A stretch of DNA of 64,000 nucleotides from an uncultured Chitinophagales bacterium (GTDB lineage: Bacteria > Bacteroidota > Bacteroidia > Chitinophagales > JADIYW01): the NCBI GenBank assembly GCA_964507125.1, contig CAZDOT010000001.1:47559-111558 (forward strand). Direction: 5' to 3'. A program made the position numbers and the translations under genes. Under the pieces are notes generated by a model. That model did not search any database. It had not been told where the DNA came from and worked only from the letters and a program-made list of their open reading frames with translations. Positions 1 through 64,000 of the stretch are shown in pieces; the first letter of the stretch is position 1, and the number at the start of each line of letters is the position of its first letter.

Positions 1-1257
1 TCTTTCTATTATGGTACAGGCACAACACCATCTACTCAATACGATTTTGAAAGTGTTGTTTTACATGAATTAGGGCATGCATTTGGGCAAGGTCATAATA
101 GCAACAATACAGAGGTAATGTATCCATCTTTATCAAATGGTGCAACTAAAAGAGTTTTAAATGAAAATTCTGATATTGCTAATATTTCAGATGTGGTAAA
201 TAGAAGTACACAAACCAAATCTTGCTATTATGAAAAACATATTTTAAGTCCAAACGTATGTACACAACAAACCAATAATACTCCAATTATTACACAATTT
301 GTAAGTAACAAAACAACCGGTTGTGTACCTTTCACCATTCAATTAACCGACCAATCCAGTGGAAATCCAACAGCATGGAAATGGGATATTTCCAATAATG
401 GAACAATTGATTACACCACTCAAAATCCATCGCATACATTTACGACTGCTGGAACGTACGCTATCAAATTAACTGCATACAACAATACCACTAAAGATTC
501 TATAACTAAAATCTCATATATCACTGTTGCCCCCGAGTTGAAACTCAATGTTGATGTGGTTCAAAATGTATCGTGCAACAATGGAAACAATGGTATATTA
601 AAAGCAATGCCATCTGGTGGAAATGGCACTTACACATTCCTTTGGAATAATAATCAAACCATTCCTCAATTAAGTAATGCAGCTGCAGGAACATATTCGG
701 TTACGGTTAAAGACGGATTTAGTTGTAGCGCCAGCAATTCTAAAACTATTACACAACCTGAGCCGATAAAAGTAAATATTACGACAGAAGAAATAAACGG
801 AAAATCTACGGCAACCATTAATGTTACCGGCGGCACTGCACCTTATACCTATGTATTAAACAATACACTCGAAATTTTTAGTACTATTTTTAATAATTTA
901 AATTCCGGTTTCTATAACGTAGTAGTAAAAGATAAAAACAACTGCATTCAAAACGCTTCCTTTTCTGTAGAAGCCAGCACGCCAGTAAATGAAACAGAAA
1001 TGCAATTTGAAGCATTAGATGTATACCCAAATCCTGCTTCCAATTTTGTGAACGTGAATTTATCGTTGAAAGAGTATAAAGATGTAAAAATGGAATTGTA
1101 TGACCTTGCAGGTAGAACCATCTATTACAATGAATTCAACAATATTAAAGAACAACAAGTGGCCGTTGATTTATCAAGCTTATCCGCAGGAACTTATTTA
1201 TTAAAATTCGGACTTCCGGAAGGTTCTACCTTTAGAAAAATAATAGTTAGCAAATAA
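1..1257 (+). CDS. Secreted zinc metalloprotease (5' end cut by window edge) with PKD-like and SprB-type repeat domains and a T9SS C-terminal sorting domain
   Basis: Frame 1 is open from base 1; the listed ORF 118..1257 only begins at the first internal Met. Nt 61-96 encode LHELGHAFGQGH, an HExxHxxGxxH metzincin zinc site. A PKD-like segment follows (GCVPFTIQLTDQSSGNPTAWKWDISNNG...HTFTTAGTYAIKLTAYN), then Cys/Gly repeats (CNNGNNG...GGNGTYTFLW; GGTAPYTYVL). The C-terminus LDVYPNPASNFVNVNL...AGTYLLKF fits the type-IX secretion CTD pattern. Confidence 0.8.
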   Translation, partial: SFYYGTGTTPSTQYDFESVVLHELGHAFGQGHNSNNTEVMYPSLSNGATKRVLNENSDIANISDVVNRSTQTKSCYYEKHILSPNVCTQQTNNTPIITQFVSNKTTGCVPFTIQLTDQSSGNPTAWKWDISNNGTIDYTTQNPSHTFTTAGTYAIKLTAYNNTTKDSITKISYITVAPELKLNVDVVQNVSCNNGNNGILKAMPSGGNGTYTFLWNNNQTIPQLSNAAAGTYSVTVKDGFSCSASNSKTITQPEPIKVNITTEEINGKSTATINVTGGTAPYTYVLNNTLEIFSTIFNNLNSGFYNVVVKDKNNCIQNASFSVEASTPVNETEMQFEALDVYPNPASNFVNVNLSLKEYKDVKMELYDLAGRTIYYNEFNNIKEQQVAVDLSSLSAGTYLLKFGLPEGSTFRKIIVSK

Positions 1258-1290
1258 AATCTTTTTGGTTATTTCATGAATGTTATGTGG

Positions 1291-1317
1291 ACCTGCGATT
1301 TCTATCGCGGGTTTTTC
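1291..1317 (+). terminator. Rho-independent terminator after the metalloprotease gene
   Basis: ACCTGCGAT-TTCT-ATCGCGGGT hairpin (one G.U pair) followed by TTTTT. Confidence 0.6.
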
Positions 1318-1350
1318 ATTATAATAATATAAATTTGAATGGCATTTAAT

Positions 1351-1358
1351 TAATTTTG
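1351..1358 (+). promoter_or_regulatory. Bacteroidota -7 promoter box (TAATTTTG) 5 nt upstream of the mnmA ATG
   Basis: Matches the TAnnTTTG consensus; the ATG is at 1364. Confidence 0.45.
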
Positions 1359-1363
1359 CTGGT

Positions 1364-2554
1364 ATGAAAAAACGAGTGGTAGTTGGTTTATCTGGCGGTG
1401 TAGATTCAAGTGTGGCAGCTCACTTGATGATACAACAAGGATATGATGTAATTGGATTATTTATGAAAAATTGGCACGATGGCAGTGTTACAATTCAAGG
1501 TGATTGCCCTTGGGTAGATGATAGCAATGATGCACTCTTGGTTGCTCAAAAATTAGGCATTCCTTTTCAAACGCTGGATTTAAGTGATGAGTATAAAGCT
1601 CGGATTGTAGATTACATGTTTTCGGAATATCAAGCAGGAAGAACGCCCAATCCGGATGTTTTATGTAATCGAGAAATAAAATTCGATATTTTCTTAAAAC
1701 ATGCACTTAACTTGGGTGCGGATTTTGTTGCCACCGGACATTATTGTAGAAAAGGAATAATAGAAAAAAAAAGTGCAACCATCTATCAACTTTTATCCGG
1801 AAAAGATGACAATAAAGATCAAAGTTATTTTTTATGTCAATTAAATCAAGCACAGCTTAGCAAGGCTCTTTTTCCTATTGGTGAACTCACCAAACCCGAA
1901 GTTCGTGCTATTGCAAAAGAAATAGGATTAGCTACTGCGGAAAAGAAAGACTCACAAGGATTATGTTTTATAGGCAAAGTACGTTTACCTGATTTTTTAC
2001 AGCAACAATTAGAACCCAAAAAAGGAAATGCCATTCTAATTCCTTCGCAAGAAAACAAGCCCGATTATAGATACGAGTTTACCAATTGCACAGATTCGGA
2101 ATTGATACAATTAACACAAGCAAATCAATTTAAAGCCACAGATGGCAACGTTATTGGCGAACATAATGGCGCACATTTTTATACTATTGGACAAAGAAAG
2201 GGTGTGAAAATTGGCGGCTTTAAAGAGCCATTATTTGTCATACAAACAGATACGCAACATAATCTACTATTCTTGGGTGAAGGCGAACAACATTTTGGAT
2301 TAAACCGACCGGGATTATTTATTCCTTCTCAAGATGTTCATTTTATCAGAGAAGATGTAAGATTGAATATTAGTGAGCAACGCACCTACAAAGCCCGAAT
2401 CAGATACAGACAGCCCTTAGAAGAATGTTGCCTATATCAACGAGAAAATGGATTGTATATCATTTTTAAAAATCTACAAAAAGGTATTGCCCCCGGACAA
2501 TTTTGTACATGGTACGATGGCGATGAGTTAATAGGTAGTGGCGTTATTGCATAA
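1364..2554 (+). CDS. mnmA: tRNA 2-thiouridine(34) synthase MnmA
   Basis: PP-loop motif [32 protein letters not shown] and the overall length are typical of MnmA/TrmU. Confidence 0.93.
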
Positions 2555-2583
2555 AAAAACCTCGATTAAGAATAACCGAGGAC
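2553..2583 (-). terminator. Rho-independent terminator of the small membrane protein gene
   Basis: On the minus strand a CCTCG-N12-CGAGG hairpin is followed by TTTTTTT. The plus-strand reading lacks a T-run. Confidence 0.5.
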
Positions 2584-2619
2584 AAAACTTATAACCATGA
2601 AAACAAATCGATTATCAAA

Positions 2620-2856
2620 CTAATGATGATCGTTATTATTCAATACTCTATCACTAGCAAATGCAATACCTGCTGCTAAGAGTAAAATAGAAACTATAAA
2701 AAAATAAGGTGTTCCTGAATGAATGAATGTCATTTGTTTTGCTTCATTGTAATCCAAATGTGCATTTGTATTCATATACAAGAAAGTAGATACAATTAAA
2801 TATACTGTTCCCAACACGCATAATACCGCACCGAAAACTTTAGTCATTTTTGCCAT
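2620..2856 (-). CDS. Small two-TM membrane protein, function unknown
   Basis: 78 codons with an ATG start, two hydrophobic helices (VFGAVLCVLGTVYLIVSTFLY; FFIVSILLLAAGIAFA) and its own terminator. Confidence 0.5.
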   Translation of the reverse strand: MAKMTKVFGAVLCVLGTVYLIVSTFLYMNTNAHLDYNEAKQMTFIHSGTPYFFIVSILLLAAGIAFASDRVLNNNDHH

Positions 2857-2945
2857 TGAAAGTTAATTTTTCACAAATTTAAACAATCTACCAATAAAAT
2901 GGTACAAAAAAATCAACATAAAAATAAAATAATACTGAAATCGGC

Positions 2946-4190
2946 TTATTGATTGCTCACTACCTTAATTCTTAAGGCAATAAAAATGCAAATAATGCCG
3001 CTAATAATAGAAATATAGCCTACGTGATTGAAATTTTCCACCTTGCCTTCCGGTGTAATGCTTACTACCAAACCACAAACCAAAGCGGCAACACCGGAAC
3101 CTAACTCTAAAAATGCGGAACGCATGCTCATAAAACCACCTCGTTTTTCGGGTGTGGTGGCACCAGTCATGATGGTATAAGCCGGAATAATTCTACCGGC
3201 AGCAAATACAAAAAATAAAATGCAAATACCAAATGCCAAATACAAGTTTACCTCTTTAATGTTGGTACTAATCCAAATTGGAATAAAAGACAACAACAAC
3301 AAGACGATAAATGAAGGCAAATTTCCTTTTTTATCACAAATTTTTCCGATTATAGGTGATGCAATTACTGTAGCAAGTCCACCTACCGCATACATCAACG
3401 ATTTAAGATGTTTATCAAATCCAATATTATTTTCAAAATATGGAACGATGAAAGTGATAACTACTTGATGCCCGAAAACCAATAAGAAAGCCAACAACAA
3501 GGCATACAATTGATTGGGATCTTTAAATACTTGTTTGGCATATGAAAATTGAATTTTCTTACTTTCTATATTTTTTAAATGCTCCTTCACCGGCGGAATC
3601 CAAACTATTAAAGCAAATAAAGTCAACACCGAAATAACAGCTAATACTTTAAAAGGCATTTGTATATCGTATACACTGGCAAGCGACAAACCAAACGGAA
3701 TACCGGTGATGGCCGCCACTGCAAACGACAGCGAAATAATACTGATTGCTGTAGCACGTCTATCGTACGGAATTAAATCACTTATTATAGAAGTGATTAC
3801 CCCACCGATGATACCACCAAATACGCCTGCGATACCTCTATATAAAATAAAAAGATGAAAATTATACGCAAATCCGCACAAAGCTGTTCCAATAATAAAC
3901 CCGATGAAAGTATAAATCAATAGATTTTTACGGTCGAATTTATCCATAATGCCTGCTGATAAAATACCGGCAATAAACGCCATTACCGAGTACGATGACA
4001 CCAACAAAGTTGATTCAATTGCACTTACATGAAAGGTTTTAATTACTTCATTAATGAGTGGCATCAACAACATAGAATCTACGGAAGCTAGATAACCTAC
4101 AAATGCCAATAAAAAAACTAATAAATATTCATTCTTCCTGCCATGTGGCATTTCCGATTCTTCTATTACAATATTATCTAACGTATCCAT
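2946..4190 (-). CDS. MFS transporter
   Basis: About 12 predicted TM helices and an MFS loop motif (GIMDKFDRKNLL). It starts 4 nt after the galK stop, so it is probably co-transcribed. Confidence 0.8.
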   Translation of the reverse strand: MDTLDNIVIEESEMPHGRKNEYLLVFLLAFVGYLASVDSMLLMPLINEVIKTFHVSAIESTLLVSSYSVMAFIAGILSAGIMDKFDRKNLLIYTFIGFIIGTALCGFAYNFHLFILYRGIAGVFGGIIGGVITSIISDLIPYDRRATAISIISLSFAVAAITGIPFGLSLASVYDIQMPFKVLAVISVLTLFALIVWIPPVKEHLKNIESKKIQFSYAKQVFKDPNQLYALLLAFLLVFGHQVVITFIVPYFENNIGFDKHLKSLMYAVGGLATVIASPIIGKICDKKGNLPSFIVLLLLSFIPIWISTNIKEVNLYLAFGICILFFVFAAGRIIPAYTIMTGATTPEKRGGFMSMRSAFLELGSGVAALVCGLVVSITPEGKVENFNHVGYISIISGIICIFIALRIKVVSNQ

Positions 4191-4194
4191 GTTA

Positions 4195-5367
4195 TTAATT
4201 CATCTTAGTCTTATCATCTAAATTTTTTACTCCATCCACAATATCTACTTCATAAAATGACGCTGATAAGCCTGTTTTTTCTGTATATTTTTTGGCAACA
4301 TACGAAATAAATTTCTTTGTTCTATCTTTTTTTACCAACGCAATGCAACAACCACCAAAACCGGCACCTGTCATGCGTGCACCAATGCAACCATCAAAAT
4401 GCGTGCTATAATGTACTATCATATTTAATTCGTGGCAACTCACTTCGTAATCGGTATCCAACGAAATATGTGATTCGGTTAGTTGCTCGCCTACTATTTC
4501 TAAAGCACTTTTCTCCAATGCTTGCACTACATGTAACACACGTTGATTTTCTAAGATAGCATGTTTGGCACGTTGATATAAAATATCATCTTCCAAATAC
4601 GCCAACGAAATTACATGCACATTGCACAAATTTTCGGCAATATCATATTTTTTGAGTAGTTGAAAAGCTTGTTCGCATTCTGTTCTGCGTTCATTATATT
4701 TTGATTCAGCTAAAGAACGCGGTTTATTAGAATTGATAATAATGAATTGATACGCACCAAAATTAGCCGGAATGAGTTGATGTGAAATATCGGCACAATT
4801 CAACAACATGGCATAATCTTTTTTACCATTAGCTACGGCAAATTGATCCATAATGCCGCATTGCACACCAATGTAAGTTCGTTCAGCATGTTGTGCATCG
4901 ATAGCTAATGCAACTCTATTGTTTTCATAAAAAAATTCATTAAATATATACGCAATCAAACATTCTATAGAAGCTGATGAAGACAAACCGGCACCTAAAG
5001 GTAAATCACTTGCCAACAAAATATCTGCTCCTACTAAATTAACTTGCTTATCTTTTAAAACTTGCAACGTTGCTTTTACATAATCTGACCAATGTAATTT
5101 TTTATTTTCTAAAAAATGAAATTCATCTTCCATTGAAAACTGTATCATTTCTTTAAAATCACAAGAATAAATTCGAACGGTTGTATCTTTTCTTTTTTTT
5201 CGGAGTGCTGTAATACCTAATGAAATAGCAACAGGTAAAACAAAACCACCATTATAATCGATGTGTTCACCAATTAAATTCACTCTACCAGGTGAGAAAT
5301 ATGCAGTATCTTCTACACAATTAAATTGTTGAAGAAAGGTATCTTTTAATTCATTTACGGAAATCAT
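4195..5367 (-). CDS. galK: Galactokinase
   Basis: Galactokinase signature GRVNLIGEHIDYNGG and GHMP kinase ATP motif PLGAGLSSSAS. Confidence 0.9.
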   Translation of the reverse strand: MISVNELKDTFLQQFNCVEDTAYFSPGRVNLIGEHIDYNGGFVLPVAISLGITALRKKRKDTTVRIYSCDFKEMIQFSMEDEFHFLENKKLHWSDYVKATLQVLKDKQVNLVGADILLASDLPLGAGLSSSASIECLIAYIFNEFFYENNRVALAIDAQHAERTYIGVQCGIMDQFAVANGKKDYAMLLNCADISHQLIPANFGAYQFIIINSNKPRSLAESKYNERRTECEQAFQLLKKYDIAENLCNVHVISLAYLEDDILYQRAKHAILENQRVLHVVQALEKSALEIVGEQLTESHISLDTDYEVSCHELNMIVHYSTHFDGCIGARMTGAGFGGCCIALVKKDRTKKFISYVAKKYTEKTGLSASFYEVDIVDGVKNLDDKTKMN

Positions 5368-5501
5368 ACTATCGGTTTACAAATTTATAAAAATACAAAA
5401 GTAGCAGGTTACCTATATTTAAGTAAATTATTCTACCCATAAAATAGGAATAAATGTTGGAATAATTTTCAATTCTCAATAATCCATTTTACTTTTACTC
5501 T

Positions 5502-5972
5502 ATGAAAAAGATTGCCATTTTTCCGGGTTCATTTGATCCAATAACAGTCGGACATGTAGATATTGTTACCAGAGCGATTCCTTTGTTTGATGAAATTATA
5601 ATTGCAATTGGCGTCAATACGCAAAAAAAATATCTATTCAGTTTAGAACAACGCATAGAATGGATACAAAAAGTATTTGCCCATCATCCATCTGTAAAAG
5701 TAGAATCATATACCGGATTGACCGTTAATTATTGCCAACAAAAAAATGCTAAATACATTATAAGAGGTATTCGTTCCTCTGCTGATTTTGAATACGAGAA
5801 AACAATTGCACAATTAAACCAAATGATGCAACCGGATTTAGAAACAATGTTGATTTTATCATCTCCGGCATTATCGGCAATATCCTCTACCATCGTTCGT
5901 GAAATTATTATCGGCAAAGGCGATACCAGCAAGTTTTTACCCAAAGAAGTAAATATTGAAATGGCACATTAA
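5502..5972 (+). CDS. coaD: Phosphopantetheine adenylyltransferase
   Basis: FPGSFDPITVGHVDIV (nucleotidyltransferase HxGH-type motif), a length of about 156 aa, and the ISSTIVREI motif. Confidence 0.92.
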   Translation: MKKIAIFPGSFDPITVGHVDIVTRAIPLFDEIIIAIGVNTQKKYLFSLEQRIEWIQKVFAHHPSVKVESYTGLTVNYCQQKNAKYIIRGIRSSADFEYEKTIAQLNQMMQPDLETMLILSSPALSAISSTIVREIIIGKGDTSKFLPKEVNIEMAH

Positions 5973-6082
5973 ATAAGCTTTTTAGTGGCTCGTTAGTTTA
6001 TTTCTATCAAATTATACAATTTCTTTTTGAAAAATGCCATTTTCAGTTTACACTAATTTAACACTAATCCATCTGTAATAGA

Positions 6083-6113
6083 TTTGAAATTCAGGGTATA
6101 TTCTCTATCTTTG
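6083..6113 (+). promoter_or_regulatory. Putative rpsP promoter (-33 TTTG / -7 TATCTTTG)
   Basis: TTTG at 6083-6086 and TATCTTTG at 6106-6113 give a 19-nt spacer. The box lies about 72 nt upstream of the rpsP ATG. Confidence 0.4.
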
Positions 6114-6185
6114 CAGTTCATTTTCAAAACCTGAATACTCTTTTTGGAGGCAAACAGGACTAAAAAAATTAAAACATATTTCAAT

Positions 6186-6695
6186 ATGGCAACAAGATTA
6201 AGACTACAAAGACACGGTGCTAAAGGTGCACCTTTCTACAAAATCGTAGCGGCAGACAGCCGTGCGAGAAGAGATGGTAAGTACATCGAGCAAGTAGGAA
6301 CCTACAACCCTACTACTATTCCTGCTACTATCACTTTAGATGTGGACAAAGCGGTAAAATGGCTTCAAAATGGTGCTGAGCCAACTACAACTGTAAAAGC
6401 TATCCTTTCTTACAAAGGAGCTATGTATAAAAAACACTTATTACGTGGTGTAACAATGGGCGTAGTTAAAGCTGAAGATGTAGAAGCTAAATTCAACGAA
6501 TGGGCTGCTAAAAAAGATGGTAAAGTATTAGACCACAAAGCAAAAGCAGAAGCTAAGAAAAAAGAGAAAAACGAAGCTATCATTAACACACCTGCAAAAG
6601 TTAAAGAAGTTCCGGTAGAAGCTACGGAAGAAACTTCAACTGAAAATGTTGAAGCAACTGAAGCAACTGAAACTCCGGCAGAATCTGCAGAATAA
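6186..6695 (+). CDS. rpsP: 30S ribosomal protein S16 with a long K/E/A/T-rich C-terminal extension
   Basis: MATRLRLQRHGAKGAPFYKIVAADSRARRDGKYIEQVGTYNP is the canonical S16 N-terminus. The ATG at 6186 is preferred over the upstream ORF start at 6144. The C-terminal half is low complexity. Confidence 0.9.
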   Translation: MATRLRLQRHGAKGAPFYKIVAADSRARRDGKYIEQVGTYNPTTIPATITLDVDKAVKWLQNGAEPTTTVKAILSYKGAMYKKHLLRGVTMGVVKAEDVEAKFNEWAAKKDGKVLDHKAKAEAKKKEKNEAIINTPAKVKEVPVEATEETSTENVEATEATETPAESAE

Positions 6696-6712
6696 GTATA
6701 GCAAACTATATC

Positions 6713-6745
6713 AAAAAATCCCGACCTTTACGTCGGGATTTTTTA
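6713..6745 (+). terminator. Rho-independent terminator after rpsP
   Basis: ATCCCGAC-loop-GTCGGGAT hairpin flanked by an A-run and TTTTT. Confidence 0.7.
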
Positions 6746-6773
6746 TTACTATTTCATCCAAATAATAAAATAA

Positions 6774-7271
6774 ATGGAGCTCATAAAAATAGGTAAAGTA
6801 CTGAAAACACACGGTTTCAAAGGGCATTTAAAAATATTCATCGATGAATTTTACATGAATGACTTTGAAGACATGACAGCAATTTTCATCAACGGACTTC
6901 CCTATTTCATACAATCTAAAGATATCAACACAGATTCGCAAGCCATTATATTGTTGGAAGAAATAGACAGCAAAGAAAAAGCACATAAATTGCAAGGCAA
7001 AGAAATATTAGCCAAAGAAGATGATTTGACTGAAATTTTGGATGGCACAGAATATGACGAATTAATTGGATATGAAATAAGAGATGTAAATATTGGCAAC
7101 ATCGGAAAAATTGAAAAAATTATTGAAATGCCATTCCAATTTTTAGCTCAAATAAAAAAAGAAAAAAAAGAAATTTTAATTCCGTTAAATGATGATTTTA
7201 TTCTAAAAATTGACAAGAAAAAGAAAATAGTGGAAATGCAATTACCCGATGGAATTTTAGAAATTTTCTAA
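6774..7271 (+). CDS. rimM: 16S rRNA processing protein RimM
   Basis: N-terminus [16 protein letters not shown] is typical of RimM. The gene sits in the conserved position between rpsP and trmD. Confidence 0.8.
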
Positions 7272-7299
7272 CTCAAAACACGAATTACATTCACTTACT

Positions 7300-7980
7300 A
7301 TGCGTATTGATATACTATCTGCTGTTCCTGATTTGATGCAAAGTTTTTTTGCGCATTCCATTTTACATCGAGCCAAAGAAAGAGGTTTATTGGAAATACA
7401 TTTGCATAATATTCATGATTACTCTAAAAAGAAATTTAAGCAAATAGACGATTACCAATTTGGTGGTGGTGCCGGCATGGTAATGGCAATTGAACCTATT
7501 TTAACATGTATAGAAAAATTACAAAGTGAACGCCCTTACGATGAAATCATTTTTATGACACCGGATGGCGAGCTATTAGAACAAAAAACAGTGAACCAAC
7601 TTTCTCTCAAAAAAAACATCATCGTTTTGTGTGGTCATTACAAAGGAATAGATGAACGTTTGCGAGAACATGTTATTACCAAAGAAATTTCAATTGGTAG
7701 TTATGTGCTTTCCGGTGGTGAATTGCCTGCTGCCGTGTTGGTAGATGCCATTGGCCGTTTAATTCCGGGTGTCTTGAACGATGAAACGTCGGCATTATCC
7801 GATTCTTTTCAAGATAATTTACTGGCTCCGCCGGTTTACACTCGCCCATCCGATTACAAAGGCTGGAAAGTGCCGGATGTGCTACTTTCCGGCAACGATA
7901 AGCTCATTCAAGAATGGCGTTATCAACAATCTTTAGAGCGAACTAAGAAAAGAAGACCGGATTTATTAGAAAACGATTAA
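7300..7980 (+). CDS. trmD: tRNA (guanine37-N1)-methyltransferase TrmD
   Basis: [35 protein letters not shown] and [14 protein letters not shown] are TrmD hallmark segments. Confidence 0.93.
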
Positions 7981-8008
7981 ATAACATTGCTATTAACTAA
8001 AAAATACG

Positions 8009-8016
8009 TAACTTTG
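8009..8016 (+). promoter_or_regulatory. -7 promoter box (TAACTTTG) upstream of rplS
   Basis: TAnnTTTG match 22 nt upstream of the rplS ATG, inside the trmD-rplS gap. Confidence 0.4.
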
Positions 8017-8038
8017 CAAACGCAAAAAATGGAATACC

Positions 8039-8395
8039 ATGGAAAAGGTTAAAGAATTAACAAAAAAATTGACAGCAGAAAAGCAAATCCCTGAATTTAA
8101 AGCAGGTGACAACATAAACGTACACTACAAAATTATTGAAGGAACAAAAGAACGTATTCAGATTTTCCGTGGTGATGTAATTGAGCGAAAAGGAACCGGT
8201 GCTACACAAACATTTACTGTTCGTAAAATTTCTAACGGCGTTGGTGTAGAAAGAATCTTTCCTTTATTGTCGCCAAACATCGACAAAATTGAAGTAAATA
8301 AAATAGGTAAAGTACGTAGAGCTAAAATTTTCTACATCAGAGAATTAAAAGGTAAAGCATCTCGTATTAAAGAATTGGTTAAATCCACAAAATAG
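8039..8395 (+). CDS. rplS: 50S ribosomal protein L19
   Basis: [31 protein letters not shown] and [18 protein letters not shown] are typical L19 sequence. Confidence 0.93.
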
Positions 8396-8419
8396 TTTTC
8401 ATAATTTTTTTTGTTAGAA

Positions 8420-8449
8420 AAGAATCCCGACTTTGGTCGGGATTTTTTA
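8420..8449 (+). terminator. Rho-independent terminator after rplS
   Basis: AATCCCGAC-TTTG-GTCGGGATT hairpin followed by TTTTT. It has the same stem sequence as the rpsP terminator. Confidence 0.7.
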
Positions 8450-8460
8450 TTGCATATTAT

Positions 8461-8496
8461 AAAAACTTAGGGCTGCGATGCAATCGCAGCCCTAAG
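8461..8496 (-). terminator. Rho-independent terminator of the DUF4139-like gene
   Basis: Perfect 14-bp stem CTTAGGGCTGCGAT / ATCGCAGCCCTAAG with a 3-nt loop. It is followed by TTTTT on the minus strand. Confidence 0.7.
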
Positions 8497-8538
8497 CAAA
8501 CTACTTCGACAAGGATTTTCTATCCGTAGTTATTTTGA

Positions 8539-10173
8539 TTAATTGCGTTCTGTTACTTGTTTGTCTTTAGGATATTTCACCGAATACACCAATTTTATTT
8601 TCTTAGCTTCATTCGGTTGTAATTTTATTTTCCAAATCAACTTACCATATTCTTCCGTAACAATTGCTCCATCTGCTTCTTCTAATTTCACTTCTATCTG
8701 TGCATTTTTAGAAATTGGATATTGATCCAAGATTTCAATCTCTACTGCGGTTGATTTGTTGTTTTTAATTACCGTCTCAAACGCTTTTGTTTCTTTGATG
8801 TTTCCACTCAATAATTTCTTCGATGCAAAATCATTTAACTTCACACGTTTGATATTTATTTTCTCATCTCTTCCTAAAGAAATCAATAAGGTATCTGCAC
8901 TTACATTCGGATTCAAATATGATTTTCCTACATAATTATCATCGTAAAAAATATTGGCCTCGCCAGCTAATAAATTGTATTTAGCCCAATCTGTAACTTT
9001 TGCCAATAAATAAGCCGTCATATCCAACTTAGGCACTGCATGATAAGAGTACACAGCCGGCATTTCTATTTCTTGGATGCCAACAATATGATCTTTATTA
9101 TCGCTTTCAATATCTTGCAAAGTTTCAATCGCATATTCCACAGCCATATCGCCTTCCAAAATTGTTACATGGTTATCCTCTGATTTTAAACCATCTTCAA
9201 ATGCTTCTTCACCGGAAGTGCGTGCAATATCAATAGTTGCAGGTGCCATTGCCATATTGGCTTTCTCCATCATTTGTCCTGTTGTATAACTTTTTTTCAT
9301 TTTATATTGATAGTAATCGGGTTGAAAAAAATCAACATAAATCGGATATAAAACCGGACGTTCGTGGTTTGAAGACGGATTGGCGGTAGACAAAGTTAGC
9401 TTCACATCTTTCCAATCATAGCCTGTATTTTGAACTACTTTAGCACGGCAATCCAATTGCAAAGGTGCATTGTTGTTTTTAGCACGAATATCATAAATAG
9501 GTGTCCAATACGCATTGCTTACGATGTAAGAACATTTAAAAGTAACAGCACCACTTGTTTTAGCATTTACTTTTAATACAATTTCTTTCACTTGATTTTT
9601 TTGTTTTCCATTTAACTCTGTTAATTGCGCTTGCAACTTCGTTACTTTTTCTTTAGATGCTTTTTGTTTTTTAGAAACATCAAATACTAATTTTCTCAAT
9701 TCAATGGAACGCACGCGATACAAATCAGCCAAGTCTTTTACTTGTTGTGGCGTAAATGTGGTTTTATCATTCGACAATTTTCTATTCTCATCTAATATTT
9801 TTAATTCATCTTGATAGGCTAGTATTTGTTGGCTCATCCAAGCAATATCATCGTTTAATATCTCAATGGAATCAGAAATTTTTTCTGCTTGTGCCGATTT
9901 AATTTTATCTGTAAGATAATTATATCGTGTAAACACAGACAGAATTTTCACGTTGCCTTTGGTTGCAATTTGCAATGTGTTATCATCTAAATAAGTGCTT
10001 ACATTGGAAATAACCACTTCACTATTACCTTCCGGAAGTGTTGTATTTGCCCATCGAGTTTCTTTGGCATAATTTCTAAAAACGGTAACTTCTTTTACCT
10101 TAGAATCTTGGATATTGATGGCTTGTGAAAATAGTGCCATCAACATAAACGGAATAAAAAATAACTGTTTCAT
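8539..10173 (-). CDS. DUF4140/DUF4139 (mucoidy-inhibitor MuiA-like, TIGR02231-type) secreted protein
   Basis: Signal peptide, then an N-terminal beta segment (VKEVTVFRNYAKETRW...GNSEVVISNVS...LQIATKGNVKILSV), a central coiled coil, and a C-terminal beta-rich domain. Family assignment is by recalled architecture, not by search. Confidence 0.55.
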   Translation of the reverse strand: MKQLFFIPFMLMALFSQAINIQDSKVKEVTVFRNYAKETRWANTTLPEGNSEVVISNVSTYLDDNTLQIATKGNVKILSVFTRYNYLTDKIKSAQAEKISDSIEILNDDIAWMSQQILAYQDELKILDENRKLSNDKTTFTPQQVKDLADLYRVRSIELRKLVFDVSKKQKASKEKVTKLQAQLTELNGKQKNQVKEIVLKVNAKTSGAVTFKCSYIVSNAYWTPIYDIRAKNNNAPLQLDCRAKVVQNTGYDWKDVKLTLSTANPSSNHERPVLYPIYVDFFQPDYYQYKMKKSYTTGQMMEKANMAMAPATIDIARTSGEEAFEDGLKSEDNHVTILEGDMAVEYAIETLQDIESDNKDHIVGIQEIEMPAVYSYHAVPKLDMTAYLLAKVTDWAKYNLLAGEANIFYDDNYVGKSYLNPNVSADTLLISLGRDEKINIKRVKLNDFASKKLLSGNIKETKAFETVIKNNKSTAVEIEILDQYPISKNAQIEVKLEEADGAIVTEEYGKLIWKIKLQPNEAKKIKLVYSVKYPKDKQVTERN

Positions 10174-10364
10174 ATTTTGCTTTTTTGATTACACATCAAA
10201 TTTGAAGCAAAATATTTAGACTGTAAAAATGATAAGCAAAATTATGATACGTCTAAAACAATAAATATAAACGCAAAAATATAATTATCAATTACTTATG
10301 ACTATTATAATGATACATAGTACATTATAAAAAGATAGCGTTAATAAATGTTATGATACAAAAA

Positions 10365-11978
10365 TCAATCTGCGTTTTTAACGATTTCATTTATTAAGTT
10401 AGATTTTGTTATCGCAGACGCAGTCAGCACACCACTCATCAAAGCACCACCAATGCCTACAGTTACGATGTCTTGCCCCGTAAGAAACAAATTTTTTATA
10501 GATGTTTGTGGTTTTAAAAAATCTTTTTCAAAGCGCGATGGTTGATGATCAAGACCATAAATTTCACCATGCAAATAATTACAAAAATGCTTGGTAGTAA
10601 TTGGTGTAGATAATTCATACGTATCTATTTTACCTTTTACTTGTGGTTCGTATTTATATAAATGAGCTAATAGACGTTGTGCAAATGCTTCTTTAAGTGT
10701 ATCGTAATTTTCACCGCGTTTTTTCCAGCGTGTATTTTCCCATTCTTTAAACCAATCATAATTAGCCAAAGTAATAATTTCGATAGTAGAACGTCCGGGA
10801 TATTTTTCTTCAAATTTTGGATTTTTAGATGCCGGAAATGAGATATATACTACCGGAAATTCATTGGAATTATCTGCTAAAAAATCTTCAATTGCTTTAT
10901 CATAATTATTTCCATTCGGATAAATCCAATAATTGGCTTTTGGCAAATGGAGTTCCGCAGCCGTATGCTTTAATCCGATATACAAACTTAAATGACCTAC
11001 ACTTTGTGGCAAAGCTTTTGCTTCTTCTAAATATTTTATTTTGGGTTGGTGGGCTGCCGCAATTAACTGATGGAACGTAATGTGCACGCCGGCACCACTC
11101 ACCACAATGTCGCTTTTAATTATTTTTCCATCTTGCATCACCACGCCTTTGGCAACACCATTCTCTATTAAAATTTCTTTTACCGCAGCTCCAACAACAA
11201 TTGCACCACCGGCATTTAGTATGCTTGGTGCAATGGTATTAAAAATTTCTTCTGAACCACCAACAGGATAAAATCCACCATTCATATAATGCAGTGCCAC
11301 CGCTGCATGAATTACAAAACTACTTTGCGAAGGCGGCATTCCGTAATCACCAAATTGTGCAGACAATACGGCTTTCAACTCGTCATTATCCGACAACTCA
11401 TCTAATACTTGTTGTGTTGTTTTATTGGCATATTGTTCATACGCTTTATTCATAAACGGCGATGAGATAAATCGTACAAAATCCGGCAATACTTTTTTGG
11501 TATAAAAATCTTTGGAAGCTTTATTGACTGCAAACAAAAGTTCCACATATTTATCAATAGAATGTGCGTCTTTTTCTGTCGGGAAATAGGTTTTCATTGC
11601 CGATTTCCAAGCCGTCAATCCTTTTCGATATTCATATACTCTATCTTCAATAATTACTTTATCATACACTTCGCCCATGTCTGCCCATTTCAAATTTTTA
11701 TCGGTTATATGCTCAAACACAACACGCAACAACGAGCCTTTTCTATCCATATCACCAACATAATGCAAGCCAACATCCCATTCATAATCATTGCGTGTAA
11801 ATACATGCGTAAATCCGCCTGGTGTAGTATGTTTTTCACATACCAACACTTTTTTTCCTTTTCTTGCCAATAACGATGCCGTAGTTAAACTACCCAAACC
11901 GGAGCCAACACAAATCACATCGTAATGTTCGGCTAAATTATTTTTTTGTTTGTATGATTGGAAAAGTTTTTCACTCAT
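10365..11978 (-). CDS. FAD-dependent oxidoreductase, phytoene desaturase (CrtI)/retinol saturase-like family
   Basis: N-terminal dinucleotide fold YDVICVGSGLGSLTTASLLARKGKKVLVCEKHTTPGG and C-terminal TGQDIVTVGIGGALMSG. The length of about 537 aa fits this family. Confidence 0.7.
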   Translation of the reverse strand: MSEKLFQSYKQKNNLAEHYDVICVGSGLGSLTTASLLARKGKKVLVCEKHTTPGGFTHVFTRNDYEWDVGLHYVGDMDRKGSLLRVVFEHITDKNLKWADMGEVYDKVIIEDRVYEYRKGLTAWKSAMKTYFPTEKDAHSIDKYVELLFAVNKASKDFYTKKVLPDFVRFISSPFMNKAYEQYANKTTQQVLDELSDNDELKAVLSAQFGDYGMPPSQSSFVIHAAVALHYMNGGFYPVGGSEEIFNTIAPSILNAGGAIVVGAAVKEILIENGVAKGVVMQDGKIIKSDIVVSGAGVHITFHQLIAAAHQPKIKYLEEAKALPQSVGHLSLYIGLKHTAAELHLPKANYWIYPNGNNYDKAIEDFLADNSNEFPVVYISFPASKNPKFEEKYPGRSTIEIITLANYDWFKEWENTRWKKRGENYDTLKEAFAQRLLAHLYKYEPQVKGKIDTYELSTPITTKHFCNYLHGEIYGLDHQPSRFEKDFLKPQTSIKNLFLTGQDIVTVGIGGALMSGVLTASAITKSNLINEIVKNAD

Positions 11979-12046
11979 AAGAATTTTATTTAGTTGGTTT
12001 TTGAAGATAAATAGCTTATTAAAAAATAAAAGAAAAATGAAAAATT

Positions 12047-12811
12047 TTAGGATTGAATTCTGTTTTCAAAATCCTCTAATACTTTCGTTTTAATATGTAC
12101 ATGCAAAGTAGAAATTACACGCAATGTGCGTTGTACTTCTTTAGGCGAAAGATGCGAAAATACTGCCAGCACTTCTTCTTCTAATCCGTTGGTATATGCC
12201 ACTGTTATTATCTTATTGATTTTATCATCAGGAAATCCTTCAACTATTCTTGCTATATAAGCTTTATTTTCTACATAAGTAGTTATCCGTATTAAATCTT
12301 CTTCTTTATAAATTACTTTAGATAGTTCTAATAATTTTGAAATTTCTAACACATCTACAAAGCCGGCTGCTGTTAGATATTTTTTGTTTTTAATTAATTC
12401 GGTGGTTACTTTCTTTAATAAATCAATCGGAATTTGACTAATCAAATTTTGTGCTTTTTCCGGTGTCATATACTCTGAAACATTAGCTAAAAAAGGAGTG
12501 CTCAAGTGTTTCATTATAGCAATGGCATCTTTCACCGGCATATAATAACTCATGTTGGCTGTTATTAACGCACCTAATACGGTTTCTGCTACTTTCGCAT
12601 TCATGTAATTAGGGAAAAATTTGGAGACACCTGTTAATCGTTTCCAAATATCTGTTTGCGTAAATTGTGATACATCTATTATTTTTAATCGTAATTGATG
12701 AATTTCCTCTTTGTTTAGTTTATCTAAAAAAGTAAGTGTACCGTCTTCCTCTGATTGAAGAATATGTAATAATTTCTGCAATTCTGCTTGTTTCTCATTT
12801 TGCTGACTCAT
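12047..12811 (-). CDS. Hypothetical all-helical cytoplasmic protein
   Basis: Long ORF. The start is set at ATG 12811 (MSQQNEKQ) rather than the ORF-track start 12898, which would overlap the divergent gene's promoter and start. No recognisable motifs. Confidence 0.55.
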   Translation of the reverse strand: MSQQNEKQAELQKLLHILQSEEDGTLTFLDKLNKEEIHQLRLKIIDVSQFTQTDIWKRLTGVSKFFPNYMNAKVAETVLGALITANMSYYMPVKDAIAIMKHLSTPFLANVSEYMTPEKAQNLISQIPIDLLKKVTTELIKNKKYLTAAGFVDVLEISKLLELSKVIYKEEDLIRITTYVENKAYIARIVEGFPDDKINKIITVAYTNGLEEEVLAVFSHLSPKEVQRTLRVISTLHVHIKTKVLEDFENRIQS

Positions 12812-12844
12812 ACTATAAATATAAAAAATTGAAAGTATAAATCG

Positions 12845-12852
12845 TAACTTTG
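12845..12852 (+). promoter_or_regulatory. -7 promoter box (TAACTTTG) 4 nt upstream of the GTG start of the THUMP methyltransferase
   Basis: TAnnTTTG match; the GTG is at 12857. Confidence 0.4.
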
Positions 12853-12856
12853 TAAA

Positions 12857-14044
12857 GTGAACATTTTTGAAACCAAAATTATCTGCAAAACATTCCAAGG
12901 TTTAGAGCAGGTTTTAGCTGATGAACTACAAGCATTGAATGCTCAAAACATTCATGTTATTAAGCGTGCCGTTGTGTGCGATTATAATTTGGAATTGCTG
13001 TATCGATGCAATTTAGAATTACGTACTTGCTTGAAAGTATTAGTGCCTGTTTTTGAATTTGAATCCAATTCACCGGAAGATTTATACAACTTTGCTAGTC
13101 GTATTAGCTGGGAAGATTTTTTCGATATCGACCAAAGTTTTGCTATCGACTTTACCATCCAATCCGAATATTTTAAACATTCGCAGTTTGCTTCTTTAAA
13201 ATTAAAAGATGCCATTTGCGATCGATTTAGAAATTTGCATAAAGGAAAAAGACCAGACGTAAATACGGAAAAACCGGATATCCTTTTCAATCTACATATT
13301 TATAGAAATCAAGTAACTGTTTCCTTAGATAGTTCCGGAACTTCTTTGCATCAACGAGGCAACCGCATTGAACAAACAATTGCACCTATCAATGAAGTAT
13401 TGGCTGCCGGATTAATTAAATTAAGCAAATGGGACAAACAATCTCATTTTATAGATGCCATGTGCGGTAGCGGAACTATAGTATTAGAAGCGGCCTCGAT
13501 GGCAATAAATAAAGCTCCTAATTTAGACAGAAACTATTTTTGTTTTAAGCAATGGAAAAACTACGACAAAAGTTTATATAACGATATCTGCACAGCATTA
13601 GAACAAAAAATAACAGCATTTCCGTATAAAATTATTGGCTCAGACAATAGCAAAAAGTCCATTTTTACCGCACAAAATAATGTCAAAAAATCCAAATATA
13701 ATTCTATTATTGAAATTCGGGAAGTCAGCATTCAAAAAGTGATCCCACCAATGGGAAAAGGCACATTAATCATTAATCCGCCTTATGGTGAGCGTTTGCA
13801 AACGCATGAAATTGACAGGCTTTACAAACAAATTGGCACTGCCTTTAAAGAACACTTTACCGGATACACTTGTGGTGTTATTTCCAGTGATATGGAAGCA
13901 CTTAAAAATATTGGTTTAAAACCATCTAAAAAATACGCTTTGATAAATGGAAAATTAGATTGTATTTTCAACCTATATGAGATGTATGAAGGTAGTAAAC
14001 GAAAACCAAAAACTACAAATCAAGAGGCATCTCCTAACGAATAA
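12857..14044 (+). CDS. THUMP-domain class I SAM-dependent RNA methyltransferase (RlmL/RlmK-like, COG0116 type)
   Basis: N-terminal THUMP-like region, SAM-binding FIDAMCGSGTIVLEA, and catalytic IINPPYGERL (NPPY-type motif). GTG start. Confidence 0.8.
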   Translation: MNIFETKIICKTFQGLEQVLADELQALNAQNIHVIKRAVVCDYNLELLYRCNLELRTCLKVLVPVFEFESNSPEDLYNFASRISWEDFFDIDQSFAIDFTIQSEYFKHSQFASLKLKDAICDRFRNLHKGKRPDVNTEKPDILFNLHIYRNQVTVSLDSSGTSLHQRGNRIEQTIAPINEVLAAGLIKLSKWDKQSHFIDAMCGSGTIVLEAASMAINKAPNLDRNYFCFKQWKNYDKSLYNDICTALEQKITAFPYKIIGSDNSKKSIFTAQNNVKKSKYNSIIEIREVSIQKVIPPMGKGTLIINPPYGERLQTHEIDRLYKQIGTAFKEHFTGYTCGVISSDMEALKNIGLKPSKKYALINGKLDCIFNLYEMYEGSKRKPKTTNQEASPNE

Positions 14045-14053
14045 CTGTAACCA

Positions 14054-14665
14054 ATGAAACGAATAATTAAAATAGGTATAATTTGTTGCACACTAATTTT
14101 TGTAAGTGTTTCTTGTAATTTTTTCAATGAAAAAGAAGATGAAATTGAAGTACCCAAAGGTGTTACCTATGAGCAACTCAAAGAAGCTCGATATAAATAC
14201 AAAATAGAAAAAGCATATAAAGATCAACATCTTTTTCAAAACAAAACCAATGCTGCCATTATAACATTGTTTGATGTCATTAAATACAATATCAAAGATG
14301 AAAAAGGAGGTTTTGGAGATGGCGTAAACTACTATATTTTTGATATTGGAATTGATAATCCAAGTAACAACACTTTTAATGCTGCAGCATTTACCAATAG
14401 TTGTTATTTAGGAAATGAAGATCCTACTTATCGTTATCCAAAACAACTTTCTGCTTTAAAAATATATTATATCCAAACAGACTCTTCTGCAATTGACACA
14501 AGCTATATGAATCGATTTTTAAATGAAGCCATGCCCAGTAGAGATTTTATCCGAGCGAAGTTATTTGCATTTGAAGTATTAGACGAAGACAAACATCCAT
14601 TATTCTTCCGTTACAAAATAGGAAATCAAGATTTTGGACATAAAATCAGGGACGAACAGTATTAA
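14054..14665 (+). CDS. Hypothetical lipoprotein
   Basis: Signal peptide with a lipobox-like cysteine (IFVSVSCNFF). No other recognisable motif. Confidence 0.55.
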   Translation: MKRIIKIGIICCTLIFVSVSCNFFNEKEDEIEVPKGVTYEQLKEARYKYKIEKAYKDQHLFQNKTNAAIITLFDVIKYNIKDEKGGFGDGVNYYIFDIGIDNPSNNTFNAAAFTNSCYLGNEDPTYRYPKQLSALKIYYIQTDSSAIDTSYMNRFLNEAMPSRDFIRAKLFAFEVLDEDKHPLFFRYKIGNQDFGHKIRDEQY

Positions 14666-14731
14666 TTTTTGTTCACAATCGAATTTAAAAATGGAAATAT
14701 TCGAATTATGGCTTAACTTTACAATCCATAA

Positions 14732-16339
<1,608 letters not shown>

Positions 16340-16442
16340 TAATATTACTATATCTTATTCTACCACGAAATGGGTATTTAAATGATTTTATTTTTGAATT
16401 AATTTCAAAGTATTAATTTATTCAAAAACTAAAATCTACACA

Positions 16443-17129
16443 ATGAAAAACAGCTTATTATTATGCTTGATGGCAACGCTATTCATGGTTGCTTGCAAAC
16501 CTAAATCATCCGAAGAAACAACACCTGAAGAAACAACAAATAGTACGACTAGTGACTCCACAGAGAGTGTCCATAATCCATCGGTACAATCGTGGATGAG
16601 TTGGGAAGGCGGTGTTGATGTGGCTGCAGTTACTGACACGAGTTTTAAAATGCCCAATGTAATCGTACACGTTGCTCGAATGGTTAATACTCCGGTTGGA
16701 AATGCGCCAAGCGGAATGATATTATACCAACCGGATGCCACCAAACCACCTGTTGTAATGGGCTTTGTAAGCACAGACAAAAAAGTAGGCACCTATTTTG
16801 GACCTAAAATATTTGCCGGAACGCCGTTTGAAAAAGCTCCGGTATTAGAAGCTACTTTTGATATTCAATATACCAACGATAAAGCAACGGCAAAAATTAC
16901 GACCAGCGGCCACGTATTTGAAGTAGAAATGACAGAAATTGGTGCACCGTATTTAATCAATAGAGCACCGACACTGATGCCTCCTTTTCATCAACAAGGT
17001 GTAGAATGTGCCGTTGGCAAAGTAAGTTTGAAAGTAGATGGAAAAGCAGTAAATATAATAGTTCCACCTGTTGGAATTACCGGCGGACCGGGTGCGGTTG
17101 TTTCTCCAAATGGTGTATATGCACGATAA
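16443..17129 (+). CDS. Hypothetical lipoprotein with a Ser/Thr/Glu-rich linker
   Basis: Lipoprotein signal LFMVACKPKS, then a low-complexity linker (SSEETTPEETTNSTTSDSTES), then a beta-rich domain with no recognised motif. Confidence 0.6.
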   Translation: MKNSLLLCLMATLFMVACKPKSSEETTPEETTNSTTSDSTESVHNPSVQSWMSWEGGVDVAAVTDTSFKMPNVIVHVARMVNTPVGNAPSGMILYQPDATKPPVVMGFVSTDKKVGTYFGPKIFAGTPFEKAPVLEATFDIQYTNDKATAKITTSGHVFEVEMTEIGAPYLINRAPTLMPPFHQQGVECAVGKVSLKVDGKAVNIIVPPVGITGGPGAVVSPNGVYAR

Positions 17130-17144
17130 CATAATTAATTCATA

Positions 17145-17186
17145 AAAATAAAAATGGCTGTCTCGATGGACAGCCATTTATATTTC
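17145..17186. terminator. Bidirectional rho-independent terminator between convergent genes
   Basis: 11-bp perfect stem AAATGGCTGTC / GACAGCCATTT with loop TCGATG. A-rich upstream and T-rich downstream. Confidence 0.65.
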
Positions 17187-17197
17187 ATTATACCAAC

Positions 17198-18190
17198 TTA
17201 TAAAGTAACATAAAATTTTCCTAAACGAGCTTCAATTCTTTCTTTAAGAAAGCCATCTTTAATCGCAACTTCCACATAAGGTGCCAAGAATTCTTCCGCT
17301 TCTTTAATTACAACTTTCTCTGTGATGTCGTTATCTTCCAAAATTTGAACGATAGATTTCTCTGCAGAATGTTCGAAGAAATGATTTAATACATGTTCAT
17401 TCAAGTCGGCAACTGCTTCTGTTTGTATCGCTAAATGTACTGCATTTTCTACCGATGCTAAAATAGCGCTTCTATCTTTATCGGATAATTTCACATCTTT
17501 TGCTATCTCTTTTACTTTTGTTTCTTCTAATTTTTTCCAAATACCTTTTGACATTTTACGCAACTGAGCGTCGTTTAATTTATCTTTTAAGGTTTGCTCA
17601 CTTTTCGCAATTGTTTTTTGCAAATTATCAGCAATAAATTTTCGGATATTTTTATCAATCGTGTCAGAAACACCAGATAATGCTGCACCCAACAAGCCTT
17701 TTCCTATATTAAACAAAGAACCACCTACAGATTCATTGCTTGGACCACTTTGTGCTGCAAATGATTTTATACCATCATATAAAGTATCTGCAAGCATTTC
17801 ACCATAGAATGGATTATGCACGATATCGCGAATAATTTTCTCACGTATTTCACGTTGTTCTATAATTTTGTCAGCGATATCATCAAACGATTCTTTATCT
17901 AAGAAATCAGCAACGGTGTGTTTACTTTTTAATGCTAATTGATGTATAGAATTTGATAAATCAACTATATATTCTTTTTGGTGTTTGGTTAACTTTCTAT
18001 TTTTGATATTGCGTTCTTGAAATTCAATCACCTCTTCAACGGAAGCAACTTGATTTAATTTAACGGTATCTAACCATTTCCACGCTACACTAATTTCTTC
18101 TTTAATATTAGCTTTCAGGTGTTTCTTGTCAAATTGTTGTAATTCAAATGCGACATGTGCATCGTATATTTTTTTTATTTCCGCTTTCAT
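17198..18190 (-). CDS. Hypothetical helical protein with a central Gly-rich amphipathic segment
   Basis: 330-codon ORF with an ATG start and a K/E-rich helical composition. The central segment is SGPSNESVGGSLFNIGKGLLGAALSGVSD. No recognisable family. Confidence 0.6.
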   Translation of the reverse strand: MKAEIKKIYDAHVAFELQQFDKKHLKANIKEEISVAWKWLDTVKLNQVASVEEVIEFQERNIKNRKLTKHQKEYIVDLSNSIHQLALKSKHTVADFLDKESFDDIADKIIEQREIREKIIRDIVHNPFYGEMLADTLYDGIKSFAAQSGPSNESVGGSLFNIGKGLLGAALSGVSDTIDKNIRKFIADNLQKTIAKSEQTLKDKLNDAQLRKMSKGIWKKLEETKVKEIAKDVKLSDKDRSAILASVENAVHLAIQTEAVADLNEHVLNHFFEHSAEKSIVQILEDNDITEKVVIKEAEEFLAPYVEVAIKDGFLKERIEARLGKFYVTL

Positions 18191-18343
18191 TTATATTGAT
18201 TTGTTGAACGAAAATAAGATTAATTTTCTTAGAAATTATTATCACGACAAAAATAAAAAACGGATAATAACGGCAATTTATCGTTGGAAAAGTCTAAAAC
18301 ATAAAAATATCTTTGAAAATAGTAAACTATTTTTGAATAGATA

Positions 18344-18378
18344 TAAAAAAAGAAAGTCCCGAATACTCGGGACTTTCT
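18344..18378 (-). terminator. Rho-independent terminator of small lipoprotein gene A
   Basis: 12-bp perfect stem AGAAAGTCCCGA / TCGGGACTTTCT with loop ATAC. Followed by TTTTTTT on the minus strand. Confidence 0.7.
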
Positions 18379-18397
18379 CTGGTTTGCTTTCGAAAAA

Positions 18398-18658
18398 TTA
18401 TTTTTTGATAGCATCTTTAGCAGCGTCAGCAGCTTTATCTACTGCACCAGCAGCAGCGTCTTTAGCAGCATCTACTACAGTACCAGCAGCAGCAGCAGTA
18501 GAATCTGCAGCAGCAGTAGCTGTTTCAGTTACCGCTTCGCCAACGGCTTCAGTTGCTTCAGTTACTTCTTCAGTAGCTTCTTCGGTTGCTTGGTTTTTGC
18601 AAGCTTGAACACCTACGAAAAGTGTTGCAGCTGCGAACAATACAAATAATTTTTTCAT
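18398..18658 (-). CDS. Small Ala/Thr/Glu-rich lipoprotein, paralog A (86 aa)
   Basis: Classical lipoprotein signal MKKLFVLFAAATLFVGVQAC, with its own -7 box and terminator. The mature part is low complexity (ATEEATEEVTEATEAV...DAAKDAAAGAVDKAADAAKDAIKK). Confidence 0.7.
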   Translation of the reverse strand: MKKLFVLFAAATLFVGVQACKNQATEEATEEVTEATEAVGEAVTETATAAADSTAAAAGTVVDAAKDAAAGAVDKAADAAKDAIKK

Positions 18659-18679
18659 TTTAAATTGGTTTAGTTAATA

Positions 18680-18687
18680 CAAAAATA
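18680..18687 (-). promoter_or_regulatory. -7 promoter box (TATTTTTG on minus strand) for lipoprotein gene A
   Basis: TAnnTTTG match 21 nt upstream of the ATG at 18658. Confidence 0.45.
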
Positions 18688-18734
18688 AAGTATTTGAGTA
18701 AAAATCCAAGTAACAATTTGTTAAAATTTGTCAA

Positions 18735-18763
18735 CAAAAAAAGGCTTCCTTTCGGAAGCCTTT
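18735..18763 (-). terminator. Rho-independent terminator of small lipoprotein gene B
   Basis: AAGGCTTCC-TTTC-GGAAGCCTT hairpin followed by a T-run on the minus strand. Confidence 0.7.
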
Positions 18764-18782
18764 ATAATCTGGTTTCAACCGA

Positions 18783-18974
18783 TTATTTTGCAGCAGCTGT
18801 ATCAGCAGCAGGTGCAGCAGCAGAATCAACAACAGCAGTTGTAGAATCAGCAGGAACTTCAGTTGTAACTTCAGTTGTTTCTTCAGTAGCAGCTTCTTCA
18901 GTTGCTTGGTTTTTGCAAGCTTGAACACCTACGAAAAGTGTAGCAGCTGCGAACAATACGAATAATTTTTTCAT
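18783..18974 (-). CDS. Small Ala/Thr/Glu-rich lipoprotein, paralog B (63 aa)
   Basis: Start set at ATG 18974 (MKKLFVLFAAATLFVGVQACKNQATEEA...). The first 24+ residues are identical to paralog A. It has its own -7 box (18998..19005) and terminator. Confidence 0.7.
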   Translation of the reverse strand: MKKLFVLFAAATLFVGVQACKNQATEEAATEETTEVTTEVPADSTTAVVDSAAAPAADTAAAK

Positions 18975-18997
18975 TTTACTTTGGTTTAATTTGAAAG

Positions 18998-19005
18998 CAA
19001 AAATA
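18998..19005 (-). promoter_or_regulatory. -7 promoter box (TATTTTTG on minus strand) for lipoprotein gene B
   Basis: TAnnTTTG match 23 nt upstream of the ATG at 18974. Confidence 0.45.
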
Positions 19006-19074
19006 AAGCAGAAAGTCGGATTATTCACTTATTCAATTTTAACAAATCTATAATTGTGTGTTTATTAATTAACA

Positions 19075-20604
<1,530 letters not shown>

Positions 20605-20628
20605 TTAGAACTGCCATTATGCTTTTTA

Positions 20629-22347
20629 TCAGAAATCGTACCGTCTGTACGGAATACTCCAACGCAAACTTAAATTCAAGAAATGTGTCTGCATATTACG
20701 TGCCATCTCTTGGCTTTTCTTTTTGCGATACACATACGTTAAATCAATGAAGACATTGTGCCAAGGTTCATAGGTTGCAATAAAATCAACATAAAATGTT
20801 TTGGATTTTACGCCTTGTCCTGTAGTGTTTCCAAATTCTCTTTCAAATGTACCATACACTTTAAGCGGATTTCCACCCCAATTGGTGGTATCATCATCCT
20901 CGCCTTTATTAGCATAAATAAAACGAGAGGAAAAATAAAATTGTTGGATTGGTTGGTATTTGACTTGGAAAATAATTTCTTTAAAATTAGCACCTAACGG
21001 ATGTGCCAAAGGTTGGTTGTAGTGCGTCCAAGATGTTACCGTGTCATAATGTGAATACGTGTAAGGACGAGCCATATTAGCTTCTAATTGCAAGTCGAGA
21101 TGATCAACACCAAAGGCATCGATATATTTAATACCTAACTGTGCAGCGAACTTATTGCCCCACCATTTTCTTGGATGGAACAAACTATATATTTTGCTTT
21201 TTCCGGGTGTGCTAAATTCTTTACTAAAATTAAATTCATCCAACAAGAATTGAGAATAAATTTGAACATGTTTCGGAATATTGATTTTAAAATCAAATCC
21301 TATAAAAGCATTATCCGGAGAGCCTAATGCTTGCTCGATAGAACGATAGAAAATAACAGGATTCAGATACTGTAATTCAAATGTGTTTTCACGACGAAAC
21401 ATCACGCTTTCAAAAATACCAATGTTTACATTTTTGGTAAGATTGATACTTAGATGATGCATGGCCATATATTTTTTAGTCAACAATCTATCAGCACCTC
21501 TTGGATAATATTTTGTCAACTCAGCAAAAATATTTTGGTAATTAAATTTCCATACATTGGTATTTAATTTCAAGAACATGTAGTTTGCGCCAAAGTCGGA
21601 TAAAAACATAGAGCGAATGCCATCACCAATAAAATTATTATCATAACCAAACTGCATGTGAAAATGCTTACTTGGCGAAATCGTTACATATCCTTTTGCT
21701 AAGAAATAATCATAACCACCTCTTTTATATTCTTTCCAATAACCTGCACCCGGCGGTGTTTTCGATTGGTCGATATAGTTTTCAATATAGTTTGGAAAAT
21801 TGCCTTGCTCTGATAAAAACATTGCATAAAAACCAAAAATATCATCCACCTGACCTCTAATCTCAAATCCTTTAGAAGTTAGATATTTGAATTTATCTTT
21901 CTTTGTTCCGGGTTCATCTTTAAACGAACCACCTAATCGGATTTGAATTGCCGGATCAACAGAGATAGCAAAGTGTGGTACTTTTGCACTAATAAGGTGT
22001 GCCGGATGTTTATACAAAAACTTCAATTTAGGATTTTCATTTATTTCTGTATGTTCATCGTCGAATTCAAAATTATCTTTATAGATATAGCTGATGTTTT
22101 CGTTATCTATTTTCGTCAAATCATCAGAATCCATATCACTTAAAGAATCGATTCCGTTGATATAATCTACAACCATTTTTCTATCATACGGACGGTTTGC
22201 TGTATGAAATCCTTTTACTAAACCCGTTTTAATTTCCAATCGTTGCAAGTAATAATTCGACTCTGAACCGATTGGAATATAAGTACCTTGAGCAGATAGG
22301 ATAAATGTTGAAAATAAAAGGCAAAACGTAATAAGTTGTTTTCTCAT
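20629..22347 (-). CDS. Putative outer-membrane beta-barrel protein (possibly capsule-assembly Wzi-like)
   Basis: Signal peptide (LLFSTFILSAQG), alternating aromatic beta-strand pattern throughout, and a C-terminal aromatic residue (...YRRYDF). The Wzi-like call is a weak recollection based on the N-terminal YYLQRLEIKTG...RPYDRKMV motif. Confidence 0.55.
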   Translation of the reverse strand: MRKQLITFCLLFSTFILSAQGTYIPIGSESNYYLQRLEIKTGLVKGFHTANRPYDRKMVVDYINGIDSLSDMDSDDLTKIDNENISYIYKDNFEFDDEHTEINENPKLKFLYKHPAHLISAKVPHFAISVDPAIQIRLGGSFKDEPGTKKDKFKYLTSKGFEIRGQVDDIFGFYAMFLSEQGNFPNYIENYIDQSKTPPGAGYWKEYKRGGYDYFLAKGYVTISPSKHFHMQFGYDNNFIGDGIRSMFLSDFGANYMFLKLNTNVWKFNYQNIFAELTKYYPRGADRLLTKKYMAMHHLSINLTKNVNIGIFESVMFRRENTFELQYLNPVIFYRSIEQALGSPDNAFIGFDFKINIPKHVQIYSQFLLDEFNFSKEFSTPGKSKIYSLFHPRKWWGNKFAAQLGIKYIDAFGVDHLDLQLEANMARPYTYSHYDTVTSWTHYNQPLAHPLGANFKEIIFQVKYQPIQQFYFSSRFIYANKGEDDDTTNWGGNPLKVYGTFEREFGNTTGQGVKSKTFYVDFIATYEPWHNVFIDLTYVYRKKKSQEMARNMQTHFLNLSLRWSIPYRRYDF

Positions 22348-22473
22348 TCTAAAGTGGCGTAATTCGTTGTAAATATAAGGAAATGCAGTTAAATTAAAAC
22401 ATTTTTAGCAAATACATGCTTCATATTTTATCTTGTTAGTATATTGTGTATTATTAAACTTAAAAATCAATAT

Positions 22474-23730
22474 ATGGCAAATGATAAAAATGTTTCTGTA
22501 TCCTATCAGATAAGTATTATAGGTGTTTTATTTTTCATTTTTGGATTTATTACTTGGGCAAATGGCACATTAATTCCATATCTAAAAATTGCATGCGAAT
22601 TAAATAACACACAACAATACTACGTAGCCACTGCCTTTTTTGCCGCATATTTTATTATGGCAATTCCATCTTCTATTATCTTGAAAAAAACAGGATTTAA
22701 AAATGGGATGTCTGTCGGGTTATTTATAATGGCAATTGGTGCATTATTATTTATTCCGGCGGCACAAACCAGAACATATAATTTATTTTTATTCGGATTA
22801 TTTATCATTGGAACAGGCTTAGCCTTATTGCAAACAGCCGCCAATCCGTTTGTTACCGTATTAGGTCCGATAGAAAGTGCAGCACAGCGAATTTCTATTA
22901 TGGGAATTTGTAATAAAATTGCCGGCATTTGTGCTATCTACGTTTTAGGTTCTATAGCATTAAAAGATGCTGATGGCATAAAAGCTAAATTGCTGATTTT
23001 AAATGATGCTGATAAGGCAGTAGAATTAAATGCATTGGCTGCACGCGTTATTCAACCTTATACCATTTTGGCTATCGTATTGATTGTTTTAGCAATTGCT
23101 ATTTTCTTTATAAAGATGCCGGAAGTACATGAAGAAGAAACCAACATCGACTCAGAAAAATTAACAAACAAAACCAGCATTTTTCAATTTCCGCATTTAT
23201 TATTAGGTGCGTTGGCCATCTTTTTTTATGTTGGTGTTGAAGTTATCAGCTATGATACATTTGCCAACTTTGGCGAACATTTAGGGTACAAATTAGATGT
23301 TGCCAAAAACTTTCCGACTTATACCGGTTATGCTTTATTGGTTGGTTATATTTTTAATATCATCGCTATACCAAAATACATATCACAACAAAAAGCCATG
23401 TTGATTTTAACCATACTTAGTATGCTTTTGGTTTTATTATCTGTATTTACAAGTGGACAAGTTGCCATTATCAGTTTTATGTTATTAGGATTCTCGAATG
23501 CAGTAATGTGGCCGGCTATTTGGCCATTAGCGATTGATGGTTTAGGTAGATTTACAAAAATAGGTTCCGCATTTTTAATTATGGGAATTGTTGGAGGGGC
23601 AATTTTACCACCACTTTATGGAAAAATATCTCAATTAATTGGCAATAATCAAACAGCCTATTTAATGATGATACCATGTTATTTATACATTTTGTATTAC
23701 ACTGTTTCAGGGCATAAAGCCGGAAAATAA
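22474..23730 (+). CDS. Sugar MFS transporter (FucP/GluP glucose-galactose-fucose permease family)
   Basis: ATG at 22474 (MANDKNVS) is preferred over the TTG at 22444. GFITWANGTLIPYLK and 12 TM helices are typical of the FucP/GluP subfamily. Confidence 0.85.
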   Translation: MANDKNVSVSYQISIIGVLFFIFGFITWANGTLIPYLKIACELNNTQQYYVATAFFAAYFIMAIPSSIILKKTGFKNGMSVGLFIMAIGALLFIPAAQTRTYNLFLFGLFIIGTGLALLQTAANPFVTVLGPIESAAQRISIMGICNKIAGICAIYVLGSIALKDADGIKAKLLILNDADKAVELNALAARVIQPYTILAIVLIVLAIAIFFIKMPEVHEEETNIDSEKLTNKTSIFQFPHLLLGALAIFFYVGVEVISYDTFANFGEHLGYKLDVAKNFPTYTGYALLVGYIFNIIAIPKYISQQKAMLILTILSMLLVLLSVFTSGQVAIISFMLLGFSNAVMWPAIWPLAIDGLGRFTKIGSAFLIMGIVGGAILPPLYGKISQLIGNNQTAYLMMIPCYLYILYYTVSGHKAGK

Positions 23731-23745
23731 TCGTGTAGAATTGAC

Positions 23746-23753
23746 TATTTTTG
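23746..23753 (+). promoter_or_regulatory. -7 promoter box (TATTTTTG) 4 nt upstream of the dihydroorotase ATG
   Basis: TAnnTTTG match; the ATG is at 23758. Confidence 0.4.
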
Positions 23754-23757
23754 CAGC

Positions 23758-25092
23758 ATGAAATATCTTATTAAAAACGGAAAAATAATTAATGAAGGGA
23801 AAATTCAAGAAGCAGATATTTTAATAAAAGAGAATATCATTCAACGAATAGATAAAGATATTTCTGATGCAGATGCCATTATAATTGATGCACAAAGCCA
23901 ATATGTAATTCCCGGAATCATTGACGACCAAGTGCATTTTCGCGAACCGGGTTTAACACATAAAGCAACTATTTATTCGGAAAGTAAGGCAGCTATTGCC
24001 GGTGGTGTAACCTCTTTCATGGAGCAACCCAACACAAAACCATCGGCACTTACACAAGCATTATTAGAACAAAAATATGCGATAGCAGCCAACTCTTCAT
24101 TGGCAAATTACACGTTCTTTATGGGAACGTCGAATGACAACTATGAAGAAGTAATGAAAACAGATTTCTCTAAAGTTGGTGCTTTAAAAATTTTCATGGG
24201 CTCTTCTACCGGAAACATGTTAGTAGATGACGAACATATTTTAAATAAGATATTCGCAAACATAAATGGAATCATCGTTACGCATTGCGAAGACGAACAG
24301 ACTATTAAAAACAACACAGCATTATACCAACAAAAGTTTGGTGAAAATATTCCGATGAACTTTCATCCTATTATTCGCAGTGATGAAGCATGTTATATCT
24401 CATCAAAATTAGCAGTTGATTTAGCTACTAAACATCAAGCTCGTTTGCATATTTTCCATGTATCTACTGGAAAAGAATTGGCATTATTTAGAAATGATAT
24501 TCCATTAAAAGAAAAGAAAATTACAGCAGAAGTATGTGTGCATCATTTGTTTTTTGATGAACGAGACTATGCATCGTTAGGTAGCAAAATAAAATGCAAT
24601 CCGGCAATAAAATTCCAACACGACAAAGCTGCTTTGTTACAAGCATTATTAGATGATAGATTAGATGTAGTTGCAACAGATCATGCGCCACATACATTGG
24701 AAGAAAAAAATAATTCCTATTTACATGCACCTTCCGGATTACCATTAGTACAACATAGTTTAAATATGATGTTGGATTTTTATCAGCAACAAAAAATGTC
24801 ATTAGAAAAAATAGTAGAGAAAATGTGCCATGCTCCTGCTGATTGTTTTAATATTAAAAACAGAGGCTACTTAAGAGAAGGCTATTTTGCTGATATTGCT
24901 ATCGTAGATATAGATAAAAAATGGACGATACAAAAAGATACCATTTTATATCAATGTGGCTGGAGCCCGATAGAAAAACAAACTGTAACGGGAAAAGTAA
25001 CGCATACTTTTGTCAATGGACATCTTGTTTTTAAACATGGTGCATTTGACGAAAGCATAAAAGGCGAGCGTTTACTTTTCAATATTGCATAA
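23758..25092 (+). CDS. pyrC: Dihydroorotase (cyclic amidohydrolase family)
   Basis: Metal-binding DDQVHFREPG and VATDHAPH motifs. The length of about 444 aa fits the long-type dihydroorotase. Allantoinase or hydantoinase cannot be fully excluded. Confidence 0.8.
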   Translation: MKYLIKNGKIINEGKIQEADILIKENIIQRIDKDISDADAIIIDAQSQYVIPGIIDDQVHFREPGLTHKATIYSESKAAIAGGVTSFMEQPNTKPSALTQALLEQKYAIAANSSLANYTFFMGTSNDNYEEVMKTDFSKVGALKIFMGSSTGNMLVDDEHILNKIFANINGIIVTHCEDEQTIKNNTALYQQKFGENIPMNFHPIIRSDEACYISSKLAVDLATKHQARLHIFHVSTGKELALFRNDIPLKEKKITAEVCVHHLFFDERDYASLGSKIKCNPAIKFQHDKAALLQALLDDRLDVVATDHAPHTLEEKNNSYLHAPSGLPLVQHSLNMMLDFYQQQKMSLEKIVEKMCHAPADCFNIKNRGYLREGYFADIAIVDIDKKWTIQKDTILYQCGWSPIEKQTVTGKVTHTFVNGHLVFKHGAFDESIKGERLLFNIA

Positions 25093-25096
25093 AAAA

Positions 25097-25120
25097 AAGG
25101 CGAAAAAAATTTCGCCTTCT
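25097..25120 (+). terminator. Weak rho-independent terminator after pyrC
   Basis: GGCGAAA-AAAA-TTTCGCC hairpin with a short T-rich tail. Confidence 0.45.
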
Positions 25121-25290
25121 ATAAAAGGTAACCAGTCTTTAATGAATCATTCAGATGTTTCTCAACAGCTTTTCATAGTTATGATTTCGATACAAATATG
25201 TATTATTTTATAAAACAATGCAATATCTATTTAGTAAGTGGGCAATTTTAATTAGTATTCGGGAAGTTTCGCTTAGTATTTGATATTCTT

Positions 25291-25298
25291 TATATTTG
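25291..25298 (+). promoter_or_regulatory. -7 promoter box (TATATTTG) 4 nt upstream of the PLP-enzyme ATG
   Basis: TAnnTTTG match; the ATG is at 25303. Confidence 0.4.
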
Positions 25299-25302
25299 AC
25301 GT

Positions 25303-26520
25303 ATGAATAAATTTTCTAAAAAAGGATTTCATTCCATTTGTGTAAAAGATCCATTAATAGATGGATTATCGTCACATGTACCGCCTATTTATGCAACTTC
25401 TACTTTTGCGTATGATAATTTAGAAGCAGCTTTTGATTTTTTTAAAAGCGGAGGAAAAACGGAAGGTGTATATACTTACTCGAGATTAGGCAACCCGACT
25501 GTAAAATTTGTAGGTGAAAAGATTGCCGCATTAGAAGCATATGGTATCGAGAATGCAGATATATTTGGATTATTATTTTCATCGGGCATGGCTGCTATTT
25601 CTGCGGCTATTTTGGCAAATGTAAAAGCCGGCGACAAAGTAATTACTCAAGGCAATTTATATGGAACAACCAATGAATTATTGGTTTCCTTTTTAAAAGA
25701 TTATGGCATTGAAACTATCTATGCAGATTTAAAAGATTTGAATTTTGTAGAAGATGCTATTATCAACGATGAAAAAATAAAATTACTTTATATTGAAACG
25801 CCTGCTAACCCAACTTTGGCATGTTATGACTTAGATGGATTGGCTGCAATCGCACAAAATTTAGGCGTTAAAACAATTGTAGATAATACGTTTGCCTCGC
25901 CTTATATTCAACAGCCATTAAAATATGGAATTGATTTCGTGGTGCATTCATCCACCAAATTTTTAAACGGACATGGCACGGCTACTACTGGTGTGGTGAT
26001 TGGAAAAAACGAACCGGCTATTTACAATCGTGTATATGGAATTCAAAAAATGTTGGGTGCTGTCTGCTCTCCTTTTGATGCGTACTTATTAAATAATGGC
26101 ATAAAAACATTGCCATTACGCATGGAACAACATCAGAAAAATGCACAAGCTTTAGCAGAATTTTTAGCCACACACGTTGCTGTTCAACGAGTGAATTATT
26201 TAGGTTTAAAAGAACACGAAGATCATCAATTAGCCAAAGAACAAATGAGTGGATTTTCCGGCATGTTGAGTTTTGAATTGAAAGGAGGCATGCAAGCCGG
26301 CATGAATTTTATGCGTGGCATTCAATTTTGCACACTCACTGCAACCTTAGGAACGGCAGATACGTTGGTGACGCATTCCGCTTCTACCAGCCATGTGAAT
26401 GTACCTAAAGAGCAACGAGAACAATACGGTATTACGGATGGGCTCATTCGATGTTCTGTTGGATTGGAAAATATAGAAGATATTCTCGAAGATTTTAGCA
26501 ATGCATTAAATGGAATATAA
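25303..26520 (+). CDS. PLP-dependent Cys/Met-metabolism enzyme (methionine gamma-lyase / cystathionine beta-lyase / O-acylhomoserine sulfhydrylase family)
   Basis: The PLP-lysine region VVHSSTKFLNGHG and overall trans-sulfuration family features (YSRLGNPT, DNTFASPY). Exact specificity cannot be decided from the sequence alone. Confidence 0.85.
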   Translation: MNKFSKKGFHSICVKDPLIDGLSSHVPPIYATSTFAYDNLEAAFDFFKSGGKTEGVYTYSRLGNPTVKFVGEKIAALEAYGIENADIFGLLFSSGMAAISAAILANVKAGDKVITQGNLYGTTNELLVSFLKDYGIETIYADLKDLNFVEDAIINDEKIKLLYIETPANPTLACYDLDGLAAIAQNLGVKTIVDNTFASPYIQQPLKYGIDFVVHSSTKFLNGHGTATTGVVIGKNEPAIYNRVYGIQKMLGAVCSPFDAYLLNNGIKTLPLRMEQHQKNAQALAEFLATHVAVQRVNYLGLKEHEDHQLAKEQMSGFSGMLSFELKGGMQAGMNFMRGIQFCTLTATLGTADTLVTHSASTSHVNVPKEQREQYGITDGLIRCSVGLENIEDILEDFSNALNGI

Positions 26521-26553
26521 AAAAAAGTGCTTGAATTACCAAGCACTTTTTTG
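26520..26553. terminator. Bidirectional rho-independent terminator between the PLP enzyme gene and fumC
   Basis: AGTGCTTG-AATTAC-CAAGCACT hairpin flanked by AAAAAA and TTTTTT. Confidence 0.7.
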
Positions 26554-26573
26554 TATTTAATTGTTCGATGAAA

Positions 26574-27974
26574 TTATTTCAACCCACCGATCATATCTTC
26601 CGGTTTTACCCACTCATCAAATTGTTTTGCTGTTAGATAGCCCAATTTAATGGCAGTTTCCTTCAAAGTAGCATTGTTTTTATGTGCAGTTTGAGCAATC
26701 TCAGCAGCTTTATAGTAGCCTATTTTTGTATTCAATGCTGTAACTAACATCAATGAATTATCTAAATTCTTTTTAATGTTATCGTGCAATGGTTGAATTC
26801 CGGTAGCACATTTATCATTAAATGATACGCATACATCACCAATTAAACGTGCACTGTGCAAGAAATTATAAATCATTACCGGTTTAAATACATTCAATTC
26901 AAAATGTCCATTGCAACCACCCACGTTTATTGCCACATCGTTTCCTAATACTTGAGCCGCCACCATTGTCATAGCTTCGCATTGTGTTGGGTTTACTTTT
27001 CCGGGCATAATAGATGAACCCGGTTCGTTGTCCGGAATATGTATTTCACCAATACCACATCTTGGTCCAGAAGAAAGCATACGAATATCATTTCCTATTT
27101 TCATCAATGAAACCGCCACTGTTTTTAATGCACCATGTGCTTCCACAATAGCATCGTGTGCCGCTAAAGATTCAAATTTATTATCGGCTGTAACAAATGG
27201 TAAGCCTGTTAGCGTAGCAATTTCTTTAGCAACATTTTTAGCATATCCTTTTGGTGTGTTAATGCCTGTTCCTACTGCTGTTCCGCCCAATGCTAATTCG
27301 GAAAGATGAGCTAATGAATTTTCAATTGCTTTTAATCCATGATCTAATTGAGATACATATCCTGAAAATTCTTGTCCTAATGTTAATGGTGTTGCATCCA
27401 TAAAATGGGTACGACCAATTTTCACAATTTTAGAAAATTCTTTAGATTTTTTGGCTAATGTATTTCTTAATTTTTTTATTCCCGGAATTGTTTTTTCTAT
27501 TAAGATGCTGTACGCTGCAATATGCATCGCTGTTGGGAATGTATCATTTGATGATTGAGATTTATTGACATCGTCATTTGGATTAATCAACTTTTTCTCG
27601 TCGGTTAATTGTCCGCCTAATAATACATGACCTCTATAAGCAATTACTTCATTTACGTTCATGTTGGATTGCGTACCAGAGCCAGTTTGCCAAACTACTA
27701 ATGGAAATTGGTCGTCTAATTTTCCGGCTAAAATTTCGTCACATACTATACCAATTGTTTCGCATTTTTGTTTTTCTAATACTTTTGCTTTGTAATTAGT
27801 AATAGCGGCTGCTTTCTTTAAGTAGGCAAATGCACGAATAATTTCTTTCGGCATTTTATTAATGTCTTGAGCAATTTGAAAATTCTCGATAGAACGTTGT
27901 GTTTGTGCACCATAGTACGCATCAATAGGAACATTTACTTTTCCCATGGTGTCTTTTTCAATTCTGTATTGCAT
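26574..27974 (-). CDS. fumC: Class II fumarate hydratase
   Basis: Fumarate lyase signature [15 protein letters not shown], plus [12 protein letters not shown] and QSSND motifs. Confidence 0.95.
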
Positions 27975-28012
27975 TTTTATTTATGATTTGTATTTAATGA
28001 ATAGATTTCGAA

Positions 28013-28792
28013 TTATTTTCCTTGAAAATCCGGTTTACGTTTTTCTAAAAAAGCTTGCACACCTTCTTTTACATCTGCTGTATTAAAGATGGTACCGAAT
28101 GCATTTACTTCCGTTGCAAAACCATCTACGCCATCTTTATAATATGCATTTACACATTCAATTACTTTTGCAATGGCAACCGGGCCTTTTGTTCCAATTT
28201 TATTTAAGATAGATTTTGCTTTTTCTAATGCAGCATTTTTATCTGCTTCCACATAATTCACCAAGCCTAAGTTTAATGCCGTTTGTGCATCTATCATATC
28301 AGCAGTTAAATGCAATTCCAATGCTTTTGCTTTTCCAATATATTGCACCAAACGTTGTGTTCCACCGTAGCCTGCAATAATTCCTAAATTTACTTCCGGC
28401 TGACCAAATTTTGCATTCGGTGTTGCAATACGTAAATGGCAAGCCATTGACAACTCACAGCCACCACCTAATGCAAATCCATTTACGACAGCAATTACCG
28501 GAATCGGCATTTGTTCTATTGCAAAAAAGATATCGTGACCACGTTGTGCTAATGCTTTAGCTTGTTGTGCATCTAAGCCTTGGAACTCTGAAATATCAGC
28601 ACCGGCAACAAAGGCTTTATCACCTGCACCAACTAATATTATACCTTTAATTTTTTCATTTTTTGCTTGCTCAAATGCAGCTTTAATATCTGTTAATGTA
28701 TCTGCATTTAAAGCGTTCAGTTTATCTGCACGATTGATAGTAATTGTTAGAATTTCTTCTTCCAAATTCCACAATAAATTTTTGAATTCCAT
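28013..28792 (-). CDS. Enoyl-CoA hydratase (crotonase family)
   Basis: Crotonase fold motifs: ITINRADKLNAL, FVAGADISEF, and VNGFALGGGCELSMACHLRIA. It starts 9 nt after the nuoN stop. Confidence 0.85.
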   Translation of the reverse strand: MEFKNLLWNLEEEILTITINRADKLNALNADTLTDIKAAFEQAKNEKIKGIILVGAGDKAFVAGADISEFQGLDAQQAKALAQRGHDIFFAIEQMPIPVIAVVNGFALGGGCELSMACHLRIATPNAKFGQPEVNLGIIAGYGGTQRLVQYIGKAKALELHLTADMIDAQTALNLGLVNYVEADKNAALEKAKSILNKIGTKGPVAIAKVIECVNAYYKDGVDGFATEVNAFGTIFNTADVKEGVQAFLEKRKPDFQGK

Positions 28793-28801
28793 ACTAAATA
28801 T

Positions 28802-30193
28802 TTAGAAAATTAAATTATATACATAATCTGGTGCAATACCGATTGCTAAAAGCAAAAAAGAAACCAAAATCATTAATAGTTTTGTAAAAGAACCCATTTC
28901 TGGTGTTGATGTTTGGTTTGGAGTTTTTGCAAACATAGCTATGATGATTCTGAAATAGTAATACACACCAATTAAAGATGCTAATATGGCAATAATGGCA
29001 ATCATCATATAACCTCTGCCTATAACATCTAACAAAATAAAATACTTTGCAAAGAAACCACCTAAAGGTGGAATTCCTGCCATTGATAACAAGCCCAACG
29101 TCATTGTTCCGGCTAAAATTGGATTGCGTTTTACCAAACCATTGAACACACTGATGTCTTCTGCATCATCTTGTTTGGAAACAATAATCAACACCCAAAA
29201 CGTTAAGATATTTGCTAAACAATACGCCAATAAATAATACCATGTAGTGAAATTTACAGTTGGGCTTATCATGGCGATTCCGAGAATTATAAAACCGGCA
29301 TGGCCGATACTGGAATACGCCAACAATCGTTTTACATTTGATTGAGAAGCCGCAATTACATTTCCAACAACAATGGTTAGTATGGCAATAATTAGAAAAA
29401 TTAATAAATAAGCACTAAAGAAATCATATTGTGCATAAACCGCAACAACGCCAACATACAATCTATAAAATCCGGCTATGGCACCAATTTTTACTATGGT
29501 TGACATATATGCCGTAATGGAAGTGGGTGCACCTGTATAAACATCGGGTGCCCAAAAGTGAAATGGCACTGCCGACATTTTAAAAGCAAAAGCAAATAAA
29601 ATTATAACCAAACCGATGGCTACTAATTTCTCACTTAAACCATACGGCAACAAAGCTGATGCGGCAATTTGTGTGATATAAAAACTGCCCACACCACCAT
29701 ATACCATTACTATACCTAGCAATAAGAAACCACTGGCAAAGGCTCCTAATAGAAAATATTTGAAAGCTGCTTCGTTAGAATATACATTACGCTTATCGCT
29801 ACCTGCTAAAATATAAACCGGAATAGATAAAATCTCAACGCCTAAAAACATCATTGAAAGATGCGTGTAAGATGAAAGTAAAAACACACCTACTAATGAA
29901 AACAAGACCAATGAAAAATGGTCAGAAATATTGGTTTCATCCGAGAAATAATTTTTTGCCATAATAAACCACACCAAGGCAATTACAGAAAATAAAATAG
30001 TAAATGCTAAAGCGGAATTATCCAAACGCAACATACCATAAATAGATTCGTTGGAACCTAAATCGTGGTAGCAAATACCGATATTTAATAATAATCCGAA
30101 GATGACAAATGGATAAATGAGCTTACGTGCATTGATGATTTCTGCTACTAATGCTAAAACGCCTAATCCGGATAACAATAATAATTCTTTCAT
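28802..30193 (-). CDS. nuoN: NADH-quinone oxidoreductase subunit N
   Basis: Antiporter-like subunit with about 14 TM helices. Motifs include KMSAVPFHFWAPDVY and LLAYSSIGHAGF. It is the last nuo gene. Confidence 0.9.
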   Translation of the reverse strand: MKELLLLSGLGVLALVAEIINARKLIYPFVIFGLLLNIGICYHDLGSNESIYGMLRLDNSALAFTILFSVIALVWFIMAKNYFSDETNISDHFSLVLFSLVGVFLLSSYTHLSMMFLGVEILSIPVYILAGSDKRNVYSNEAAFKYFLLGAFASGFLLLGIVMVYGGVGSFYITQIAASALLPYGLSEKLVAIGLVIILFAFAFKMSAVPFHFWAPDVYTGAPTSITAYMSTIVKIGAIAGFYRLYVGVVAVYAQYDFFSAYLLIFLIIAILTIVVGNVIAASQSNVKRLLAYSSIGHAGFIILGIAMISPTVNFTTWYYLLAYCLANILTFWVLIIVSKQDDAEDISVFNGLVKRNPILAGTMTLGLLSMAGIPPLGGFFAKYFILLDVIGRGYMMIAIIAILASLIGVYYYFRIIIAMFAKTPNQTSTPEMGSFTKLLMILVSFLLLAIGIAPDYVYNLIF

Positions 30194-30244
30194 TTTTATT
30201 CTTTTACCAATGCATCTGTATGCACTGCTTATTTTATTTACTCT

Positions 30245-31729
30245 TTAAAATTTAGCGTACGATGGTAAGGCTGTTACGGTACGTACGTGTTCAATTAATT
30301 GTTTTATAGGTTCTTCTGATACATGTAAAATGACATTTGGAAAAATCCCAAAAAATAAAATTAAAACTGCCATCGCTCCTAATAATATTTTTTCATGACG
30401 TGTGATGGTGCTAAATGTCATCGTCAAATCATTGGTTTCTCCGTGCATGATTTTTTGGTATGCACGTAACATATACAAGGCACTCAACACCACGGTAGTA
30501 CAAGCAAAAACGGCTGCTATGGTATTATATTGAAACACACCATGTAACAACAAAAATTCGCCAACAAAGCCATTGGTTATGGGCAATGCCACGCTCGCAA
30601 AAGTTACGATTAAAAAGAATGCACCAAATGTTTTGGATACATTTCGGATGCCACCTAAGTTGTTCATGTTATCTGTTTTCATTCGATGTAAAATCATATC
30701 ACAAATGAAAAACAATGCAACGACATTGATACCATGCGACAACATTTGATACAACGCACCTTGTACGCCTTGCAAGTTGAATGTGAAAATTCCGGCTGCT
30801 ATTAAACCAACGTGTCCTAACGAAGAATAAGCCAACATTCTTTTAAATTGATGTTGAGATAATGCCAACAACGAACCATAAACGACGCTAATAACGCTTA
30901 AAATAATGACATATTTTGAAGCCAATTTCCAACCAATTGGAACAATAGGTATTAGCCAAACAATTAATGCGAATGTTCCCATTTTTAGCATAATTCCGGA
31001 CAATAACATAGTGCCTTGTGTGGGTGCATTTACGTAGGTATCTGCCTGCCAAGTATGCAATGGGAAAATTGGAATTTTGATAGCAAATGCTAAATAGAAA
31101 GCTATAAAAATAAAGACCTGTTGTTTTGCCGACAATATGGAACCGTATTGGTATAAATCATAGATATTAAATGTACGTTCGGGATTGTGTAACCATAAAA
31201 ATATGATAGCTAACAACATGAATAAACTTCCGAATAACGTAAAGATGAAAAATTTAAACGTAATGCGTTGTCGGCCTTCATCACCAAAAATTAAACAAAT
31301 TAAATAAATTGGAATCAAAGCTAATTCCCAAAATACATAAAACAACAACGCATCTTTTGCTAAAAAAACACCAAACAATGCACTTTGCATTGCTAATATT
31401 AAACTAAAATATGCTTTCGGATTTTTTATTTCTCGTTCATACGCACTATACACAATAAACGGTACTAATAATGCGGTTAATAATACCAACACAAAATTAA
31501 TTCCATCTATTTTAATAAAAAAAGAAGCACCTAATTTTCCAATCCAATCTGTAATAAAAACAAAGTCGATACTTGTAGGTTGTACCGTATAATTATACAA
31601 CGTATAAACGCTTAAACCTAAAGTTGCCAACGAACCGACTAACGTATTATTTTTTACTTGCTTCTCGCCCAAAAACAAATTAAAGAGCAAAAAAACAAGT
31701 GGCAGAATGATGATTAACAATGCTAACAT
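30245..31729 (-). CDS. nuoM: NADH-quinone oxidoreductase subunit M
   Basis: Antiporter-like subunit. Motifs include PLHTWQADTYVNAPTQGTMLLSG and MLAYSSLGHVG. Confidence 0.9.
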   Translation of the reverse strand: MLALLIIILPLVFLLFNLFLGEKQVKNNTLVGSLATLGLSVYTLYNYTVQPTSIDFVFITDWIGKLGASFFIKIDGINFVLVLLTALLVPFIVYSAYEREIKNPKAYFSLILAMQSALFGVFLAKDALLFYVFWELALIPIYLICLIFGDEGRQRITFKFFIFTLFGSLFMLLAIIFLWLHNPERTFNIYDLYQYGSILSAKQQVFIFIAFYLAFAIKIPIFPLHTWQADTYVNAPTQGTMLLSGIMLKMGTFALIVWLIPIVPIGWKLASKYVIILSVISVVYGSLLALSQHQFKRMLAYSSLGHVGLIAAGIFTFNLQGVQGALYQMLSHGINVVALFFICDMILHRMKTDNMNNLGGIRNVSKTFGAFFLIVTFASVALPITNGFVGEFLLLHGVFQYNTIAAVFACTTVVLSALYMLRAYQKIMHGETNDLTMTFSTITRHEKILLGAMAVLILFFGIFPNVILHVSEEPIKQLIEHVRTVTALPSYAKF

Positions 31730-31758
31730 GAACTATATATTCTATCAAAAAAATTAAA

Positions 31759-31998
31759 TTAAATCACAAACAAACACACAATTTTATCCAACAACAAACA
31801 CGCTGATTTTGCAATAAGATGATTATACGCATCTACCAAAAAGCCGGAAATATACGTATCAACTTTACCACTTAAAGCTAAATAAGCAACTTGTGTAGCA
31901 CCAATAAATAGTGCAATTTTTTGTACCGATTTTGCATTAAATGTATGCAACACCGGAATGGCTACCACCAATAAGGTCATTAAAAAAATCAACATCAT
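31759..31998 (-). CDS. 79-codon hydrophobic ORF filling the nuoL-nuoM gap (hypothetical membrane peptide or gene remnant)
   Basis: The ATG lies 3 nt after the nuoL stop codon, and the ORF occupies almost the whole 272-bp gap. The N-terminal helix is MMLIFLMTLLVVAIPVL. There is no homology evidence. Confidence 0.35.
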   Translation of the reverse strand: MMLIFLMTLLVVAIPVLHTFNAKSVQKIALFIGATQVAYLALSGKVDTYISGFLVDAYNHLIAKSACLLLDKIVCLFVI

Positions 31999-32001
31999 AG
32001 T

Positions 32002-33903
32002 TTATAATTTTAATATTAAAAATAACAGTAAAACAATCATGCTAAACACCATCGCACCTACATAAAAACCTAAACCACCGGTTTGTGTTAATCGCAATAA
32101 CTGACTCCAATTTACTACTGAATTTCCAATTCCATTTACCACTGCATCAATACCGGAACGCTCTATATAATCACGTAGGAAACCTGAAATTTTATTTAAT
32201 GGTTTTACGATAACCGCTTCATAAATTTCATCTATATAATACTTGTAATAAATAACTTCTTTTAATAATGGCATTGCTGCTTCATCACTTTGCGGTATCG
32301 ATTTTTTAGTAATAAAAATATTTCTTGCCAAGATGATTACAACTGCAATTAGCACTAAAGTTATTGCCATTAATAGCAACTCTGTATTTAGATGCATCTC
32401 AACATTGTTTGGTTTTACGGCATTTGCCAAGAAACTATCTAACCAATGATGGATGTGCAATTCATGACCTAATGCGTGTGGAAACCCAATAAAACCGCCT
32501 ATTACAGACAAAACTGCTAATATAGACAATGGAATAGTCATGCTTTTAGGTGATTCGTGTACATGATTTTTCACAATATCATTCGCTCTTGTTTCTCCAT
32601 AAAACGTTAAGAATAACAAACGGAACATATAGAAAACCGTCAATAAAGAAACCAATAATGCCAATACAAACATGATTTTATTGACAGCAAATATTTCTGC
32701 TAACATTTGATCTTTAGAGAAGAAACCGGCAAATGGCGGAATACCGGAAATAGCGATAGTAGCAATTAAAAATGTGTAAAATGTGATCGGCATTTTCTTT
32801 CTCAAGCCGCCCATATTTCTGATGTCTTGGTCGCCACTCATTCCGTGAATAACGCTTCCGGCACCTAAGAATAATAATGCTTTAAAAAAGGCGTGTGTAA
32901 CAACGTGAAAAACACCAGCTGAAAATGCACCACAACCCAATGCACAAAATATTAAACCTAATTGTGATACCGTTGAATAGGCTAAAACTTTTTTAATATC
33001 ATTTTGGAATAATGCGATGGATGCCGATAATAATGCCGTTGCAATACCGATGATTGCAATAGCATGCATTGTGTAAGTAGATAAAGAAAACAAGGCACTA
33101 CAACGTGCAACTAAATAAATGCCGGCTGTTACCATTGTAGCTGCATGTATTAATGCAGAAACCGGCGTTGGGCCTGCCATTGCATCGGGTAACCACGTAA
33201 ATAATGGAATTTGTGCCGACTTACCTACTGCACCAATAAATAATAAGATAGTAATCCAAGTTATTAATTTTCCATCCACTACTACATTGCCTACTTGTGC
33301 AAAAACTTCGTGGTAATTGATGCTTCCAAATACACCAAAAATCAAGATAGTTCCTAACAAGAAACCAAAATCACCGATACGGTTCATTACAAATGCTTTT
33401 TTGGCTGCACTTGCATAATTGGAATTTCTAAACCAAAATCCGATTAATAAATAGGAACACAAACCAACACCTTCCCAACCGATAAACATCAATAAGAAAT
33501 TATCACCCAACACTAACAACAACATAAAGAAAACAAACAGATTTAAGTAAGAAAAATATCTGTTGTAATCTTTTTCATCGTGCATATATCCGGTTGAATA
33601 AACGTGAATTAAAAATCCGACACCGGTAATTACTAAGGTAAATAAGATGGAAAGTGCATCTACTAAAAAAGAAAAATCTGCATGGAACTCACCTACTTTA
33701 AACCATGTAAACAACGGTACTGTTACTGCTTGCGGATGAGAAATTTGTCCGGCAAAAATGAGTAATGCCACCACGAAAGAAGCTAAAACGCTTCCGGGTG
33801 CTAAGTATGTTGTGATGCTTTTAGGCAATCGGCTACCGGATAAAGATATTATCAAGAAGCTGATTAATGGAAATAAAGGAATGAGATATATGAGATGTTC
33901 CAT
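32002..33903 (-). CDS. nuoL: NADH-quinone oxidoreductase subunit L
   Basis: 633 aa. Motifs include GWEGVGLCSYLLIGFW, GKSAQIPLFTWLPDAMAGPTPVSALIHAATMVTAG, and a C-terminal lateral-helix region. Confidence 0.92.
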   Translation of the reverse strand: MEHLIYLIPLFPLISFLIISLSGSRLPKSITTYLAPGSVLASFVVALLIFAGQISHPQAVTVPLFTWFKVGEFHADFSFLVDALSILFTLVITGVGFLIHVYSTGYMHDEKDYNRYFSYLNLFVFFMLLLVLGDNFLLMFIGWEGVGLCSYLLIGFWFRNSNYASAAKKAFVMNRIGDFGFLLGTILIFGVFGSINYHEVFAQVGNVVVDGKLITWITILLFIGAVGKSAQIPLFTWLPDAMAGPTPVSALIHAATMVTAGIYLVARCSALFSLSTYTMHAIAIIGIATALLSASIALFQNDIKKVLAYSTVSQLGLIFCALGCGAFSAGVFHVVTHAFFKALLFLGAGSVIHGMSGDQDIRNMGGLRKKMPITFYTFLIATIAISGIPPFAGFFSKDQMLAEIFAVNKIMFVLALLVSLLTVFYMFRLLFLTFYGETRANDIVKNHVHESPKSMTIPLSILAVLSVIGGFIGFPHALGHELHIHHWLDSFLANAVKPNNVEMHLNTELLLMAITLVLIAVVIILARNIFITKKSIPQSDEAAMPLLKEVIYYKYYIDEIYEAVIVKPLNKISGFLRDYIERSGIDAVVNGIGNSVVNWSQLLRLTQTGGLGFYVGAMVFSMIVLLLFLILKL

Positions 33904-33911
33904 TATTTAGT

Positions 33912-34793
33912 TTAATTTTTAATTTCTAACAATTTAAAGAACTCATCTAATTTCGGCATAATGATGATTTCTGTTCTTCTGTTGATGGCTTTATTTACTT
34001 TAGAATCATTCGGAACTTTTGTGTTGTACTCTGAGCGACCACCTGCAATAATGCGAGAAGGATCAACGCCATAGCTTTTTTGTAAAGCACGTGCGATAGA
34101 GGTTGCACGCATTACACTTAAATCCCAATTATCGATTAAACAATTCGTAGCAATCGGTACATTATCGGTGTTGCCTTCAATCAACACATCAAATGTTTTG
34201 TAATCGTTGATTACTTTTGCAATTTTTTCTAAAACAGAACCCGCTTTTGAGGAAATTTGTGCACTACCGGATTTATACAACATATTATCTGACAAAGAAA
34301 TTAATACCACACCTTTATCTACTTTCACATTTACATCGGTATCGTTTACATCCGCCAAAGAGCGTTTTAAGTTCATCACCAATACTAAATTCACGGAATC
34401 TTTCGTACGAATTTGTGCATTTAACAACGAGATTTCTCCACGTTGTTTATCTATTGTTTCTAATGATTGTTTGATGCTGGCTGCACCTTCTTTGCTAATT
34501 ACGGATAAGGCTGATAATTGATCTAACAATTTTACATTCGCATTTTTTTGATAGTCGATTTCTTTTGATAATTCATCCACTTTTGCTTTTGCTTTAGATA
34601 GTTCATCTTGCAATGCGGCATATTCAGAAGATTTTATTCCAAATTTTTTCTCACATTCTGCTAAATCTGATGTGGTTTGTCTTAACGACTGCTCTACTTT
34701 GTCTTTTTCTGTTTGTGTAGCTTGGAATTTTTTCTTTGTTACACAAGATGAAAGTGCCACAACACACATTACGATTAATCCAATTTTTTTCAT
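33912..34793 (-). CDS. OmpA/MotB-domain lipoprotein with an N-terminal coiled coil, embedded between nuoK and nuoL
   Basis: Start set at ATG 34793 (MKKIGLIVMCVVALSSC lipobox). A coiled-coil segment follows. The C-terminal peptidoglycan-binding OmpA-like domain reads IEGNTDNVPI...NWDLSVMRATSIARAL...NRRTEIII. Gaps are 26 nt to nuoK and 8 nt to nuoL. Confidence 0.8.
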   Translation of the reverse strand: MKKIGLIVMCVVALSSCVTKKKFQATQTEKDKVEQSLRQTTSDLAECEKKFGIKSSEYAALQDELSKAKAKVDELSKEIDYQKNANVKLLDQLSALSVISKEGAASIKQSLETIDKQRGEISLLNAQIRTKDSVNLVLVMNLKRSLADVNDTDVNVKVDKGVVLISLSDNMLYKSGSAQISSKAGSVLEKIAKVINDYKTFDVLIEGNTDNVPIATNCLIDNWDLSVMRATSIARALQKSYGVDPSRIIAGGRSEYNTKVPNDSKVNKAINRRTEIIIMPKLDEFFKLLEIKN

Positions 34794-34819
34794 TGTTATA
34801 AATTTACTATTCAAAATAA

Positions 34820-35140
34820 TTACCACTTCAATCTATTTAAAGTATCAATATCGGTTGATTTGGTATTACGGAAAATCATCATTAAAATTGCTAACCCTAC
34901 AGAAACTTCGGCTGCGGCAACCACCATCACAAAAAAGACAAAAACTTGTCCGCCGGTATCGCCTAAATATCTGGAAAATGCGACCATTAATAAATTGACC
35001 GCATTCAGCATAAGCTCAATACACATAAAAATGATGATGGCATTTCGTCTAAACAACACACCTAAAACACCGATACAAAACAAGGTAATACTTAGAAAAA
35101 TATACCATTGAATTGGGATGCCTATTATTACTTCTTTCAT
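34820..35140 (-). CDS. nuoK: NADH-quinone oxidoreductase subunit K
   Basis: 106 aa with three TM helices. [11 protein letters not shown] and [12 protein letters not shown] motifs are typical of NuoK. Confidence 0.9.
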
Positions 35141-35173
35141 AACTTTATTTATACTTCTGTATTGAAATGAATT

Positions 35174-35677
35174 TTAATGAATTTCTTTTTTACTTAAGAA
35201 AACAGCACCTACCATTGCCGACAAAAACAAGATAGATGAAATTTCAAAAGGCAACATATATTCCTTAAACAATGTTTTTCCTAAGTTGTCCATCAATCCT
35301 ATATTGCTATTTCTCGCAGCTGGCAACATATTCACTTCTGCACCATTTACTAATGCCGTTAAACTCAACAACAATAAACCGGCAGCCACGGCAGCGGCAA
35401 CTTTTGGTATGTTTTTTTTATGTGGTTCAATATCTTTATTTAAGTTCAACATCATAATTACATATAAGAACAACACCATAATGGCACCTGCATATACAAT
35501 GATATGAACTACTGCTAAAAATTGAGCGTTTAATAAAAGATAATGGCCGGCAATGGCAAAAAACGTAATGATAAGATACAATACGGAATGCACCGGATTT
35601 TTATCCAAAATCAACATCAATGCACTGATGATAGCCACAAACGATAAAAAGAGAAATATATATTGTGATAAGAGCAT
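35174..35677 (-). CDS. nuoJ: NADH-quinone oxidoreductase subunit J
   Basis: The NPVHSVLYLIITFF and FLAVVHIIVYAGAIMVLFL segments are typical of NuoJ. Operon position supports the call. Confidence 0.88.
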   Translation of the reverse strand: MLLSQYIFLFLSFVAIISALMLILDKNPVHSVLYLIITFFAIAGHYLLLNAQFLAVVHIIVYAGAIMVLFLYVIMMLNLNKDIEPHKKNIPKVAAAVAAGLLLLSLTALVNGAEVNMLPAARNSNIGLMDNLGKTLFKEYMLPFEISSILFLSAMVGAVFLSKKEIH

Positions 35678-35736
35678 TTTATTTTCTGATTAATGTATGA
35701 ATTATTTATTCCAAATTGTTATCAAAAAAAATCGTA

Positions 35737-36351
35737 TTAATGATGTTTTTTAGGTTTAATTTGTTTTTGAATATCGTCCCAAGTTTGATTATGAAAATGT
35801 CTTTTATCTTTTTTAAATTCTAAAACAGCTGCTGTTTGGCGTTTGCTCACATCTACTCTATTTTGAACATCTTCCACTAATTTATCTTTGCCATACACCA
35901 TATCTTTTCTGTTCACATCTACCGGAACAATTCTATCTGTTAGGAAAATGGCTTCTTTTGGACACGCTTCTTCACACAAGCCACAAAAAATACAACGCAA
36001 CATATTAATCTCATATACGGTTGCATATTTTTCTTCACGATATAAATGCTCTTCTCCTTTTTTGCGTTCTGCCGATTCCATTGTAATGGCTTCTGCCGGA
36101 CAAGCCACTGCACATAAGCCACAAGCGGTACAACGCTCTGCACCTTGCTCATCGCGTTTTAAAACGTGCTGACCTCTAAATGTAGCCGATAATTCTCTTT
36201 TTACTTCCGGATACTTTACGGTTGCCGGTTTTTTAAAAAGATGTTTTAACGTAATCACCATTCCATCCGTAATAGCGGGCAGATATAGCTTTTCTGCCAA
36301 AGACATTTCTTTTTTTACTACAACTCGCTTTCTATTCGTTAACTGCATCAT
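35737..36351 (-). CDS. nuoI: NADH-quinone oxidoreductase subunit I
   Basis: Two 4Fe-4S ferredoxin motifs, CTACGLCAVACP and CIFCGLCEEACP. It has a basic C-terminal tail. Confidence 0.9.
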   Translation of the reverse strand: MMQLTNRKRVVVKKEMSLAEKLYLPAITDGMVITLKHLFKKPATVKYPEVKRELSATFRGQHVLKRDEQGAERCTACGLCAVACPAEAITMESAERKKGEEHLYREEKYATVYEINMLRCIFCGLCEEACPKEAIFLTDRIVPVDVNRKDMVYGKDKLVEDVQNRVDVSKRQTAAVLEFKKDKRHFHNQTWDDIQKQIKPKKHH

Positions 36352-36411
36352 TAGTTGTTAGTTTGTCATTTATTATTATTTAATAGCTTAAGCTATCAAA
36401 TTGTTTATCTT

Positions 36412-37446
36412 TTATACTTTACCTAAAGCATACATCAATACACCTGTAATCAATATATTAAAAATGGCCAAAGGTATCAATACTTTCCAACCTAAATTCA
36501 TCAATTGGTCGTATCTAAAACGTGGAATCGTCCAACGAACCCACATAAAAAAGAAAATACCAAAAAGTACTTTCGTAAAGAAACAACCAAATTGTAAAAT
36601 GGATAAAATATTTCCATCAATATATTGTGCAATGTAATTTTGAAACGGCAAGTTATATCCACCAAAATACAATGTCATGATAATAGCAGATGAAATAAAC
36701 ATATTGATATATTCCGCAAAAAGATAAAATCCTAATTTCATGGAAGAGTATTCGGTGTGATAGCCACCTACTAACTCTGTTTCACATTCCGGCAAGTCGA
36801 ATGGTGCACGGTTAGTTTCTGCAAATGCACATATAATAAAAATCAAACAACCTAAAGGTTGATAAATAAAATTCACCCAATTGCCACTCTGTTGTGTTAC
36901 AATTTCGCGCAAGCTAAGTGTTCCGGTTGTCATCACCAAAGCTACAATGGCTAATCCCATTGCTATTTCGTAGCTAATCATTTGGGAAGATGCACGCAAT
37001 GCACCCAACATAGAATATTTGTTATTGGAAGCCCAACCGCCAATCATAATTCCATATACACCAAAAGACACAACACCAAAAATGTACAATATTCCAATAT
37101 TGATGTCTGTAATTTGCAATGGAAACACCATATTTCCGATAGTGATATCGCCGCCCCAAGGAATAACAACACCTGTCATTAAAGCGGTTAGCATGGCCAA
37201 ACTTGGCCCAAGTATAAACAAAAATTTATTGGAAACAGTTGGAATAATTTCTTCTTTCATAAACATTTTCAAACCATCTGCTAAAGGTTGCAAAACGCCG
37301 AAAGGACCAGCTCTATCTGGCCCAACTCTATCTTGCATAAAGGCAGCTACTTTTCGTTCACCATAAGTGGAATAAGCCGCAACGCCTAATGAAATAGCAA
37401 AAACAACTAATACTAAGATGGCTTTATATAGAATGAAAATTTCCAT
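36412..37446 (-). CDS. nuoH: NADH-quinone oxidoreductase subunit H
   Basis: GERKVAAFMQDRVGPDRAGPFGVLQPLADGLK and RAPFDLPECETELVGGYHTEYS are NuoH/ND1 hallmarks. Confidence 0.92.
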   Translation of the reverse strand: MEIFILYKAILVLVVFAISLGVAAYSTYGERKVAAFMQDRVGPDRAGPFGVLQPLADGLKMFMKEEIIPTVSNKFLFILGPSLAMLTALMTGVVIPWGGDITIGNMVFPLQITDINIGILYIFGVVSFGVYGIMIGGWASNNKYSMLGALRASSQMISYEIAMGLAIVALVMTTGTLSLREIVTQQSGNWVNFIYQPLGCLIFIICAFAETNRAPFDLPECETELVGGYHTEYSSMKLGFYLFAEYINMFISSAIIMTLYFGGYNLPFQNYIAQYIDGNILSILQFGCFFTKVLFGIFFFMWVRWTIPRFRYDQLMNLGWKVLIPLAIFNILITGVLMYALGKV

Positions 37447-37525
37447 TTTTTTATTTTACTATTTGTATCTTTTATACAATTTCAATCGCACTTTTTTATC
37501 AAAATAAATAACACACTTAGCGCTT

Positions 37526-38557
37526 TTATCTTTGAATATTATTCGGATTTAACGCACCTTCTCCTAAATCAATTTTTACTCCGGTTAAATGTTTGATTTG
37601 TCTTTTTATACCTAATTTAATTTGTTGTAATTCGTAATGATTTTGATTAATAACAGAATGATGTGAAATTTTGCTTGGACCTTCAATCACCCAATCATTC
37701 GCACTTTTCTTATCAAAACGGCAAGTATTACAAATAAAGCTTTCTGCTTCGCCCCATTGGTCTTTACGGCTGGTAACGCGCAATACATCATCTCCTTTAA
37801 ACCACAAACGCACTTTTCCGGTACAGCCTTCTGTTGTACAATCGCGGTGTGCATCTACCGGTTTGGTAAACCACACTCTACTTTTAAAACGGAAAGTTCT
37901 ATCGGTTAATGCACCCACCGGACAAACATCAATTACATTTCCTGAAAAATCATTATCAATAGCTTTTTCGATATATGTAGAGATTTCTGACTCGAATCCA
38001 CGATACAACATACCATGTACTCTATTGTCTGTAATCTGATCGCACACTTTCACGCATCTGTAACACATGATGCAGCGATTCATGTTTAATTTTACTTTGT
38101 CACCAATATCAATTGGTTCGTATACTCTTTTAGGAAATTGGAAACGAGAACCTTCATCACCATTTTCATAACTTAAATCTTGCAAATGGCATTCTCCGGC
38201 TTGATCGCACACCGGACAATCCAACGGATGATTAATCAACAAAAACTCTACTACACCGGCACGTGCTTCTAACAATTCCGGCGAAGTATTATTTTTCACT
38301 ACCATGCCTTCCATTACATTGGTGCGGCAACTTGCCACCGGTTTCGGCATTGGTCTCGGGTCTTTTTCTGAGCCTTGTGTAACACTTACTATGCAGGTTC
38401 TGCAATATCCACCGGTTGCTTTTAATTTGGAATAATAGCACATGGTTGGCGGTGCTGTATGAGTACCATATTTCTCATCTATCATTCTTGCTGCTTGCAA
38501 TATGGTAGTACCGTCCGGAACTTCTATGGTAATATCGTCTATCGTAACTTTAGCCAT
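37526..38557 (-). CDS. nuoG: NADH-quinone oxidoreductase subunit G (short, Fe-S-domain-only form)
   Basis: Start set at ATG 38557 (MAKVTIDDITIEVPDG). The ORF-track start at 38581 is TTG. 2Fe-2S and 4Fe-4S cysteine clusters are present (CYYSKLKATGGYCRTC; HPLDCPVCDQAGEC; CIMCYRCVKVC; CPVGAL). There is no molybdopterin-like C-terminal domain. Confidence 0.85.
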   Translation of the reverse strand: MAKVTIDDITIEVPDGTTILQAARMIDEKYGTHTAPPTMCYYSKLKATGGYCRTCIVSVTQGSEKDPRPMPKPVASCRTNVMEGMVVKNNTSPELLEARAGVVEFLLINHPLDCPVCDQAGECHLQDLSYENGDEGSRFQFPKRVYEPIDIGDKVKLNMNRCIMCYRCVKVCDQITDNRVHGMLYRGFESEISTYIEKAIDNDFSGNVIDVCPVGALTDRTFRFKSRVWFTKPVDAHRDCTTEGCTGKVRLWFKGDDVLRVTSRKDQWGEAESFICNTCRFDKKSANDWVIEGPSKISHHSVINQNHYELQQIKLGIKRQIKHLTGVKIDLGEGALNPNNIQR

Positions 38558-38570
38558 ATCAAATAAACTA

Positions 38571-38578
38571 CAAAAATA
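38571..38578 (-). promoter_or_regulatory. -7 box (TATTTTTG on minus strand) upstream of nuoG; possible internal operon promoter
   Basis: TAnnTTTG match 13 nt upstream of the ATG at 38557. It lies after the 195-bp gap that follows the inserted monooxygenase gene. Confidence 0.35.
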
Positions 38579-38776
38579 CAATACTATTATGATTAAAGCT
38601 AAAAAGTAGATGAAATAAATTCATTTAAAAACACTTTAATTGTGCATGATTTTACAAAAGGTTGAAAACTTTTTTGCAAAATTGAATATTGCATCAAATG
38701 CTTATGATTTGAATCAGAAAAATTGCAATTTTTCTATAAAATGCAAACTATATTAACATAAAAAATTAGCAGAAAA

Positions 38777-40255
38777 TTAATGATACTGATAATGATTTAA
38801 ATCAGAATGTTCGCTGAATTTCTTGGACTTTGCAACACTCAAAGGACGGAGAAAAGGTGCATCACCAAACTTGTCGAAATAATAAGAATTAGACGTGGAA
38901 CAATTATTATTAAAAAACACGGTATTCTCTTGATATTTTAAGATGTATTTAAAATATTTATCGTGTTCGGCTTGTTTAATTTCTACTTGTTGAACTTTTC
39001 TTTTTCGCTTCTCTTTCAACACTCGAATAATATGTGACATCTGAATTTCTATCATATTAAACCACGACAATCCGGAAGCACTATACGGCCCGAAAATGAT
39101 AAAGAAATTGGGAAAATTCGGTATGGCACAACCTTGATAGGCTTGCAATCTATTTTGCCCCCAATAAGCACCTAATTCCATTTTGTTTTTTCCATATAAT
39201 TCATAGTTGAGATAGTTGCTATTTTTCATTACATGAAAACCAGTTGCTGCAATCAGTACATCTATTTTTCTTTCTATACCATCATTGGTTACAATTCCAT
39301 TTGCCGAAATTTCTTGTATGGGTGATGTTACTAATTCTACATTTTTTCTATTAAAAGATGAAAGATATGTATTGGAAAAACTTGGCCGTTTACATCCGAA
39401 ACCATATTTAGGCGTGAGTTGCTTACGTATGTTTTCATCTTTTACTTGAATTTTTAAAAATTGCAAACAAAATTGCTCTAACGATTTAACTAGAATGGGT
39501 AATTGCTTGTAGTTCACCACTGCCGTAACCAATACGGTTTCCATTATTTTATCTGTTACTTTTCGAATGCCATTTTGGGTAAATGGTAATTTTTGAAATA
39601 GTGTTTTAACAGATGTTGGAATCGTTGTATCCGGCTTCGGCATAATCCAAATTGGTGTACGTTGATATACGAATAATTTCTGAACTTCCGGTGCAATGTT
39701 CGGCACAATTTGTACGCTGGAAGCACCGGTTCCAATGATAGCAACTTTTTTATTTTTTAGTTGTAAATCTTGTTTCCAACGTGCTGTATGCACCAATTCT
39801 CCTTTGAATTTTTCAATGCCTTTTATCTCCGGAAGTTTAGGATCTGTTAATGCACCGGTTGCTGAGATGATGACATTACAAGTAAATGTTTTTCCATTTT
39901 TTGCAATGATAGTCCAAGTGGAATTTTGCTCGTTAAAACTTGCTTTTTCTACATCTACATTAAATCGAAAATTTTCTCTAGTGTCGTATTTATCTACGCA
40001 ATGTTGTGCATATTGATACAACTCATCTCCTTTGGCAAACACCCGATTCCAATTGGGATATTGCTCAAAAGAATAAGAATAGGTGAAAGAAGTAATATCA
40101 ACGGCAATTCCGGGATATTGATTATCTCGCCAAGTGCCTCCAATATCCGATGCTCTTTCTAAAACTAAAAAAGAGAAACCAGCTTTTTTTAATTCGATGG
40201 CAGCACCAATGCCGGAAAATCCGGAACCAATGATTATCACTTCAGCATCTATCAT
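38777..40255 (-). CDS. Flavin-dependent monooxygenase, Baeyer-Villiger (type I BVMO)/FMO-like, inserted between nuoF and nuoG
   Basis: FAD fold IIIGSGFSGIGAA and the GGTWRDNQYPG motif. The BVMO fingerprint FxGxxxHxxxW is present as FKGELVHTARW. A second Rossmann motif is VAIIGTGASSVQ. Confidence 0.8.
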   Translation of the reverse strand: MIDAEVIIIGSGFSGIGAAIELKKAGFSFLVLERASDIGGTWRDNQYPGIAVDITSFTYSYSFEQYPNWNRVFAKGDELYQYAQHCVDKYDTRENFRFNVDVEKASFNEQNSTWTIIAKNGKTFTCNVIISATGALTDPKLPEIKGIEKFKGELVHTARWKQDLQLKNKKVAIIGTGASSVQIVPNIAPEVQKLFVYQRTPIWIMPKPDTTIPTSVKTLFQKLPFTQNGIRKVTDKIMETVLVTAVVNYKQLPILVKSLEQFCLQFLKIQVKDENIRKQLTPKYGFGCKRPSFSNTYLSSFNRKNVELVTSPIQEISANGIVTNDGIERKIDVLIAATGFHVMKNSNYLNYELYGKNKMELGAYWGQNRLQAYQGCAIPNFPNFFIIFGPYSASGLSWFNMIEIQMSHIIRVLKEKRKRKVQQVEIKQAEHDKYFKYILKYQENTVFFNNNCSTSNSYYFDKFGDAPFLRPLSVAKSKKFSEHSDLNHYQYH

Positions 40256-40391
40256 GTTATTTCGTTTCTATAAAAATAAGATAGATTACGCTGAGTATTG
40301 ATATACAAAAGTAAGTTTGTATGCTAATAATTATCCAATCAATTTTAGATTATGAATCTAAATTTCAGGATTTTAAGAAAACAAAAAATAA

Positions 40392-41735
40392 TTATGCTTC
40401 TTGTAAATTATTTAATCGAAAATAGTGCTTTACATCTTTGATAGATTGAGGATTGTTGACGTATTCCTCAAATTCGTGGCGGAAATGACGAATGGCAGCT
40501 GCCACCGGCCAAGATGCGGCATCACCTAACGGACAAATTGTTTTTCCATCAATTTTAGATTGCACATCCCACAACAAATCAATATCCGACATTTTTGCTT
40601 TTCCGGTAATAAAGTTTCGCAATATCATTTCCATCCAGCCTGTACCTTCACGACAAGGTGAGCATTGTCCGCAACTTTCATGTCTATAAAAACGGGCAAA
40701 CGTAAATAAATTCTTTACGATAGAAGTATCTTCATCCATTACAATAAAACCGCCGGAACCTAACATGGTTCCTGTTGCAAAACCACCATCACTTAATGAT
40801 TCATATGTCATCAAACGCGGTTCGCCTTTTGCTGTTTTTAATATCAACTCTGCCGGCAAAATAGGAACAGAAGAACCGCCGGCTACTACAGCTTTTAATT
40901 TTTTTCCATTGCGAATGCCTCCACAATAGGCATCGCTATAAATAAACTCTTCTACCGGAACACCTAATTCTATTTCGTACACACCCGGTTTATTGATATG
41001 TCCGGATGCTGAAATTAATTTAGTTCCTGTTGATTTACCAACACCAATTTTTGAAAATGCTTCACCACCTTCTTGAATAATTGGAACAACATCAGCAATG
41101 GTTTCCACATTATTTACAACGGTAGGGCAACCCCATAATCCGGCTACTGCAGGAAATGGCGGTTTTATTCTTGGGTTTCCTCTTTTTCCTTCTAACGACT
41201 CTAACAAGGCTGTTTCCTCACCGCAGATATATGCACCAGCTCCGGGTTGCACGTATAAATCTAAATCATAACCGGAACCTAAAATATTTTTACCTAATAA
41301 ACCTGCTGCATACGCTTCTTTAATGGCTTTTTGTAAAATTTTGATGATATAATAATACTCGCCGCGCACATAAATGTAAGATGTTTTTGCACCCAAAGCA
41401 TAGCTTGAAATAATCATTCCTTCAATTAAAATATGCGGAATGCGTTCCATTAAATATCTATCTTTAAATGTACCCGGTTCCGATTCATCGGCATTACAAA
41501 CCAAATAACGTGGAACACCTTCCGGCTTTGCCAAGAAACTCCATTTCATTCCGGTTGGGAAACCGGCACCACCTCTACCACGCAATCCTGATTTTTTCAC
41601 TTCTTCCAATACATCGTCAGGTTGCATTGTTTTCAATGCTTTTTCTAAAGCGTTGTATCCTTCGTGTTGACGATAAACTTCAAGTGTATTAATTCCGGGA
41701 ACGTGATCGTATTTTAATAATAGTTTCTTGCTCAT
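40392..41735 (-). CDS. nuoF: NADH-quinone oxidoreductase subunit F
   Basis: The FMN/NADH site GLRGRGGAGFPTGMKW and the 4Fe-4S motif ESCGQCSPCREG. Confidence 0.95.
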   Translation of the reverse strand: MSKKLLLKYDHVPGINTLEVYRQHEGYNALEKALKTMQPDDVLEEVKKSGLRGRGGAGFPTGMKWSFLAKPEGVPRYLVCNADESEPGTFKDRYLMERIPHILIEGMIISSYALGAKTSYIYVRGEYYYIIKILQKAIKEAYAAGLLGKNILGSGYDLDLYVQPGAGAYICGEETALLESLEGKRGNPRIKPPFPAVAGLWGCPTVVNNVETIADVVPIIQEGGEAFSKIGVGKSTGTKLISASGHINKPGVYEIELGVPVEEFIYSDAYCGGIRNGKKLKAVVAGGSSVPILPAELILKTAKGEPRLMTYESLSDGGFATGTMLGSGGFIVMDEDTSIVKNLFTFARFYRHESCGQCSPCREGTGWMEMILRNFITGKAKMSDIDLLWDVQSKIDGKTICPLGDAASWPVAAAIRHFRHEFEEYVNNPQSIKDVKHYFRLNNLQEA

Positions 41736-41798
41736 TTTATCTTGTTTGCAATTCCTCTTTTTTGTTTTGGAAGATATTTCGTTTAAACAATGCTTATT

Positions 41799-42320
41799 TT
41801 AAACGTATCTACTTCTTTTATTTTCTGCTCTTAATGTATCTAGTACTTGATCAATTTTTTCAAAGGTTAGATTCTCATAAAATTTATCTCCTATCTGGAA
41901 CATTGGTGCTGTACCACAAGAACCTAAACATTCTACTCGTTTAATTTGGAACATTCCATCTGCAGTAATTTGTCCAACTTCTACTTGTAATTTTTTTTCT
42001 AAATAATTGACAATATCTTCTGCACCACATAACCAGCAAGAGCTTGTTTGACAAACTTCAATCAAATATTTACCGACAGGATGCAAATTAAACATAGAAT
42101 AAAAAGTGGCTACTTCGTAAACTTCTATAGGTTTAATTTGTAAGATGGATGCAACATAATCCATTACCGGAACAGACAACCAACCATCAAATTCTGCTTG
42201 TGCTAAATGTAAAAGTGGGATTAAGGCAGATTTACTTTTATCTTTAGGATATTGTGCTAAAATCTCTTGCACTTTTTGCAAGGCTGCTTCATTAAATTTT
42301 ATTTCTTCCGTTGCTGTCAT
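41799..42320 (-). CDS. nuoE: NADH-quinone oxidoreductase subunit E
   Basis: Thioredoxin-like 2Fe-2S cysteines (CQTSSCWLCG ... ECLGSCGTAP). Confidence 0.9.
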   Translation of the reverse strand: MTATEEIKFNEAALQKVQEILAQYPKDKSKSALIPLLHLAQAEFDGWLSVPVMDYVASILQIKPIEVYEVATFYSMFNLHPVGKYLIEVCQTSSCWLCGAEDIVNYLEKKLQVEVGQITADGMFQIKRVECLGSCGTAPMFQIGDKFYENLTFEKIDQVLDTLRAENKRSRYV

Positions 42321-42352
42321 TCTCTTATAATTTTTCCTTTAGATGAAAATAA

Positions 42353-43546
42353 TTAAGCATCTAATTCTCCGGCAATCACATTCATGCTACTCATCGTTAA
42401 AATTGCATCACTCAACATGGCACCTTTTATCATTTCAGGATATGCTTGATAATAAATAAAACATGGTCTTCTAAAATGCAATCTAAAAGGTTGGCGACCA
42501 CCATCACTGATAATATAAAAACCTAACTCTCCATTTCCACCTTCTACGCTATGATAAATTTCTCCTTTTGGAATATCTGTTTCGCCCATCACTAATTTAA
42601 AATGATAAATTAATGATTCCATTTTACTATAAACATCTTGTTTAGGTGGCAAATAAAATTCTGGCAAGTCGGCGTGGAAACTACCATCCGGCAAGTTTTT
42701 AATAGCTTGTTCTAAAATGCGATAGCTTTGCCACATTTCCTCCATGCGAACCATATATCTATCATAGGTATCACCGTTGGTGCCTACCGGAATATCAAAT
42801 TCAAAATCTTCATAAGAAGAATATGGGTTTGCCACACGCACATCGTAATCAACGCCTGTTGCTCTTAGATTAGGACCTGTGAAACCATAGTTTAATGCAT
42901 TTTCTGCAGAAATACCACCAACATTGATGGTTCTATCCATAAAGATTCTATTTCGGTCAATCAACTTCTGAAATTCAGTAAGTTTCTTAGGAAACTCTTT
43001 CATAAATTGATTGATTTTATCCCAAACTTTTGGAGAAAAATCTCGCTCTAAACCTCCGATTCTACCGATGTTTGTTGTTAAACGTGCACCACAGATTTCT
43101 TCGAAAATCTCATAAATCCATTCTCTACTTTGGAAAAGATGTAAGAAGCCGGTCATAGCTCCTGTATCTACGGCAATTACGGTATCGCAAATAATATGAT
43201 CCGCAATACGAGATAATTCCATAATGATAACGCGAAGATATTGTGCTCTTTTCGGTATCTCTGCTCCTATTAGTTTTTCGACAGACATATGCCAACCCAT
43301 ATTATTAATAGGTGACGAACAATAGTTCATTCTGTCTGTCAGTGTAGTAATTTGGTTAAAAGGACGATGTTCTGCTAATTTCTCAAAGGCACGATGTATA
43401 TATCCAATTGTAGGAACCGCATCCACAATAAATTCTCCATCTAAAGTAAGTACATTTTGAAAAATACCATGTGTAGCCGGATGTGTGGGTCCTAAATTTA
43501 GCGTGGTATATTGTTTTTCTTCGTATGTTGTTTGGTCAATGGTCAT
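42353..43546 (-). CDS. nuoD: NADH-quinone oxidoreductase subunit D
   Basis: NLGPTHPATHG, RIADH, and the C-terminal SMNVIAGELD are typical of NuoD. Confidence 0.95.
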   Translation of the reverse strand: MTIDQTTYEEKQYTTLNLGPTHPATHGIFQNVLTLDGEFIVDAVPTIGYIHRAFEKLAEHRPFNQITTLTDRMNYCSSPINNMGWHMSVEKLIGAEIPKRAQYLRVIIMELSRIADHIICDTVIAVDTGAMTGFLHLFQSREWIYEIFEEICGARLTTNIGRIGGLERDFSPKVWDKINQFMKEFPKKLTEFQKLIDRNRIFMDRTINVGGISAENALNYGFTGPNLRATGVDYDVRVANPYSSYEDFEFDIPVGTNGDTYDRYMVRMEEMWQSYRILEQAIKNLPDGSFHADLPEFYLPPKQDVYSKMESLIYHFKLVMGETDIPKGEIYHSVEGGNGELGFYIISDGGRQPFRLHFRRPCFIYYQAYPEMIKGAMLSDAILTMSSMNVIAGELDA

Positions 43547-43564
43547 TGGTCAATGTCGATAGTC
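43531..43564 (-). repeat. Heptamer array GACTATC GACATT GACCAAT GACCATT GACCAAA (minus strand) overlapping the nuoD start codon
   Basis: Read directly: five tandem GACYAWY-type units. The nuoD ATG and its first four codons (ATG ACC ATT GAC CAA) lie inside the array. Confidence 0.75.
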
Positions 43565-43612
43565 TTTTATTTAATAGAGATTGCTTCGCTAACAATGCTG
43601 ATACATTCCGTT

Positions 43613-44119
43613 TCATCGTCCGAACATTTTATCGTTTTTATCTTCACGAGACATATCTTCTAATGGATATTCTTTTCTCAATGGGAAATAATTCATCTCA
43701 TCCATATTTAGAATACGCGTTAAATTTGGATGTCCAACAAAATTAAAGCCGAAAAAATCATATTCTTGACGCTCCATCCAGTTAGCTGTTTTCCATAAAT
43801 CCGTGATGGTTGGCATATCTAAATCACTTTTGGGCATAAACGTTTTAATACGAATTCTCCAACCTTTAGGCATGTTGTGCAACTGATACATCAACCCAAA
43901 TTCTTGGTCTTCGGGATTTTCAGGATGATGTAAACCACACATAGTAGTTAAGAAATGAAAATTAAGTTCTTTATCTGTTTTAAGAAATGCCAATGCATCT
44001 TTCACAGATTTTTTATTTAAAATGAAAACCGGATAATCGTACAACATTTCTGCTGATATTACATCTTGTCCGAATTGTGATTGTAATTTATCTTTAACTA
44101 TTTCTAATACTTCACTCAT
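43613..44119 (-). CDS. nuoC: NADH-quinone oxidoreductase subunit C
   Basis: ANWMERQEYDFFGFNFVGHPNL is the conserved NuoC/30-kDa subunit motif. Confidence 0.9.
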   Translation of the reverse strand: MSEVLEIVKDKLQSQFGQDVISAEMLYDYPVFILNKKSVKDALAFLKTDKELNFHFLTTMCGLHHPENPEDQEFGLMYQLHNMPKGWRIRIKTFMPKSDLDMPTITDLWKTANWMERQEYDFFGFNFVGHPNLTRILNMDEMNYFPLRKEYPLEDMSREDKNDKMFGR

Positions 44120-44177
44120 GCGCTATATCCATTACTATATTACACAGATAAACAATTATAATCTATCTATTTTCCAT

Positions 44178-44732
44178 TTATTCAATTCCGTATTGAGCCA
44201 AAAGGGCTTTATATTCCGGCATTTCTCTTCTTCTTCTTTCTTCGCTTTCTGCTAATTTTTGTATTTGCAATATTCCATCTAATACTTGCTCCGGACGTGG
44301 TGCGCAACCCGGAATATATACATCAACAGGAATAATTTTATCAATACCTTGCAACACGCTATACGTATCAAAAATACCGCCGCTGCTAGCACAAGCACCC
44401 ATACATAATACCCATTTGGGTTCTGCCATTTGCTCGTACACTTGACGTAAAATCGGTCCCATTTTTTTGGAAATGGTTCCCATTACCATCAATAAATCTG
44501 CTTGACGTGGTGAAAAGCTCAATCGTTCGGAGCCAAATCGAGATAAATCATAATGTGCACCCATGGTTGCCATAAACTCAATTCCGCAGCAAGAAGTAGC
44601 AAAAGGCAATGGCCACAACGAGTTAGCTCTTGCCAAGCCAACTACTTTATCTAATGAAGTAGCAAAGAAACCTTGACCTTCAAAACCTTCGGGTTGGTAT
44701 GCCGGGTTTATATCTATTGCTGTTGCACTCAT
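44178..44732 (-). CDS. nuoB: NADH-quinone oxidoreductase subunit B
   Basis: N2 cluster cysteines are in [18 protein letters not shown] and IPGCAPRPE. The ATG at 44732 is preferred over the TTG at 44753. Confidence 0.9.
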
Positions 44733-44816
44733 TTTATTCAATTTTAATTGCAAAATTTCTTTTGCAGTTTTCTATTCATTATTATATAAATACCACACTC
44801 AATAATAGTAGTGTCA

Positions 44817-45197
44817 TTATTCCCATTTCAAAGCACCTTTCTTCAAAATATAAAAGAAACCTACTAAGAAAATAGAAATAAATGTAAACATTTCAACGAT
44901 ACCCATCAAGCCCAATTGTTTGAAATTTACGGCCCATGGATACATAAATATTACTTCCACATCAAACAAAACAAATAAAATTGCCACTAAAAAATATTTG
45001 ATAGAAAAAGGTGTTCGGGCATTTCCTTGCACATCAATCCCACATTCAAATGTTTCTAATTTAGTTTTAGTTTTACGTTTGGGACCCATCCAATGCGTTA
45101 AACCCATTACCATACCTACAAAGCCTAATGCTACCAAAAACATCATTAAGACAGGTAGAAAAATAAATACTTGATTTGCTGAGAGTATCATATACAT
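44817..45197 (-). CDS. nuoA: NADH-quinone oxidoreductase subunit A
   Basis: TFECGIDVQGNARTPFSIKYFLVAILFVLFDVEVIFMYPW is the conserved NuoA core. It is the first gene of the operon. Confidence 0.88.
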   Translation of the reverse strand: MYMILSANQVFIFLPVLMMFLVALGFVGMVMGLTHWMGPKRKTKTKLETFECGIDVQGNARTPFSIKYFLVAILFVLFDVEVIFMYPWAVNFKQLGLMGIVEMFTFISIFLVGFFYILKKGALKWE

Positions 45198-45205
45198 TTA
45201 ACGCA

Positions 45206-45213
45206 CAAAGATA
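45206..45213 (-). promoter_or_regulatory. -7 promoter box (TATCTTTG on minus strand) of the nuo operon
   Basis: TAnnTTTG match 8 nt upstream of the nuoA ATG at 45197. Confidence 0.45.
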
Positions 45214-45383
45214 CTATTAAGTTTATTATTTGCACAAGTGATTTTTATCAGTTTTATATCGATGTTGATATTATTCTTTTTCACAACCCATTGTTTATCA
45301 ATATCAATAAAATAAAAATAGAAAAAAAGTATGGAATTTAACACAAAATGACCTCTTTAAAGTAAAATAAAAAAGAAACACTT

Positions 45384-45391
45384 TAATTTTG
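45384..45391 (+). promoter_or_regulatory. -7 promoter box (TAATTTTG) 5 nt upstream of the helicase ATG
   Basis: TAnnTTTG match; the ATG is at 45397. Confidence 0.4.
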
Positions 45392-45396
45392 ACAAC

Positions 45397-47574
45397 ATGG
45401 TAACGGAGCAATTAGATGTAAAGCAACAATTAGCAACTGAGTATGCATTAAAAACATTTGTAAATGTATTTGTTACCGGGAAAGCCGGAACGGGAAAGAC
45501 CACTTTTCTTAGAAATGTACAGAAAAATACGCTTAAAAAAACGGCTGTGGCTGCACCAACCGGCGTGGCTGCCATTAATGCCGGTGGAATGACATTGCAT
45601 TCGCTTTTCCAATTACCACTAATGCCCTTTTTACCAACCAAGCAACGTGTACCGGATAATTTTGCGAATCAACAATCTTTATTTGAGAAATTCAGATTTA
45701 GCAAAAGTAAAATTCAACTTATCCGTGAATTGGAACTTCTTATTATAGATGAAGTCAGTATGTTGCGTTGCGACACACTCGACTGCATTGACACAACACT
45801 TCGAACATTACGCAAAAATCAACAAGAAGCTTTTGGTGGCCTGCAAGTTTTGTTTATCGGAGATTTATTTCAATTACCACCGATTGTAAAAGAGGAAGAA
45901 TGGTATTATCTGAAAGAATATTACGATTCACCTTTCTTTTTTCATGCACAAGTGCTTAAAGAAACCAGCTTTGTAAATATAGAGTTTGATAAAATCTATC
46001 GTCAAAATGAAGAAAAATTCATTCGCTTACTCAACAAAGTACGCAATAATGAAATGAATGAAGATGATTTTGAACGATTAAACGAACGATATGAACCCGA
46101 AGCGTTGAGTAGCTTAGAAGAATACATTACTTTAACGACACACAATTATAAAGCCGATAAAATCAACCAAGCTCAGTTACAAAAATTAGAAGATGAAATA
46201 ACGGAATACTCCGCAATTGTTTCCGGAGATTTTTCGGAAAGTTCTTTTCCTACGGAACAAACATTGCAACTCAAAAGAGGTGCGCAAGTTATGTTTATTA
46301 AAAACGATAGCAATCCGGAGAAGAAATATTTTAACGGCAAATTAGCAAGCATCAAAAATTTTACGAATGATGGCATTGTTGTACAATTTTTAGATGATGG
46401 TGAAGAATATACATTAGGAACAGAAACTTGGGAAAACATACGATATGCTTACAATCCGGCAACCGATAAAATTGAAGAAGAAAAATTAGGCAGTTTTACG
46501 CAATTTCCGATTCGATTAGCATGGGCAATCACCATACATAAAAGTCAAGGCTTAACATTTGACAAAGCCGTTATTGATGCCGGACAAGCATTTGCACCCG
46601 GACAAGTGTATGTAGCTTTAAGTAGATGCACCACTTTACAAGGTTTATATTTATTGACACAAATCCATCCAAATGCCATTAAAAGTGATGAACGCATTAT
46701 TGAATACACTGAAAATAATTTAGATGGCGAAACCGAGATGCTTCGAAAATTGCCTTTCTATAAAATTGAATTTGCCAAAGCACAATTAATTAAAGCATTT
46801 GATTGGCAAAAAACGGTAGATCAATTTGTTGATTTTATTCATTTTACGGAAGAAAAAAAATTACATCAAAAAGAAGATGTATTAGATAGATTTAAACGAA
46901 TAGAAAAAGAACTTAGAGACATAGAGCAAACCGGAAAAAAATTCTCGGTACAATTGCAAGACATCTTAAACAAAATTGACCAACCGGAAAATCAAAATAT
47001 ATTGCAGGAGCGTGTATTAAAATCGATACGTTATTTTGGTGAAAAATTAGCACAACAAATCATCCAACCTTTGCATACCTATATTATAGAAAATCAAAAT
47101 AAAAAAGGAATGAAAGGATTTTTGAAACAAGCTAATGAAATGGAACAAACATTATTGACGAAGTTGCATCAAATAGAGCAATTGCAATTTGGCGATGCCG
47201 CTTTTTACAACGGTAAATCTTTTTTTACACAAACACATGAAGACATTAGCAATAAGCTAACTCAAAAAGCGGTGAAAGGCGATTCACACAGAGAAAGTTT
47301 ACAACTTTATAAATCCGGAAAAAATATTCAAGAAATTGCTACAGAACGCAACTTAGCGATTTCTACGGTAGAATCTCATTTAGCTGAATTCATTACCAGT
47401 GGCGAAATTCCCATTACTGATTTTTTAGACACTACTGCATTAACTGATATCCAAACTGCAATTCAACAATTAAATACAACACAATTATCACCCTTAAAAT
47501 CTCATTTTGGAGAACGGTTTTCATTTGGACAAATACGCATGGCAATTGCTGCTTCAAATTCTAATAAAAGTTAA
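45397..47574 (+). CDS. Pif1/RecD-family (SF1B) DNA helicase with a C-terminal helix-turn-helix domain
   Basis: Walker A VTGKAGTGKTT and Walker B LLIIDEVSM. Other SF1B motifs are GDLFQLPPI, ITIHKSQGLT and VALSRC. The C-terminal roughly 100 aa form an HTH-like region (NIQEIATERNLAISTVESHL). Confidence 0.8.
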   Translation: MVTEQLDVKQQLATEYALKTFVNVFVTGKAGTGKTTFLRNVQKNTLKKTAVAAPTGVAAINAGGMTLHSLFQLPLMPFLPTKQRVPDNFANQQSLFEKFRFSKSKIQLIRELELLIIDEVSMLRCDTLDCIDTTLRTLRKNQQEAFGGLQVLFIGDLFQLPPIVKEEEWYYLKEYYDSPFFFHAQVLKETSFVNIEFDKIYRQNEEKFIRLLNKVRNNEMNEDDFERLNERYEPEALSSLEEYITLTTHNYKADKINQAQLQKLEDEITEYSAIVSGDFSESSFPTEQTLQLKRGAQVMFIKNDSNPEKKYFNGKLASIKNFTNDGIVVQFLDDGEEYTLGTETWENIRYAYNPATDKIEEEKLGSFTQFPIRLAWAITIHKSQGLTFDKAVIDAGQAFAPGQVYVALSRCTTLQGLYLLTQIHPNAIKSDERIIEYTENNLDGETEMLRKLPFYKIEFAKAQLIKAFDWQKTVDQFVDFIHFTEEKKLHQKEDVLDRFKRIEKELRDIEQTGKKFSVQLQDILNKIDQPENQNILQERVLKSIRYFGEKLAQQIIQPLHTYIIENQNKKGMKGFLKQANEMEQTLLTKLHQIEQLQFGDAAFYNGKSFFTQTHEDISNKLTQKAVKGDSHRESLQLYKSGKNIQEIATERNLAISTVESHLAEFITSGEIPITDFLDTTALTDIQTAIQQLNTTQLSPLKSHFGERFSFGQIRMAIAASNSNKS

Positions 47575-47625
47575 CGAATTCAAATATTATCTGTCATTTT
47601 TAAAAAATAATCCTAAATTTATTGC

Positions 47626-47937
47626 GTGAAATATTTGGTTTTCATTTTTAGTATTTACTTGTTAGCACTTTCCGTAGTGCCTTGTAGTGATATTAAAAAT
47701 GAGTGTTCCAATCAAACAGCAGCAGAAAAACAACACCATCACAATCAAGATGCAGATGACAACTGCACACCATTTTGTACGTGTACTTGCTGTATAAGTG
47801 GTATTACAATTGCAAACCCACAACATTTAGTTGCTGATAATTTTTACACAACAACTACAATAGAAAAAATACCAACTATCAATACACAGTTTATTTCTTC
47901 CTTTGAAGGAAATATTTGGCAACCGCCTAAAATTTAA
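47626..47937 (+). CDS. Small Cys/His-rich membrane-anchored protein (DUF6660-like) upstream of czcA
   Basis: GTG start. N-terminal helix ending in ...LSVVPCSD, a His run (QHHHNQD), the cysteine cluster CTPFCTCTCC, and a C-terminal IWQPPKI. I recall this pattern from the small ORFs that precede Bacteroidota czcA genes. The family name is from memory and not verified. Confidence 0.55.
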   Translation: MKYLVFIFSIYLLALSVVPCSDIKNECSNQTAAEKQHHHNQDADDNCTPFCTCTCCISGITIANPQHLVADNFYTTTTIEKIPTINTQFISSFEGNIWQPPKI

Positions 47938-48047
47938 TTTCAATATTTATATTGAAGTTCCTTAATTCAAGAGAACACTTTATGCATTGACTCAAATTCA
48001 AGTCATTTCATTACATTTAATTTTATCATCTCAATTTAATTTTAACT

Positions 48048-51000
48048 GTGTTAAATAGCATTATTAAATTTAGCATTCACAATAAACTCATTATTGGAAT
48101 TGGCACTTTATTACTCGCCATTTGGGGCATTTGGAGTGCCACCAAATTACCTATAGACGCACTTCCGGACATCACTAATAACCAAGTGCAAATTATTACC
48201 GTTTGCCCAACTTTAGCCGGACAAGAAGTGGAACAACTCATCACCTTTCCGATAGAGCAAAGCATTGCCAACTTACCGGATATAGAAGAAACACGAAGTA
48301 TATCTCGTTTCGGATTATCTGTAATTACGGTTGTTTTCAAAGAAAAAGTGGACATTTATTTTGCTCGTCAGCTTATCAATGAACGATTAAATGAAGCCAA
48401 AGAAAACATACCAAAAGGCATAGGAACACCTGAGTTAGCACCTATCAGCACCGGATTAGGCGAAGTATATCAATATATCTTGCATCCCAAAAAAGAAAGT
48501 AAAAACCACTATACTGCCATGGATTTGCGCACCATGCAAGATTGGATTGTTGCTCGTCAGTTATACGGAATTCCGGGCATAGCAGAAGTTAATAGTTTTG
48601 GCGGTCAACTAAAACAATATGAAGTTGCCGTAAATCCGGATAGACTCCGAGCAATGGGCGTAACTATTCCGGATATTTTCATTGCTTTAGGAAAAAATAA
48701 TCAAAACACCGGTGGTGCTTATATTGATGAAAAACCTTATTCGCATTTTATTCGTGGTATTGGTTTGGTATCTTCTTTAGATGAAATCAAAAATATTGTA
48801 GTAAAAAGTAATTCCACCCATGTGCCCATTTTTATTAGAGATGTTGCGGATGTACGTTTTGGAAGTGCGGTGCGTTATGGTGCCATGACCTACAATGGTG
48901 AGGTAGATGCTGTTGGTGGTGTGGTGATGATGTTAAAAGGAGAAAACAGTAATGAAGTTGTAAAAAGAATCAAAGAAAAAATTCCAACCATACAAAAATC
49001 ATTACCGGAAGATGTGGTGATAGAACCTTTCTTAGATAGAACAGAATTAGTTGGAAGAGCAATCAACACCGTAGAAAAAAATCTAATCGAAGGTGCATTA
49101 ATTGTCATATTTGTATTAGTAATATTTTTGGGTAATATAAGAGCCGGTTTAATTGTTGCATCTGCAATTCCATTGTCTTTACTATTTGCATTAGGTTTAA
49201 TGAATGTGTTTCATGTAAGTGCTAATTTAATGAGCTTAGGTGCAATTGATTTTGGATTAATTGTAGATGGAGCTGTAATTATTGTAGAAGCTACACTGCA
49301 TCATTTAGGATTGCGAAAAACAACGCAAGCTTTAACGCAAAAAGAAATGGATGAAGAAGTCTTTCAATCCTCTTCCAAAATCAGAAATAGTGCAGCATTT
49401 GGTGAAATAATTATCTTAATTGTTTACATTCCGATATTAACCTTAATAGGTATTGAAGGAAAAATGTTTGCACCAATGGCGAAAACAGTAGGCTTTGCCA
49501 TTTTGGGTGCTCTCATCTTATCATTAACGTATATTCCAATGATGTGTTCTTTGTTTTTAAAACAACAACAACATCTTTCTTTTTCAGATAAAATGATGCA
49601 GTTTTTTCATCAGCTTTATCAACCATTATTAAAAAAAGCAATTCAATTTAAAAACATTTTAATCGTATTTTCTATTGCACTTTTTGCATTGTCTTTATTT
49701 ATATTTAATAGAATGGGCGGCGAATTTATTCCAACATTAAATGAAGGAGATTTTGCCTTTCATTGTATTTTACCACAAGGTGCATCACTTAATCAAAGTA
49801 TCGAAACATCGATGCAAGCATCGCGTATTTTAAAAGAAATGGATGAAGTGAAAATGGTAGTAGGAAAAACCGGAAGTGCTGAAGTACCTACAGACCCAAT
49901 GCCGCCAGAAGCAACCGACATGATGATTATTTTAAAGCCAAAATCGGAATGGAAAAATGACAAAACATACGATGAATTGGGTGATGAAATGATGGAAAAA
50001 TTGGAAGTAATTCCAGGAATATTTTTTGAAAAAAACCAACCAATACAAATGCGCTTCAATGAGCTTATGACCGGAATAAGACAAGATGTAGCCGTGAAAA
50101 TTTTTGGTGAAAATATGGATACCTTAAGTAGATATGCAGAAAGTGTAAATAACGTACTCCAAACCATTGAAAGCATTACGGCTCCGCAAATAGAACGCGT
50201 AAGTGGTTTGCCGCAAATCAATATTGAATATGACCGAAATAGAATGGCGAATTATGGCTTAAATGTGGAAGATGTAAACAGCATTATAAGCACAGCATTT
50301 GCCGGAAAAACAGCAGGTGTTGTTTATGAAAACGAACGTCAATTTGATTTGGTAGTTCGTTTAGATAGTACCCATAAAAATTCCATCAGCGATGTACAAA
50401 ATTTATTGATACCAACTAATTTTGGTTCGCAAATTCCATTATCACAAGTTGCCAATATTTCGTATAAATTAGGTGCGGCACAAATTAGTAGAGAGGCCGG
50501 AAAAAGACGAATCGTTATCGGGTTTAATGTGAAAAATAGAGATGTAAAAAGTATCGTAGCAGAACTTCAAGAAAAATTAGAACAACAAATAAAATTACCA
50601 TCCGGATATTATTTTGCTTATGGTGGTACGTTTGAAAATTTACAAAAAGCAAGCAATCGTTTAATGATTGTTGTGCCAATATCTTTACTGCTTATTTTCA
50701 TTTTACTTTACCTTACTTTTCGTTCCATTACACAAGCAACACTTATTTTTACAGCTATTCCAATGAGTGCCATTGGCGGTGTATTTGCTTTATTAATACG
50801 AGATATGCCATTTAGTATTTCAGCTGGTGTTGGTTTTATTGCACTGTTTGGTGTTGCCGTATTAAATGGAATTGTATTAATCGGCACATTTAACCAACTC
50901 GAAAAAGAGGGCATTACTGATGTTATACAGAGAGTATACGAAGGAACAAAAATACGTTTACGTCCGGTACTCATGACAGCAACCGTTGCATCATTAGGTT

Positions 51001-52406
51001 TTCTTCCGATGGCGTTAAGTAACAGTGCAGGAGCCGAAGTGCAAAAACCCTTAGCTACCGTAGTTATTGGTGGTTTGATAAGTGCCACACTGCTTACGCT
51101 TTTTGTATTACCTTTATTATATATCGTATTTCAATCTATCTTCCAAACAAAAAACAAGTCGGTGAAAACAGCAATTTTACTTGTAGGTATATTGATATTG
51201 AATATTCCATCAAAAGTAACAGCACAAAATAATCAGCCATTAACGGTAGAACAAGCCATTGAATTGGCAACAAAAAATAATCCGGAAATTAAGTCTCAAA
51301 ATTTGGAAATACAATCAAAACAAAACACACAAAAATCTGTACGAGAATTTCCTAAACTATCCATAAATACACAGTTTGGGCAATACAGCAGCATCCAATT
51401 CGACCATGCAGTAAGTATAGAACAAACTATTCCATTTCCGACTGTATTTAATGCAAAAAAACAATTAATAAATGCTGAATTGCAAGGACAAAAATGGCAG
51501 CAAGAAATCACAAAAAATGAGCTTGTTTACACGGTAAGAAAGTTATACAACGAACTAACATTTTTAGAAAGCAATAAAAAACAACTCTTTTATTTAGATA
51601 GTTTGTATGTCGCATTTATACAAGCAGCAACTATACGTTACAAAACCGGTGAAGGAAAGAAAATTGAAATTAGTAGTGCCGAAACCAAACACGGAGAAAT
51701 GCAATTATTATGGCAACAAAACAACACCAACTTTCATATTGTCTATAATAAATTGAAAAATATATTAAACATAGAAGATGATTTTTCGATACGTATAGAT
51801 AGCACTTATTTACCTATAGATGTGGTTTCAATTAATGATTCCATACTTTTAAAGAATCATCCAAACATACAATTATTATTGCAAGAAGCAGCTATTGCCA
51901 CACAAATTCAAAAGGTTGAAAAAGCACAAGCCTTACCTGACTTTACTTTAGGTTACACCAATCAATCATTAATTGGATACCAAACGATAAACGAACAAGA
52001 ACAATATTTTAATGGCAAAAAAAGATTTCATGTCGGCAGTGTCGGCATACAAATTCCGGTATCTTATGGTGCTACAAAAGCAAAAATTAAAGCATTGGAT
52101 TATCAAAAACAAGCAATAGAAACAATTGCAGATTACAAGCTCCAAGAATTACGCATGCAACAACAAAATACCATCGAGCAATATCAACAAAACAAACAAG
52201 AGTATCAATATTATAAAGATAAAGCATTACCTAATGCGCAAGAAATAATTCAAAATGCACAAGTTGGCTATCGCACCGGAGATATTGATTATGTTGAGTA
52301 TTTAATGGCATTGCAAACAGCAGGAAATACAAAATTGAATTATTTAAAAAGCATACAACAACTCAACGAAACCATCCTTTATTTAAAATATCTTATCCAC
52401 CAATAA
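48048..52406 (+). CDS. czcA: Heavy-metal efflux RND pump CzcA/CusA fused in frame to a TolC-like outer-membrane factor (CzcC-like)
   Basis: GTG start. Residues 1 to about 1036 are a full 12-TM CzcA (MLNSIIKFSIHNK..., PDITNNQVQI, FGLIVDGAVIIVE, and the last TM LISATLLTLFVLPLLYIVF). Residues 1039-1452 begin with a signal-peptide-like VKTAILLVGILILNIPSKVTA|Q. They continue with outer-membrane-efflux-protein-type repeats (LTVEQAIELATKNNPEIK..., ...YRTGDIDYVEYL...). Confidence 0.85.
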   Translation: MLNSIIKFSIHNKLIIGIGTLLLAIWGIWSATKLPIDALPDITNNQVQIITVCPTLAGQEVEQLITFPIEQSIANLPDIEETRSISRFGLSVITVVFKEKVDIYFARQLINERLNEAKENIPKGIGTPELAPISTGLGEVYQYILHPKKESKNHYTAMDLRTMQDWIVARQLYGIPGIAEVNSFGGQLKQYEVAVNPDRLRAMGVTIPDIFIALGKNNQNTGGAYIDEKPYSHFIRGIGLVSSLDEIKNIVVKSNSTHVPIFIRDVADVRFGSAVRYGAMTYNGEVDAVGGVVMMLKGENSNEVVKRIKEKIPTIQKSLPEDVVIEPFLDRTELVGRAINTVEKNLIEGALIVIFVLVIFLGNIRAGLIVASAIPLSLLFALGLMNVFHVSANLMSLGAIDFGLIVDGAVIIVEATLHHLGLRKTTQALTQKEMDEEVFQSSSKIRNSAAFGEIIILIVYIPILTLIGIEGKMFAPMAKTVGFAILGALILSLTYIPMMCSLFLKQQQHLSFSDKMMQFFHQLYQPLLKKAIQFKNILIVFSIALFALSLFIFNRMGGEFIPTLNEGDFAFHCILPQGASLNQSIETSMQASRILKEMDEVKMVVGKTGSAEVPTDPMPPEATDMMIILKPKSEWKNDKTYDELGDEMMEKLEVIPGIFFEKNQPIQMRFNELMTGIRQDVAVKIFGENMDTLSRYAESVNNVLQTIESITAPQIERVSGLPQINIEYDRNRMANYGLNVEDVNSIISTAFAGKTAGVVYENERQFDLVVRLDSTHKNSISDVQNLLIPTNFGSQIPLSQVANISYKLGAAQISREAGKRRIVIGFNVKNRDVKSIVAELQEKLEQQIKLPSGYYFAYGGTFENLQKASNRLMIVVPISLLLIFILLYLTFRSITQATLIFTAIPMSAIGGVFALLIRDMPFSISAGVGFIALFGVAVLNGIVLIGTFNQLEKEGITDVIQRVYEGTKIRLRPVLMTATVASLGFLPMALSNSAGAEVQKPLATVVIGGLISATLLTLFVLPLLYIVFQSIFQTKNKSVKTAILLVGILILNIPSKVTAQNNQPLTVEQAIELATKNNPEIKSQNLEIQSKQNTQKSVREFPKLSINTQFGQYSSIQFDHAVSIEQTIPFPTVFNAKKQLINAELQGQKWQQEITKNELVYTVRKLYNELTFLESNKKQLFYLDSLYVAFIQAATIRYKTGEGKKIEISSAETKHGEMQLLWQQNNTNFHIVYNKLKNILNIEDDFSIRIDSTYLPIDVVSINDSILLKNHPNIQLLLQEAAIATQIQKVEKAQALPDFTLGYTNQSLIGYQTINEQEQYFNGKKRFHVGSVGIQIPVSYGATKAKIKALDYQKQAIETIADYKLQELRMQQQNTIEQYQQNKQEYQYYKDKALPNAQEIIQNAQVGYRTGDIDYVEYLMALQTAGNTKLNYLKSIQQLNETILYLKYLIHQ

Positions 52407-52416
52407 AATAAATCTT

Positions 52417-53670
52417 ATGTTTATCTCTAAAAATAATTCCAAACTCTTCATATCATGTGTGCTTGCAAGTATTGTATTTACTGCATGTTCCAACCATACA
52501 CACAACGAAGAGGATGCACATGCACACGATGCAACTGAAACAGTAACAAAAACTGAAAAAACAATTACGGCTTTAACGGATGCACAAATAAAAGCCGTTG
52601 ACATACAAATTGGAAGTATAGAAAACAAACAATTAACAGCAACGCTTAAATTGAATGGCAACTTGCGAGTGCCTAATAACAATAAAGCAAATGCCACTTC
52701 GTTATATGGTGGTGTTATCAAAACACTGAACGTACAAGTAGGTAGTTTCGTAAAACAAGGACAAGTAATTGCCACCATTGCCAATCCTCAATTTATACAA
52801 TTGCAAGAAGAATATTTATTGGTAAGTAGTAAAATAATTTATGCAGAACAAGAACTCAGTCGTCAAAAAGAATTAAACAAAGAAAATGCCGGTGCTTTTA
52901 AAAATTATCAAAGTGCCGATGTCGAATTGAAAACATTACGCACGCGCAAAGCATCATTACAACAACAAATACAATTAATGGGCATCAACCCAAATAATAT
53001 CAGTAATGAAAATATGAAATCGGCATTAACGGTTACCAGTCCTATAAATGGAACTATTAGCAATCTATTTTCTAAAATTGGTTCGTATGTAGATGTGTCT
53101 TCACCGGTGGCAGAAATCGTGGATAACAACCAACTTCATTTAGATTTACAAATTTTTGAAAAAGATTTGCCTTTGATAAAAATTGGTCAAACTATTCACT
53201 TTACCTTAACGAATAATCCGATTCATGAGTACGATGCACAAGTGTATAGCATTGGAACAGCCTTCGAATCAGAAAGCAAAACAATTGCAGTACATTGTAA
53301 AGTAAACGGCAACAAATCAGGATTAATAGACGGCATGAATATCACTGCAATTGTGAGTTTAAACAATGCTGTGATGCCGGCCGTTCCTAACGATGCAATC
53401 ATTAATGCAGATGGTCGTGATTATATTTTTATGGTAACAGATAAAAGACCAAAAGATGAACATGATGAAGATGATGAAAAAGCAACAAATGAAACGAACA
53501 AAAATGCAGCAATATATTTTGAAAAAATAGAAGTGGTAAAAGGTATTTCAGAAGTTGGATACACCGCAATTACGCCAATTATAGATTTGCCCAACAATGC
53601 GAAATTAGCAGTAAAAGGTGCATTTTTTATCAATGCAAAAATGACAAAAACAGAAGAACACGTGCATTAA
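52417..53670 (+). CDS. czcB: Efflux RND periplasmic adaptor subunit (CzcB/HlyD family), lipoprotein with His/Asp/Glu-rich segments
   Basis: Lipobox FTACSNH and a His-rich N-terminus (HTHNEEDAHAHD). It also has a biotinyl-lipoyl-like hairpin (VGSFVKQGQVIATI), a coiled-coil hairpin, and beta-barrel motifs. It starts 10 nt after the czcA-OMF stop. Confidence 0.85.
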   Translation: MFISKNNSKLFISCVLASIVFTACSNHTHNEEDAHAHDATETVTKTEKTITALTDAQIKAVDIQIGSIENKQLTATLKLNGNLRVPNNNKANATSLYGGVIKTLNVQVGSFVKQGQVIATIANPQFIQLQEEYLLVSSKIIYAEQELSRQKELNKENAGAFKNYQSADVELKTLRTRKASLQQQIQLMGINPNNISNENMKSALTVTSPINGTISNLFSKIGSYVDVSSPVAEIVDNNQLHLDLQIFEKDLPLIKIGQTIHFTLTNNPIHEYDAQVYSIGTAFESESKTIAVHCKVNGNKSGLIDGMNITAIVSLNNAVMPAVPNDAIINADGRDYIFMVTDKRPKDEHDEDDEKATNETNKNAAIYFEKIEVVKGISEVGYTAITPIIDLPNNAKLAVKGAFFINAKMTKTEEHVH

Positions 53671-53692
53671 TTAAAATTGTAAATTTACAAAC

Positions 53693-54058
53693 ATGAAAAA
53701 TATACTATTAAGTTGGATATGCTTAATGATTTATTGTTTACAAGTTCAAACAACATTCGCAAACAATGAAAAAGAAGTACTTACTAAAGCAGTTATTAAA
53801 ACTACTTTCTATTGTGATCATTGTTTAGAATGCGAATCATGTGCCGGACGATTTGAAACGCAACTTAAACATATAAAAGGTTTAAAAAAGTACACCATCT
53901 TCGATAAAAAAAATGCAATTGTAGTTTACTACAACAACAAACAAACTACGATACAAGACATAAGATTGGAAATATCAAAAATGGGATTTGATGCTGACAA
54001 CATTAAAGCCAACAGCAAAGCCTACAATAAATTAGATGCCTGTTGCAAGAAAAAATGA
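53693..54058 (+). CDS. Secreted heavy-metal-associated (HMA)-fold protein with an atypical CxxCxxCxxC site
   Basis: Signal peptide (...VQTTFA), then a beta-alpha-beta-beta-alpha-beta pattern with CDHCLECESC in the position of the canonical MxCxxC loop. The C-terminus is CCKKK. It is the last gene of the czc cluster. Confidence 0.7.
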   Translation: MKNILLSWICLMIYCLQVQTTFANNEKEVLTKAVIKTTFYCDHCLECESCAGRFETQLKHIKGLKKYTIFDKKNAIVVYYNNKQTTIQDIRLEISKMGFDADNIKANSKAYNKLDACCKKK

Positions 54059-54110
54059 AATAATGAAGTAATAAAATAATGTAATAATATTTTTTTTAAT
54101 TCAATCTCAA

Positions 54111-54371
54111 TACTTGCTACTCATTACTTACGTCTAAAAAAATCAACCGCAAAGTGCACAAAGTATTTACGCAAAGTTCTCAAAGTATTTTTCTTCTGAC
54201 AATTGGTCGGATGACTGTAAGTCATCTGACCAACATCTATACTGTCATTGCCTCGAAAGAGGTAATCTCCTTTTAAGTGTGTTGAGATTCCCATTTTCAC
54301 GAGAATGACACGCAACAAATTAATTGCAATTTATTCTTTCTACTTGCTACTCATTACTTACGTCTAAAAAA
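54111..54371. repeat. Perfect 31-bp direct repeats (54111..54141 and 54341..54371) bracketing a 199-bp non-coding, hairpin-rich insert
   Basis: Read directly: TACTTGCTACTCATTACTTACGTCTAAAAAA occurs twice, 230 bp apart. Flanking bases differ on both sides of each copy. Confidence 0.85.
54147..54190. repeat. Tandem 22-bp repeat (2 units) inside the insert
   Basis: CCGCAAAGTGCACAAAGTATTT / ACGCAAAGTTCTCAAAGTATTT, 18 of 22 positions identical. Each unit contains two CAAAGT cores. Confidence 0.8.
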
Positions 54372-54376
54372 GGTGT

Positions 54377-56371
54377 TTAGCAAAATTCAAAATCAATTGT
54401 TTTCTTTTCTATATCAACAGCTACTAATTTCACCATAGCATCATCACCCAATTGATATACTTTATCCGTACGTCGTCCTATCATGCGCATTTTACGTTCA
54501 TCATACACATACACATCATCTTTCAATGTTTCGCTGCGTACCATACCTTCGCAATTATACGCCGGAAGCTCTACATAAATTCCCCAATTTTTCACACCGG
54601 AAATTACGCCTTTAAACGTCTCTCCTATTCTATCCAATAAAAACTCAGCCATTTTATATTTTACAGAACTACGTTCCGCATCGGCGGCCGCACGCTCTCG
54701 CTCACTGCTATGCTTGCATTGATATTCTATTTCATCTTGTGTCGGTAATTTTTTGCGATGCATAATTTTATCCAACAAACGATGCACCATCACATCCGGA
54801 TAACGACGAATAGGCGATGTAAAATGCGTATAAAAATCGAACCCTAAACCATAATGCCCAATGTTTTCTGTTGTATAAATTGCCTTTGCCATACAACGAA
54901 TTGCTAACTGTTGCAATACTGCTTGTTCCGGTTTGCCGTCAATTTCTTGCATCAATTTATTCAATGCTTTCGCAATTTGTTTGGGATTATCAAATTGAAT
55001 TTTATAGCCAAATTTCTGTGCAAATAATTGGAAATCGATGAGCTTTTCTTCATTCGGTAAATCGTGTACTCGATATACGAATGGCACTTTTCCATTTTGG
55101 TTTACTTCTTTTCCAATATATGTAGCCACGGCTTTATTTGCCAACAACATAAAATCTTCTATCAGCAAATGTGCATCTTTTCGTTCTTTTACATACACAC
55201 CAATTGGCTTTCCATTTTCATCTAACTGAAACTTCGTTTCCGGTGCTTCAAATCCGATTGCTCCTTGTTTAAATCGATGTTTCCGCAAGATATGAGCCAA
55301 TGCATTTAACTGCAACAATTCTGCTTTAAACACACCATCTTTCCCTTCTAAAATTTCTTGTGCTTCATCATAAGTAAATCGCTTTTGAGAATGAATAACC
55401 GTTCTACCAAACCACGTCTCTTTTACATTGGCATTTGCATCCATTTTAAAAACAGCAGCATAGCAACATTTATCTTCATTCGGTCGCAATGAACACACGA
55501 TATTAGACAAACGTTCCGGAAACATCGGTGCAACTCTATCGACCAAATAAACCGAAGTGGCTCGTTTAAATGCTTCTTTTTCCATGGCAGAATGCTCAGC
55601 AACGTAATGCGATACATCTGCAATATGTACGCCAATTTCAAATAATCCATCTTCTAATGTTCGGATAGAAAGTGCATCATCAAAATCTTTTGCATCTGTC
55701 GGATCTATAGTAAATGTTGGTACTTTGGTAAAATCTCTGCGTTTTTTCTTTTCTTCATCTGATACTTTCAAATCTAATGCGTCGGCTTCATCCAATACAT
55801 TTTTTGGAAAAGAAGTAAAGAAACCATTCTCTACTAAAATGGATTTCATTTCAATATCATTGCTTCCTGCATTTCCTAAAATTTCGGTGATGTGTCCAAT
55901 TGGATTTTTATCTTTTGCTCTCCATTCAACTAATTCTACCACCACTTTATCGTGATGTTTGGCTTTGTGTGTTCGAGCTTCCGGAATATAAAAATCCGAT
56001 TTAATTCCTGGATTATCCGGCACTACAAAACAAGTATCGTTGATACGTTCAACCACGCCTATAAAATGTGTTCTATTACGTTTTACTATTTCTATTACCG
56101 TACATTCCGGTCTGGAACTATTGGGCTTGTGCATTCGTCGCACTTTCACCGTATCACCATCAAATGCATGGTTTACATTTTTGCGATGTACGTAATAATC
56201 TTTCGGTTTTCCATCTATCAGCACAAAACCATCACCGCTACGTGCAATGTCAATAACACCAATCAACTCTTCGCCTACAAAAAACGAAGTATGATTTTGA
56301 GTATCTGCTTTTTTAGCACGCTGGTGTGAAGCACCTTGTGTGCCTTTATTTATTTTTTTCTTTTTTGCCAT
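54377..56371 (-). CDS. rnr: Ribonuclease R (RNase II/VacB family 3'-5' exoribonuclease)
   Basis: A basic N-terminus and cold-shock-like domains are followed by the RNB catalytic motifs (TIDPTDAKDFDDAL, HYGLGFDFYTHFTSPIRRYPD). A C-terminal S1 domain is present (FKGVISGVKNWGIYVEL). Confidence 0.92.
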   Translation of the reverse strand: MAKKKKINKGTQGASHQRAKKADTQNHTSFFVGEELIGVIDIARSGDGFVLIDGKPKDYYVHRKNVNHAFDGDTVKVRRMHKPNSSRPECTVIEIVKRNRTHFIGVVERINDTCFVVPDNPGIKSDFYIPEARTHKAKHHDKVVVELVEWRAKDKNPIGHITEILGNAGSNDIEMKSILVENGFFTSFPKNVLDEADALDLKVSDEEKKKRRDFTKVPTFTIDPTDAKDFDDALSIRTLEDGLFEIGVHIADVSHYVAEHSAMEKEAFKRATSVYLVDRVAPMFPERLSNIVCSLRPNEDKCCYAAVFKMDANANVKETWFGRTVIHSQKRFTYDEAQEILEGKDGVFKAELLQLNALAHILRKHRFKQGAIGFEAPETKFQLDENGKPIGVYVKERKDAHLLIEDFMLLANKAVATYIGKEVNQNGKVPFVYRVHDLPNEEKLIDFQLFAQKFGYKIQFDNPKQIAKALNKLMQEIDGKPEQAVLQQLAIRCMAKAIYTTENIGHYGLGFDFYTHFTSPIRRYPDVMVHRLLDKIMHRKKLPTQDEIEYQCKHSSERERAAADAERSSVKYKMAEFLLDRIGETFKGVISGVKNWGIYVELPAYNCEGMVRSETLKDDVYVYDERKMRMIGRRTDKVYQLGDDAMVKLVAVDIEKKTIDFEFC

Positions 56372-56541
56372 ATATTATTACAAAGGTAATAGAAACGAAC
56401 CGCAAAATGGAATGTACAAAATGGGTCCTTGATATAATTCATACTAAATTTCAACAAATAAAAAATCTATCTATCGAAAAGAGTCAAAAAAAAGGTAGTT
56501 AAACTTTTAGTTTATCAATTAAATCTCAAAAAAAGTTGATA

Positions 56542-57819
56542 TTATTCTATCTTCTTTTGAAGTGCTTCAAACTTAGCTGTCATGGTTGGATTACCTCTTG
56601 TCAAGCGTTTAATGGACAACTCTTCGGATTTATTATTAGCCAAACGCAAATTATTTACGGACGACAACAACGCATCTTTTGTTTTTTGTAGGTGGTCAAT
56701 CGTCTTATCAATTTCATCAATCGCTGTTTTAAATTGTCGTGCAGCCAGCTCGTAGTTTTTTGCAAATTTTTCTTTAAATTCTATCAAGCTATTTTCAAAA
56801 TTTGTTATATCAATATTTTGATTTTGAATATTCGCCAATTCCGCTTTCACTTGTGCAGCATTCATCGCAGCGTTGCGTAATAACGTAATAATTGGAATAA
56901 AAAATTGTGGTCGAATCACATACATTTTTTCATATTTATGCGATACATCTACAATACCTACATTATACAATTCATTCTCGGCTTCTAACATTGTAACTAA
57001 TACAGCATATTCGCATTTTTTTTCGCTTCTGTCTTTATCTAATTCTTTAAAAAAATCTTCATTGCGTTTTTTGGTTGCTGTTTCATCGCCTTCATTTTTC
57101 ATTTCAAACATGATGGAAATAATCTCATTTCCAAACTCATCTTGTTCGCGATAAATATAATCACCTTTGCTGCCGGTTTTTGAGTTATTATCTTTTTCAA
57201 AATACGCTTTTTGAAAAGCCGTAGCACGTAGTTTATTAAATTCCAATTCGCAATGTTGCTCCAAAGTTTCACCTATCATTTTAGTAGATAGTTTCATCTT
57301 CATATCTTTTCTAAGAGCAATTTCTTCATCTTTCATTTTAATGATATCGTCCTTCGTTTTAATAACAGATGCAAATTGTTCGTTCAATGATTTTTCTAAT
57401 AATTGTTTTTCTGTTTCTTTTAAACGCACATCATTTGCCAAAAGATCTCTTTCTTTTTCTAATTGTTGGATGGCTTCTGAAATAGATAATTTTCTTTCTG
57501 TTTCTGCAAGTTCTAACTTTGCTTTCAATTCTAATAGTTGTGCATCTTTCTGTGCTTTTTCTTCTGCCAATCGGCGTTCGCTGTTGGCTTTTATTTGTAT
57601 TAGTTCGTTTTCTTTTTCAGCTAATTGTAATTGCAAAGCATTTTTAAGATTTGCTTCGGCTAATTGTACGGCACTCACTTTGGATTGTTCGGCTAATTTC
57701 AATCGCTCGTGTAATTCTTCTTCAAATTTTTTATCGCGAACTTGCTTTAAAATACTGGCAAATCCTGCTTCATCTACTTTAAAAGCTTTATGGCAATTTG
57801 GACAAATAATATCGTTCAT
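56542..57819 (-). CDS. DUF2130-like protein: N-terminal zinc ribbon, long coiled coil, C-terminal nuclease-like domain
   Basis: The N-terminus is MNDIICPNCHKAF. About 150 aa of K/E/L/Q-rich heptad sequence follow. The C-terminal globular part carries GDYIY...IMFEMK (a possible D...ExK arrangement). Family name recalled, not verified. Confidence 0.65.
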   Translation of the reverse strand: MNDIICPNCHKAFKVDEAGFASILKQVRDKKFEEELHERLKLAEQSKVSAVQLAEANLKNALQLQLAEKENELIQIKANSERRLAEEKAQKDAQLLELKAKLELAETERKLSISEAIQQLEKERDLLANDVRLKETEKQLLEKSLNEQFASVIKTKDDIIKMKDEEIALRKDMKMKLSTKMIGETLEQHCELEFNKLRATAFQKAYFEKDNNSKTGSKGDYIYREQDEFGNEIISIMFEMKNEGDETATKKRNEDFFKELDKDRSEKKCEYAVLVTMLEAENELYNVGIVDVSHKYEKMYVIRPQFFIPIITLLRNAAMNAAQVKAELANIQNQNIDITNFENSLIEFKEKFAKNYELAARQFKTAIDEIDKTIDHLQKTKDALLSSVNNLRLANNKSEELSIKRLTRGNPTMTAKFEALQKKIE

Positions 57820-57915
57820 ATTGTATGGTGTTTATGGTTAAAATAAAATAACGATTCCGTTGTAAACATTGTACAAGGTCAATAAAAAATTGGAATTAAA
57901 AAAATTGTAGCGTTA

Positions 57916-59688
57916 TTAAAAACGAGCTTGAATGTCGGATAATTTCCCTTTCGGAATGGCGGCAATCAATTGTTTGGTGTATTCGCGTTGTGGATTATTG
58001 TAAATTTCATCAGCAATGCCCATTTCTTCTATCCTACCTTTGTTCATCACCACCATTCTATCGCTCATAAATTTCACTACCGATAAGTCGTGCGAAATAA
58101 AGATATACGTAAACTTAAATTCTTCGCGTAGTTGTATCAATAAATTCAACACTTGTGCTTGCACAGAAACGTCTAATGCCGAAACTGACTCATCACAAAT
58201 AATAAATTTGGGATTTAATGCCAAAGCACGTGCAATACAAATACGTTGACGTTGTCCGCCGGAAAACTCGTGCGGATAACGTTGGAAATGTTCCGCTTTC
58301 ATGTTTACTTTTTCCAGCAATTCTATCACTTTATCTTTTCGTTCGGCATCATTACTGTATTTATTATGCACTTGCATAGGTTCTAAAATCGCATTTCCAA
58401 TTGTCATTCTCGGATTTAAAGACGAATAAGGATCTTGGAAAATAATTTGCATGTGCTCACGCAATTCTTTCAAATCGCGTTGACCTAAATTAAAAATATC
58501 TTTGCCATCAAAAATAGCCTTTCCTCCGGTTGGTTCTATCAAGCGTAGAATTGTTCTACCAAGCGTCGTTTTTCCGCAACCACTCTCACCTACTAAACCA
58601 AGCGTTTCTCCTTCATACACATCGAATGAAACATCGTCAACGGCTTTCACATATTCCAACGGTTTACCAAAGATGTTGGTTTTGGATGGAAACCACGTTT
58701 GTATATTTTTTAATTGCAAAATCGGATTTCCTTGTTGCAAAGTATCATACCTTTTTTTGGTTTGTTCATCGCTTACTATAAATGCTTCTACCAACGCATT
58801 CATATCTGCTGCTTTTTCGGTAATTACGCCGTCTTTTTCTTCCATAAAATCGGCAATAACAGGCAATTTGTGCAAGCGTTTATCCAATGGCGGACGGCAA
58901 GCTAATAAGCCTTTCGTATATGGATGTTTAGGATTAGAGAAAATATCTAACACGGTTCCTTGTTCCACAATTTTCCCTTTGTACATCACGATTACTCTGT
59001 CTGCAATTTCTGCGATAACACCTAAATCATGTGTAATAAAAATGGTGGACATGCCTGTTTCTCTACTCAAATCATTGATGAGTTCTAAGATGGTTTTTTG
59101 TACCGTTACATCTAATGCTGTTGTAGGTTCATCGGCAATTAATATTTTAGGTTGGCAACTCATTGCCATGGCAATCATTACACGTTGTTTTTGTCCGCCG
59201 GAAAGCTGGTGCGGATACGCATTTAATGCACGTTTCGGATCGGGCAATTTCACTTTTGCAAATAACTCTAACGTTTTTTCTTCGGCTTCTTTTTTGGTTA
59301 TTTTTTGATGCAACATCAAGGCTTCCGCCACTTGATTACCGCAAGTGAAAACAGGATTTAAGGAAGTCATTGGTTCTTGGAAAATCATGGAAATTTCATT
59401 ACCACGAAACTCGCGCATCATCGCATCTTCTACTTTCACCAAATCTATCGGTGTTTTTCCATCGCGATAATAATTAATTTCTCCACCGGTAATTTTTCCG
59501 GGCGGATTCGGTATTAGTCGCATGATAGATAAGGAAGTAACGGATTTACCCGAACCGGATTCACCTACTATACCTATCACCTCGCCTTTATTTACTTGAA
59601 AAGAAACATCGTTTACGGCTTTTACTAATCCGTTTTCTGTTTTAAACTCTGTAACTAAATTTTTTACATCTAAAAGTAATTCCGCCAT
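57916..59688 (-). CDS. ABC transporter ATP-binding protein with two fused ABC cassettes (Dpp/Opp/GsiA-YejF type)
   Basis: Two Walker A motifs (GESGSGKS, GESGCGKT), two signature motifs (LSGGQKQR, FSGGQRQR), and two oligopeptide-type C-terminal motifs (HPYTKGLL, REYTKQLI). No permease or binding-protein gene is adjacent. Confidence 0.88.
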   Translation of the reverse strand: MAELLLDVKNLVTEFKTENGLVKAVNDVSFQVNKGEVIGIVGESGSGKSVTSLSIMRLIPNPPGKITGGEINYYRDGKTPIDLVKVEDAMMREFRGNEISMIFQEPMTSLNPVFTCGNQVAEALMLHQKITKKEAEEKTLELFAKVKLPDPKRALNAYPHQLSGGQKQRVMIAMAMSCQPKILIADEPTTALDVTVQKTILELINDLSRETGMSTIFITHDLGVIAEIADRVIVMYKGKIVEQGTVLDIFSNPKHPYTKGLLACRPPLDKRLHKLPVIADFMEEKDGVITEKAADMNALVEAFIVSDEQTKKRYDTLQQGNPILQLKNIQTWFPSKTNIFGKPLEYVKAVDDVSFDVYEGETLGLVGESGCGKTTLGRTILRLIEPTGGKAIFDGKDIFNLGQRDLKELREHMQIIFQDPYSSLNPRMTIGNAILEPMQVHNKYSNDAERKDKVIELLEKVNMKAEHFQRYPHEFSGGQRQRICIARALALNPKFIICDESVSALDVSVQAQVLNLLIQLREEFKFTYIFISHDLSVVKFMSDRMVVMNKGRIEEMGIADEIYNNPQREYTKQLIAAIPKGKLSDIQARF

Positions 59689-59738
59689 ACGTCTAAATTC
59701 ATTTGTAGAAAAAACAAACTCTAATAAAGAGATGCTTG

Positions 59739-60467
59739 TTAATTTTTGTATTTAATATTATTGTCCGAAATTAAAGATAATCCTTTTAATTTCAATAAAA
59801 TTTGTGCTACAGTTAACACATCTTTCTGACAATAAGTTTTAATGCGTTCCAAACCTTTCTCATTCCAATATACGTTACCTACATCTTTTCCGGAGATATC
59901 GTCTTTCGGCGAAGGAACACCTAAACAATGTGCTAATAATTTGAGTGAAATATAATTTTTATAATCGCCAAATTTCCACCAATCCATAGAATCGAGTAGA
60001 CCGGCTTCCCAAGGTTTTTTATTTTGTAAAGACTCAAAATAATCCGGTAATTTCATGGCGTTAATTAACATCCTGCGGCAAATATAAGGCACATCAAATT
60101 CGCGAATATTATGACCGCACAAACTCAAATTGCGTTTTTGTCGTAGTTGTGTTTGCAAAAATTGGGAAAAATCCGCTAATAATTTACGTTCATCATCTCC
60201 ATAAAAAGAAATTAATTCAAACTCTTGAAATAAACCGTTAGAACTAAATGTGCCTACAGAAATGCATATAATTTTACCAAACTCTGCTAAGATTGCGGCA
60301 TTATTAAAATAATAGTCCTCTTTTGATTCGTTTTCAGCACGTAATTTCCCTCTTTTTTCTTCCCATAATTCTTGTTCATAACTGCCCAATTCTTGGTATT
60401 TTGCCCTATTAGGCACTGTTTCAATATCAATAAACAAAACATCATCAATTTTCACATTTTCAAGCAT
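59739..60467 (-). CDS. DEDDy-type 3'-5' exonuclease (RNase H-like fold)
   Basis: Start set at ATG 60467 (MLENVKIDDVLFIDIETVP = Exo I DxE). Exo II is GHNIREFDVPYI and Exo III is YCQKDV. The ORF-track N-terminal extension is AT-rich promoter-like sequence. Confidence 0.75.
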   Translation of the reverse strand: MLENVKIDDVLFIDIETVPNRAKYQELGSYEQELWEEKRGKLRAENESKEDYYFNNAAILAEFGKIICISVGTFSSNGLFQEFELISFYGDDERKLLADFSQFLQTQLRQKRNLSLCGHNIREFDVPYICRRMLINAMKLPDYFESLQNKKPWEAGLLDSMDWWKFGDYKNYISLKLLAHCLGVPSPKDDISGKDVGNVYWNEKGLERIKTYCQKDVLTVAQILLKLKGLSLISDNNIKYKN

Positions 60468-60586
60468 ATACGCATTTTTATAGTTATACAATTTGGAATA
60501 CTTCGCAAGATAAAACGAATTAAAGATAAAAAATAATGATTTTTTTATGTAGCTTTGTTTAACGTAAACAATAAAAAACACTTTTT

Positions 60587-61546
60587 ATGAGCGAAAATGA
60601 AACTTCCAACTCAAATGGGAAATTACATGCAATGTATATTGTATTAATTGCCTTATTAATTGGTGGATTGGTGTACACCAACCTCAAATTAAAGAAATCA
60701 AAAGAAACAATTGTCGTTACAGAAAAACAACGCGACGATGTTACTACTTTAAAACAAGAATTAGACCGTAAATATGCGGAGTCTATGCAAGAAATTGAAA
60801 GCTACCGTGCTGAAAATGCAGGCTTAGACAGTTTATTAACGGTAAAAGAACAAGAATTAACGGCAAAACGAGCAAAAGTAGATGCCTTATTATCTGAAGT
60901 AGCTAAATTAAAAACAGGCGATGCTACAAAATCTAAATTGTTAGCTGAAGCTCAAGCTTTACTTAAGCAAATGGAAGACGATAAAGTGCGTATGCAAACG
61001 TCTATCGACTCTTTGTTGACTGTAAACCAGCAGTTATATCAAGAGCGCGACAGCATTTCTGGTGAGTTAAAAACAACAATGCAGAAAAAACAAGAAATTG
61101 ATGATGAAAACAAAAAAATGAAAGATAGAATAGACAAAGCTTCTATTCTTACAACTTCAAACATTCAATGTTCTCCCATCCGCATCACTAAAAAAGGAAA
61201 AGAAGATGAAGTGAGCAAAGCTAAAGATGCAGAAAAACTAAGAATCTGTTTCGACTTATTACAAAATAAAATTGCACCAAGTGGACCAACAGAAATAGCA
61301 ATTCGTATTATTTCGCCGGATGGTTCTACAATTCAAATGCAAAGTTTAGGTAGCGGTACATTTAATGAAGCCACAACCGGAAACGAAATTCCATACACAT
61401 ATAACATTTCTCCGGATTACCAAAATGATACTAAAACTGTTTGTTCTTATTGGGCACAAACATTTAAGTTTGCTTCCGGAAAATATTCTGTTGAAGTATA
61501 TCAAAACGGTTTCTTAATCGGACAATCTACTTTCACAATGAAATAA
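60587..61546 (+). CDS. Membrane-anchored coiled-coil protein with a C-terminal beta-rich domain, function unknown
   Basis: One N-terminal TM helix (MYIVLIALLIGGLVY), about 150 aa of coiled coil, then a beta-rich C-terminal domain. A strong terminator follows. Confidence 0.6.
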   Translation: MSENETSNSNGKLHAMYIVLIALLIGGLVYTNLKLKKSKETIVVTEKQRDDVTTLKQELDRKYAESMQEIESYRAENAGLDSLLTVKEQELTAKRAKVDALLSEVAKLKTGDATKSKLLAEAQALLKQMEDDKVRMQTSIDSLLTVNQQLYQERDSISGELKTTMQKKQEIDDENKKMKDRIDKASILTTSNIQCSPIRITKKGKEDEVSKAKDAEKLRICFDLLQNKIAPSGPTEIAIRIISPDGSTIQMQSLGSGTFNEATTGNEIPYTYNISPDYQNDTKTVCSYWAQTFKFASGKYSVEVYQNGFLIGQSTFTMK

Positions 61547-61568
61547 ACTCCATTTAAAAGAGTAATTT

Positions 61569-61595
61569 TGGGCAGCCTTACGGCTGCCCATTTTT
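61569..61595 (+). terminator. Rho-independent terminator whose T-run directly abuts the next start codon
   Basis: TGGGCAGCC-TTAC-GGCTGCCCA followed by TTTTT. The ATG of the next gene is at 61596. Confidence 0.75.
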
Positions 61596-62513
61596 ATGCA
61601 ATCTAATTTTTACAAAGGTGTTATTTTAGTATTTTTTGGAGCACTCTGCTTTTCTACCAAAGGTATATTTGCCAAATTAGCCTTTAAGTATGGTGTAAAT
61701 GGTTTACAAATTCTAATGTTACGCATGTTATTTGCTCTGCCATTTTATGTAGTTATTTTATGGAATGAATATAGAATAAAACAACCTTCCGTAATACGAA
61801 AAAATGATTGGATAAACATCATCACACTCGGATTAATTGGCTATTATTTGGCTGCATTATTTGATTTTATTGGATTGCAATACGTAAGTGCCTCGTTGGA
61901 ACGAAATATCATTTTCACGTATCCAACATTTGTACTCATCATGTCTAAAATATTCTTCAACAGAAAAATTAATACTACGCAAATAACAGCAGTCATCATT
62001 TGTTATCTCGGAATTGTTATTGCCTTTTATTCCGATAAAGCTTCGTATGATTCAGCTAATTTAACGAAAGGAACGATTTATATTTTACTCAGTGCACTCA
62101 CGTATGCCTTGTATTTAGTAAAAAGCGATACACTGATAAAAAACATTGGAACAGTCCGTTTTACTTGTATTTCCATGATAGTATCTTGCTTAGCGGTTAT
62201 CGTGCATTTTGTTTTATTACATGGATGGAATATTTTTAATTTTCCGGCACAAGTTTATTATATCGGACTTGTAATTGCAATAATCAGCACGGTATTACCT
62301 TCATTTTTGATGACGAAAGGTATTGCCTATATTGGCTCATCTAACATGGCAATAATAGCAAGTATTGGCCCAATAGCAACCATTTTTCTTTCTTATTATA
62401 TTTTGAACGAGCAGTTTACACTTCTGCATCTTATCGGTACAGCGTTTGTTTTAATCGGTGTGCTGTTTATCAGCATACAAGGAAATAAAAAAAATAAAAT
62501 AATAGAAGGATAA
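61596..62513 (+). CDS. EamA/DMT-family transporter
   Basis: Ten TM helices in two EamA-like halves. The N-terminus KGVILVFFGALCFSTKGIFAKLA is typical of the family. Confidence 0.85.
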   Translation: MQSNFYKGVILVFFGALCFSTKGIFAKLAFKYGVNGLQILMLRMLFALPFYVVILWNEYRIKQPSVIRKNDWINIITLGLIGYYLAALFDFIGLQYVSASLERNIIFTYPTFVLIMSKIFFNRKINTTQITAVIICYLGIVIAFYSDKASYDSANLTKGTIYILLSALTYALYLVKSDTLIKNIGTVRFTCISMIVSCLAVIVHFVLLHGWNIFNFPAQVYYIGLVIAIISTVLPSFLMTKGIAYIGSSNMAIIASIGPIATIFLSYYILNEQFTLLHLIGTAFVLIGVLFISIQGNKKNKIIEG

Positions 62514-62584
62514 GTTTTTTAGCATATTTTATCAAACGCTCGTTTGGTAAATATATTTGCTTATTTTTGTTCAAAATTACAATC

Positions 62585-63373
62585 ATGTTTCAACCAGATT
62601 TATTTAAAGGAAAAATTGTATTAGTAACCGGTGGTGGAAGCGGCATTGGATATGCCATTGCAAAGAAATATATTGAACTTGGAGCGACCGTTTATATTGC
62701 CTCACGTAATGCTGAGAAATTAGAAAAAGCAGTAAATGAATTGAAAACTTTCGGCGATGTACGAAGTGCCATTGCAGATATCCGCGAAACAGCACATATA
62801 GAAGCATTAGCTTCAAAAATAAAAGATGAAGTTGGCCGATTGGATATTTTGGTAAATAATGCCGGCGGACAATTTCCATCTGCAGCAGAAAATATTTCGT
62901 ATAATGGATTTCGGGCTGTGGTAACCAATAATTTAATTGGAACATTTTATGTAACTCAGATAATGGCGAAAACATTTTTCATTCCGCAAAAAGATGGAAA
63001 TATCGTGAATATCATTGCTAATATTTTTCGTGGTTTTCCGGGCATGGTACACACCGGAGCGGCACGTGCCGGCGTAGATAATCTCACAAAAACATTAGCG
63101 ATAGAATGGGTTCGATTCAACATTCGTGTAAATGCCGTAGCTCCTGGAATTATTAGTTCTTCCGGCATGGACACCTATCCACCTGAAATATTAAAAGGCA
63201 TAGAAAACAGTATCCCGAATCATAGAATGGGCACAACGGAAGAAGTAGCATATCCTGTTGTCTTTTTATCATCGCCAATGGCATCTTATATTTCCGGTGA
63301 AACCTTATATGTGGATGCCGGCAATCGACTTTGGGGCGACCAATGGAAAATGTGGAGCGAATCGTTGACCTAA
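62585..63373 (+). CDS. SDR-family oxidoreductase (enoyl/dienoyl-CoA reductase-like)
   Basis: The ATG at 62585 is preferred over the TTG at 62567. Cofactor motif TGGGSGIG, an NNAG motif, and a C-terminal SSPMASYISGETLYVDAG. Confidence 0.85.
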   Translation: MFQPDLFKGKIVLVTGGGSGIGYAIAKKYIELGATVYIASRNAEKLEKAVNELKTFGDVRSAIADIRETAHIEALASKIKDEVGRLDILVNNAGGQFPSAAENISYNGFRAVVTNNLIGTFYVTQIMAKTFFIPQKDGNIVNIIANIFRGFPGMVHTGAARAGVDNLTKTLAIEWVRFNIRVNAVAPGIISSSGMDTYPPEILKGIENSIPNHRMGTTEEVAYPVVFLSSPMASYISGETLYVDAGNRLWGDQWKMWSESLT

Positions 63374-63423
63374 TAAATTTGAGACTTGAGATTTATAATA
63401 TGAAAAAACTACCAATATCTATA

Positions 63424-63465
63424 GACCAATGACTATTGACTATTGACCATCGACTATCGACCAAA
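63424..63465 (+). repeat. Heptamer array GACCAAT GACTATT GACTATT GACCATC GACTATC GACCAAA immediately upstream of the MATE transporter start
   Basis: Read directly: six tandem GACYAWY units ending 4 nt before the ATG at 63470. It is the same motif family as 43531..43564. Confidence 0.8.
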
Positions 63466-63469
63466 AAAA

Positions 63470-64000
63470 ATGCAATTAAAAGGTACATATAAAGAAATTT
63501 GGCAAATCTCCTATCCTATTATTTTAGGTAGTTTAGCCCATTCAATTAATCAATTAATTGATACAGCTTACTTAGGACATTCCTCCAAAACTGCATTAGA
63601 GTCCATTACATTAGCCGGTATTTATTATTTCGTGTTTGTATTTATTGCAGGTGGTTTGGCTCGTGGTGCACAGGTTATCATTGCCAGACACAGTGGTGAA
63701 AACAAACCGGAATTAATTGGAAAATCATTGGATCATTTAATCATGATGGCAAGTATTTTATCTATTTTTTTAATGCTGTTTTTTAGATATGCAACGCCGT
63801 TTATTATTCCAATGGTAGTTAAATCTACCGCCATTCAACAAGCTGTTTTAGAGTATATTTTCATGATGAATTATGCTGTATTTCCTGTTGTTTTAGGATT
63901 TTGTTTCAATGGATTTTATACCGGCATCGGACAAACAAGAATTATTACAGTTGCAACGGTTTTCATGGCTATCACCAATATCCTATTTGGCTATATATTT
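63470..64000 (+). CDS. MATE-family efflux transporter (3' end beyond window)
   Basis: My own translation from ATG 63470: MQLKGTYKEIWQISYPIILGSLAHSINQLIDTAYLGH...GLARGAQVIIARHSGENK. This is a typical MATE N-terminus, and the frame stays open to the window end. It is absent from the ORF track because no stop is reached. Confidence 0.8.
   Translation, partial: MQLKGTYKEIWQISYPIILGSLAHSINQLIDTAYLGHSSKTALESITLAGIYYFVFVFIAGGLARGAQVIIARHSGENKPELIGKSLDHLIMMASILSIFLMLFFRYATPFIIPMVVKSTAIQQAVLEYIFMMNYAVFPVVLGFCFNGFYTGIGQTRIITVATVFMAITNILFGYIF

Follow-up and report, generated by a model that had tools for sequence, protein, structure and literature searches.

In a 64-kb stretch of DNA from an uncultured Chitinophagales bacterium (the window, meaning the whole stretch that was analysed), a complete lipoprotein gene lies inside the operon encoding respiratory Complex I, between nuoK and nuoL. 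The favoured explanation, held with some reserve, is a single old relocation of a gene for a periplasmic membrane-to-wall tether into the nuoK-nuoL gap, where it would be expressed from the nuo message and would act in the manner of Pal or of Braun's lipoprotein (Lpp). What is new is the presence of such a gene inside the nuo operon, whereas the family to which it belongs is already known as a common Bacteroidota envelope family; the event was probably an undocumented but ordinary relocation of one of its members.

The lipoprotein gene and its surroundings

The genes of the nuo operon, all on the minus strand, are nuoA-B-C-D-E-F, an FMO-like gene, nuoG-H-I-J-K, the lipoprotein gene, nuoL, a 79-aa ORF, nuoM and nuoN in this sequence, with an enoyl-CoA hydratase gene and fumC downstream of nuoN. 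The features of the lipoprotein gene and of its immediate neighbours are the following:

34820 to 35140, minus strand: nuoK, upstream neighbour (Pfam Oxidored_q2, E 7e-33)
34794 to 34819, minus strand: 26-nt spacer from the nuoK stop to the lipoprotein start, without terminator or promoter motif
33912 to 34793, minus strand: lipoprotein coding sequence, DUF8429 + OmpA_C family, 293 aa, ATG start and TAA stop (open reading frame; Pfam OmpA, E 1.3e-15)
34743 to 34793, minus strand: signal peptide and lipobox, residues 1-17, MKKIGLIVMCVVALSS-C, with Cys17 as the predicted lipidation site (sequence; alignment)
34359 to 34736, minus strand: predicted proline-free helical stalk, residues 20-145, with helices 20-97 and 101-145 (AlphaFold2, periodicity)
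33927 to 34334, minus strand: MotB/PomB-type OmpA-like peptidoglycan-binding domain, residues 154-289 (Pfam, profile, Foldseek, invariant columns)
33904 to 33911, minus strand: 8-nt spacer from the lipoprotein stop to the nuoL start
32002 to 33903, minus strand: nuoL, downstream neighbour (Pfam Proton_antipo_N and Proton_antipo_M)

These coordinates agree with the initial annotation of this DNA, which had described a complete lipoprotein gene separated by 26 and 8 nt from nuoK and nuoL. The ATG is regarded as the real start because the aligned homologues begin at this MK/MR position; a GTG at 34826, which came from a mechanical ORF list and would make the gene overlap nuoK, was rejected since all 31 aligned homologues start at MK or MR. 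Mis-assembly at 33904-33911 or 34794-34819, envisaged at the outset, was likewise discarded, as identical junctions are found in more than 25 independent contigs (Logan, JGI, ENA and NCBI assemblies). Across the clade that carries the gene in this position, the spacer between nuoK and the lipoprotein gene measures 2-50 nt, with a 7-nt overlap of both genes in one locus (L121), and that between the lipoprotein gene and nuoL 2-67 nt.

As regards transcription, the terminator scan gave no hairpin from the end of nuoK to the beginning of nuoL, and sigma-70-like matches stayed at the chance level of shuffled sequences. Moreover, from 36476 to 31499, a stretch that includes 1.6 kb upstream, the coding strand contains no TAnnTTTG, the -7 promoter motif of Bacteroidetes. 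The three scans thus confirm at both junctions the earlier reading that neither a terminator nor a promoter box is present, and a promoter or terminator belonging to the lipoprotein gene itself was rejected on the same grounds. With spacers as tight as these and no promoter or terminator signals, it is reasonable to suppose that the gene is co-transcribed with nuoK and nuoL; read-through would in any case be needed, since nuoL, nuoM and nuoN lie downstream. Nevertheless, expression in proportion to the membrane arm of Complex I, which the initial annotation had thought probable, goes too far, as equal stoichiometry does not follow from co-transcription.

Other genes have also entered this operon. 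An FMO-like monooxygenase gene lies between nuoF and nuoG in one sub-clade, the window included, a bAvd-like four-helix-bundle gene between nuoH and nuoI in another, and a small hydrophobic ORF between nuoL and nuoM in most clade members. Furthermore, the enoyl-CoA hydratase gene, which starts 9 nt after nuoN in the window, directly follows nuoN in every clade locus reaching that far, and in several clade lineages the operon is split between nuoF and nuoG. Since several unrelated insertions and breaks occur within the clade, the operon tolerates passengers. An Rfam scan of the 64-kb window returned no matches.

Architecture of the lipoprotein

The signal peptide is made up of MKK and a hydrophobic core, followed by L-S-S-C. 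The lipobox A-L-S-S-C, already recognised in the initial annotation, is present, and at least 90% of the sequences in alignment A1 (32 sequences, namely the query and 31 homologues) share its Cys17. For the region that follows, AlphaFold2 run with the 32-sequence alignment predicted the helices 20-97 and 101-145, with a mean pLDDT of 79 for the whole model and block means of 85-93 over residues 21-90 of the stalk, and no proline occurs in residues 20-145. Hydrophobicity in residues 20-97 peaks at a period of 3.5 residues, as in a coiled coil, 23 of the 36 a/d positions being hydrophobic, while no such peak was found in residues 101-145. Of the coiled coil of about 120 aa proposed beforehand, then, the extent holds good, with some 125 proline-free residues predicted to be helical, but heptad periodicity was seen for residues 20-97 only.

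The C-terminal part matches PF00691 (OmpA) over residues 173-272 with 57.9 bits, against a gathering cut-off of 27.2, which substantiates the OmpA-like peptidoglycan-binding domain that had been claimed, and the AlphaFold2 model shows an alpha/beta fold from about residue 154 to 289 (pLDDT of about 72-92 over residues 151-280). When the family profile was compared with PDB sequences, MotB (6ysf) ranked first with an E-value of 4.9e-36, followed by MotS, PomB, TssL and YiaD; Foldseek searches with the predicted model gave MotS, PomB, TssL, YiaD and PA0833 with TM-scores of 0.84-0.89 on the target, the entries 9ljm and 3wpw reaching 0.88-0.89. In OmpA-like domains the motif Asp and Arg contact the peptide stem of peptidoglycan. 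All 32 sequences share T209, D210, N222 and S226, and at least 90% of them have R229 and A230; R272-R273 also fall within the domain. With regard to the two motifs that had been read from the sequence, RRTEI is indeed found at residues 272-276, while the one given as NxxDLSxxRA is actually N222-W-D-L-S-V-M-R-A, with one residue between N and D instead of two. Both the sequence and the model suggest that the lipoprotein would bind peptidoglycan non-covalently by means of this domain.

The family in the Bacteroidota

When 1.84 billion cluster representatives (50%-identity clusters) were searched exhaustively, 193 representatives of the family came out at E<1e-30, with the best values down to 4e-75, most of them of about 280-310 aa and matching from end to end. 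The collinear full-length alignment A1 covers identities of 33-87% over the whole length, and the features held in common are the lipobox Cys, the helical stalk, a central LSV.S..GAE.I.KSL segment and the MotB-type domain. The N-terminal part corresponds to DUF8429 (PF28533), a recent addition to Pfam; the assignment comes from precomputed matches in close relatives. In the automatic annotation of JGI the family appears as 'chemotaxis protein MotB', a label that reflects domain similarity only, and elsewhere as 'OmpA family protein'. The family is uncharacterised, and a search of the literature on DUF8429 retrieved no paper mentioning it.

Scanning one genome per GTDB species gave 80 loci among the matches listed, each from a different assembly, whose homologues show 39-58% identity to the window lipoprotein. 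These loci belong to Spirosomaceae, Cytophagaceae, Saprospiraceae, Lewinellaceae, Flavobacteriaceae, Weeksellaceae, Sphingobacteriaceae, Chitinophagaceae and other taxa, the orders including Cytophagales, Flavobacteriales and Sphingobacteriales. In none of the 80 was a nuo gene found within 6 kb of the homologue, and no neighbourhood, that of tol included, was conserved among them; the largest neighbour cluster comprised 8 of the 80 loci, and atpD lay about 3 kb upstream in only 4. Since nuo genes are not found nearby and these loci have no neighbourhood in common, the family evidently works without linkage to Complex I, and it is a stand-alone envelope gene in most Bacteroidota. Members of the in-operon clade were absent from the genome-scan matches listed.

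A single clade with the gene in the nuo operon

Every homologue of at least 68% identity that could be placed lies between nuoK and nuoL, in more than 25 loci from independent assemblies. The exact window protein occurs on two Logan contigs with the same placement, which is also that of the homologues with 97% (P0001, NCBI MAG GCA_963169645.1), 74% (P0115, on three contigs), 73% (P0118) and 72% identity (P0116), as well as of the lipoprotein genes in 16 metagenome loci. In addition, two loci reached independently through NuoK homologues (P0361 and P0369) both carry the insertion, the NuoK search having listed 120 matches, all at least 80% identical. In the same scans, nuo genes were never found near homologues at or below 58% identity. 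When 101 sequences were placed in a tree, the copies inside the operon formed one bipartition, recovered in 200 of 200 neighbour-joining bootstraps, with at least 73% identity inside the clade and at most 57% to anything outside. A single insertion event is deduced, because the in-operon copies make up one clade.

The comparison of nuo operons across the Bacteroidota that the initial annotation had advised therefore reveals a lineage-specific placement, found in every close relative examined, all members of one Chitinophagales clade, and in 0 of the 80 other family-bearing loci. It is neither universal nor documented, as no published description of a lipoprotein gene between nuoK and nuoL was found in the searchable literature. 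At NCBI the source MAGs are named 'Chitinophagales', 'Saprospirales' or 'Sphingobacteriales bacterium'; one clade locus comes from a record named activated-sludge metagenome. Protein identities show how deep the clade is. The window and one clade locus (L083) share 62% identity in NuoL and 48% in NuoM and NuoN, against 74% in the lipoprotein; over the clade as a whole, NuoM and NuoN drop as low as 48%, but the lipoprotein never below 72%.

Composition and selection

With a GC content of 0.337 and a GC3 of 0.276, the lipoprotein gene has the same composition as the nuo genes, so that the GC3 comparison with the flanking genes, also advised beforehand, ended in a match. Against the 97%-identical relative its dN/dS is 0.042 at a dS of 0.44, the nuo genes giving values of 0.005-0.062. 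A chance ORF was rejected on account of this ratio, and recent horizontal transfer on account of GC, GC3 and dS, all of which match those of the nuo genes. Since both composition and dN/dS agree with those of core nuo genes, the gene is considered functional and long resident.

In all clade members the N-terminal coil (residues 18-100) is exactly 83 aa long, whereas outside the clade its length varies from 51 to 94 aa. The ratio of coil identity to identity in the peptidoglycan-binding domain is 0.86 in the clade against 0.67 in out-of-operon pairs matched on domain identity (Mann-Whitney p of about 0.002, phylogenetically non-overlapping pairs), a contrast that comprises about 6 independent in-clade pairs of somewhat lower divergence than the comparison pairs. 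Furthermore, at 19 positions all clade members have a residue that is rare (<10%) outside, and 12 of these positions belong to the helical stalk. Constraint at the DNA level was rejected as the source of coil conservation: the dS of the coil is normal, and because synonymous divergence there is normal, the constraint would act on the protein. These sequence comparisons thus give a hint of added protein-level constraint on the N-terminal coil in this clade.

Interpretation and alternatives

According to the explanation favoured here, the lipoprotein would leave the cytoplasm through Sec and receive its lipid at Cys17. As this residue is not followed by an acidic signal for surface export, the protein presumably stays facing the periplasm. 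The stalk, a probably oligomeric helical region of some 125 residues, would project from the membrane, spanning up to about 18 nm if fully extended, and the C-terminal MotB-type OmpA-like domain would hold the peptidoglycan non-covalently, the whole serving as a tether or spacer of the Pal or Lpp type between membrane and cell wall. The gene would have entered the nuoK-nuoL gap once, in the common ancestor of an uncultured clade of Chitinophagales, and, having neither promoter nor terminator of its own, would since then have been transcribed in the nuo (or nuoG-N) message. Such a place in a constitutive operon would ensure steady, respiration-linked expression, which does not make the protein part of Complex I, and it probably has no physical contact with the enzyme. 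Between the neutral insertion and the functional link weighed in the initial annotation, the evidence tilts towards a housekeeping envelope gene having moved into an operon that harbours several other unrelated insertions in this clade. Some observations count against a simple relocation. The position has been kept over a deep divergence, more than a transient neutral insertion predicts, and both the identity gap and the conserved, fixed-length N-terminal coil have to be accounted for.

A closer relation with the enzyme would exist if, in this lineage, the lipoprotein served the membrane arm as an accessory or assembly factor, either as a periplasmic strut that fixes or orients Complex I with respect to the cell wall or as a stabiliser of the antiporter-like modules NuoK/L/M/N, with a placement that secured co-expression and co-assembly. 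This is thought unlikely. In its favour, the nuoK-nuoL placement is kept in every clade member examined, the tight spacers, some of 2 nt or overlapping, suggest translational coupling, conservation of the lipoprotein equals that of the core subunits, and the fixed-length coil is conserved beyond expectation, as are the 19 clade-fixed residues, 12 of them in the stalk, a further point in its favour. Nevertheless, the family is found in most aerobic Bacteroidota without nuo linkage, other clearly unrelated genes ride in the same operon, and the coil contrast is drawn from about 6 in-clade pairs of slightly different divergence. Moreover, Pfam and NCBIfam scans of the lipoprotein gave no match to any Complex I family and thus no homology to a core subunit, no precedent was found in the literature, and we know of no supernumerary Complex I subunit to which the protein is similar. 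It is likewise improbable that Complex I of this clade has taken the protein on as an accessory subunit or anchor on the periplasmic side of its membrane arm, tying the proton pump to the cell wall. The long stem separating the in-operon clade (at most 57% identity outside, at least 73% inside) and the clade-specific fixed residues would also suit a duplicated paralogue, with an ordinary copy elsewhere in the genome and an in-operon copy specialised for a task not necessarily related to Complex I, for instance respiration-tied envelope remodelling. Such a duplication is again improbable, since the 64-kb window holds no second copy of the family and the 80 best genome matches come from 80 assemblies, as fits a mostly single-copy family, while the identity gap may reflect sparse sampling of sister lineages among the matches listed.

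The initial annotation had also contemplated a MotB-like function related to the proton-motive force. On such a reading, a stator subunit similar to MotB, PomB or ZorB would use the proton-motive force generated by Complex I. The best matches of the C-terminal domain are in fact the periplasmic domains of MotB, MotS and PomB, weak matches to ZorB models were obtained, and the JGI label points the same way. However, a transmembrane helix bearing a conserved Asp is missing, residues 1-16 being a cleavable signal peptide that ends in the lipobox, and no MotA, PomA, ExbB or ZorA-like partner is adjacent. The NCBIfam matches cover only residues 92-282 or thereabouts, and the equivalog scores remain far below their cut-offs (MotD 107.4 against 283, MotB 78.4 against 301 and MotS 74.2 against 264 bits). 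ZorB of the Zorya system was rejected as well, as only its peptidoglycan-binding part matches (E 7e-14) and a ZorA-like neighbour is missing. The idea is therefore contradicted and hardly credible; the lipoprotein is neither a stator nor a defence gene product.

Significance

If the placement serves expression only, it constitutes a clean and datable case of a housekeeping envelope gene moved into an essential respiratory operon. The nuo operon of this clade would then be an unusually passenger-tolerant one, knowledge of which helps the annotation of abundant wastewater and freshwater MAGs. In either case, the DUF8429 + OmpA family makes a promising candidate when outer-membrane tethers of the Pal or Lpp type are sought in the Bacteroidota, where tethering is poorly understood. 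Should a functional link be true, bacterial Complex I could gain periplasmic accessory proteins and respiration would be tied to cell-wall architecture, for which mitochondrial Complex I, with its acquired intermembrane-space subunits, offers a parallel. To our knowledge, no periplasmic-side accessory of a bacterial Complex I has been described before, nor any link of Complex I with an envelope scaffold, so that the protein would be the first example of both.

Comparison with known systems

The lipoprotein has the same full-length architecture as the DUF8429 + OmpA_C family of the Bacteroidota (33-87% identity), from which this clade alone departs in having the gene in the nuo operon, a conserved coil of fixed length and the 19 clade-fixed residues. 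Its best structural and sequence matches, over residues 139-281 approximately, are the periplasmic domains of MotB, PomB, MotS and TssL, and its domain is closer to those of MotB, PomB and TssL than to those of OmpA or OprF. Unlike the stator B subunits, it has neither a transmembrane Asp helix nor a plug or a MotA partner; its one hydrophobic stretch, residues 5-16, contains no Asp.

Unidentified reading frames (URFs) are present in the nqo cluster of Paracoccus denitrificans, and the lipoprotein gene is similar to these URFs and to supernumerary genes in that a non-core gene is embedded in, and presumably co-transcribed with, a Complex I operon. We know of no supernumerary Complex I subunit that is a peptidoglycan-binding lipoprotein. 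Non-core subunits do have a precedent in bacterial Complex I, since the P. denitrificans enzyme contains three supernumerary subunits, PdNUMM, PdNUYM and PdN7BM, with mitochondrial homologues (PMC8115037).

With Pal of the Tol-Pal system the lipoprotein shares the lipidated N-terminus, the C-terminal OmpA-like domain and the expected role of a membrane-to-wall tether. Pal, however, has a short flexible linker in place of the helical stalk of about 125 residues, binds TolB and is encoded in the tol-pal cluster, whereas the lipoprotein gene is flanked by nuoK and nuoL in all clade loci; Pal is absent from the best 25 of the 36 NCBIfam matches. Lpp is a coiled-coil lipoprotein that spaces the membrane from the peptidoglycan. 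It has no sequence relationship with the lipoprotein described here, being a protein of 58 aa attached covalently through its C-terminal Lys instead of a non-covalent OmpA-like domain, but by analogy both may be seen as lipoproteins whose coiled-coil stalk would set the distance between membrane and peptidoglycan.

Additional genes within the nuo operon

Besides the lipoprotein gene, the nuo operon of the window, which lies on the minus strand, holds two further genes in its gaps:

31759-31998, minus strand, hydrophobic ORF of 79 aa in the nuoL/nuoM gap
38777-40255, minus strand, FMO-like (Baeyer-Villiger-type) flavin monooxygenase gene, 492 aa, in the nuoF/nuoG gap

The 79-aa ORF, separated from nuoL by a 3-nt spacer, gave no match in Pfam or NCBIfam. 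Most loci of the clade (Chitinophagales relatives with a peptidoglycan-binding lipoprotein gene between nuoK and nuoL) have ORFs of 70–79 aa in the same slot, which is not so occupied in L083-L085. Since the dN/dS of these small ORFs is 0.10–0.37, the 79-aa ORF is probably a genuine small membrane protein.

The FMO-like gene, with a dN/dS of 0.036, is flanked by larger spacers (136 and 195 nt); 58 nt 5' of its start is the Bacteroidetes-type -7 promoter motif TAnnTTTG. The gene is confined to the sub-clade of the window (loci L001, L114 and L092). In L114, nuoF appears as two ORFs:

L114 3053-4396 (GCA_963169645.1), nuoF as ORFs of 181 and 228 aa

This split call suggests a frameshift or assembly error in the GCA_963169645.1 record.

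Other branches of the clade differ in arrangement:

L083 1-3983 (also in L084 and L085), polymorphic-toxin-like gene upstream of nuoG-N, ≥2940 aa, encoding MuF_C, ART-PolyVal and LPD domains
L118 4275-4676 and L119 625-1026, 23S_rRNA_IVP/bAvd-type four-helix-bundle gene, 133 aa, in the nuoH/nuoI gap

In L083, of the lineage whose lipoprotein is 74% identical to that of the window, as well as in L084 and L085, no nuoA-F genes lie ahead of the nuoG-N cluster; nuoG likewise lacks an upstream nuoF in L118 and L120. The nuoH/nuoI insertion belongs to another branch (L118, L119).

Flanks of the operon

28013-28792, minus strand, enoyl-CoA hydratase gene, starting 9 nt past nuoN
26574-27974, minus strand, fumC, downstream of the former
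45397-47574, plus strand, PIF1-like helicase gene, 725 aa, with a C-terminal HTH_40 domain
47626-47937, plus strand, DUF6660 protein, Cys/His-rich, 103 aa
48048-52406, plus strand, AcrB/CzcA-type RND permease and TolC-like fusion ORF, 1452 aa

The enoyl-CoA hydratase gene, which directly follows nuoN in all clade loci extending that far and is itself followed by fumC in several, appears to be a fixed addition at the operon's 3' end. At the other end, nuoA and the helicase gene are divergently transcribed. The fusion ORF, just 3' of the DUF6660 gene, combines ACR_tran (residues 5-1028) with OEP, the TolC-like outer-membrane efflux domain (residues 1267-1450), an odd topology in which an outer-membrane factor is joined to an inner-membrane pump.

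Follow-up and report, generated by a model that had tools for sequence, protein, structure and literature searches.

The efflux operon and its fused gene

The window, a 64,000-nucleotide stretch of DNA from an uncultured Chitinophagales bacterium, carries a tripartite heavy-metal RND efflux operon with genes for a small DUF6660 protein, a CzcA pump fused to an outer-membrane factor (CzcA::OMF), and a periplasmic adaptor. The genes of the locus and the features within the fused gene are listed below, with a slash marking the predicted cut here and throughout.

47626..47937, + strand: small DUF6660 protein (Pfam PF20365, 38.3 bits)
48048..52406, + strand: CzcA::OMF, one ORF of 1452 codons with a GTG start and a stop at 52404-52406
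48048..51140, + strand: CusA/CzcA-type HME-RND pump module, residues 1-1031 through TM12 (TIGR00914)
51123..51161, + strand: basic linker IVFQSIFQTKNKS, cytoplasmic, following TM12 and containing the A-rich tract (from the sequence)
51162..51164, + strand: in-frame GTG (Val1039), candidate internal start of a pre-OMF beginning MKTAILL (from codon conservation)
51168..51206, + strand: hydrophobic core TAILLVGILILNI of 13 residues, putative signal-peptide h-region (from translation and seam comparison)
51207..51227, + strand: c-region PSKVTA plus Gln1060, predicted signal peptidase I site A1059/Q1060 (from seam comparison)
51225..52403, + strand: predicted mature outer-membrane factor of 393 aa with a TolC/CusC fold (two OEP matches, AF2 model, Foldseek)
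52417..53670, + strand: periplasmic adaptor, or membrane fusion protein (TIGR01730, 126.9 bits against a cutoff of 94.9; HlyD_D23)
53693..54058, + strand: secreted HMA-domain protein with a CDHC motif (Pfam HMA, 25.4 bits)

The first-pass annotation of this DNA had proposed that the long ORF joins a complete CzcA/CusA to an outer-membrane factor, and profile searches of both halves now confirm this assignment. The NCBIfam model TIGR00914 (CusA/CzcA) matches residues 1-1031 with 1200.9 bits against a cutoff of 701, residue 1 of the ORF falling on position 1 of the model, and Pfam ACR_tran spans residues 5-1028 (961 bits). Alignments to the solved structures of ZneA (4k0e, E 8e-195) and CusA (3k07, E 4e-192) reach residues 1026-1029. 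The TM4 motif, AIDFGLIVDGAVIIVEA, has the form DFG-x3-DGA-x3-VE, which is like that of ZneA and unlike that of CusA. The substrates are probably divalent cations of the Zn/Co/Cd type, as inferred from sequence.

In the tail, Pfam OEP matches twice (97.7 bits, or 103 bits with the tail alone; cutoff 22). An AlphaFold (AF2) model of the tail (pLDDT 84.4) shows two repeats, each of two strands plus long helices, and Foldseek aligns it to TOprJ1, TolC, SilC, CusC and OprM over about 400 columns with E values near 1e-15. No match between the OMF and solved OMF structures was found at the sequence level. As judged from the model, residues 1060-1452 are a complete TolC/CusC-fold OMF.

The adaptor gene begins 10 nt 3' of czcA::OMF, so the expected replacement of the usual czcC-B-A order by A::C, B holds. 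Its product is a predicted lipoprotein with the lipobox ...FTAC/S, and 79 of 83 loci have a homologue immediately after the OMF. The DUF6660 protein apparently starts with GTG; its N-terminus is hydrophobic, and it contains a His-rich stretch. Since 74 of 75 related loci have a homologue ahead of czcA, its gene is the conserved first gene of the operon. The HMA-domain gene is accessory and lies outside the conserved operon, its homologue being found downstream in only 8 of 83 loci. No second OMF gene was found in any related locus compared.

The operon shares an HME-RND pump, a TolC/CusC-fold OMF and a CzcB/CusB-type adaptor with CzcCBA, ZneCBA and CusCBA of Cupriavidus metallidurans and E. 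coli, and in TM4 it has a proton-relay motif of ZneA/CzcA type. It differs from all three systems in that pump and OMF form one ORF with an internal signal peptide, in gene order (A::C-B rather than C-B-A), and in the constant presence of a DUF6660 gene. CusC is a lipoprotein, whereas the OMF described here is predicted to be a non-lipoprotein substrate of signal peptidase I with Q at +1.

Distribution of the fusion in Bacteroidota

The single reading frame of 1452 codons without a stop at the seam, as originally called, has been recovered independently. In the Logan assemblies SRR11567528 and SRR11567529 the seam is identical to that of the window; one assembly shows 1 mismatch in 4.7 kb, and in one the gene was called at its full 1452 aa. 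Among the 80 closest species-level loci, all from Bacteroidota, 79 lack a stop at the seam, and at least 1400 codons are open in 65 of those. More distant OMF relatives (29-43% identity) follow the same pattern: all 10 scanned with Pfam are ACR_tran+OEP fusions, and the seam plan is common to 28 of 29 long distant hits. Rather than being peculiar to the window, the fusion is the norm throughout a large clade of Bacteroidota. An error of sequencing or assembly that erased a stop or frameshift between two normal genes might be imagined, since some Pedobacter do carry split czcA and OMF genes 8-31 nt apart, but the two further assemblies and the in-frame junction in related genomes, complete chromosomes among them, leave this explanation practically no standing.

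The split operons of Pedobacter (L001-L004 and L079) contain DUF6660, czcA, OMF and adaptor genes as in the window. They differ in that czcA ends with its own stop codon, 8-31 nt before a separate, ATG-initiated OMF gene; in L002 an extra gene is inserted between the two. The split OMFs are 75-77% identical to fused OMFs and likewise have a mature N-terminus of the form ...A/Q, and the A-C-B gene order is common to fused loci and split relatives. These relatives look like secondary fissions, which suggests that the OMF works as a free protein, and they provide a guide to the two mature products to be expected from the fused gene.

Databases label the fused protein simply "CzcA," and no literature on a single-gene pump::OMF with an internal signal peptide was found. 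Both observations agree with the earlier remark that over-long CzcA annotations exist in Bacteroidota without known experimental work on their maturation. Many other Bacteroidota species, like the source of the window, use one gene for an inner-membrane metal-efflux pump and its outer-membrane exit channel, the product of which is most likely cut in two.

The seam and its cleavage-site signature

The seam reads ...LPLLYIVFQSIFQTKNKS-V(GTG 51162-51164)KTAILLVGILILNIPSKVTA/QNNQPLTVEQA, in frame and without a stop, with the tract CAAACAAAAAACAAG upstream of the GTG. In the -1 frame, a TAA lies just past the predicted cut site. Of 134 distinct fused seams, 131 have a linker with a net charge of +2 or more. 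The hydrophobic core is the least conserved segment, with 23% mean pairwise identity compared to 85% for the end of TM12, and thus seems constrained in hydrophobicity alone. Model confidence (pLDDT) is low for the seam helix.

The residues flanking the predicted cut are strongly conserved. Position +1 is Q in all 134 distinct fused seams; at position -1, 129 of them have A, 3 have G and 2 have S. Position -3 is mostly A, L, T, V, I or S, but Phe, an uncommon residue at -3 for signal peptidase I of the E. coli type, occurs there in 19 of the 134 and was counted against the cleavage reading. In Bacteroidetes, Q occupies +1 in about 71% of signal peptidase I substrates and is cyclised (the "Q-rule"; PMC5837995). 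A stand-alone OMF of Tannerella forsythia, Tanf_07615, has a pyroGlu N-terminus established by mass spectrometry at ...CAMA/Q-EVLTLDQ (PMC5837995 supplement). This resembles the ...KVTA/Q-NNQPLTVEQ of the window, although Tanf_07615 has its own gene and an N-terminal signal peptide, whereas that of the window is internal. The original reading of the seam as a signal peptide, with a basic stretch, a hydrophobic stretch and VTA/Q, is therefore upheld by a signature that is observed across all these seams; on comparative grounds it is a signal peptidase I site following the Q-rule, with cleavage itself inferred.

Proposed maturation of the fused product

Because czcA lacks its own stop codon, each CzcA chain is necessarily made as a fusion. 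The polyprotein route is thus unavoidable, the GTG could only supplement it, and the best explanation is a polyprotein cut at A1059/Q1060. We consider it fairly likely that one 1452-residue precursor is cleaved at this site into pump and OMF, with the GTG as a supplementary start. The C-terminus of CzcA is cytoplasmic, and the short lysine-rich loop after TM12 would keep the chain on that side. The 13 hydrophobic residues would then insert N-in/C-out like a signal peptide, an orientation that is inferred, and the OMF part would be threaded via Sec to the periplasm. Signal peptidase I would cut after V-T-A, between A1059 and Q1060. The freed 393-residue OMF, probably with a pyroglutamate N-terminus, would trimerise and enter the outer membrane, while the signal peptide would stay on CzcA as helix 13, with unknown effect on CzcA trimers. 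Pump and channel would be fixed at 1:1, with the adaptor translated separately, and GTG 51162 would probably yield some extra ordinary pre-OMF (MKTAILL...).

The release of the OMF by signal peptidase, an idea already put forward in the first-pass annotation, has gained comparative support from the A/Q signature and from seams without a start. No proteomic data for any fused member, and no experimental evidence on cleavage, GTG use or product sizes, were found. To our knowledge, no RND protein has been shown to be cut at an internal signal peptide that follows 12 TM helices. The Bradyrhizobium japonicum cytochrome b/c1 polyprotein FbcH, in which an exported partner is joined to a polytopic protein of the inner membrane, reportedly yields two proteins from one gene by cleavage at an internal signal peptide. 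Its families are unrelated to those considered here, and both its products remain in one inner-membrane complex, whereas the OMF must cross the periplasm to the other membrane.

The same annotation had offered the GTG with its A-rich upstream context as a possible internal start, and codon-level conservation lends this some weight. Of 59 columns that are Val in all nine GTG-type sequences, only that of the seam is GTG throughout, and 24 other seam types have ATG at the aligned codon. Initiation in Bacteroidetes does not depend on Shine-Dalgarno sequences and instead involves upstream adenines (PMC6847099); of 38 start-type seams, 28 have A at -3 and 32 have it at -12, and czcA itself starts with GTG. 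The window has A at -6, -12 and -13 but the unfavourable U at -3, and its mRNA around the GTG does not exceed shuffled controls in openness (z = 0.17), so use of the GTG in this genome is uncertain. A search for an internal promoter consensus found none. Since the GTG is kept at the codon level, an internal start in this seam type is probably a second route that supplies extra pre-OMF, its use being inferred. Judged from aligned codons, the strong conservation of ATG/GTG shows that more than the polyprotein route is at work in many lineages. The stronger proposal, that outer-membrane OMF derives from the GTG (or ATG in relatives) while read-through OMF is degraded or non-functional, is unlikely, because each CzcA would then carry a useless 45-kDa exported domain. 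Moreover, among the 56 full-length seam types surveyed, 11 or more, including that of the closest relative of the window (L005), have no ATG, GTG or TTG ahead of the core, and 7 others have a start only within the core or without an n-region. The A/Q site is unchanged even in start-less seams, and their OMF halves, for which the operon holds no substitute, are under strong purifying selection (median dN/dS 0.058 at dS of about 1.2). In those lineages, cleavage would have to be sufficient alone.

Processing into two products might also be avoided or achieved differently. An uncleaved 160-kDa chain, functional with the seam as a permanent 13th TM anchor, remains conceivable insofar as cleavage has not been demonstrated and RND-superfamily fusions such as single-chain SecDF (e.g. 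of Thermus thermophilus), which naturally joins two RND-superfamily-associated subunits, function uncleaved (PMC8277102). Both halves of SecDF are inner-membrane modules of the same fold, unlike the OMF, whose full beta-barrel/alpha-barrel fold of outer-membrane channels means that it must exit the inner membrane and insert in the outer membrane to function. The first OMF helix begins only about 6 residues past the predicted cut site. The distance that the chain would have to span is, by solved pump structures, of the order of 100 angstroms. An invariant -1/+1 pair beside a hypervariable core is the pattern of a cleaved signal peptide rather than a packing helix, and natural split versions exist within the clade; an uncleaved product is accordingly very improbable. 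Even harder to credit is a frameshift on the A-rich tract (acA AAA AAC) that ends CzcA near the seam, with OMF made by re-initiation. The window does have an in-frame X_XXY_YYZ heptamer at 51148-51155, and a +1-frame TGA overlaps the GTG (GTGA), but there is no evident stimulatory structure, and an in-frame heptamer occurs in only 33 of 66 distinct seam DNAs, varying in sequence and position. A_AAA_AAC itself is present in 2 of these seam DNAs, and off-frame stops are scattered as AT-rich DNA predicts.

Pump and channel in a single reading frame

The first-pass annotation had described an inner-membrane pump and an outer-membrane channel as a single 1452-codon ORF, followed by the adaptor gene in the order A::C, B. 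Both points are confirmed by the ORF listing, by a stop-free translation across the junction between the two halves (the seam), and by the adaptor gene that directly follows the fusion. The genes concerned are these:

47626-47937 (+): small DUF6660 protein, the first gene of the operon, with an apparent GTG start, a hydrophobic N-terminus (...LALSVVPC/S), and a His-rich stretch (QHHHNQD)
48048-52406 (+): czcA::OMF, the fusion of pump and outer-membrane factor (OMF), one ORF of 1452 aa
52417-53670 (+): periplasmic adaptor, starting 10 nt past the fusion ORF (TIGR01730, 126.9 bits; cutoff 94.9)
53693-54058 (+): HMA-domain protein, secreted, with a CDHC motif; its gene comes right after that of the adaptor

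Each half of the fusion is complete, as had been proposed. The pump half scores 1200.9 bits with TIGR00914 (cutoff 701.45), with residues 1-1031 covering model positions 1-1038 of 1051, and 961 bits with Pfam ACR_tran over residues 5-1028. It also aligns end to end with ZneA (4-1029, E 8e-195) and CusA (2-1026, E 4e-192), which identifies it as a 12-TM protein of the CzcA/CusA family whose body ends in TM12. The acidic proton-relay motif in TM4 (AIDFGLIVDGAVIIVEA) is of the same type as that of ZneA (AIDFGIIVDGAIVVMEN); CusA has AIAVGAMVDAAIVMIEN. Furthermore, the methionine cluster of CusA (its Met triad) is not conserved in the alignment with the window protein. Because the TM4 motif is of the divalent type and this cluster is not conserved, a divalent cation (Zn/Co/Cd-type) is the better guess for the substrate, with both transport and specificity being inferences only.

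The C-terminal half matches Pfam OEP in two stretches, scoring 97.7 bits as part of the fusion and 103 bits when the tail is scanned by itself, against a cutoff of 22. A sequence search of the PDB with this half gave no match, and solved relatives were found by fold search only. An AF2 model of residues 1016-1452, built from a 20-sequence alignment (mean pLDDT 84.4), has the two repeats of two beta-strands plus long helices that are typical of a classical OMF protomer; its strands lie at 88-113 and 283-320, and its longest helices reach about 70 residues. Foldseek aligned about 400 columns of this model with TOprJ1, TolC, SilC, CusC, and OprM (E about 1e-15, TM 0.64-0.71). The two OEP repeats, the modeled fold, and these matches bear out a complete OMF. 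Only the monomer was modeled, and the trimer in the outer membrane is inferred.

Conservation of the neighboring genes among related loci is uneven. A homolog of the adaptor lies directly downstream in 79 of 83 loci, and the DUF6660 homolog upstream of czcA in 74 of 75, making the latter a conserved fourth member of the operon that is perhaps metal-binding. The HMA-domain protein has a downstream homolog in only eight of 83 loci, and for that reason it is taken, from gene context, to be an accessory periplasmic metal-binding protein rather than a core part of the operon. The adaptor is a predicted lipoprotein (lipobox ...IVFTAC/S) with a His-rich segment immediately following it, NHTHNEEDAHAHD, which is possibly a metal-binding arm. 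The host is an uncultured, AT-rich member of the Bacteroidota (34% GC), and the efflux operon is flanked by chromosomal housekeeping genes (nuo operon, RNase R, trmD). NuoD has a 100% identical counterpart on a 198-kb NCBI contig, and its named relatives, at 86-94% identity, come mostly from Chitinophagales MAGs. Between the nuo operon and the efflux operon lies a gene for a PIF1-like SF1B helicase with a C-terminal HTH_40 domain (45397-47574, +), near which no other mobile-element genes were seen. An Rfam scan of the window gave no match.

Distribution of the fusion and its split relatives

One genome per species (GTDB) was scanned with an alignment of OMF halves, which returned at least 521 related loci, and the best 80 were analyzed. 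Nearly all of these 80 carry Bacteroidota names, including Chitinophagales, Saprospiraceae, Sphingobacteriales, Cytophagales, and Weeksellaceae such as Chryseobacterium. No stop codon separates the C-terminus of CzcA from the OMF in 79 of them. At least 1400 codons are open in 65, nine are cut by contig ends, five have a czcA frame that is interrupted further upstream, and one (Pedobacter sp. ASV17) is split. In L007, L018, L041, and L058, the frame is broken 157-625 codons upstream of an intact seam, and these are possibly pseudogenes or assembly errors; L025 contains Ns. One fused locus of Bacteroidota type with an A/Q seam (L009, CAZFKA010000177.1) is labeled as uncultured Bifidobacterium sp., probably owing to a binning error in the MAG.

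More distant relatives share the architecture. Searching all 1.8 billion cluster representatives exhaustively with phmmer yielded 305 clusters at E ≤ 1e-30. All ten long matches scanned with Pfam are ACR_tran plus OEP fusions, with OMFs 29-43% identical, and 28 of 29 long distant matches (26-43% identical) have the same seam plan. A length survey of 50% clusters gave no clean ratio of fused to split genes, as the representatives are mostly contig-end fragments, and the DNA-level survey was used instead. The window holds an ordinary member of a widespread architecture that is, as far as could be found, undescribed.

This breadth also bears on whether the fused frame might be an artifact, since a hidden stop codon or frameshift at the seam would have refuted the original proposal. 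Contigs assembled independently from SRR11567528 and SRR11567529 carry the adaptor protein of the window, and their DNA across 51000-51360 is identical to that of the window. Over 4.7 kb, one contig shows just one mismatch to the window, additional differences in the other are confined to its extreme end, and the 1452-aa gene is called at full length in one of the two assemblies. With the seam also in frame in 79 of the 80 relatives, a sequencing or assembly error can be rejected.

Split operons, with separate czcA and OMF genes, were recovered from four Pedobacter loci and from P. endophyticus, with the same gene order as the fused operons. The OMFs of these split operons share 75-77% identity with fused ones; for the window protein, identity to the nearest relative is only 56%. 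Judged from these identities, the split operons look like two secondary fissions. In Pedobacter endophyticus (L002, CP064939), a gene with bAvd/23S_rRNA_IVP domains and repeat-rich DNA (5541-6240) lie exactly at the czcA-OMF junction. This insertion splits an otherwise fused-type gene, and the OMF ORF is unusually extended, by about 60-80 residues, ahead of its hydrophobic core.

Identical seam peptides in near-identical operons also occur across genera and orders. One such set (L055, L074, L077, L078, L080, and L081) spans Chryseobacterium, Moheibacter, Empedobacter, Nubsella, and Chitinophagaceae, and another (L007, L008, L010, L011, and L039) spans Cyclobacteriaceae, Portibacter, Chitinophaga, and Lewinellaceae. 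These shared sequences point to recent horizontal transfer of the fused operon.

Proposed maturation at the seam

The seam reads ...LPLLYIVFQSIFQTKNKSVKTAILLVGILILNIPSKVTAQNNQPLTVEQA... without a stop, and the Val of VKTA is encoded by a GTG at 51162-51164 preceded by CAAACAAAAAACAAG, exactly as the first-pass annotation had described. Its proposed resemblance to a signal peptide with a VTA/Q site (slash marking the cut) likewise holds. In the window, a positively charged n-region (...TKNKSVK) is followed by a hydrophobic h-region (TAILLVGILILNI) and a polar c-region that includes a helix breaker (PSKVTA), and Val, Ala, and Gln occupy positions -3, -1, and +1. Among 134 distinct fused seams, the position aligned with Gln1060 is Q in every case, and the -1 residue is A in 129, G in three, and S in two. 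At -3, most seams carry A, L, T, V, I, or S, and 19 carry F; in 131 seams, the linker that follows TM12 is positively charged, with a net value of +2 or more. Pairwise identity averages 85% where TM12 ends vs. 23% in the hydrophobic core; thus, the core is constrained in hydrophobicity only, which is the hallmark of a cleaved signal peptide rather than of a helix with specific packing. The segment is not N-terminal, since it starts at residue 1039, after 12 TM helices, and would become so only if the GTG were used as a start.

Proteomic precedents exist for this type of site. In Bacteroidetes, substrates of signal peptidase I follow a "Q-rule": an average of 71% of them expose Gln, which is cyclized to pyroglutamate (PMC5837995). 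The stand-alone "OM efflux protein" Tanf_07615 of Tannerella forsythia has a pyroGlu N-terminus, determined by mass spectrometry, after ...LPFCAMA/Q-EVLTLDQ (PMC5837995 supplement), which corresponds to ...SKVTA/Q-NNQPLTVEQ in the window. That supplement lists this stand-alone OMF but no fused CzcA.

The polyprotein model of the first-pass annotation would operate as follows. In the CusA and ZneA structures, TM12 ends on the cytoplasmic side; the Lys-rich loop that follows it would remain in the cytoplasm, and the core would cross the membrane N-in/C-out. V-T-A/Q would then lie on the periplasmic side, where signal peptidase I is active. Cleavage at A1059/Q1060 would leave the pump part ending in ...SKVTA and, as the predicted new N-terminus in the window, pyroQ-NNQPLTVEQAIELATK. 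Because czcA has no stop codon of its own, each ribosome making CzcA runs on into the OMF, so the fusion chain is always made and must be resolved. The polyprotein route and an internal start are not alternatives.

Some lineages lack any candidate start. Full-length ORFs provide 56 distinct seams. In 11 of these, including that of the nearest relative of the window (L005) and those of most Chryseobacterium, ATG, GTG, and TTG are all absent between TM12 and the core; in a further seven, the only such codon lies within the core or has no n-region. Start-less fused genes are found, for example, in the cultured species Chryseobacterium gwangjuense (L038), C. luquanense (L035), and Epilithonimonas caeni (L032). 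Met is also absent from the seam in most distant fusions. The OMF halves of ten start-less lineages of the Chryseobacterium type have a median dN/dS of 0.058 at dS of about 1.2, compared with 0.074 for ATG-type and 0.103 for GTG-type seams, and are therefore at least as constrained. No second OMF gene was found in the operon neighborhoods of any of the related loci. With no start codon, purifying selection, and no other OMF in the operon, a functional OMF in these lineages can come only from the fusion, which is comparative evidence that cleavage alone would suffice there. Start-less seams, the invariant A/Q, and selection on the OMF all support the polyprotein model. Cleavage at A1059/Q1060 is strongly indicated by this comparison, but it remains inferred and has not been demonstrated.

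Several other explanations for the seam must be weighed. An uncleaved fusion might be the working form, but this is hard to reconcile with the fold, as the first OMF helix of the AF2 model begins only about six residues past the cut site, yet the OMF must reach the outer membrane. The distance to be bridged in solved pump assemblies is on the order of 100 angstroms, and this objection is itself an inference. Processing of the OMF as a lipoprotein by signal peptidase II is excluded, given that the seam has no Cys and that +1 is Q in all 134 seams. As to an internal promoter, no match to the Bacteroidota-type TTTG-N17-23-TAnnTTTG occurs inside the fused gene, and the count across the window equals chance expectation. 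Recoding on the acA-AAA-AAC tract lacks comparative support, since an in-frame heptamer is present in only 33 of 66 distinct seam DNAs, with differing sequence and position, and off-frame stops are not conserved. In the window, the 51148-51165 region does carry the in-frame slippery-site form acA_AAA_AAC, and the GTG overlaps a +1-frame TGA (GTGA); both are probably by-products of Lys codons and of a signal-peptide start of the M/V-K type.

Initiation at the GTG, proposed as an alternative by the first-pass annotation, gains comparative support as an additional route. At the aligned position, 24 seam types have ATG and nine, including that of the window, have GTG; Pelobium manganitolerans (L028) and Moheibacter sediminis (L074) are cultured species with an ATG or GTG seam. 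The nine GTG-type sequences are 69-97% identical (OMF-half dS about 1.5, measured on the eight relatives); they share 59 all-Val columns, a single codon is kept in seven, and GTG is found in all nine in only one, the seam column. Bacteroidetes ignore Shine-Dalgarno sequences and favor A at -3, -6, -12, and -13 (PMC6847099), and among 38 start-type seams A is found at -3 in 28 and at -12 in 32, although this enrichment in A cannot be separated from the Lys codons of the linker. At the window GTG, three of the favored positions (-6, -12, and -13) are A, but -3 is U, the sole such case among the 38. The mRNA at this codon is not unusually open (folding z-score 0.17), a comparison with low power, as the authentic czcA and adaptor starts are not distinctive either. 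GTG starts are otherwise used in this operon, by czcA and apparently by the DUF6660 gene. Codon conservation and the ATG seams speak for the internal start; the U at -3 and the lack of openness are caveats for the window itself. Its use in this genome is likely but unproven, and in any case supplementary to cleavage.

Relation to known efflux systems

Each module of the window passes the membership tests of its family, and the whole works like a CzcCBA or ZneCBA system. It differs in that pump and channel form one ORF, in the gene order A::C-B, and in an OMF of the Q-rule, signal peptidase I type whose signal peptide is internal. The nearest mechanistic precedent known is the Bradyrhizobium FbcH cytochrome b/c1 polyprotein, which is reportedly cut at an internal signal peptide, with both products staying in one membrane.

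The literature consulted treats tripartite efflux pumps as sets of three proteins that are made separately, and SecDF fusions are uncleaved (PMC8277102). No description of a natural RND-OMF fusion was found in the full-text literature or in this tripartite-pump review; most subscription journals, as well as TCDB and InterPro notes, were outside the scope of the search, and a prior mention is possible.

We put at somewhat better than an even chance the joint reading that a large Bacteroidota clade makes an obligatory inner- and outer-membrane polyprotein, with signal peptidase I as maturation protease and the spent signal peptide retained as a 13th pump helix. Channel and pump would then be synthesized 1:1 at the same site, and many lineages, including the window, would add to this a second and tunable route that begins at a conserved internal ATG or GTG. 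If true, this would be the first natural case, as far as is known, of one chain giving proteins for different membranes of the Gram-negative envelope.

How tripartite pumps match the amounts of partners from two membranes and join them is an open question. A natural fusion would fix stoichiometry at synthesis, predicts a defined cleavage at a defined site, and might give the pump a permanent extra helix. Natural variants with an internal start, without one, or with split genes could serve as controls in addressing this question.

The earlier remark that over-long CzcA annotations exist, with no work known on their maturation, agrees with what was found. Databases name these proteins of 1,440-1,460 residues only "CusA/CzcA." Consequently, name-based surveys of efflux and resistance genes in Bacteroidota miss the outer-membrane channel of the operon. 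From interrupted loci, gene callers also emit "hypothetical" ACR_tran plus OEP fragments of 500-700 aa, such as P0004.

Follow-up and report, generated by a model that had tools for sequence, protein, structure and literature searches.

The spacer between rnr and the HMA/cus genes of an uncultured Chitinophagales-like bacterium is composed of short repeat modules, which are found in a different arrangement in the orthologous spacer of a sister lineage, and the module next to rnr is polymorphic between co-occurring strains. We consider that the spacer is probably a small, unstable NIME/BIME-like mosaic of short repeat modules that was rearranged by local duplication or recombination. The original prediction had described its most conspicuous part, a structured non-coding block of 199 bp between two perfect 31-bp direct repeats, as a candidate miniature mobile element or small RNA gene.

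Module composition of the spacer

The DNA analyzed here, referred to as the window, is a stretch of 64 kb (64,000 nucleotides) with a G+C content of 34%, and loci collected through rnr place its host among uncultured Chitinophagales/Sphingobacteriales-like Bacteroidota. The HMA gene and rnr are convergent and enclose a spacer of 318 bp (54059-54376). The two genes and the features between them are listed below, with positions in the window.

53693-54058, plus strand: small HMA-domain gene, the last of a cusA/cusB-like operon (Pfam HMA, 1.9e-5)
54059-54110, no strand: AT-rich tail that follows the stop codon of HMA and contains an 8-nt periodic tract (TRF 54049-54088) and a T-run
54111-54141, no strand: R1, the HMA-proximal 31-mer, an exact match; orthologous on both flanks to the single R of the sister genomes
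54145-54191, no strand: M1, a 22-nt tandem with four CAAAGT cores (minus-strand reading ACTTTGTGCACTTTGCGGTT)
54203-54233, no strand: palindrome TTGGTCGGATGACT-GTA-AGTCATCTGACCAA, an inverted repeat with 14-bp arms that are 93% complementary
54243-54269, plus strand: H2, an NTS/dRS3-like hairpin TGTCATTGCCTCGAAAGAGGTAATCTC (GTC, 8-bp stem, GAAA loop, then C), followed by CTCCTTTTAA
54284-54310, minus strand: H1, an NTS/dRS3-like hairpin (minus-strand reading TGTCATTCTCGTGAAAATGGGAATCTC)
54311-54340, no strand: AT-rich spacer from H1 to R2, with no significant similarity to other spacers
54341-54371, no strand: R2, the rnr-proximal 31-mer, an exact match; 76% identical to R of sister genome L209, and polymorphic
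54377-56371, minus strand: rnr (RNase R; Pfam RNB, 5e-112, with CSD2, OB_RNB and S1 domains), stop codon at 54377-54379

The perfect 31-mer, TACTTGCTACTCATTACTTACGTCTAAAAAA, occurs exactly twice, as R1 and R2, and R2 ends 5 nt (GGTGT) short of the rnr stop codon, both as originally described. No third copy with up to three mismatches is present in the window, where 0 matches are expected from 100 shuffles. The flanks outside the 31-mer have no significant similarity between the two copies and the repeat is therefore sharply bounded, which bears out the earlier distinction between a bounded 31-bp duplication and a simple tandem array. The 7-nt periodicity that had been noted within R was also recovered, as a degenerate tract of TACTTGC, TACTCAT and TACTTAC that is followed by GTCT and an A-run. 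We rejected R as a dif/Xer site, as the sequence reads without dyad symmetry. Another 7-nt-periodic tract ending in an A-run is located at 63419-63470 of the window.

Next to R1 lies M1, in which TRF reported the predicted 22-nt tandem at 54148-54190 (period 22, 2.0 copies, 90% matches). Its four CAAAGT cores start at 54150, 54159, 54172 and 54181, which gives a spacing of 9/13/9, and a profile search of the 64-kb window returned no other copy of M1. As a Bacteroidota -33/-7 promoter M1 was rejected on reading the sequence, since its TTTG elements have the spacing 9/13/9 and there is no TAnnTTTG at the expected distance. The hairpin that follows had been described with an 11-bp stem; a palindrome is present at this position and is larger, its 14-nt arms spanning 54203-54216 and 54220-54233, and the TGACA/TGTCA outer stem was found where it had been placed. 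The palindrome dominates the centroid fold on either strand. It has no counterpart in any of the fetched loci and is thus specific to the lineage of the window.

The two remaining hairpins, CCTC-GAAA-GAGG at 54251-54262 and ATTCCC-N8-GAGAAT at 54287-54306, were confirmed at the positions given for them. They are one 27-nt unit that is present twice in inverted orientation (54243-54269 and 54284-54310, 74% complementary and 14 nt apart, with 0 such pairs expected), so that H1 and H2 form a REPIN-like doublet with a 14-nt spacer. There are no further H copies in the 64-kb window. A single terminator-like site was found in the spacer, at 54247-54266 on the plus strand; it consists of H2 and a T-run, and H2 is probably the terminator of the HMA/cus transcript. 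A scan for sigma-70-like promoters, which does not cover Bacteroidota promoters, gave none in the spacer, and a tRNA/tmRNA scan returned nothing. The single ORF of 64 codons was rightly judged spurious, for it has neither a Pfam family nor a homologue, nor an encoding contig on record.

Rearrangement between lineages and variation between strains

Loci were sampled through rnr from 80 species representatives, of which only L005 has the spacer, the rest having other genes downstream of rnr. L005 belongs to a sister lineage (L005, L207, L209 and L212-L214) with an rnr that is ~91% identical to that of the window at the nucleotide level and 96% at the amino acid level, and this is the only lineage in which rnr and the cus genes are adjacent. 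The HMA gene is missing from the sister genomes, and L005 and L209 pass from cusB directly into the spacer. In L005, L207 and L209 the orthologous spacer contains M1, H1 and H2 together with a single R; L212-L214, shorter contigs from Logan, cover M1a and the beginning of R. The segments of the window that align with L209 are as follows.

TCTCAA, R1 and M1: window 54105-54168, L209 2856-2793 (64 nt, 81%, E 4e-15)
M1b: window 54145-54191, L209 2965-2919 (47 nt, 89%, E 1e-13)
H2: window 54240-54274, L209 3002-2968 (83%)
H1, inverted: window 54285-54310, L209 2891-2916 (88%)
R2: window 54334-54367, L209 2857-2824 (76%)

Read on the plus strand, the window has the order HMA, b4 joined to b1, R1, M1, palindrome, H2, inverted H1, spacer, R2 and rnr, while L005, L207 and L209 have the order cusB, b4, H2, M1b, H1, b1, R, M1a and rnr. 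The module maps thus agree neither in order nor in orientation nor in copy number, and H1 is inverted relative to its sister-genome orthologue as well as to H2. The left tail of the window also aligns in two pieces (54054-54085 with L209 3025-2994, and 54087-54098 with L209 2884-2873) and corresponds to the sister outer spacers b4 and b1 joined together, with H2-M1b-H1 absent between them. The alignments bear on two points. R1 matches the sister R on both of its flanks, TCTCAA and M1, and hence the junction of R1 with M1 is old and does not mark an insertion boundary. Moreover, M1, H1 and H2 are resident in the sister spacer, across R, which argues that neither an empty site nor a foreign insert is present.

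The cluster members of the rnr protein all have the sister arrangement, and none of them represents a further lineage in which R is duplicated. Because rnr is followed by other genes in more distant relatives and there are only two types of arrangement, the comparison does not set the direction of change. Between the two lineages the modules are 81-89% identical, compared to 59% identity at fourfold-degenerate sites of rnr; the modules are either constrained or held near a repeat-family consensus.

Variation was also found at the level of strains. A co-occurring strain (L001/L210) carries a variant of R2, R2v (TTTTTTAGAAGTAAGTATAGAGTAGCAAGTA), in which 3 of 31 positions are substituted, and the rnr on the contig with R2v (L210) is 99.95% identical to that of the window. 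Three changes in 31 nt beside a nearly identical rnr indicate that R is either hypervariable or under gene conversion. The perfect identity of R1 and R2 is strain-specific, and strains with identical R copies appear to coexist with strains in which the copies have diverged. The sequence of R varies among the sisters too, from a perfect (AGTAGTA)n tract in L214 to a degenerate tract in L209.

Likeness to known repeat systems

The H units resemble the Neisseria NTS, which contains the dRS3 repeat (ATTCCC-N8-GGGAAT) and which the GIY-YIG nuclease SsnA binds and cuts as ssDNA (Chenal et al. 2025, PMC11893778). The H units share with the NTS (CGTCATTCCCGCGMAVGCGGGAATCYRG) the GTCATT, a stem, the GGGAATC and a pyrimidine after it. 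Cleavage and binding of the NTS depend critically on the GTC upstream of its palindrome and on the C that directly follows (PMC11893778). H1 and H2, whose stems are 8 bp long, and every sister copy have this GTC and this C, and by analogy these hairpins may be recognized in the same way. The published search for NTS sites used the 28-nt consensus CGTCATTCCCGCGMAVGCGGGAATCYRG and allowed at most one mismatch (PMC11893778), whereas H1 and H2 have seven mismatches each and the best relative, H2 of L005, has five, including one compensatory stem pair. Likewise, the window does not contain an exact dRS3: H1 reads ATTCCC-N8-GAGAAT (one mismatch) and H2 reads ATTACC-N8-GGCAAT (two), while exact copies are present in the sisters as H2 of L005 (6193-6212) and H1 of L209. 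The SRM pattern HGTCWYN(0-2)YYVSBRHN(0-5)WNVSBRGN(0-2)RNCYNB has no match in the window spacer, L005, L209 or L123, and its four matches in ~1.4 Mb of loci are all away from the loci of interest. As with NTS and SRM sites, the hairpins described here are intergenic and clustered, but they belong to a Bacteroidota host of 34% G+C and number two copies in 64 kb. A tblastn search with one GIY-YIG query did not find a GIY-YIG gene in the 64-kb window.

In Neisseria, NIMEs consist of dRS3 repeats that flank diverse RS segments, and strains differ in the repeat number and the length of their syntenic arrays (PMC1797815). The spacer has in common with them a mosaic of short unrelated modules that are separated by dRS3-like hairpins and that vary between close lineages at a syntenic site. 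A dRS3-RS-dRS3 unit is formed in the sister genomes by H1, an M1 segment of 56 nt and H2. The array is nonetheless very small, with two hairpins, and its 7-nt-periodic tract and CAAAGT tandem are undescribed for NIMEs; Neisseria genomes typically have hundreds of copies, compared to two in the 64 kb of genome read here. With REP/BIME and REPIN elements the spacer shares the inverted H2/H1 doublet (27-nt arms and a 14-nt spacer), the location between convergent genes and a possible role as a terminator or at mRNA ends; the doublet of the window differs from them in lacking the GTAG head of REP type.

A 2007 comparison stated that NIME arrays are absent outside Neisseria (PMC1797815), and the 2025 Ssn study reported that related hairpins are widespread, with no mention of heptamers, tandem repeats or Bacteroidota (PMC11893778). 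The spacer would place NTS/dRS3-type hairpins within a NIME-like, rearranging mosaic in an uncultured Chitinophagales-like bacterium, beyond the published NTS and SRM patterns, although the pay-off from a single locus is modest.

A metagenome scan with the R pattern GTAAGTANNGAGTAGNAAGTA gave at least 120 loci, mostly unrelated low-complexity matches, and there was no orthologous locus among the matches listed. In viral contigs the match to an R pattern was an unrelated heptamer microsatellite, and a literature search by sequence strings yielded primer coincidences only. Among the matches listed, the unrelated contigs L093, L113 and L123/L126 carry a heptamer tract beside arrays of GTCAT...ATCT hairpins, and the density of hairpins within 300 nt of an R match was 31 times that elsewhere, a difference driven by four loci. 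The arrays of L123/L126 adjoin a gene for a single-domain GIY-YIG protein of ~100 aa (Pfam 3.7e-13); L018 has a weak GIY-YIG-like tblastn fragment at the contig end (E 1e-8) that gave no Pfam hit. In L113 a heptamer tract and a hairpin lie in frame inside the lspA gene. Units that look like M1 were found in L066, L208 and L192: in L066 and L208, which represent a lineage at 88%, they accompany a degenerate heptamer tract upstream of rnr, and in L192, a high-GC contig, they form an inverted pair.

Origin of the duplicated arrangement

If the spacer is a mosaic of this kind, R1 would be the ancestral copy, and R2, or the block between the copies, would derive from a local event within the array, with no entry of foreign DNA. 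Tandem duplication or unequal crossing-over among the repeated modules, with later deletions, is one candidate; template switching at the hairpins and gene conversion are others, alone or in combination, and either gene conversion or recency would keep R1 identical to R2 in the window strain. Tandem duplication of the unit H2-M1b-H1-b1-R-M1a and subsequent deletions would be expected to leave M1, H2, H1 and a spacer between two copies of R, in the order that the interior has. By analogy with Neisseria, the hairpins could form in ssDNA and act as Ssn-type GIY-YIG sites, provided that the genome encodes such a nuclease, and recognition by an Ssn enzyme would make the spacer prone to recombination. 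The similarity of the R flanks and spacers is not significant when compared to shuffles, and an original duplication longer than 31 bp is accordingly not demonstrated. Unequal crossing-over would not usually give a clean duplication of 31 bp, which is a point against a mosaic.

The original prediction of a miniature mobile element whose insertion left a long target duplication would have a MITE-like or CIME-like element enter at R by the rnr stop codon and duplicate a 31-bp site. The perfect, sharply bounded repeats with unrelated sequence outside them speak for it, as does an interior made of repeat-family modules, a composite of M1 and R standing at a different place, upstream of rnr, in L066 and L208; the heptamer tract and hairpin in frame within lspA of L113 further indicate that such modules can move. 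We nevertheless regard an insertion as unlikely, since the R1-M1 junction is common to the sisters and hence older than the putative event, and since the orthologous locus already has the interior modules. A single R in the relatives had been anticipated and was found, but the empty site expected with it was not, the interior modules lying across R. The description of the interior as hairpin-rich holds, and its repeat-family modules leave room for a looser idea of a repeat element. Like a MITE or a CIME, the locus has a short non-coding block between direct repeats; its ends, however, are not joined by an inverted repeat, its duplication measures 31 bp and no other copy was found in the window or the fetched loci. 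The target duplications made by transposases are far shorter than 31 bp, and a duplication of this size is too long for a transposase. Nor does the block otherwise resemble a CIME or an att-flanked remnant: the single R of the relatives has the interior modules beside it, no ORF matches a family, and the 199 bp hold neither a recombinase gene nor a remnant of one. A search for copies elsewhere had been recommended as well; no module recurs elsewhere in the 64-kb window and no other copy of the block was found in the window, in ~1.4 Mb of fetched loci or among the ORFs called in public collections. The three sites at which R2 differs from R1 in the co-occurring strain also count against an insertion. 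A different proposal joins R, the GTCAT...ATCT hairpins and the CTTTGCG-type tandem in one undescribed cross-phylum composite intergenic element that is copied or reshuffled when Ssn-like GIY-YIG nucleases cut ssDNA, in which case the 31-bp duplication of R would be the footprint of a copying step. The heptamer and hairpin arrays of L093, L113 and L123/L126, the insertion in lspA (L113) and the second locus with M1 and R (L066, L208) lend it support; we consider it decidedly improbable.

That the interior is a small regulatory RNA or a structured 3' UTR element we judge to be quite doubtful. The modules are conserved above neutral sites, hairpins are present with folding z-scores of about -2 on both strands, and H2 is terminator-like. 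FtrB (RF02748), an annotated Francisella sRNA, contains NTS-like hairpins, and its consensus holds GUCAUUCCCGCGUAGGCGGGAAUCUC, a hairpin of the same type. It was the only recurrent weak Rfam hit, at 22.1 and 19 bits compared to a gathering score of 66, and aligned on the H hairpin with the rest unaligned, so that the resemblance is one of a shared motif only. Rfam 15 gave 0 matches at gathering thresholds in the whole window, and FtrB at 22.1 bits was the best sub-threshold score. Against an RNA gene, moreover, the order and orientation of the modules vary between lineages, including the inversion of H1; the hairpins decay in the relatives through uncompensated mismatches (H2 of L209 and H1 of L005); the spacer has no sigma-70-like promoter in a scan that leaves Bacteroidota promoters outside; and the fold is equally good on either strand, as for DNA palindromes. 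The RNA gene of the original prediction is thus unsupported by these results. An assembly artefact, in which a k=31 de Bruijn graph was followed wrongly around a 31-mer loop or a 230-bp unit was collapsed or expanded, is hardly credible. The length of the repeat is a common k-mer size, every k=31 contig from Logan ends at R, and the number of 230-bp units is not fixed by these data. The same strain is present in the Logan k=31 assemblies SRR11567520, SRR11567528 and SRR11567529, where contigs end at the 31-mer, at 54140 from the HMA side (L003, L004) and at 54342 from the rnr side. However, the junctions of rnr with R2, of R2v with the interior and of HMA with R1 are each present in independent contigs from three samples, and the junction of R with M1 is conserved in other genomes. 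Perfect direct repeats of k-mer length in such spacers will break k=31 assemblies, and they can be mistaken for the footprints of insertions. Finally, the L001/L210 contig passes through R2v into the same interior and stops exactly 30 nt past the last variant base, and another contig stops just before the first (54363); breaks that fall exactly at the 31-mer, together with this read-through, argue that this assembly did not create the arrangement.

Hairpin arrays and a GIY-YIG gene

Two metagenome contigs recovered in the scan for the R pattern, L123 and L126, carry arrays of GTCATTGCGAGGAACGAAGCAATCTC and GTCATCCTGAAATTGTTTCAGGATCTC hairpins, which lie at positions 430-760 and 1130-1260 of L123 and 1470-1735 of L126. 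The arrays are preceded by a heptamer tract and flank a gene encoding a 100-aa protein with a single GIY-YIG domain. This arrangement has the look of a locus of the Ssn GIY-YIG nucleases and their hairpin target, the Ssn-related motif (SRM), though the hairpins, when tested against the published SRM pattern, gave no match. Hairpins were also found in L018, a Chitinophagales relative whose rnr product is 79% identical at the amino acid level. Here hairpin units, each ~37 nt long and of the GTCATTGCGAGGAACGAAGCAATCTG type, form a tandem array of mostly degenerate copies downstream of rnr (2281-2588). After the array, at the end of the contig, tblastn detects a short stretch that resembles the GIY-YIG gene of L123 (E 1e-8) but by itself has no Pfam match.

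M1-like units and heptamer tracts at other sites

Units resembling M1, the 22-nt tandem with four CAAAGT cores, are present elsewhere. In the 88% lineage (L066 3870-3930; L208 773-835) the M1-like unit ACTTGTGCACTTTGCGGTT precedes a degenerate tract of AGTANNN heptamers, the two being located ~110 nt upstream of rnr. The corresponding upstream region of the window (56400-56430) contains a degenerate TTTTGTACATTCCATTTTGCGGTT immediately before the -7 box TACCTTTG. The high-G+C metagenome contig L192 contains M1-like units as an inverted pair (3040-3190), AACCGCAAAGTCGCAAAG ... ACTTTGCGAACTTTGCGGTT, then CTTTGGGGCCTTTGCGGTT; the pair is intergenic, with one ORF on either side. Thus, tandems of the CTTTGCG type recur in distant lineages.

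A second 7-nt-periodic tract of the window (63419-63470) reads CTATAGA CCAATGA CTATTGA CTATTGA CCATCGA CTATCGA and closes with an A8 run directly 5′ of the start codon of an ORF that extends past the window end. It is of the same style as R, the 31-mer between the HMA gene and rnr, in that heptamers are followed by an A-run. In the metagenome contig L113 (Ga0265297_10011950), a heptamer tract and a short hairpin (8090-8160) are apparently in frame within lspA (Peptidase_A8, 1.9e-18), and hairpins of the GTCAT...ATCT type are densely packed in the flanking spacers, together with long tracts of (TACTCAC)n. TRF also revealed clustered CAG/GCA-rich tandem repeats of 3, 12, 18, 24 and 36 nt at 18419-18907 of the window, CTTCAGTTGCTT, presumably a low-complexity coding region.

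Boundaries of the HMA gene and rnr

The HMA-domain gene (53693-54058) is present in the window lineage and missing from the sister genomes, where cusB continues into the spacer. The string TGAAATAATG(A/T)AGTAAT, which overlaps the HMA stop codon, is common to the window and the sister loci L005 (6217-6274) and L209 (3000-3057). The sequence at this boundary suggests loss or gain of the gene, possibly via ATGAAA microhomology. At the other side of the spacer, L005 and L207 have an rnr product of 668 aa, whereas the window and L209 have one of 664 aa; the difference comes from a change at the stop codon (TAA versus AAA, ending ...CKNVF; window 54377). In some relatives, therefore, the spacer's first bases belong to the coding sequence.
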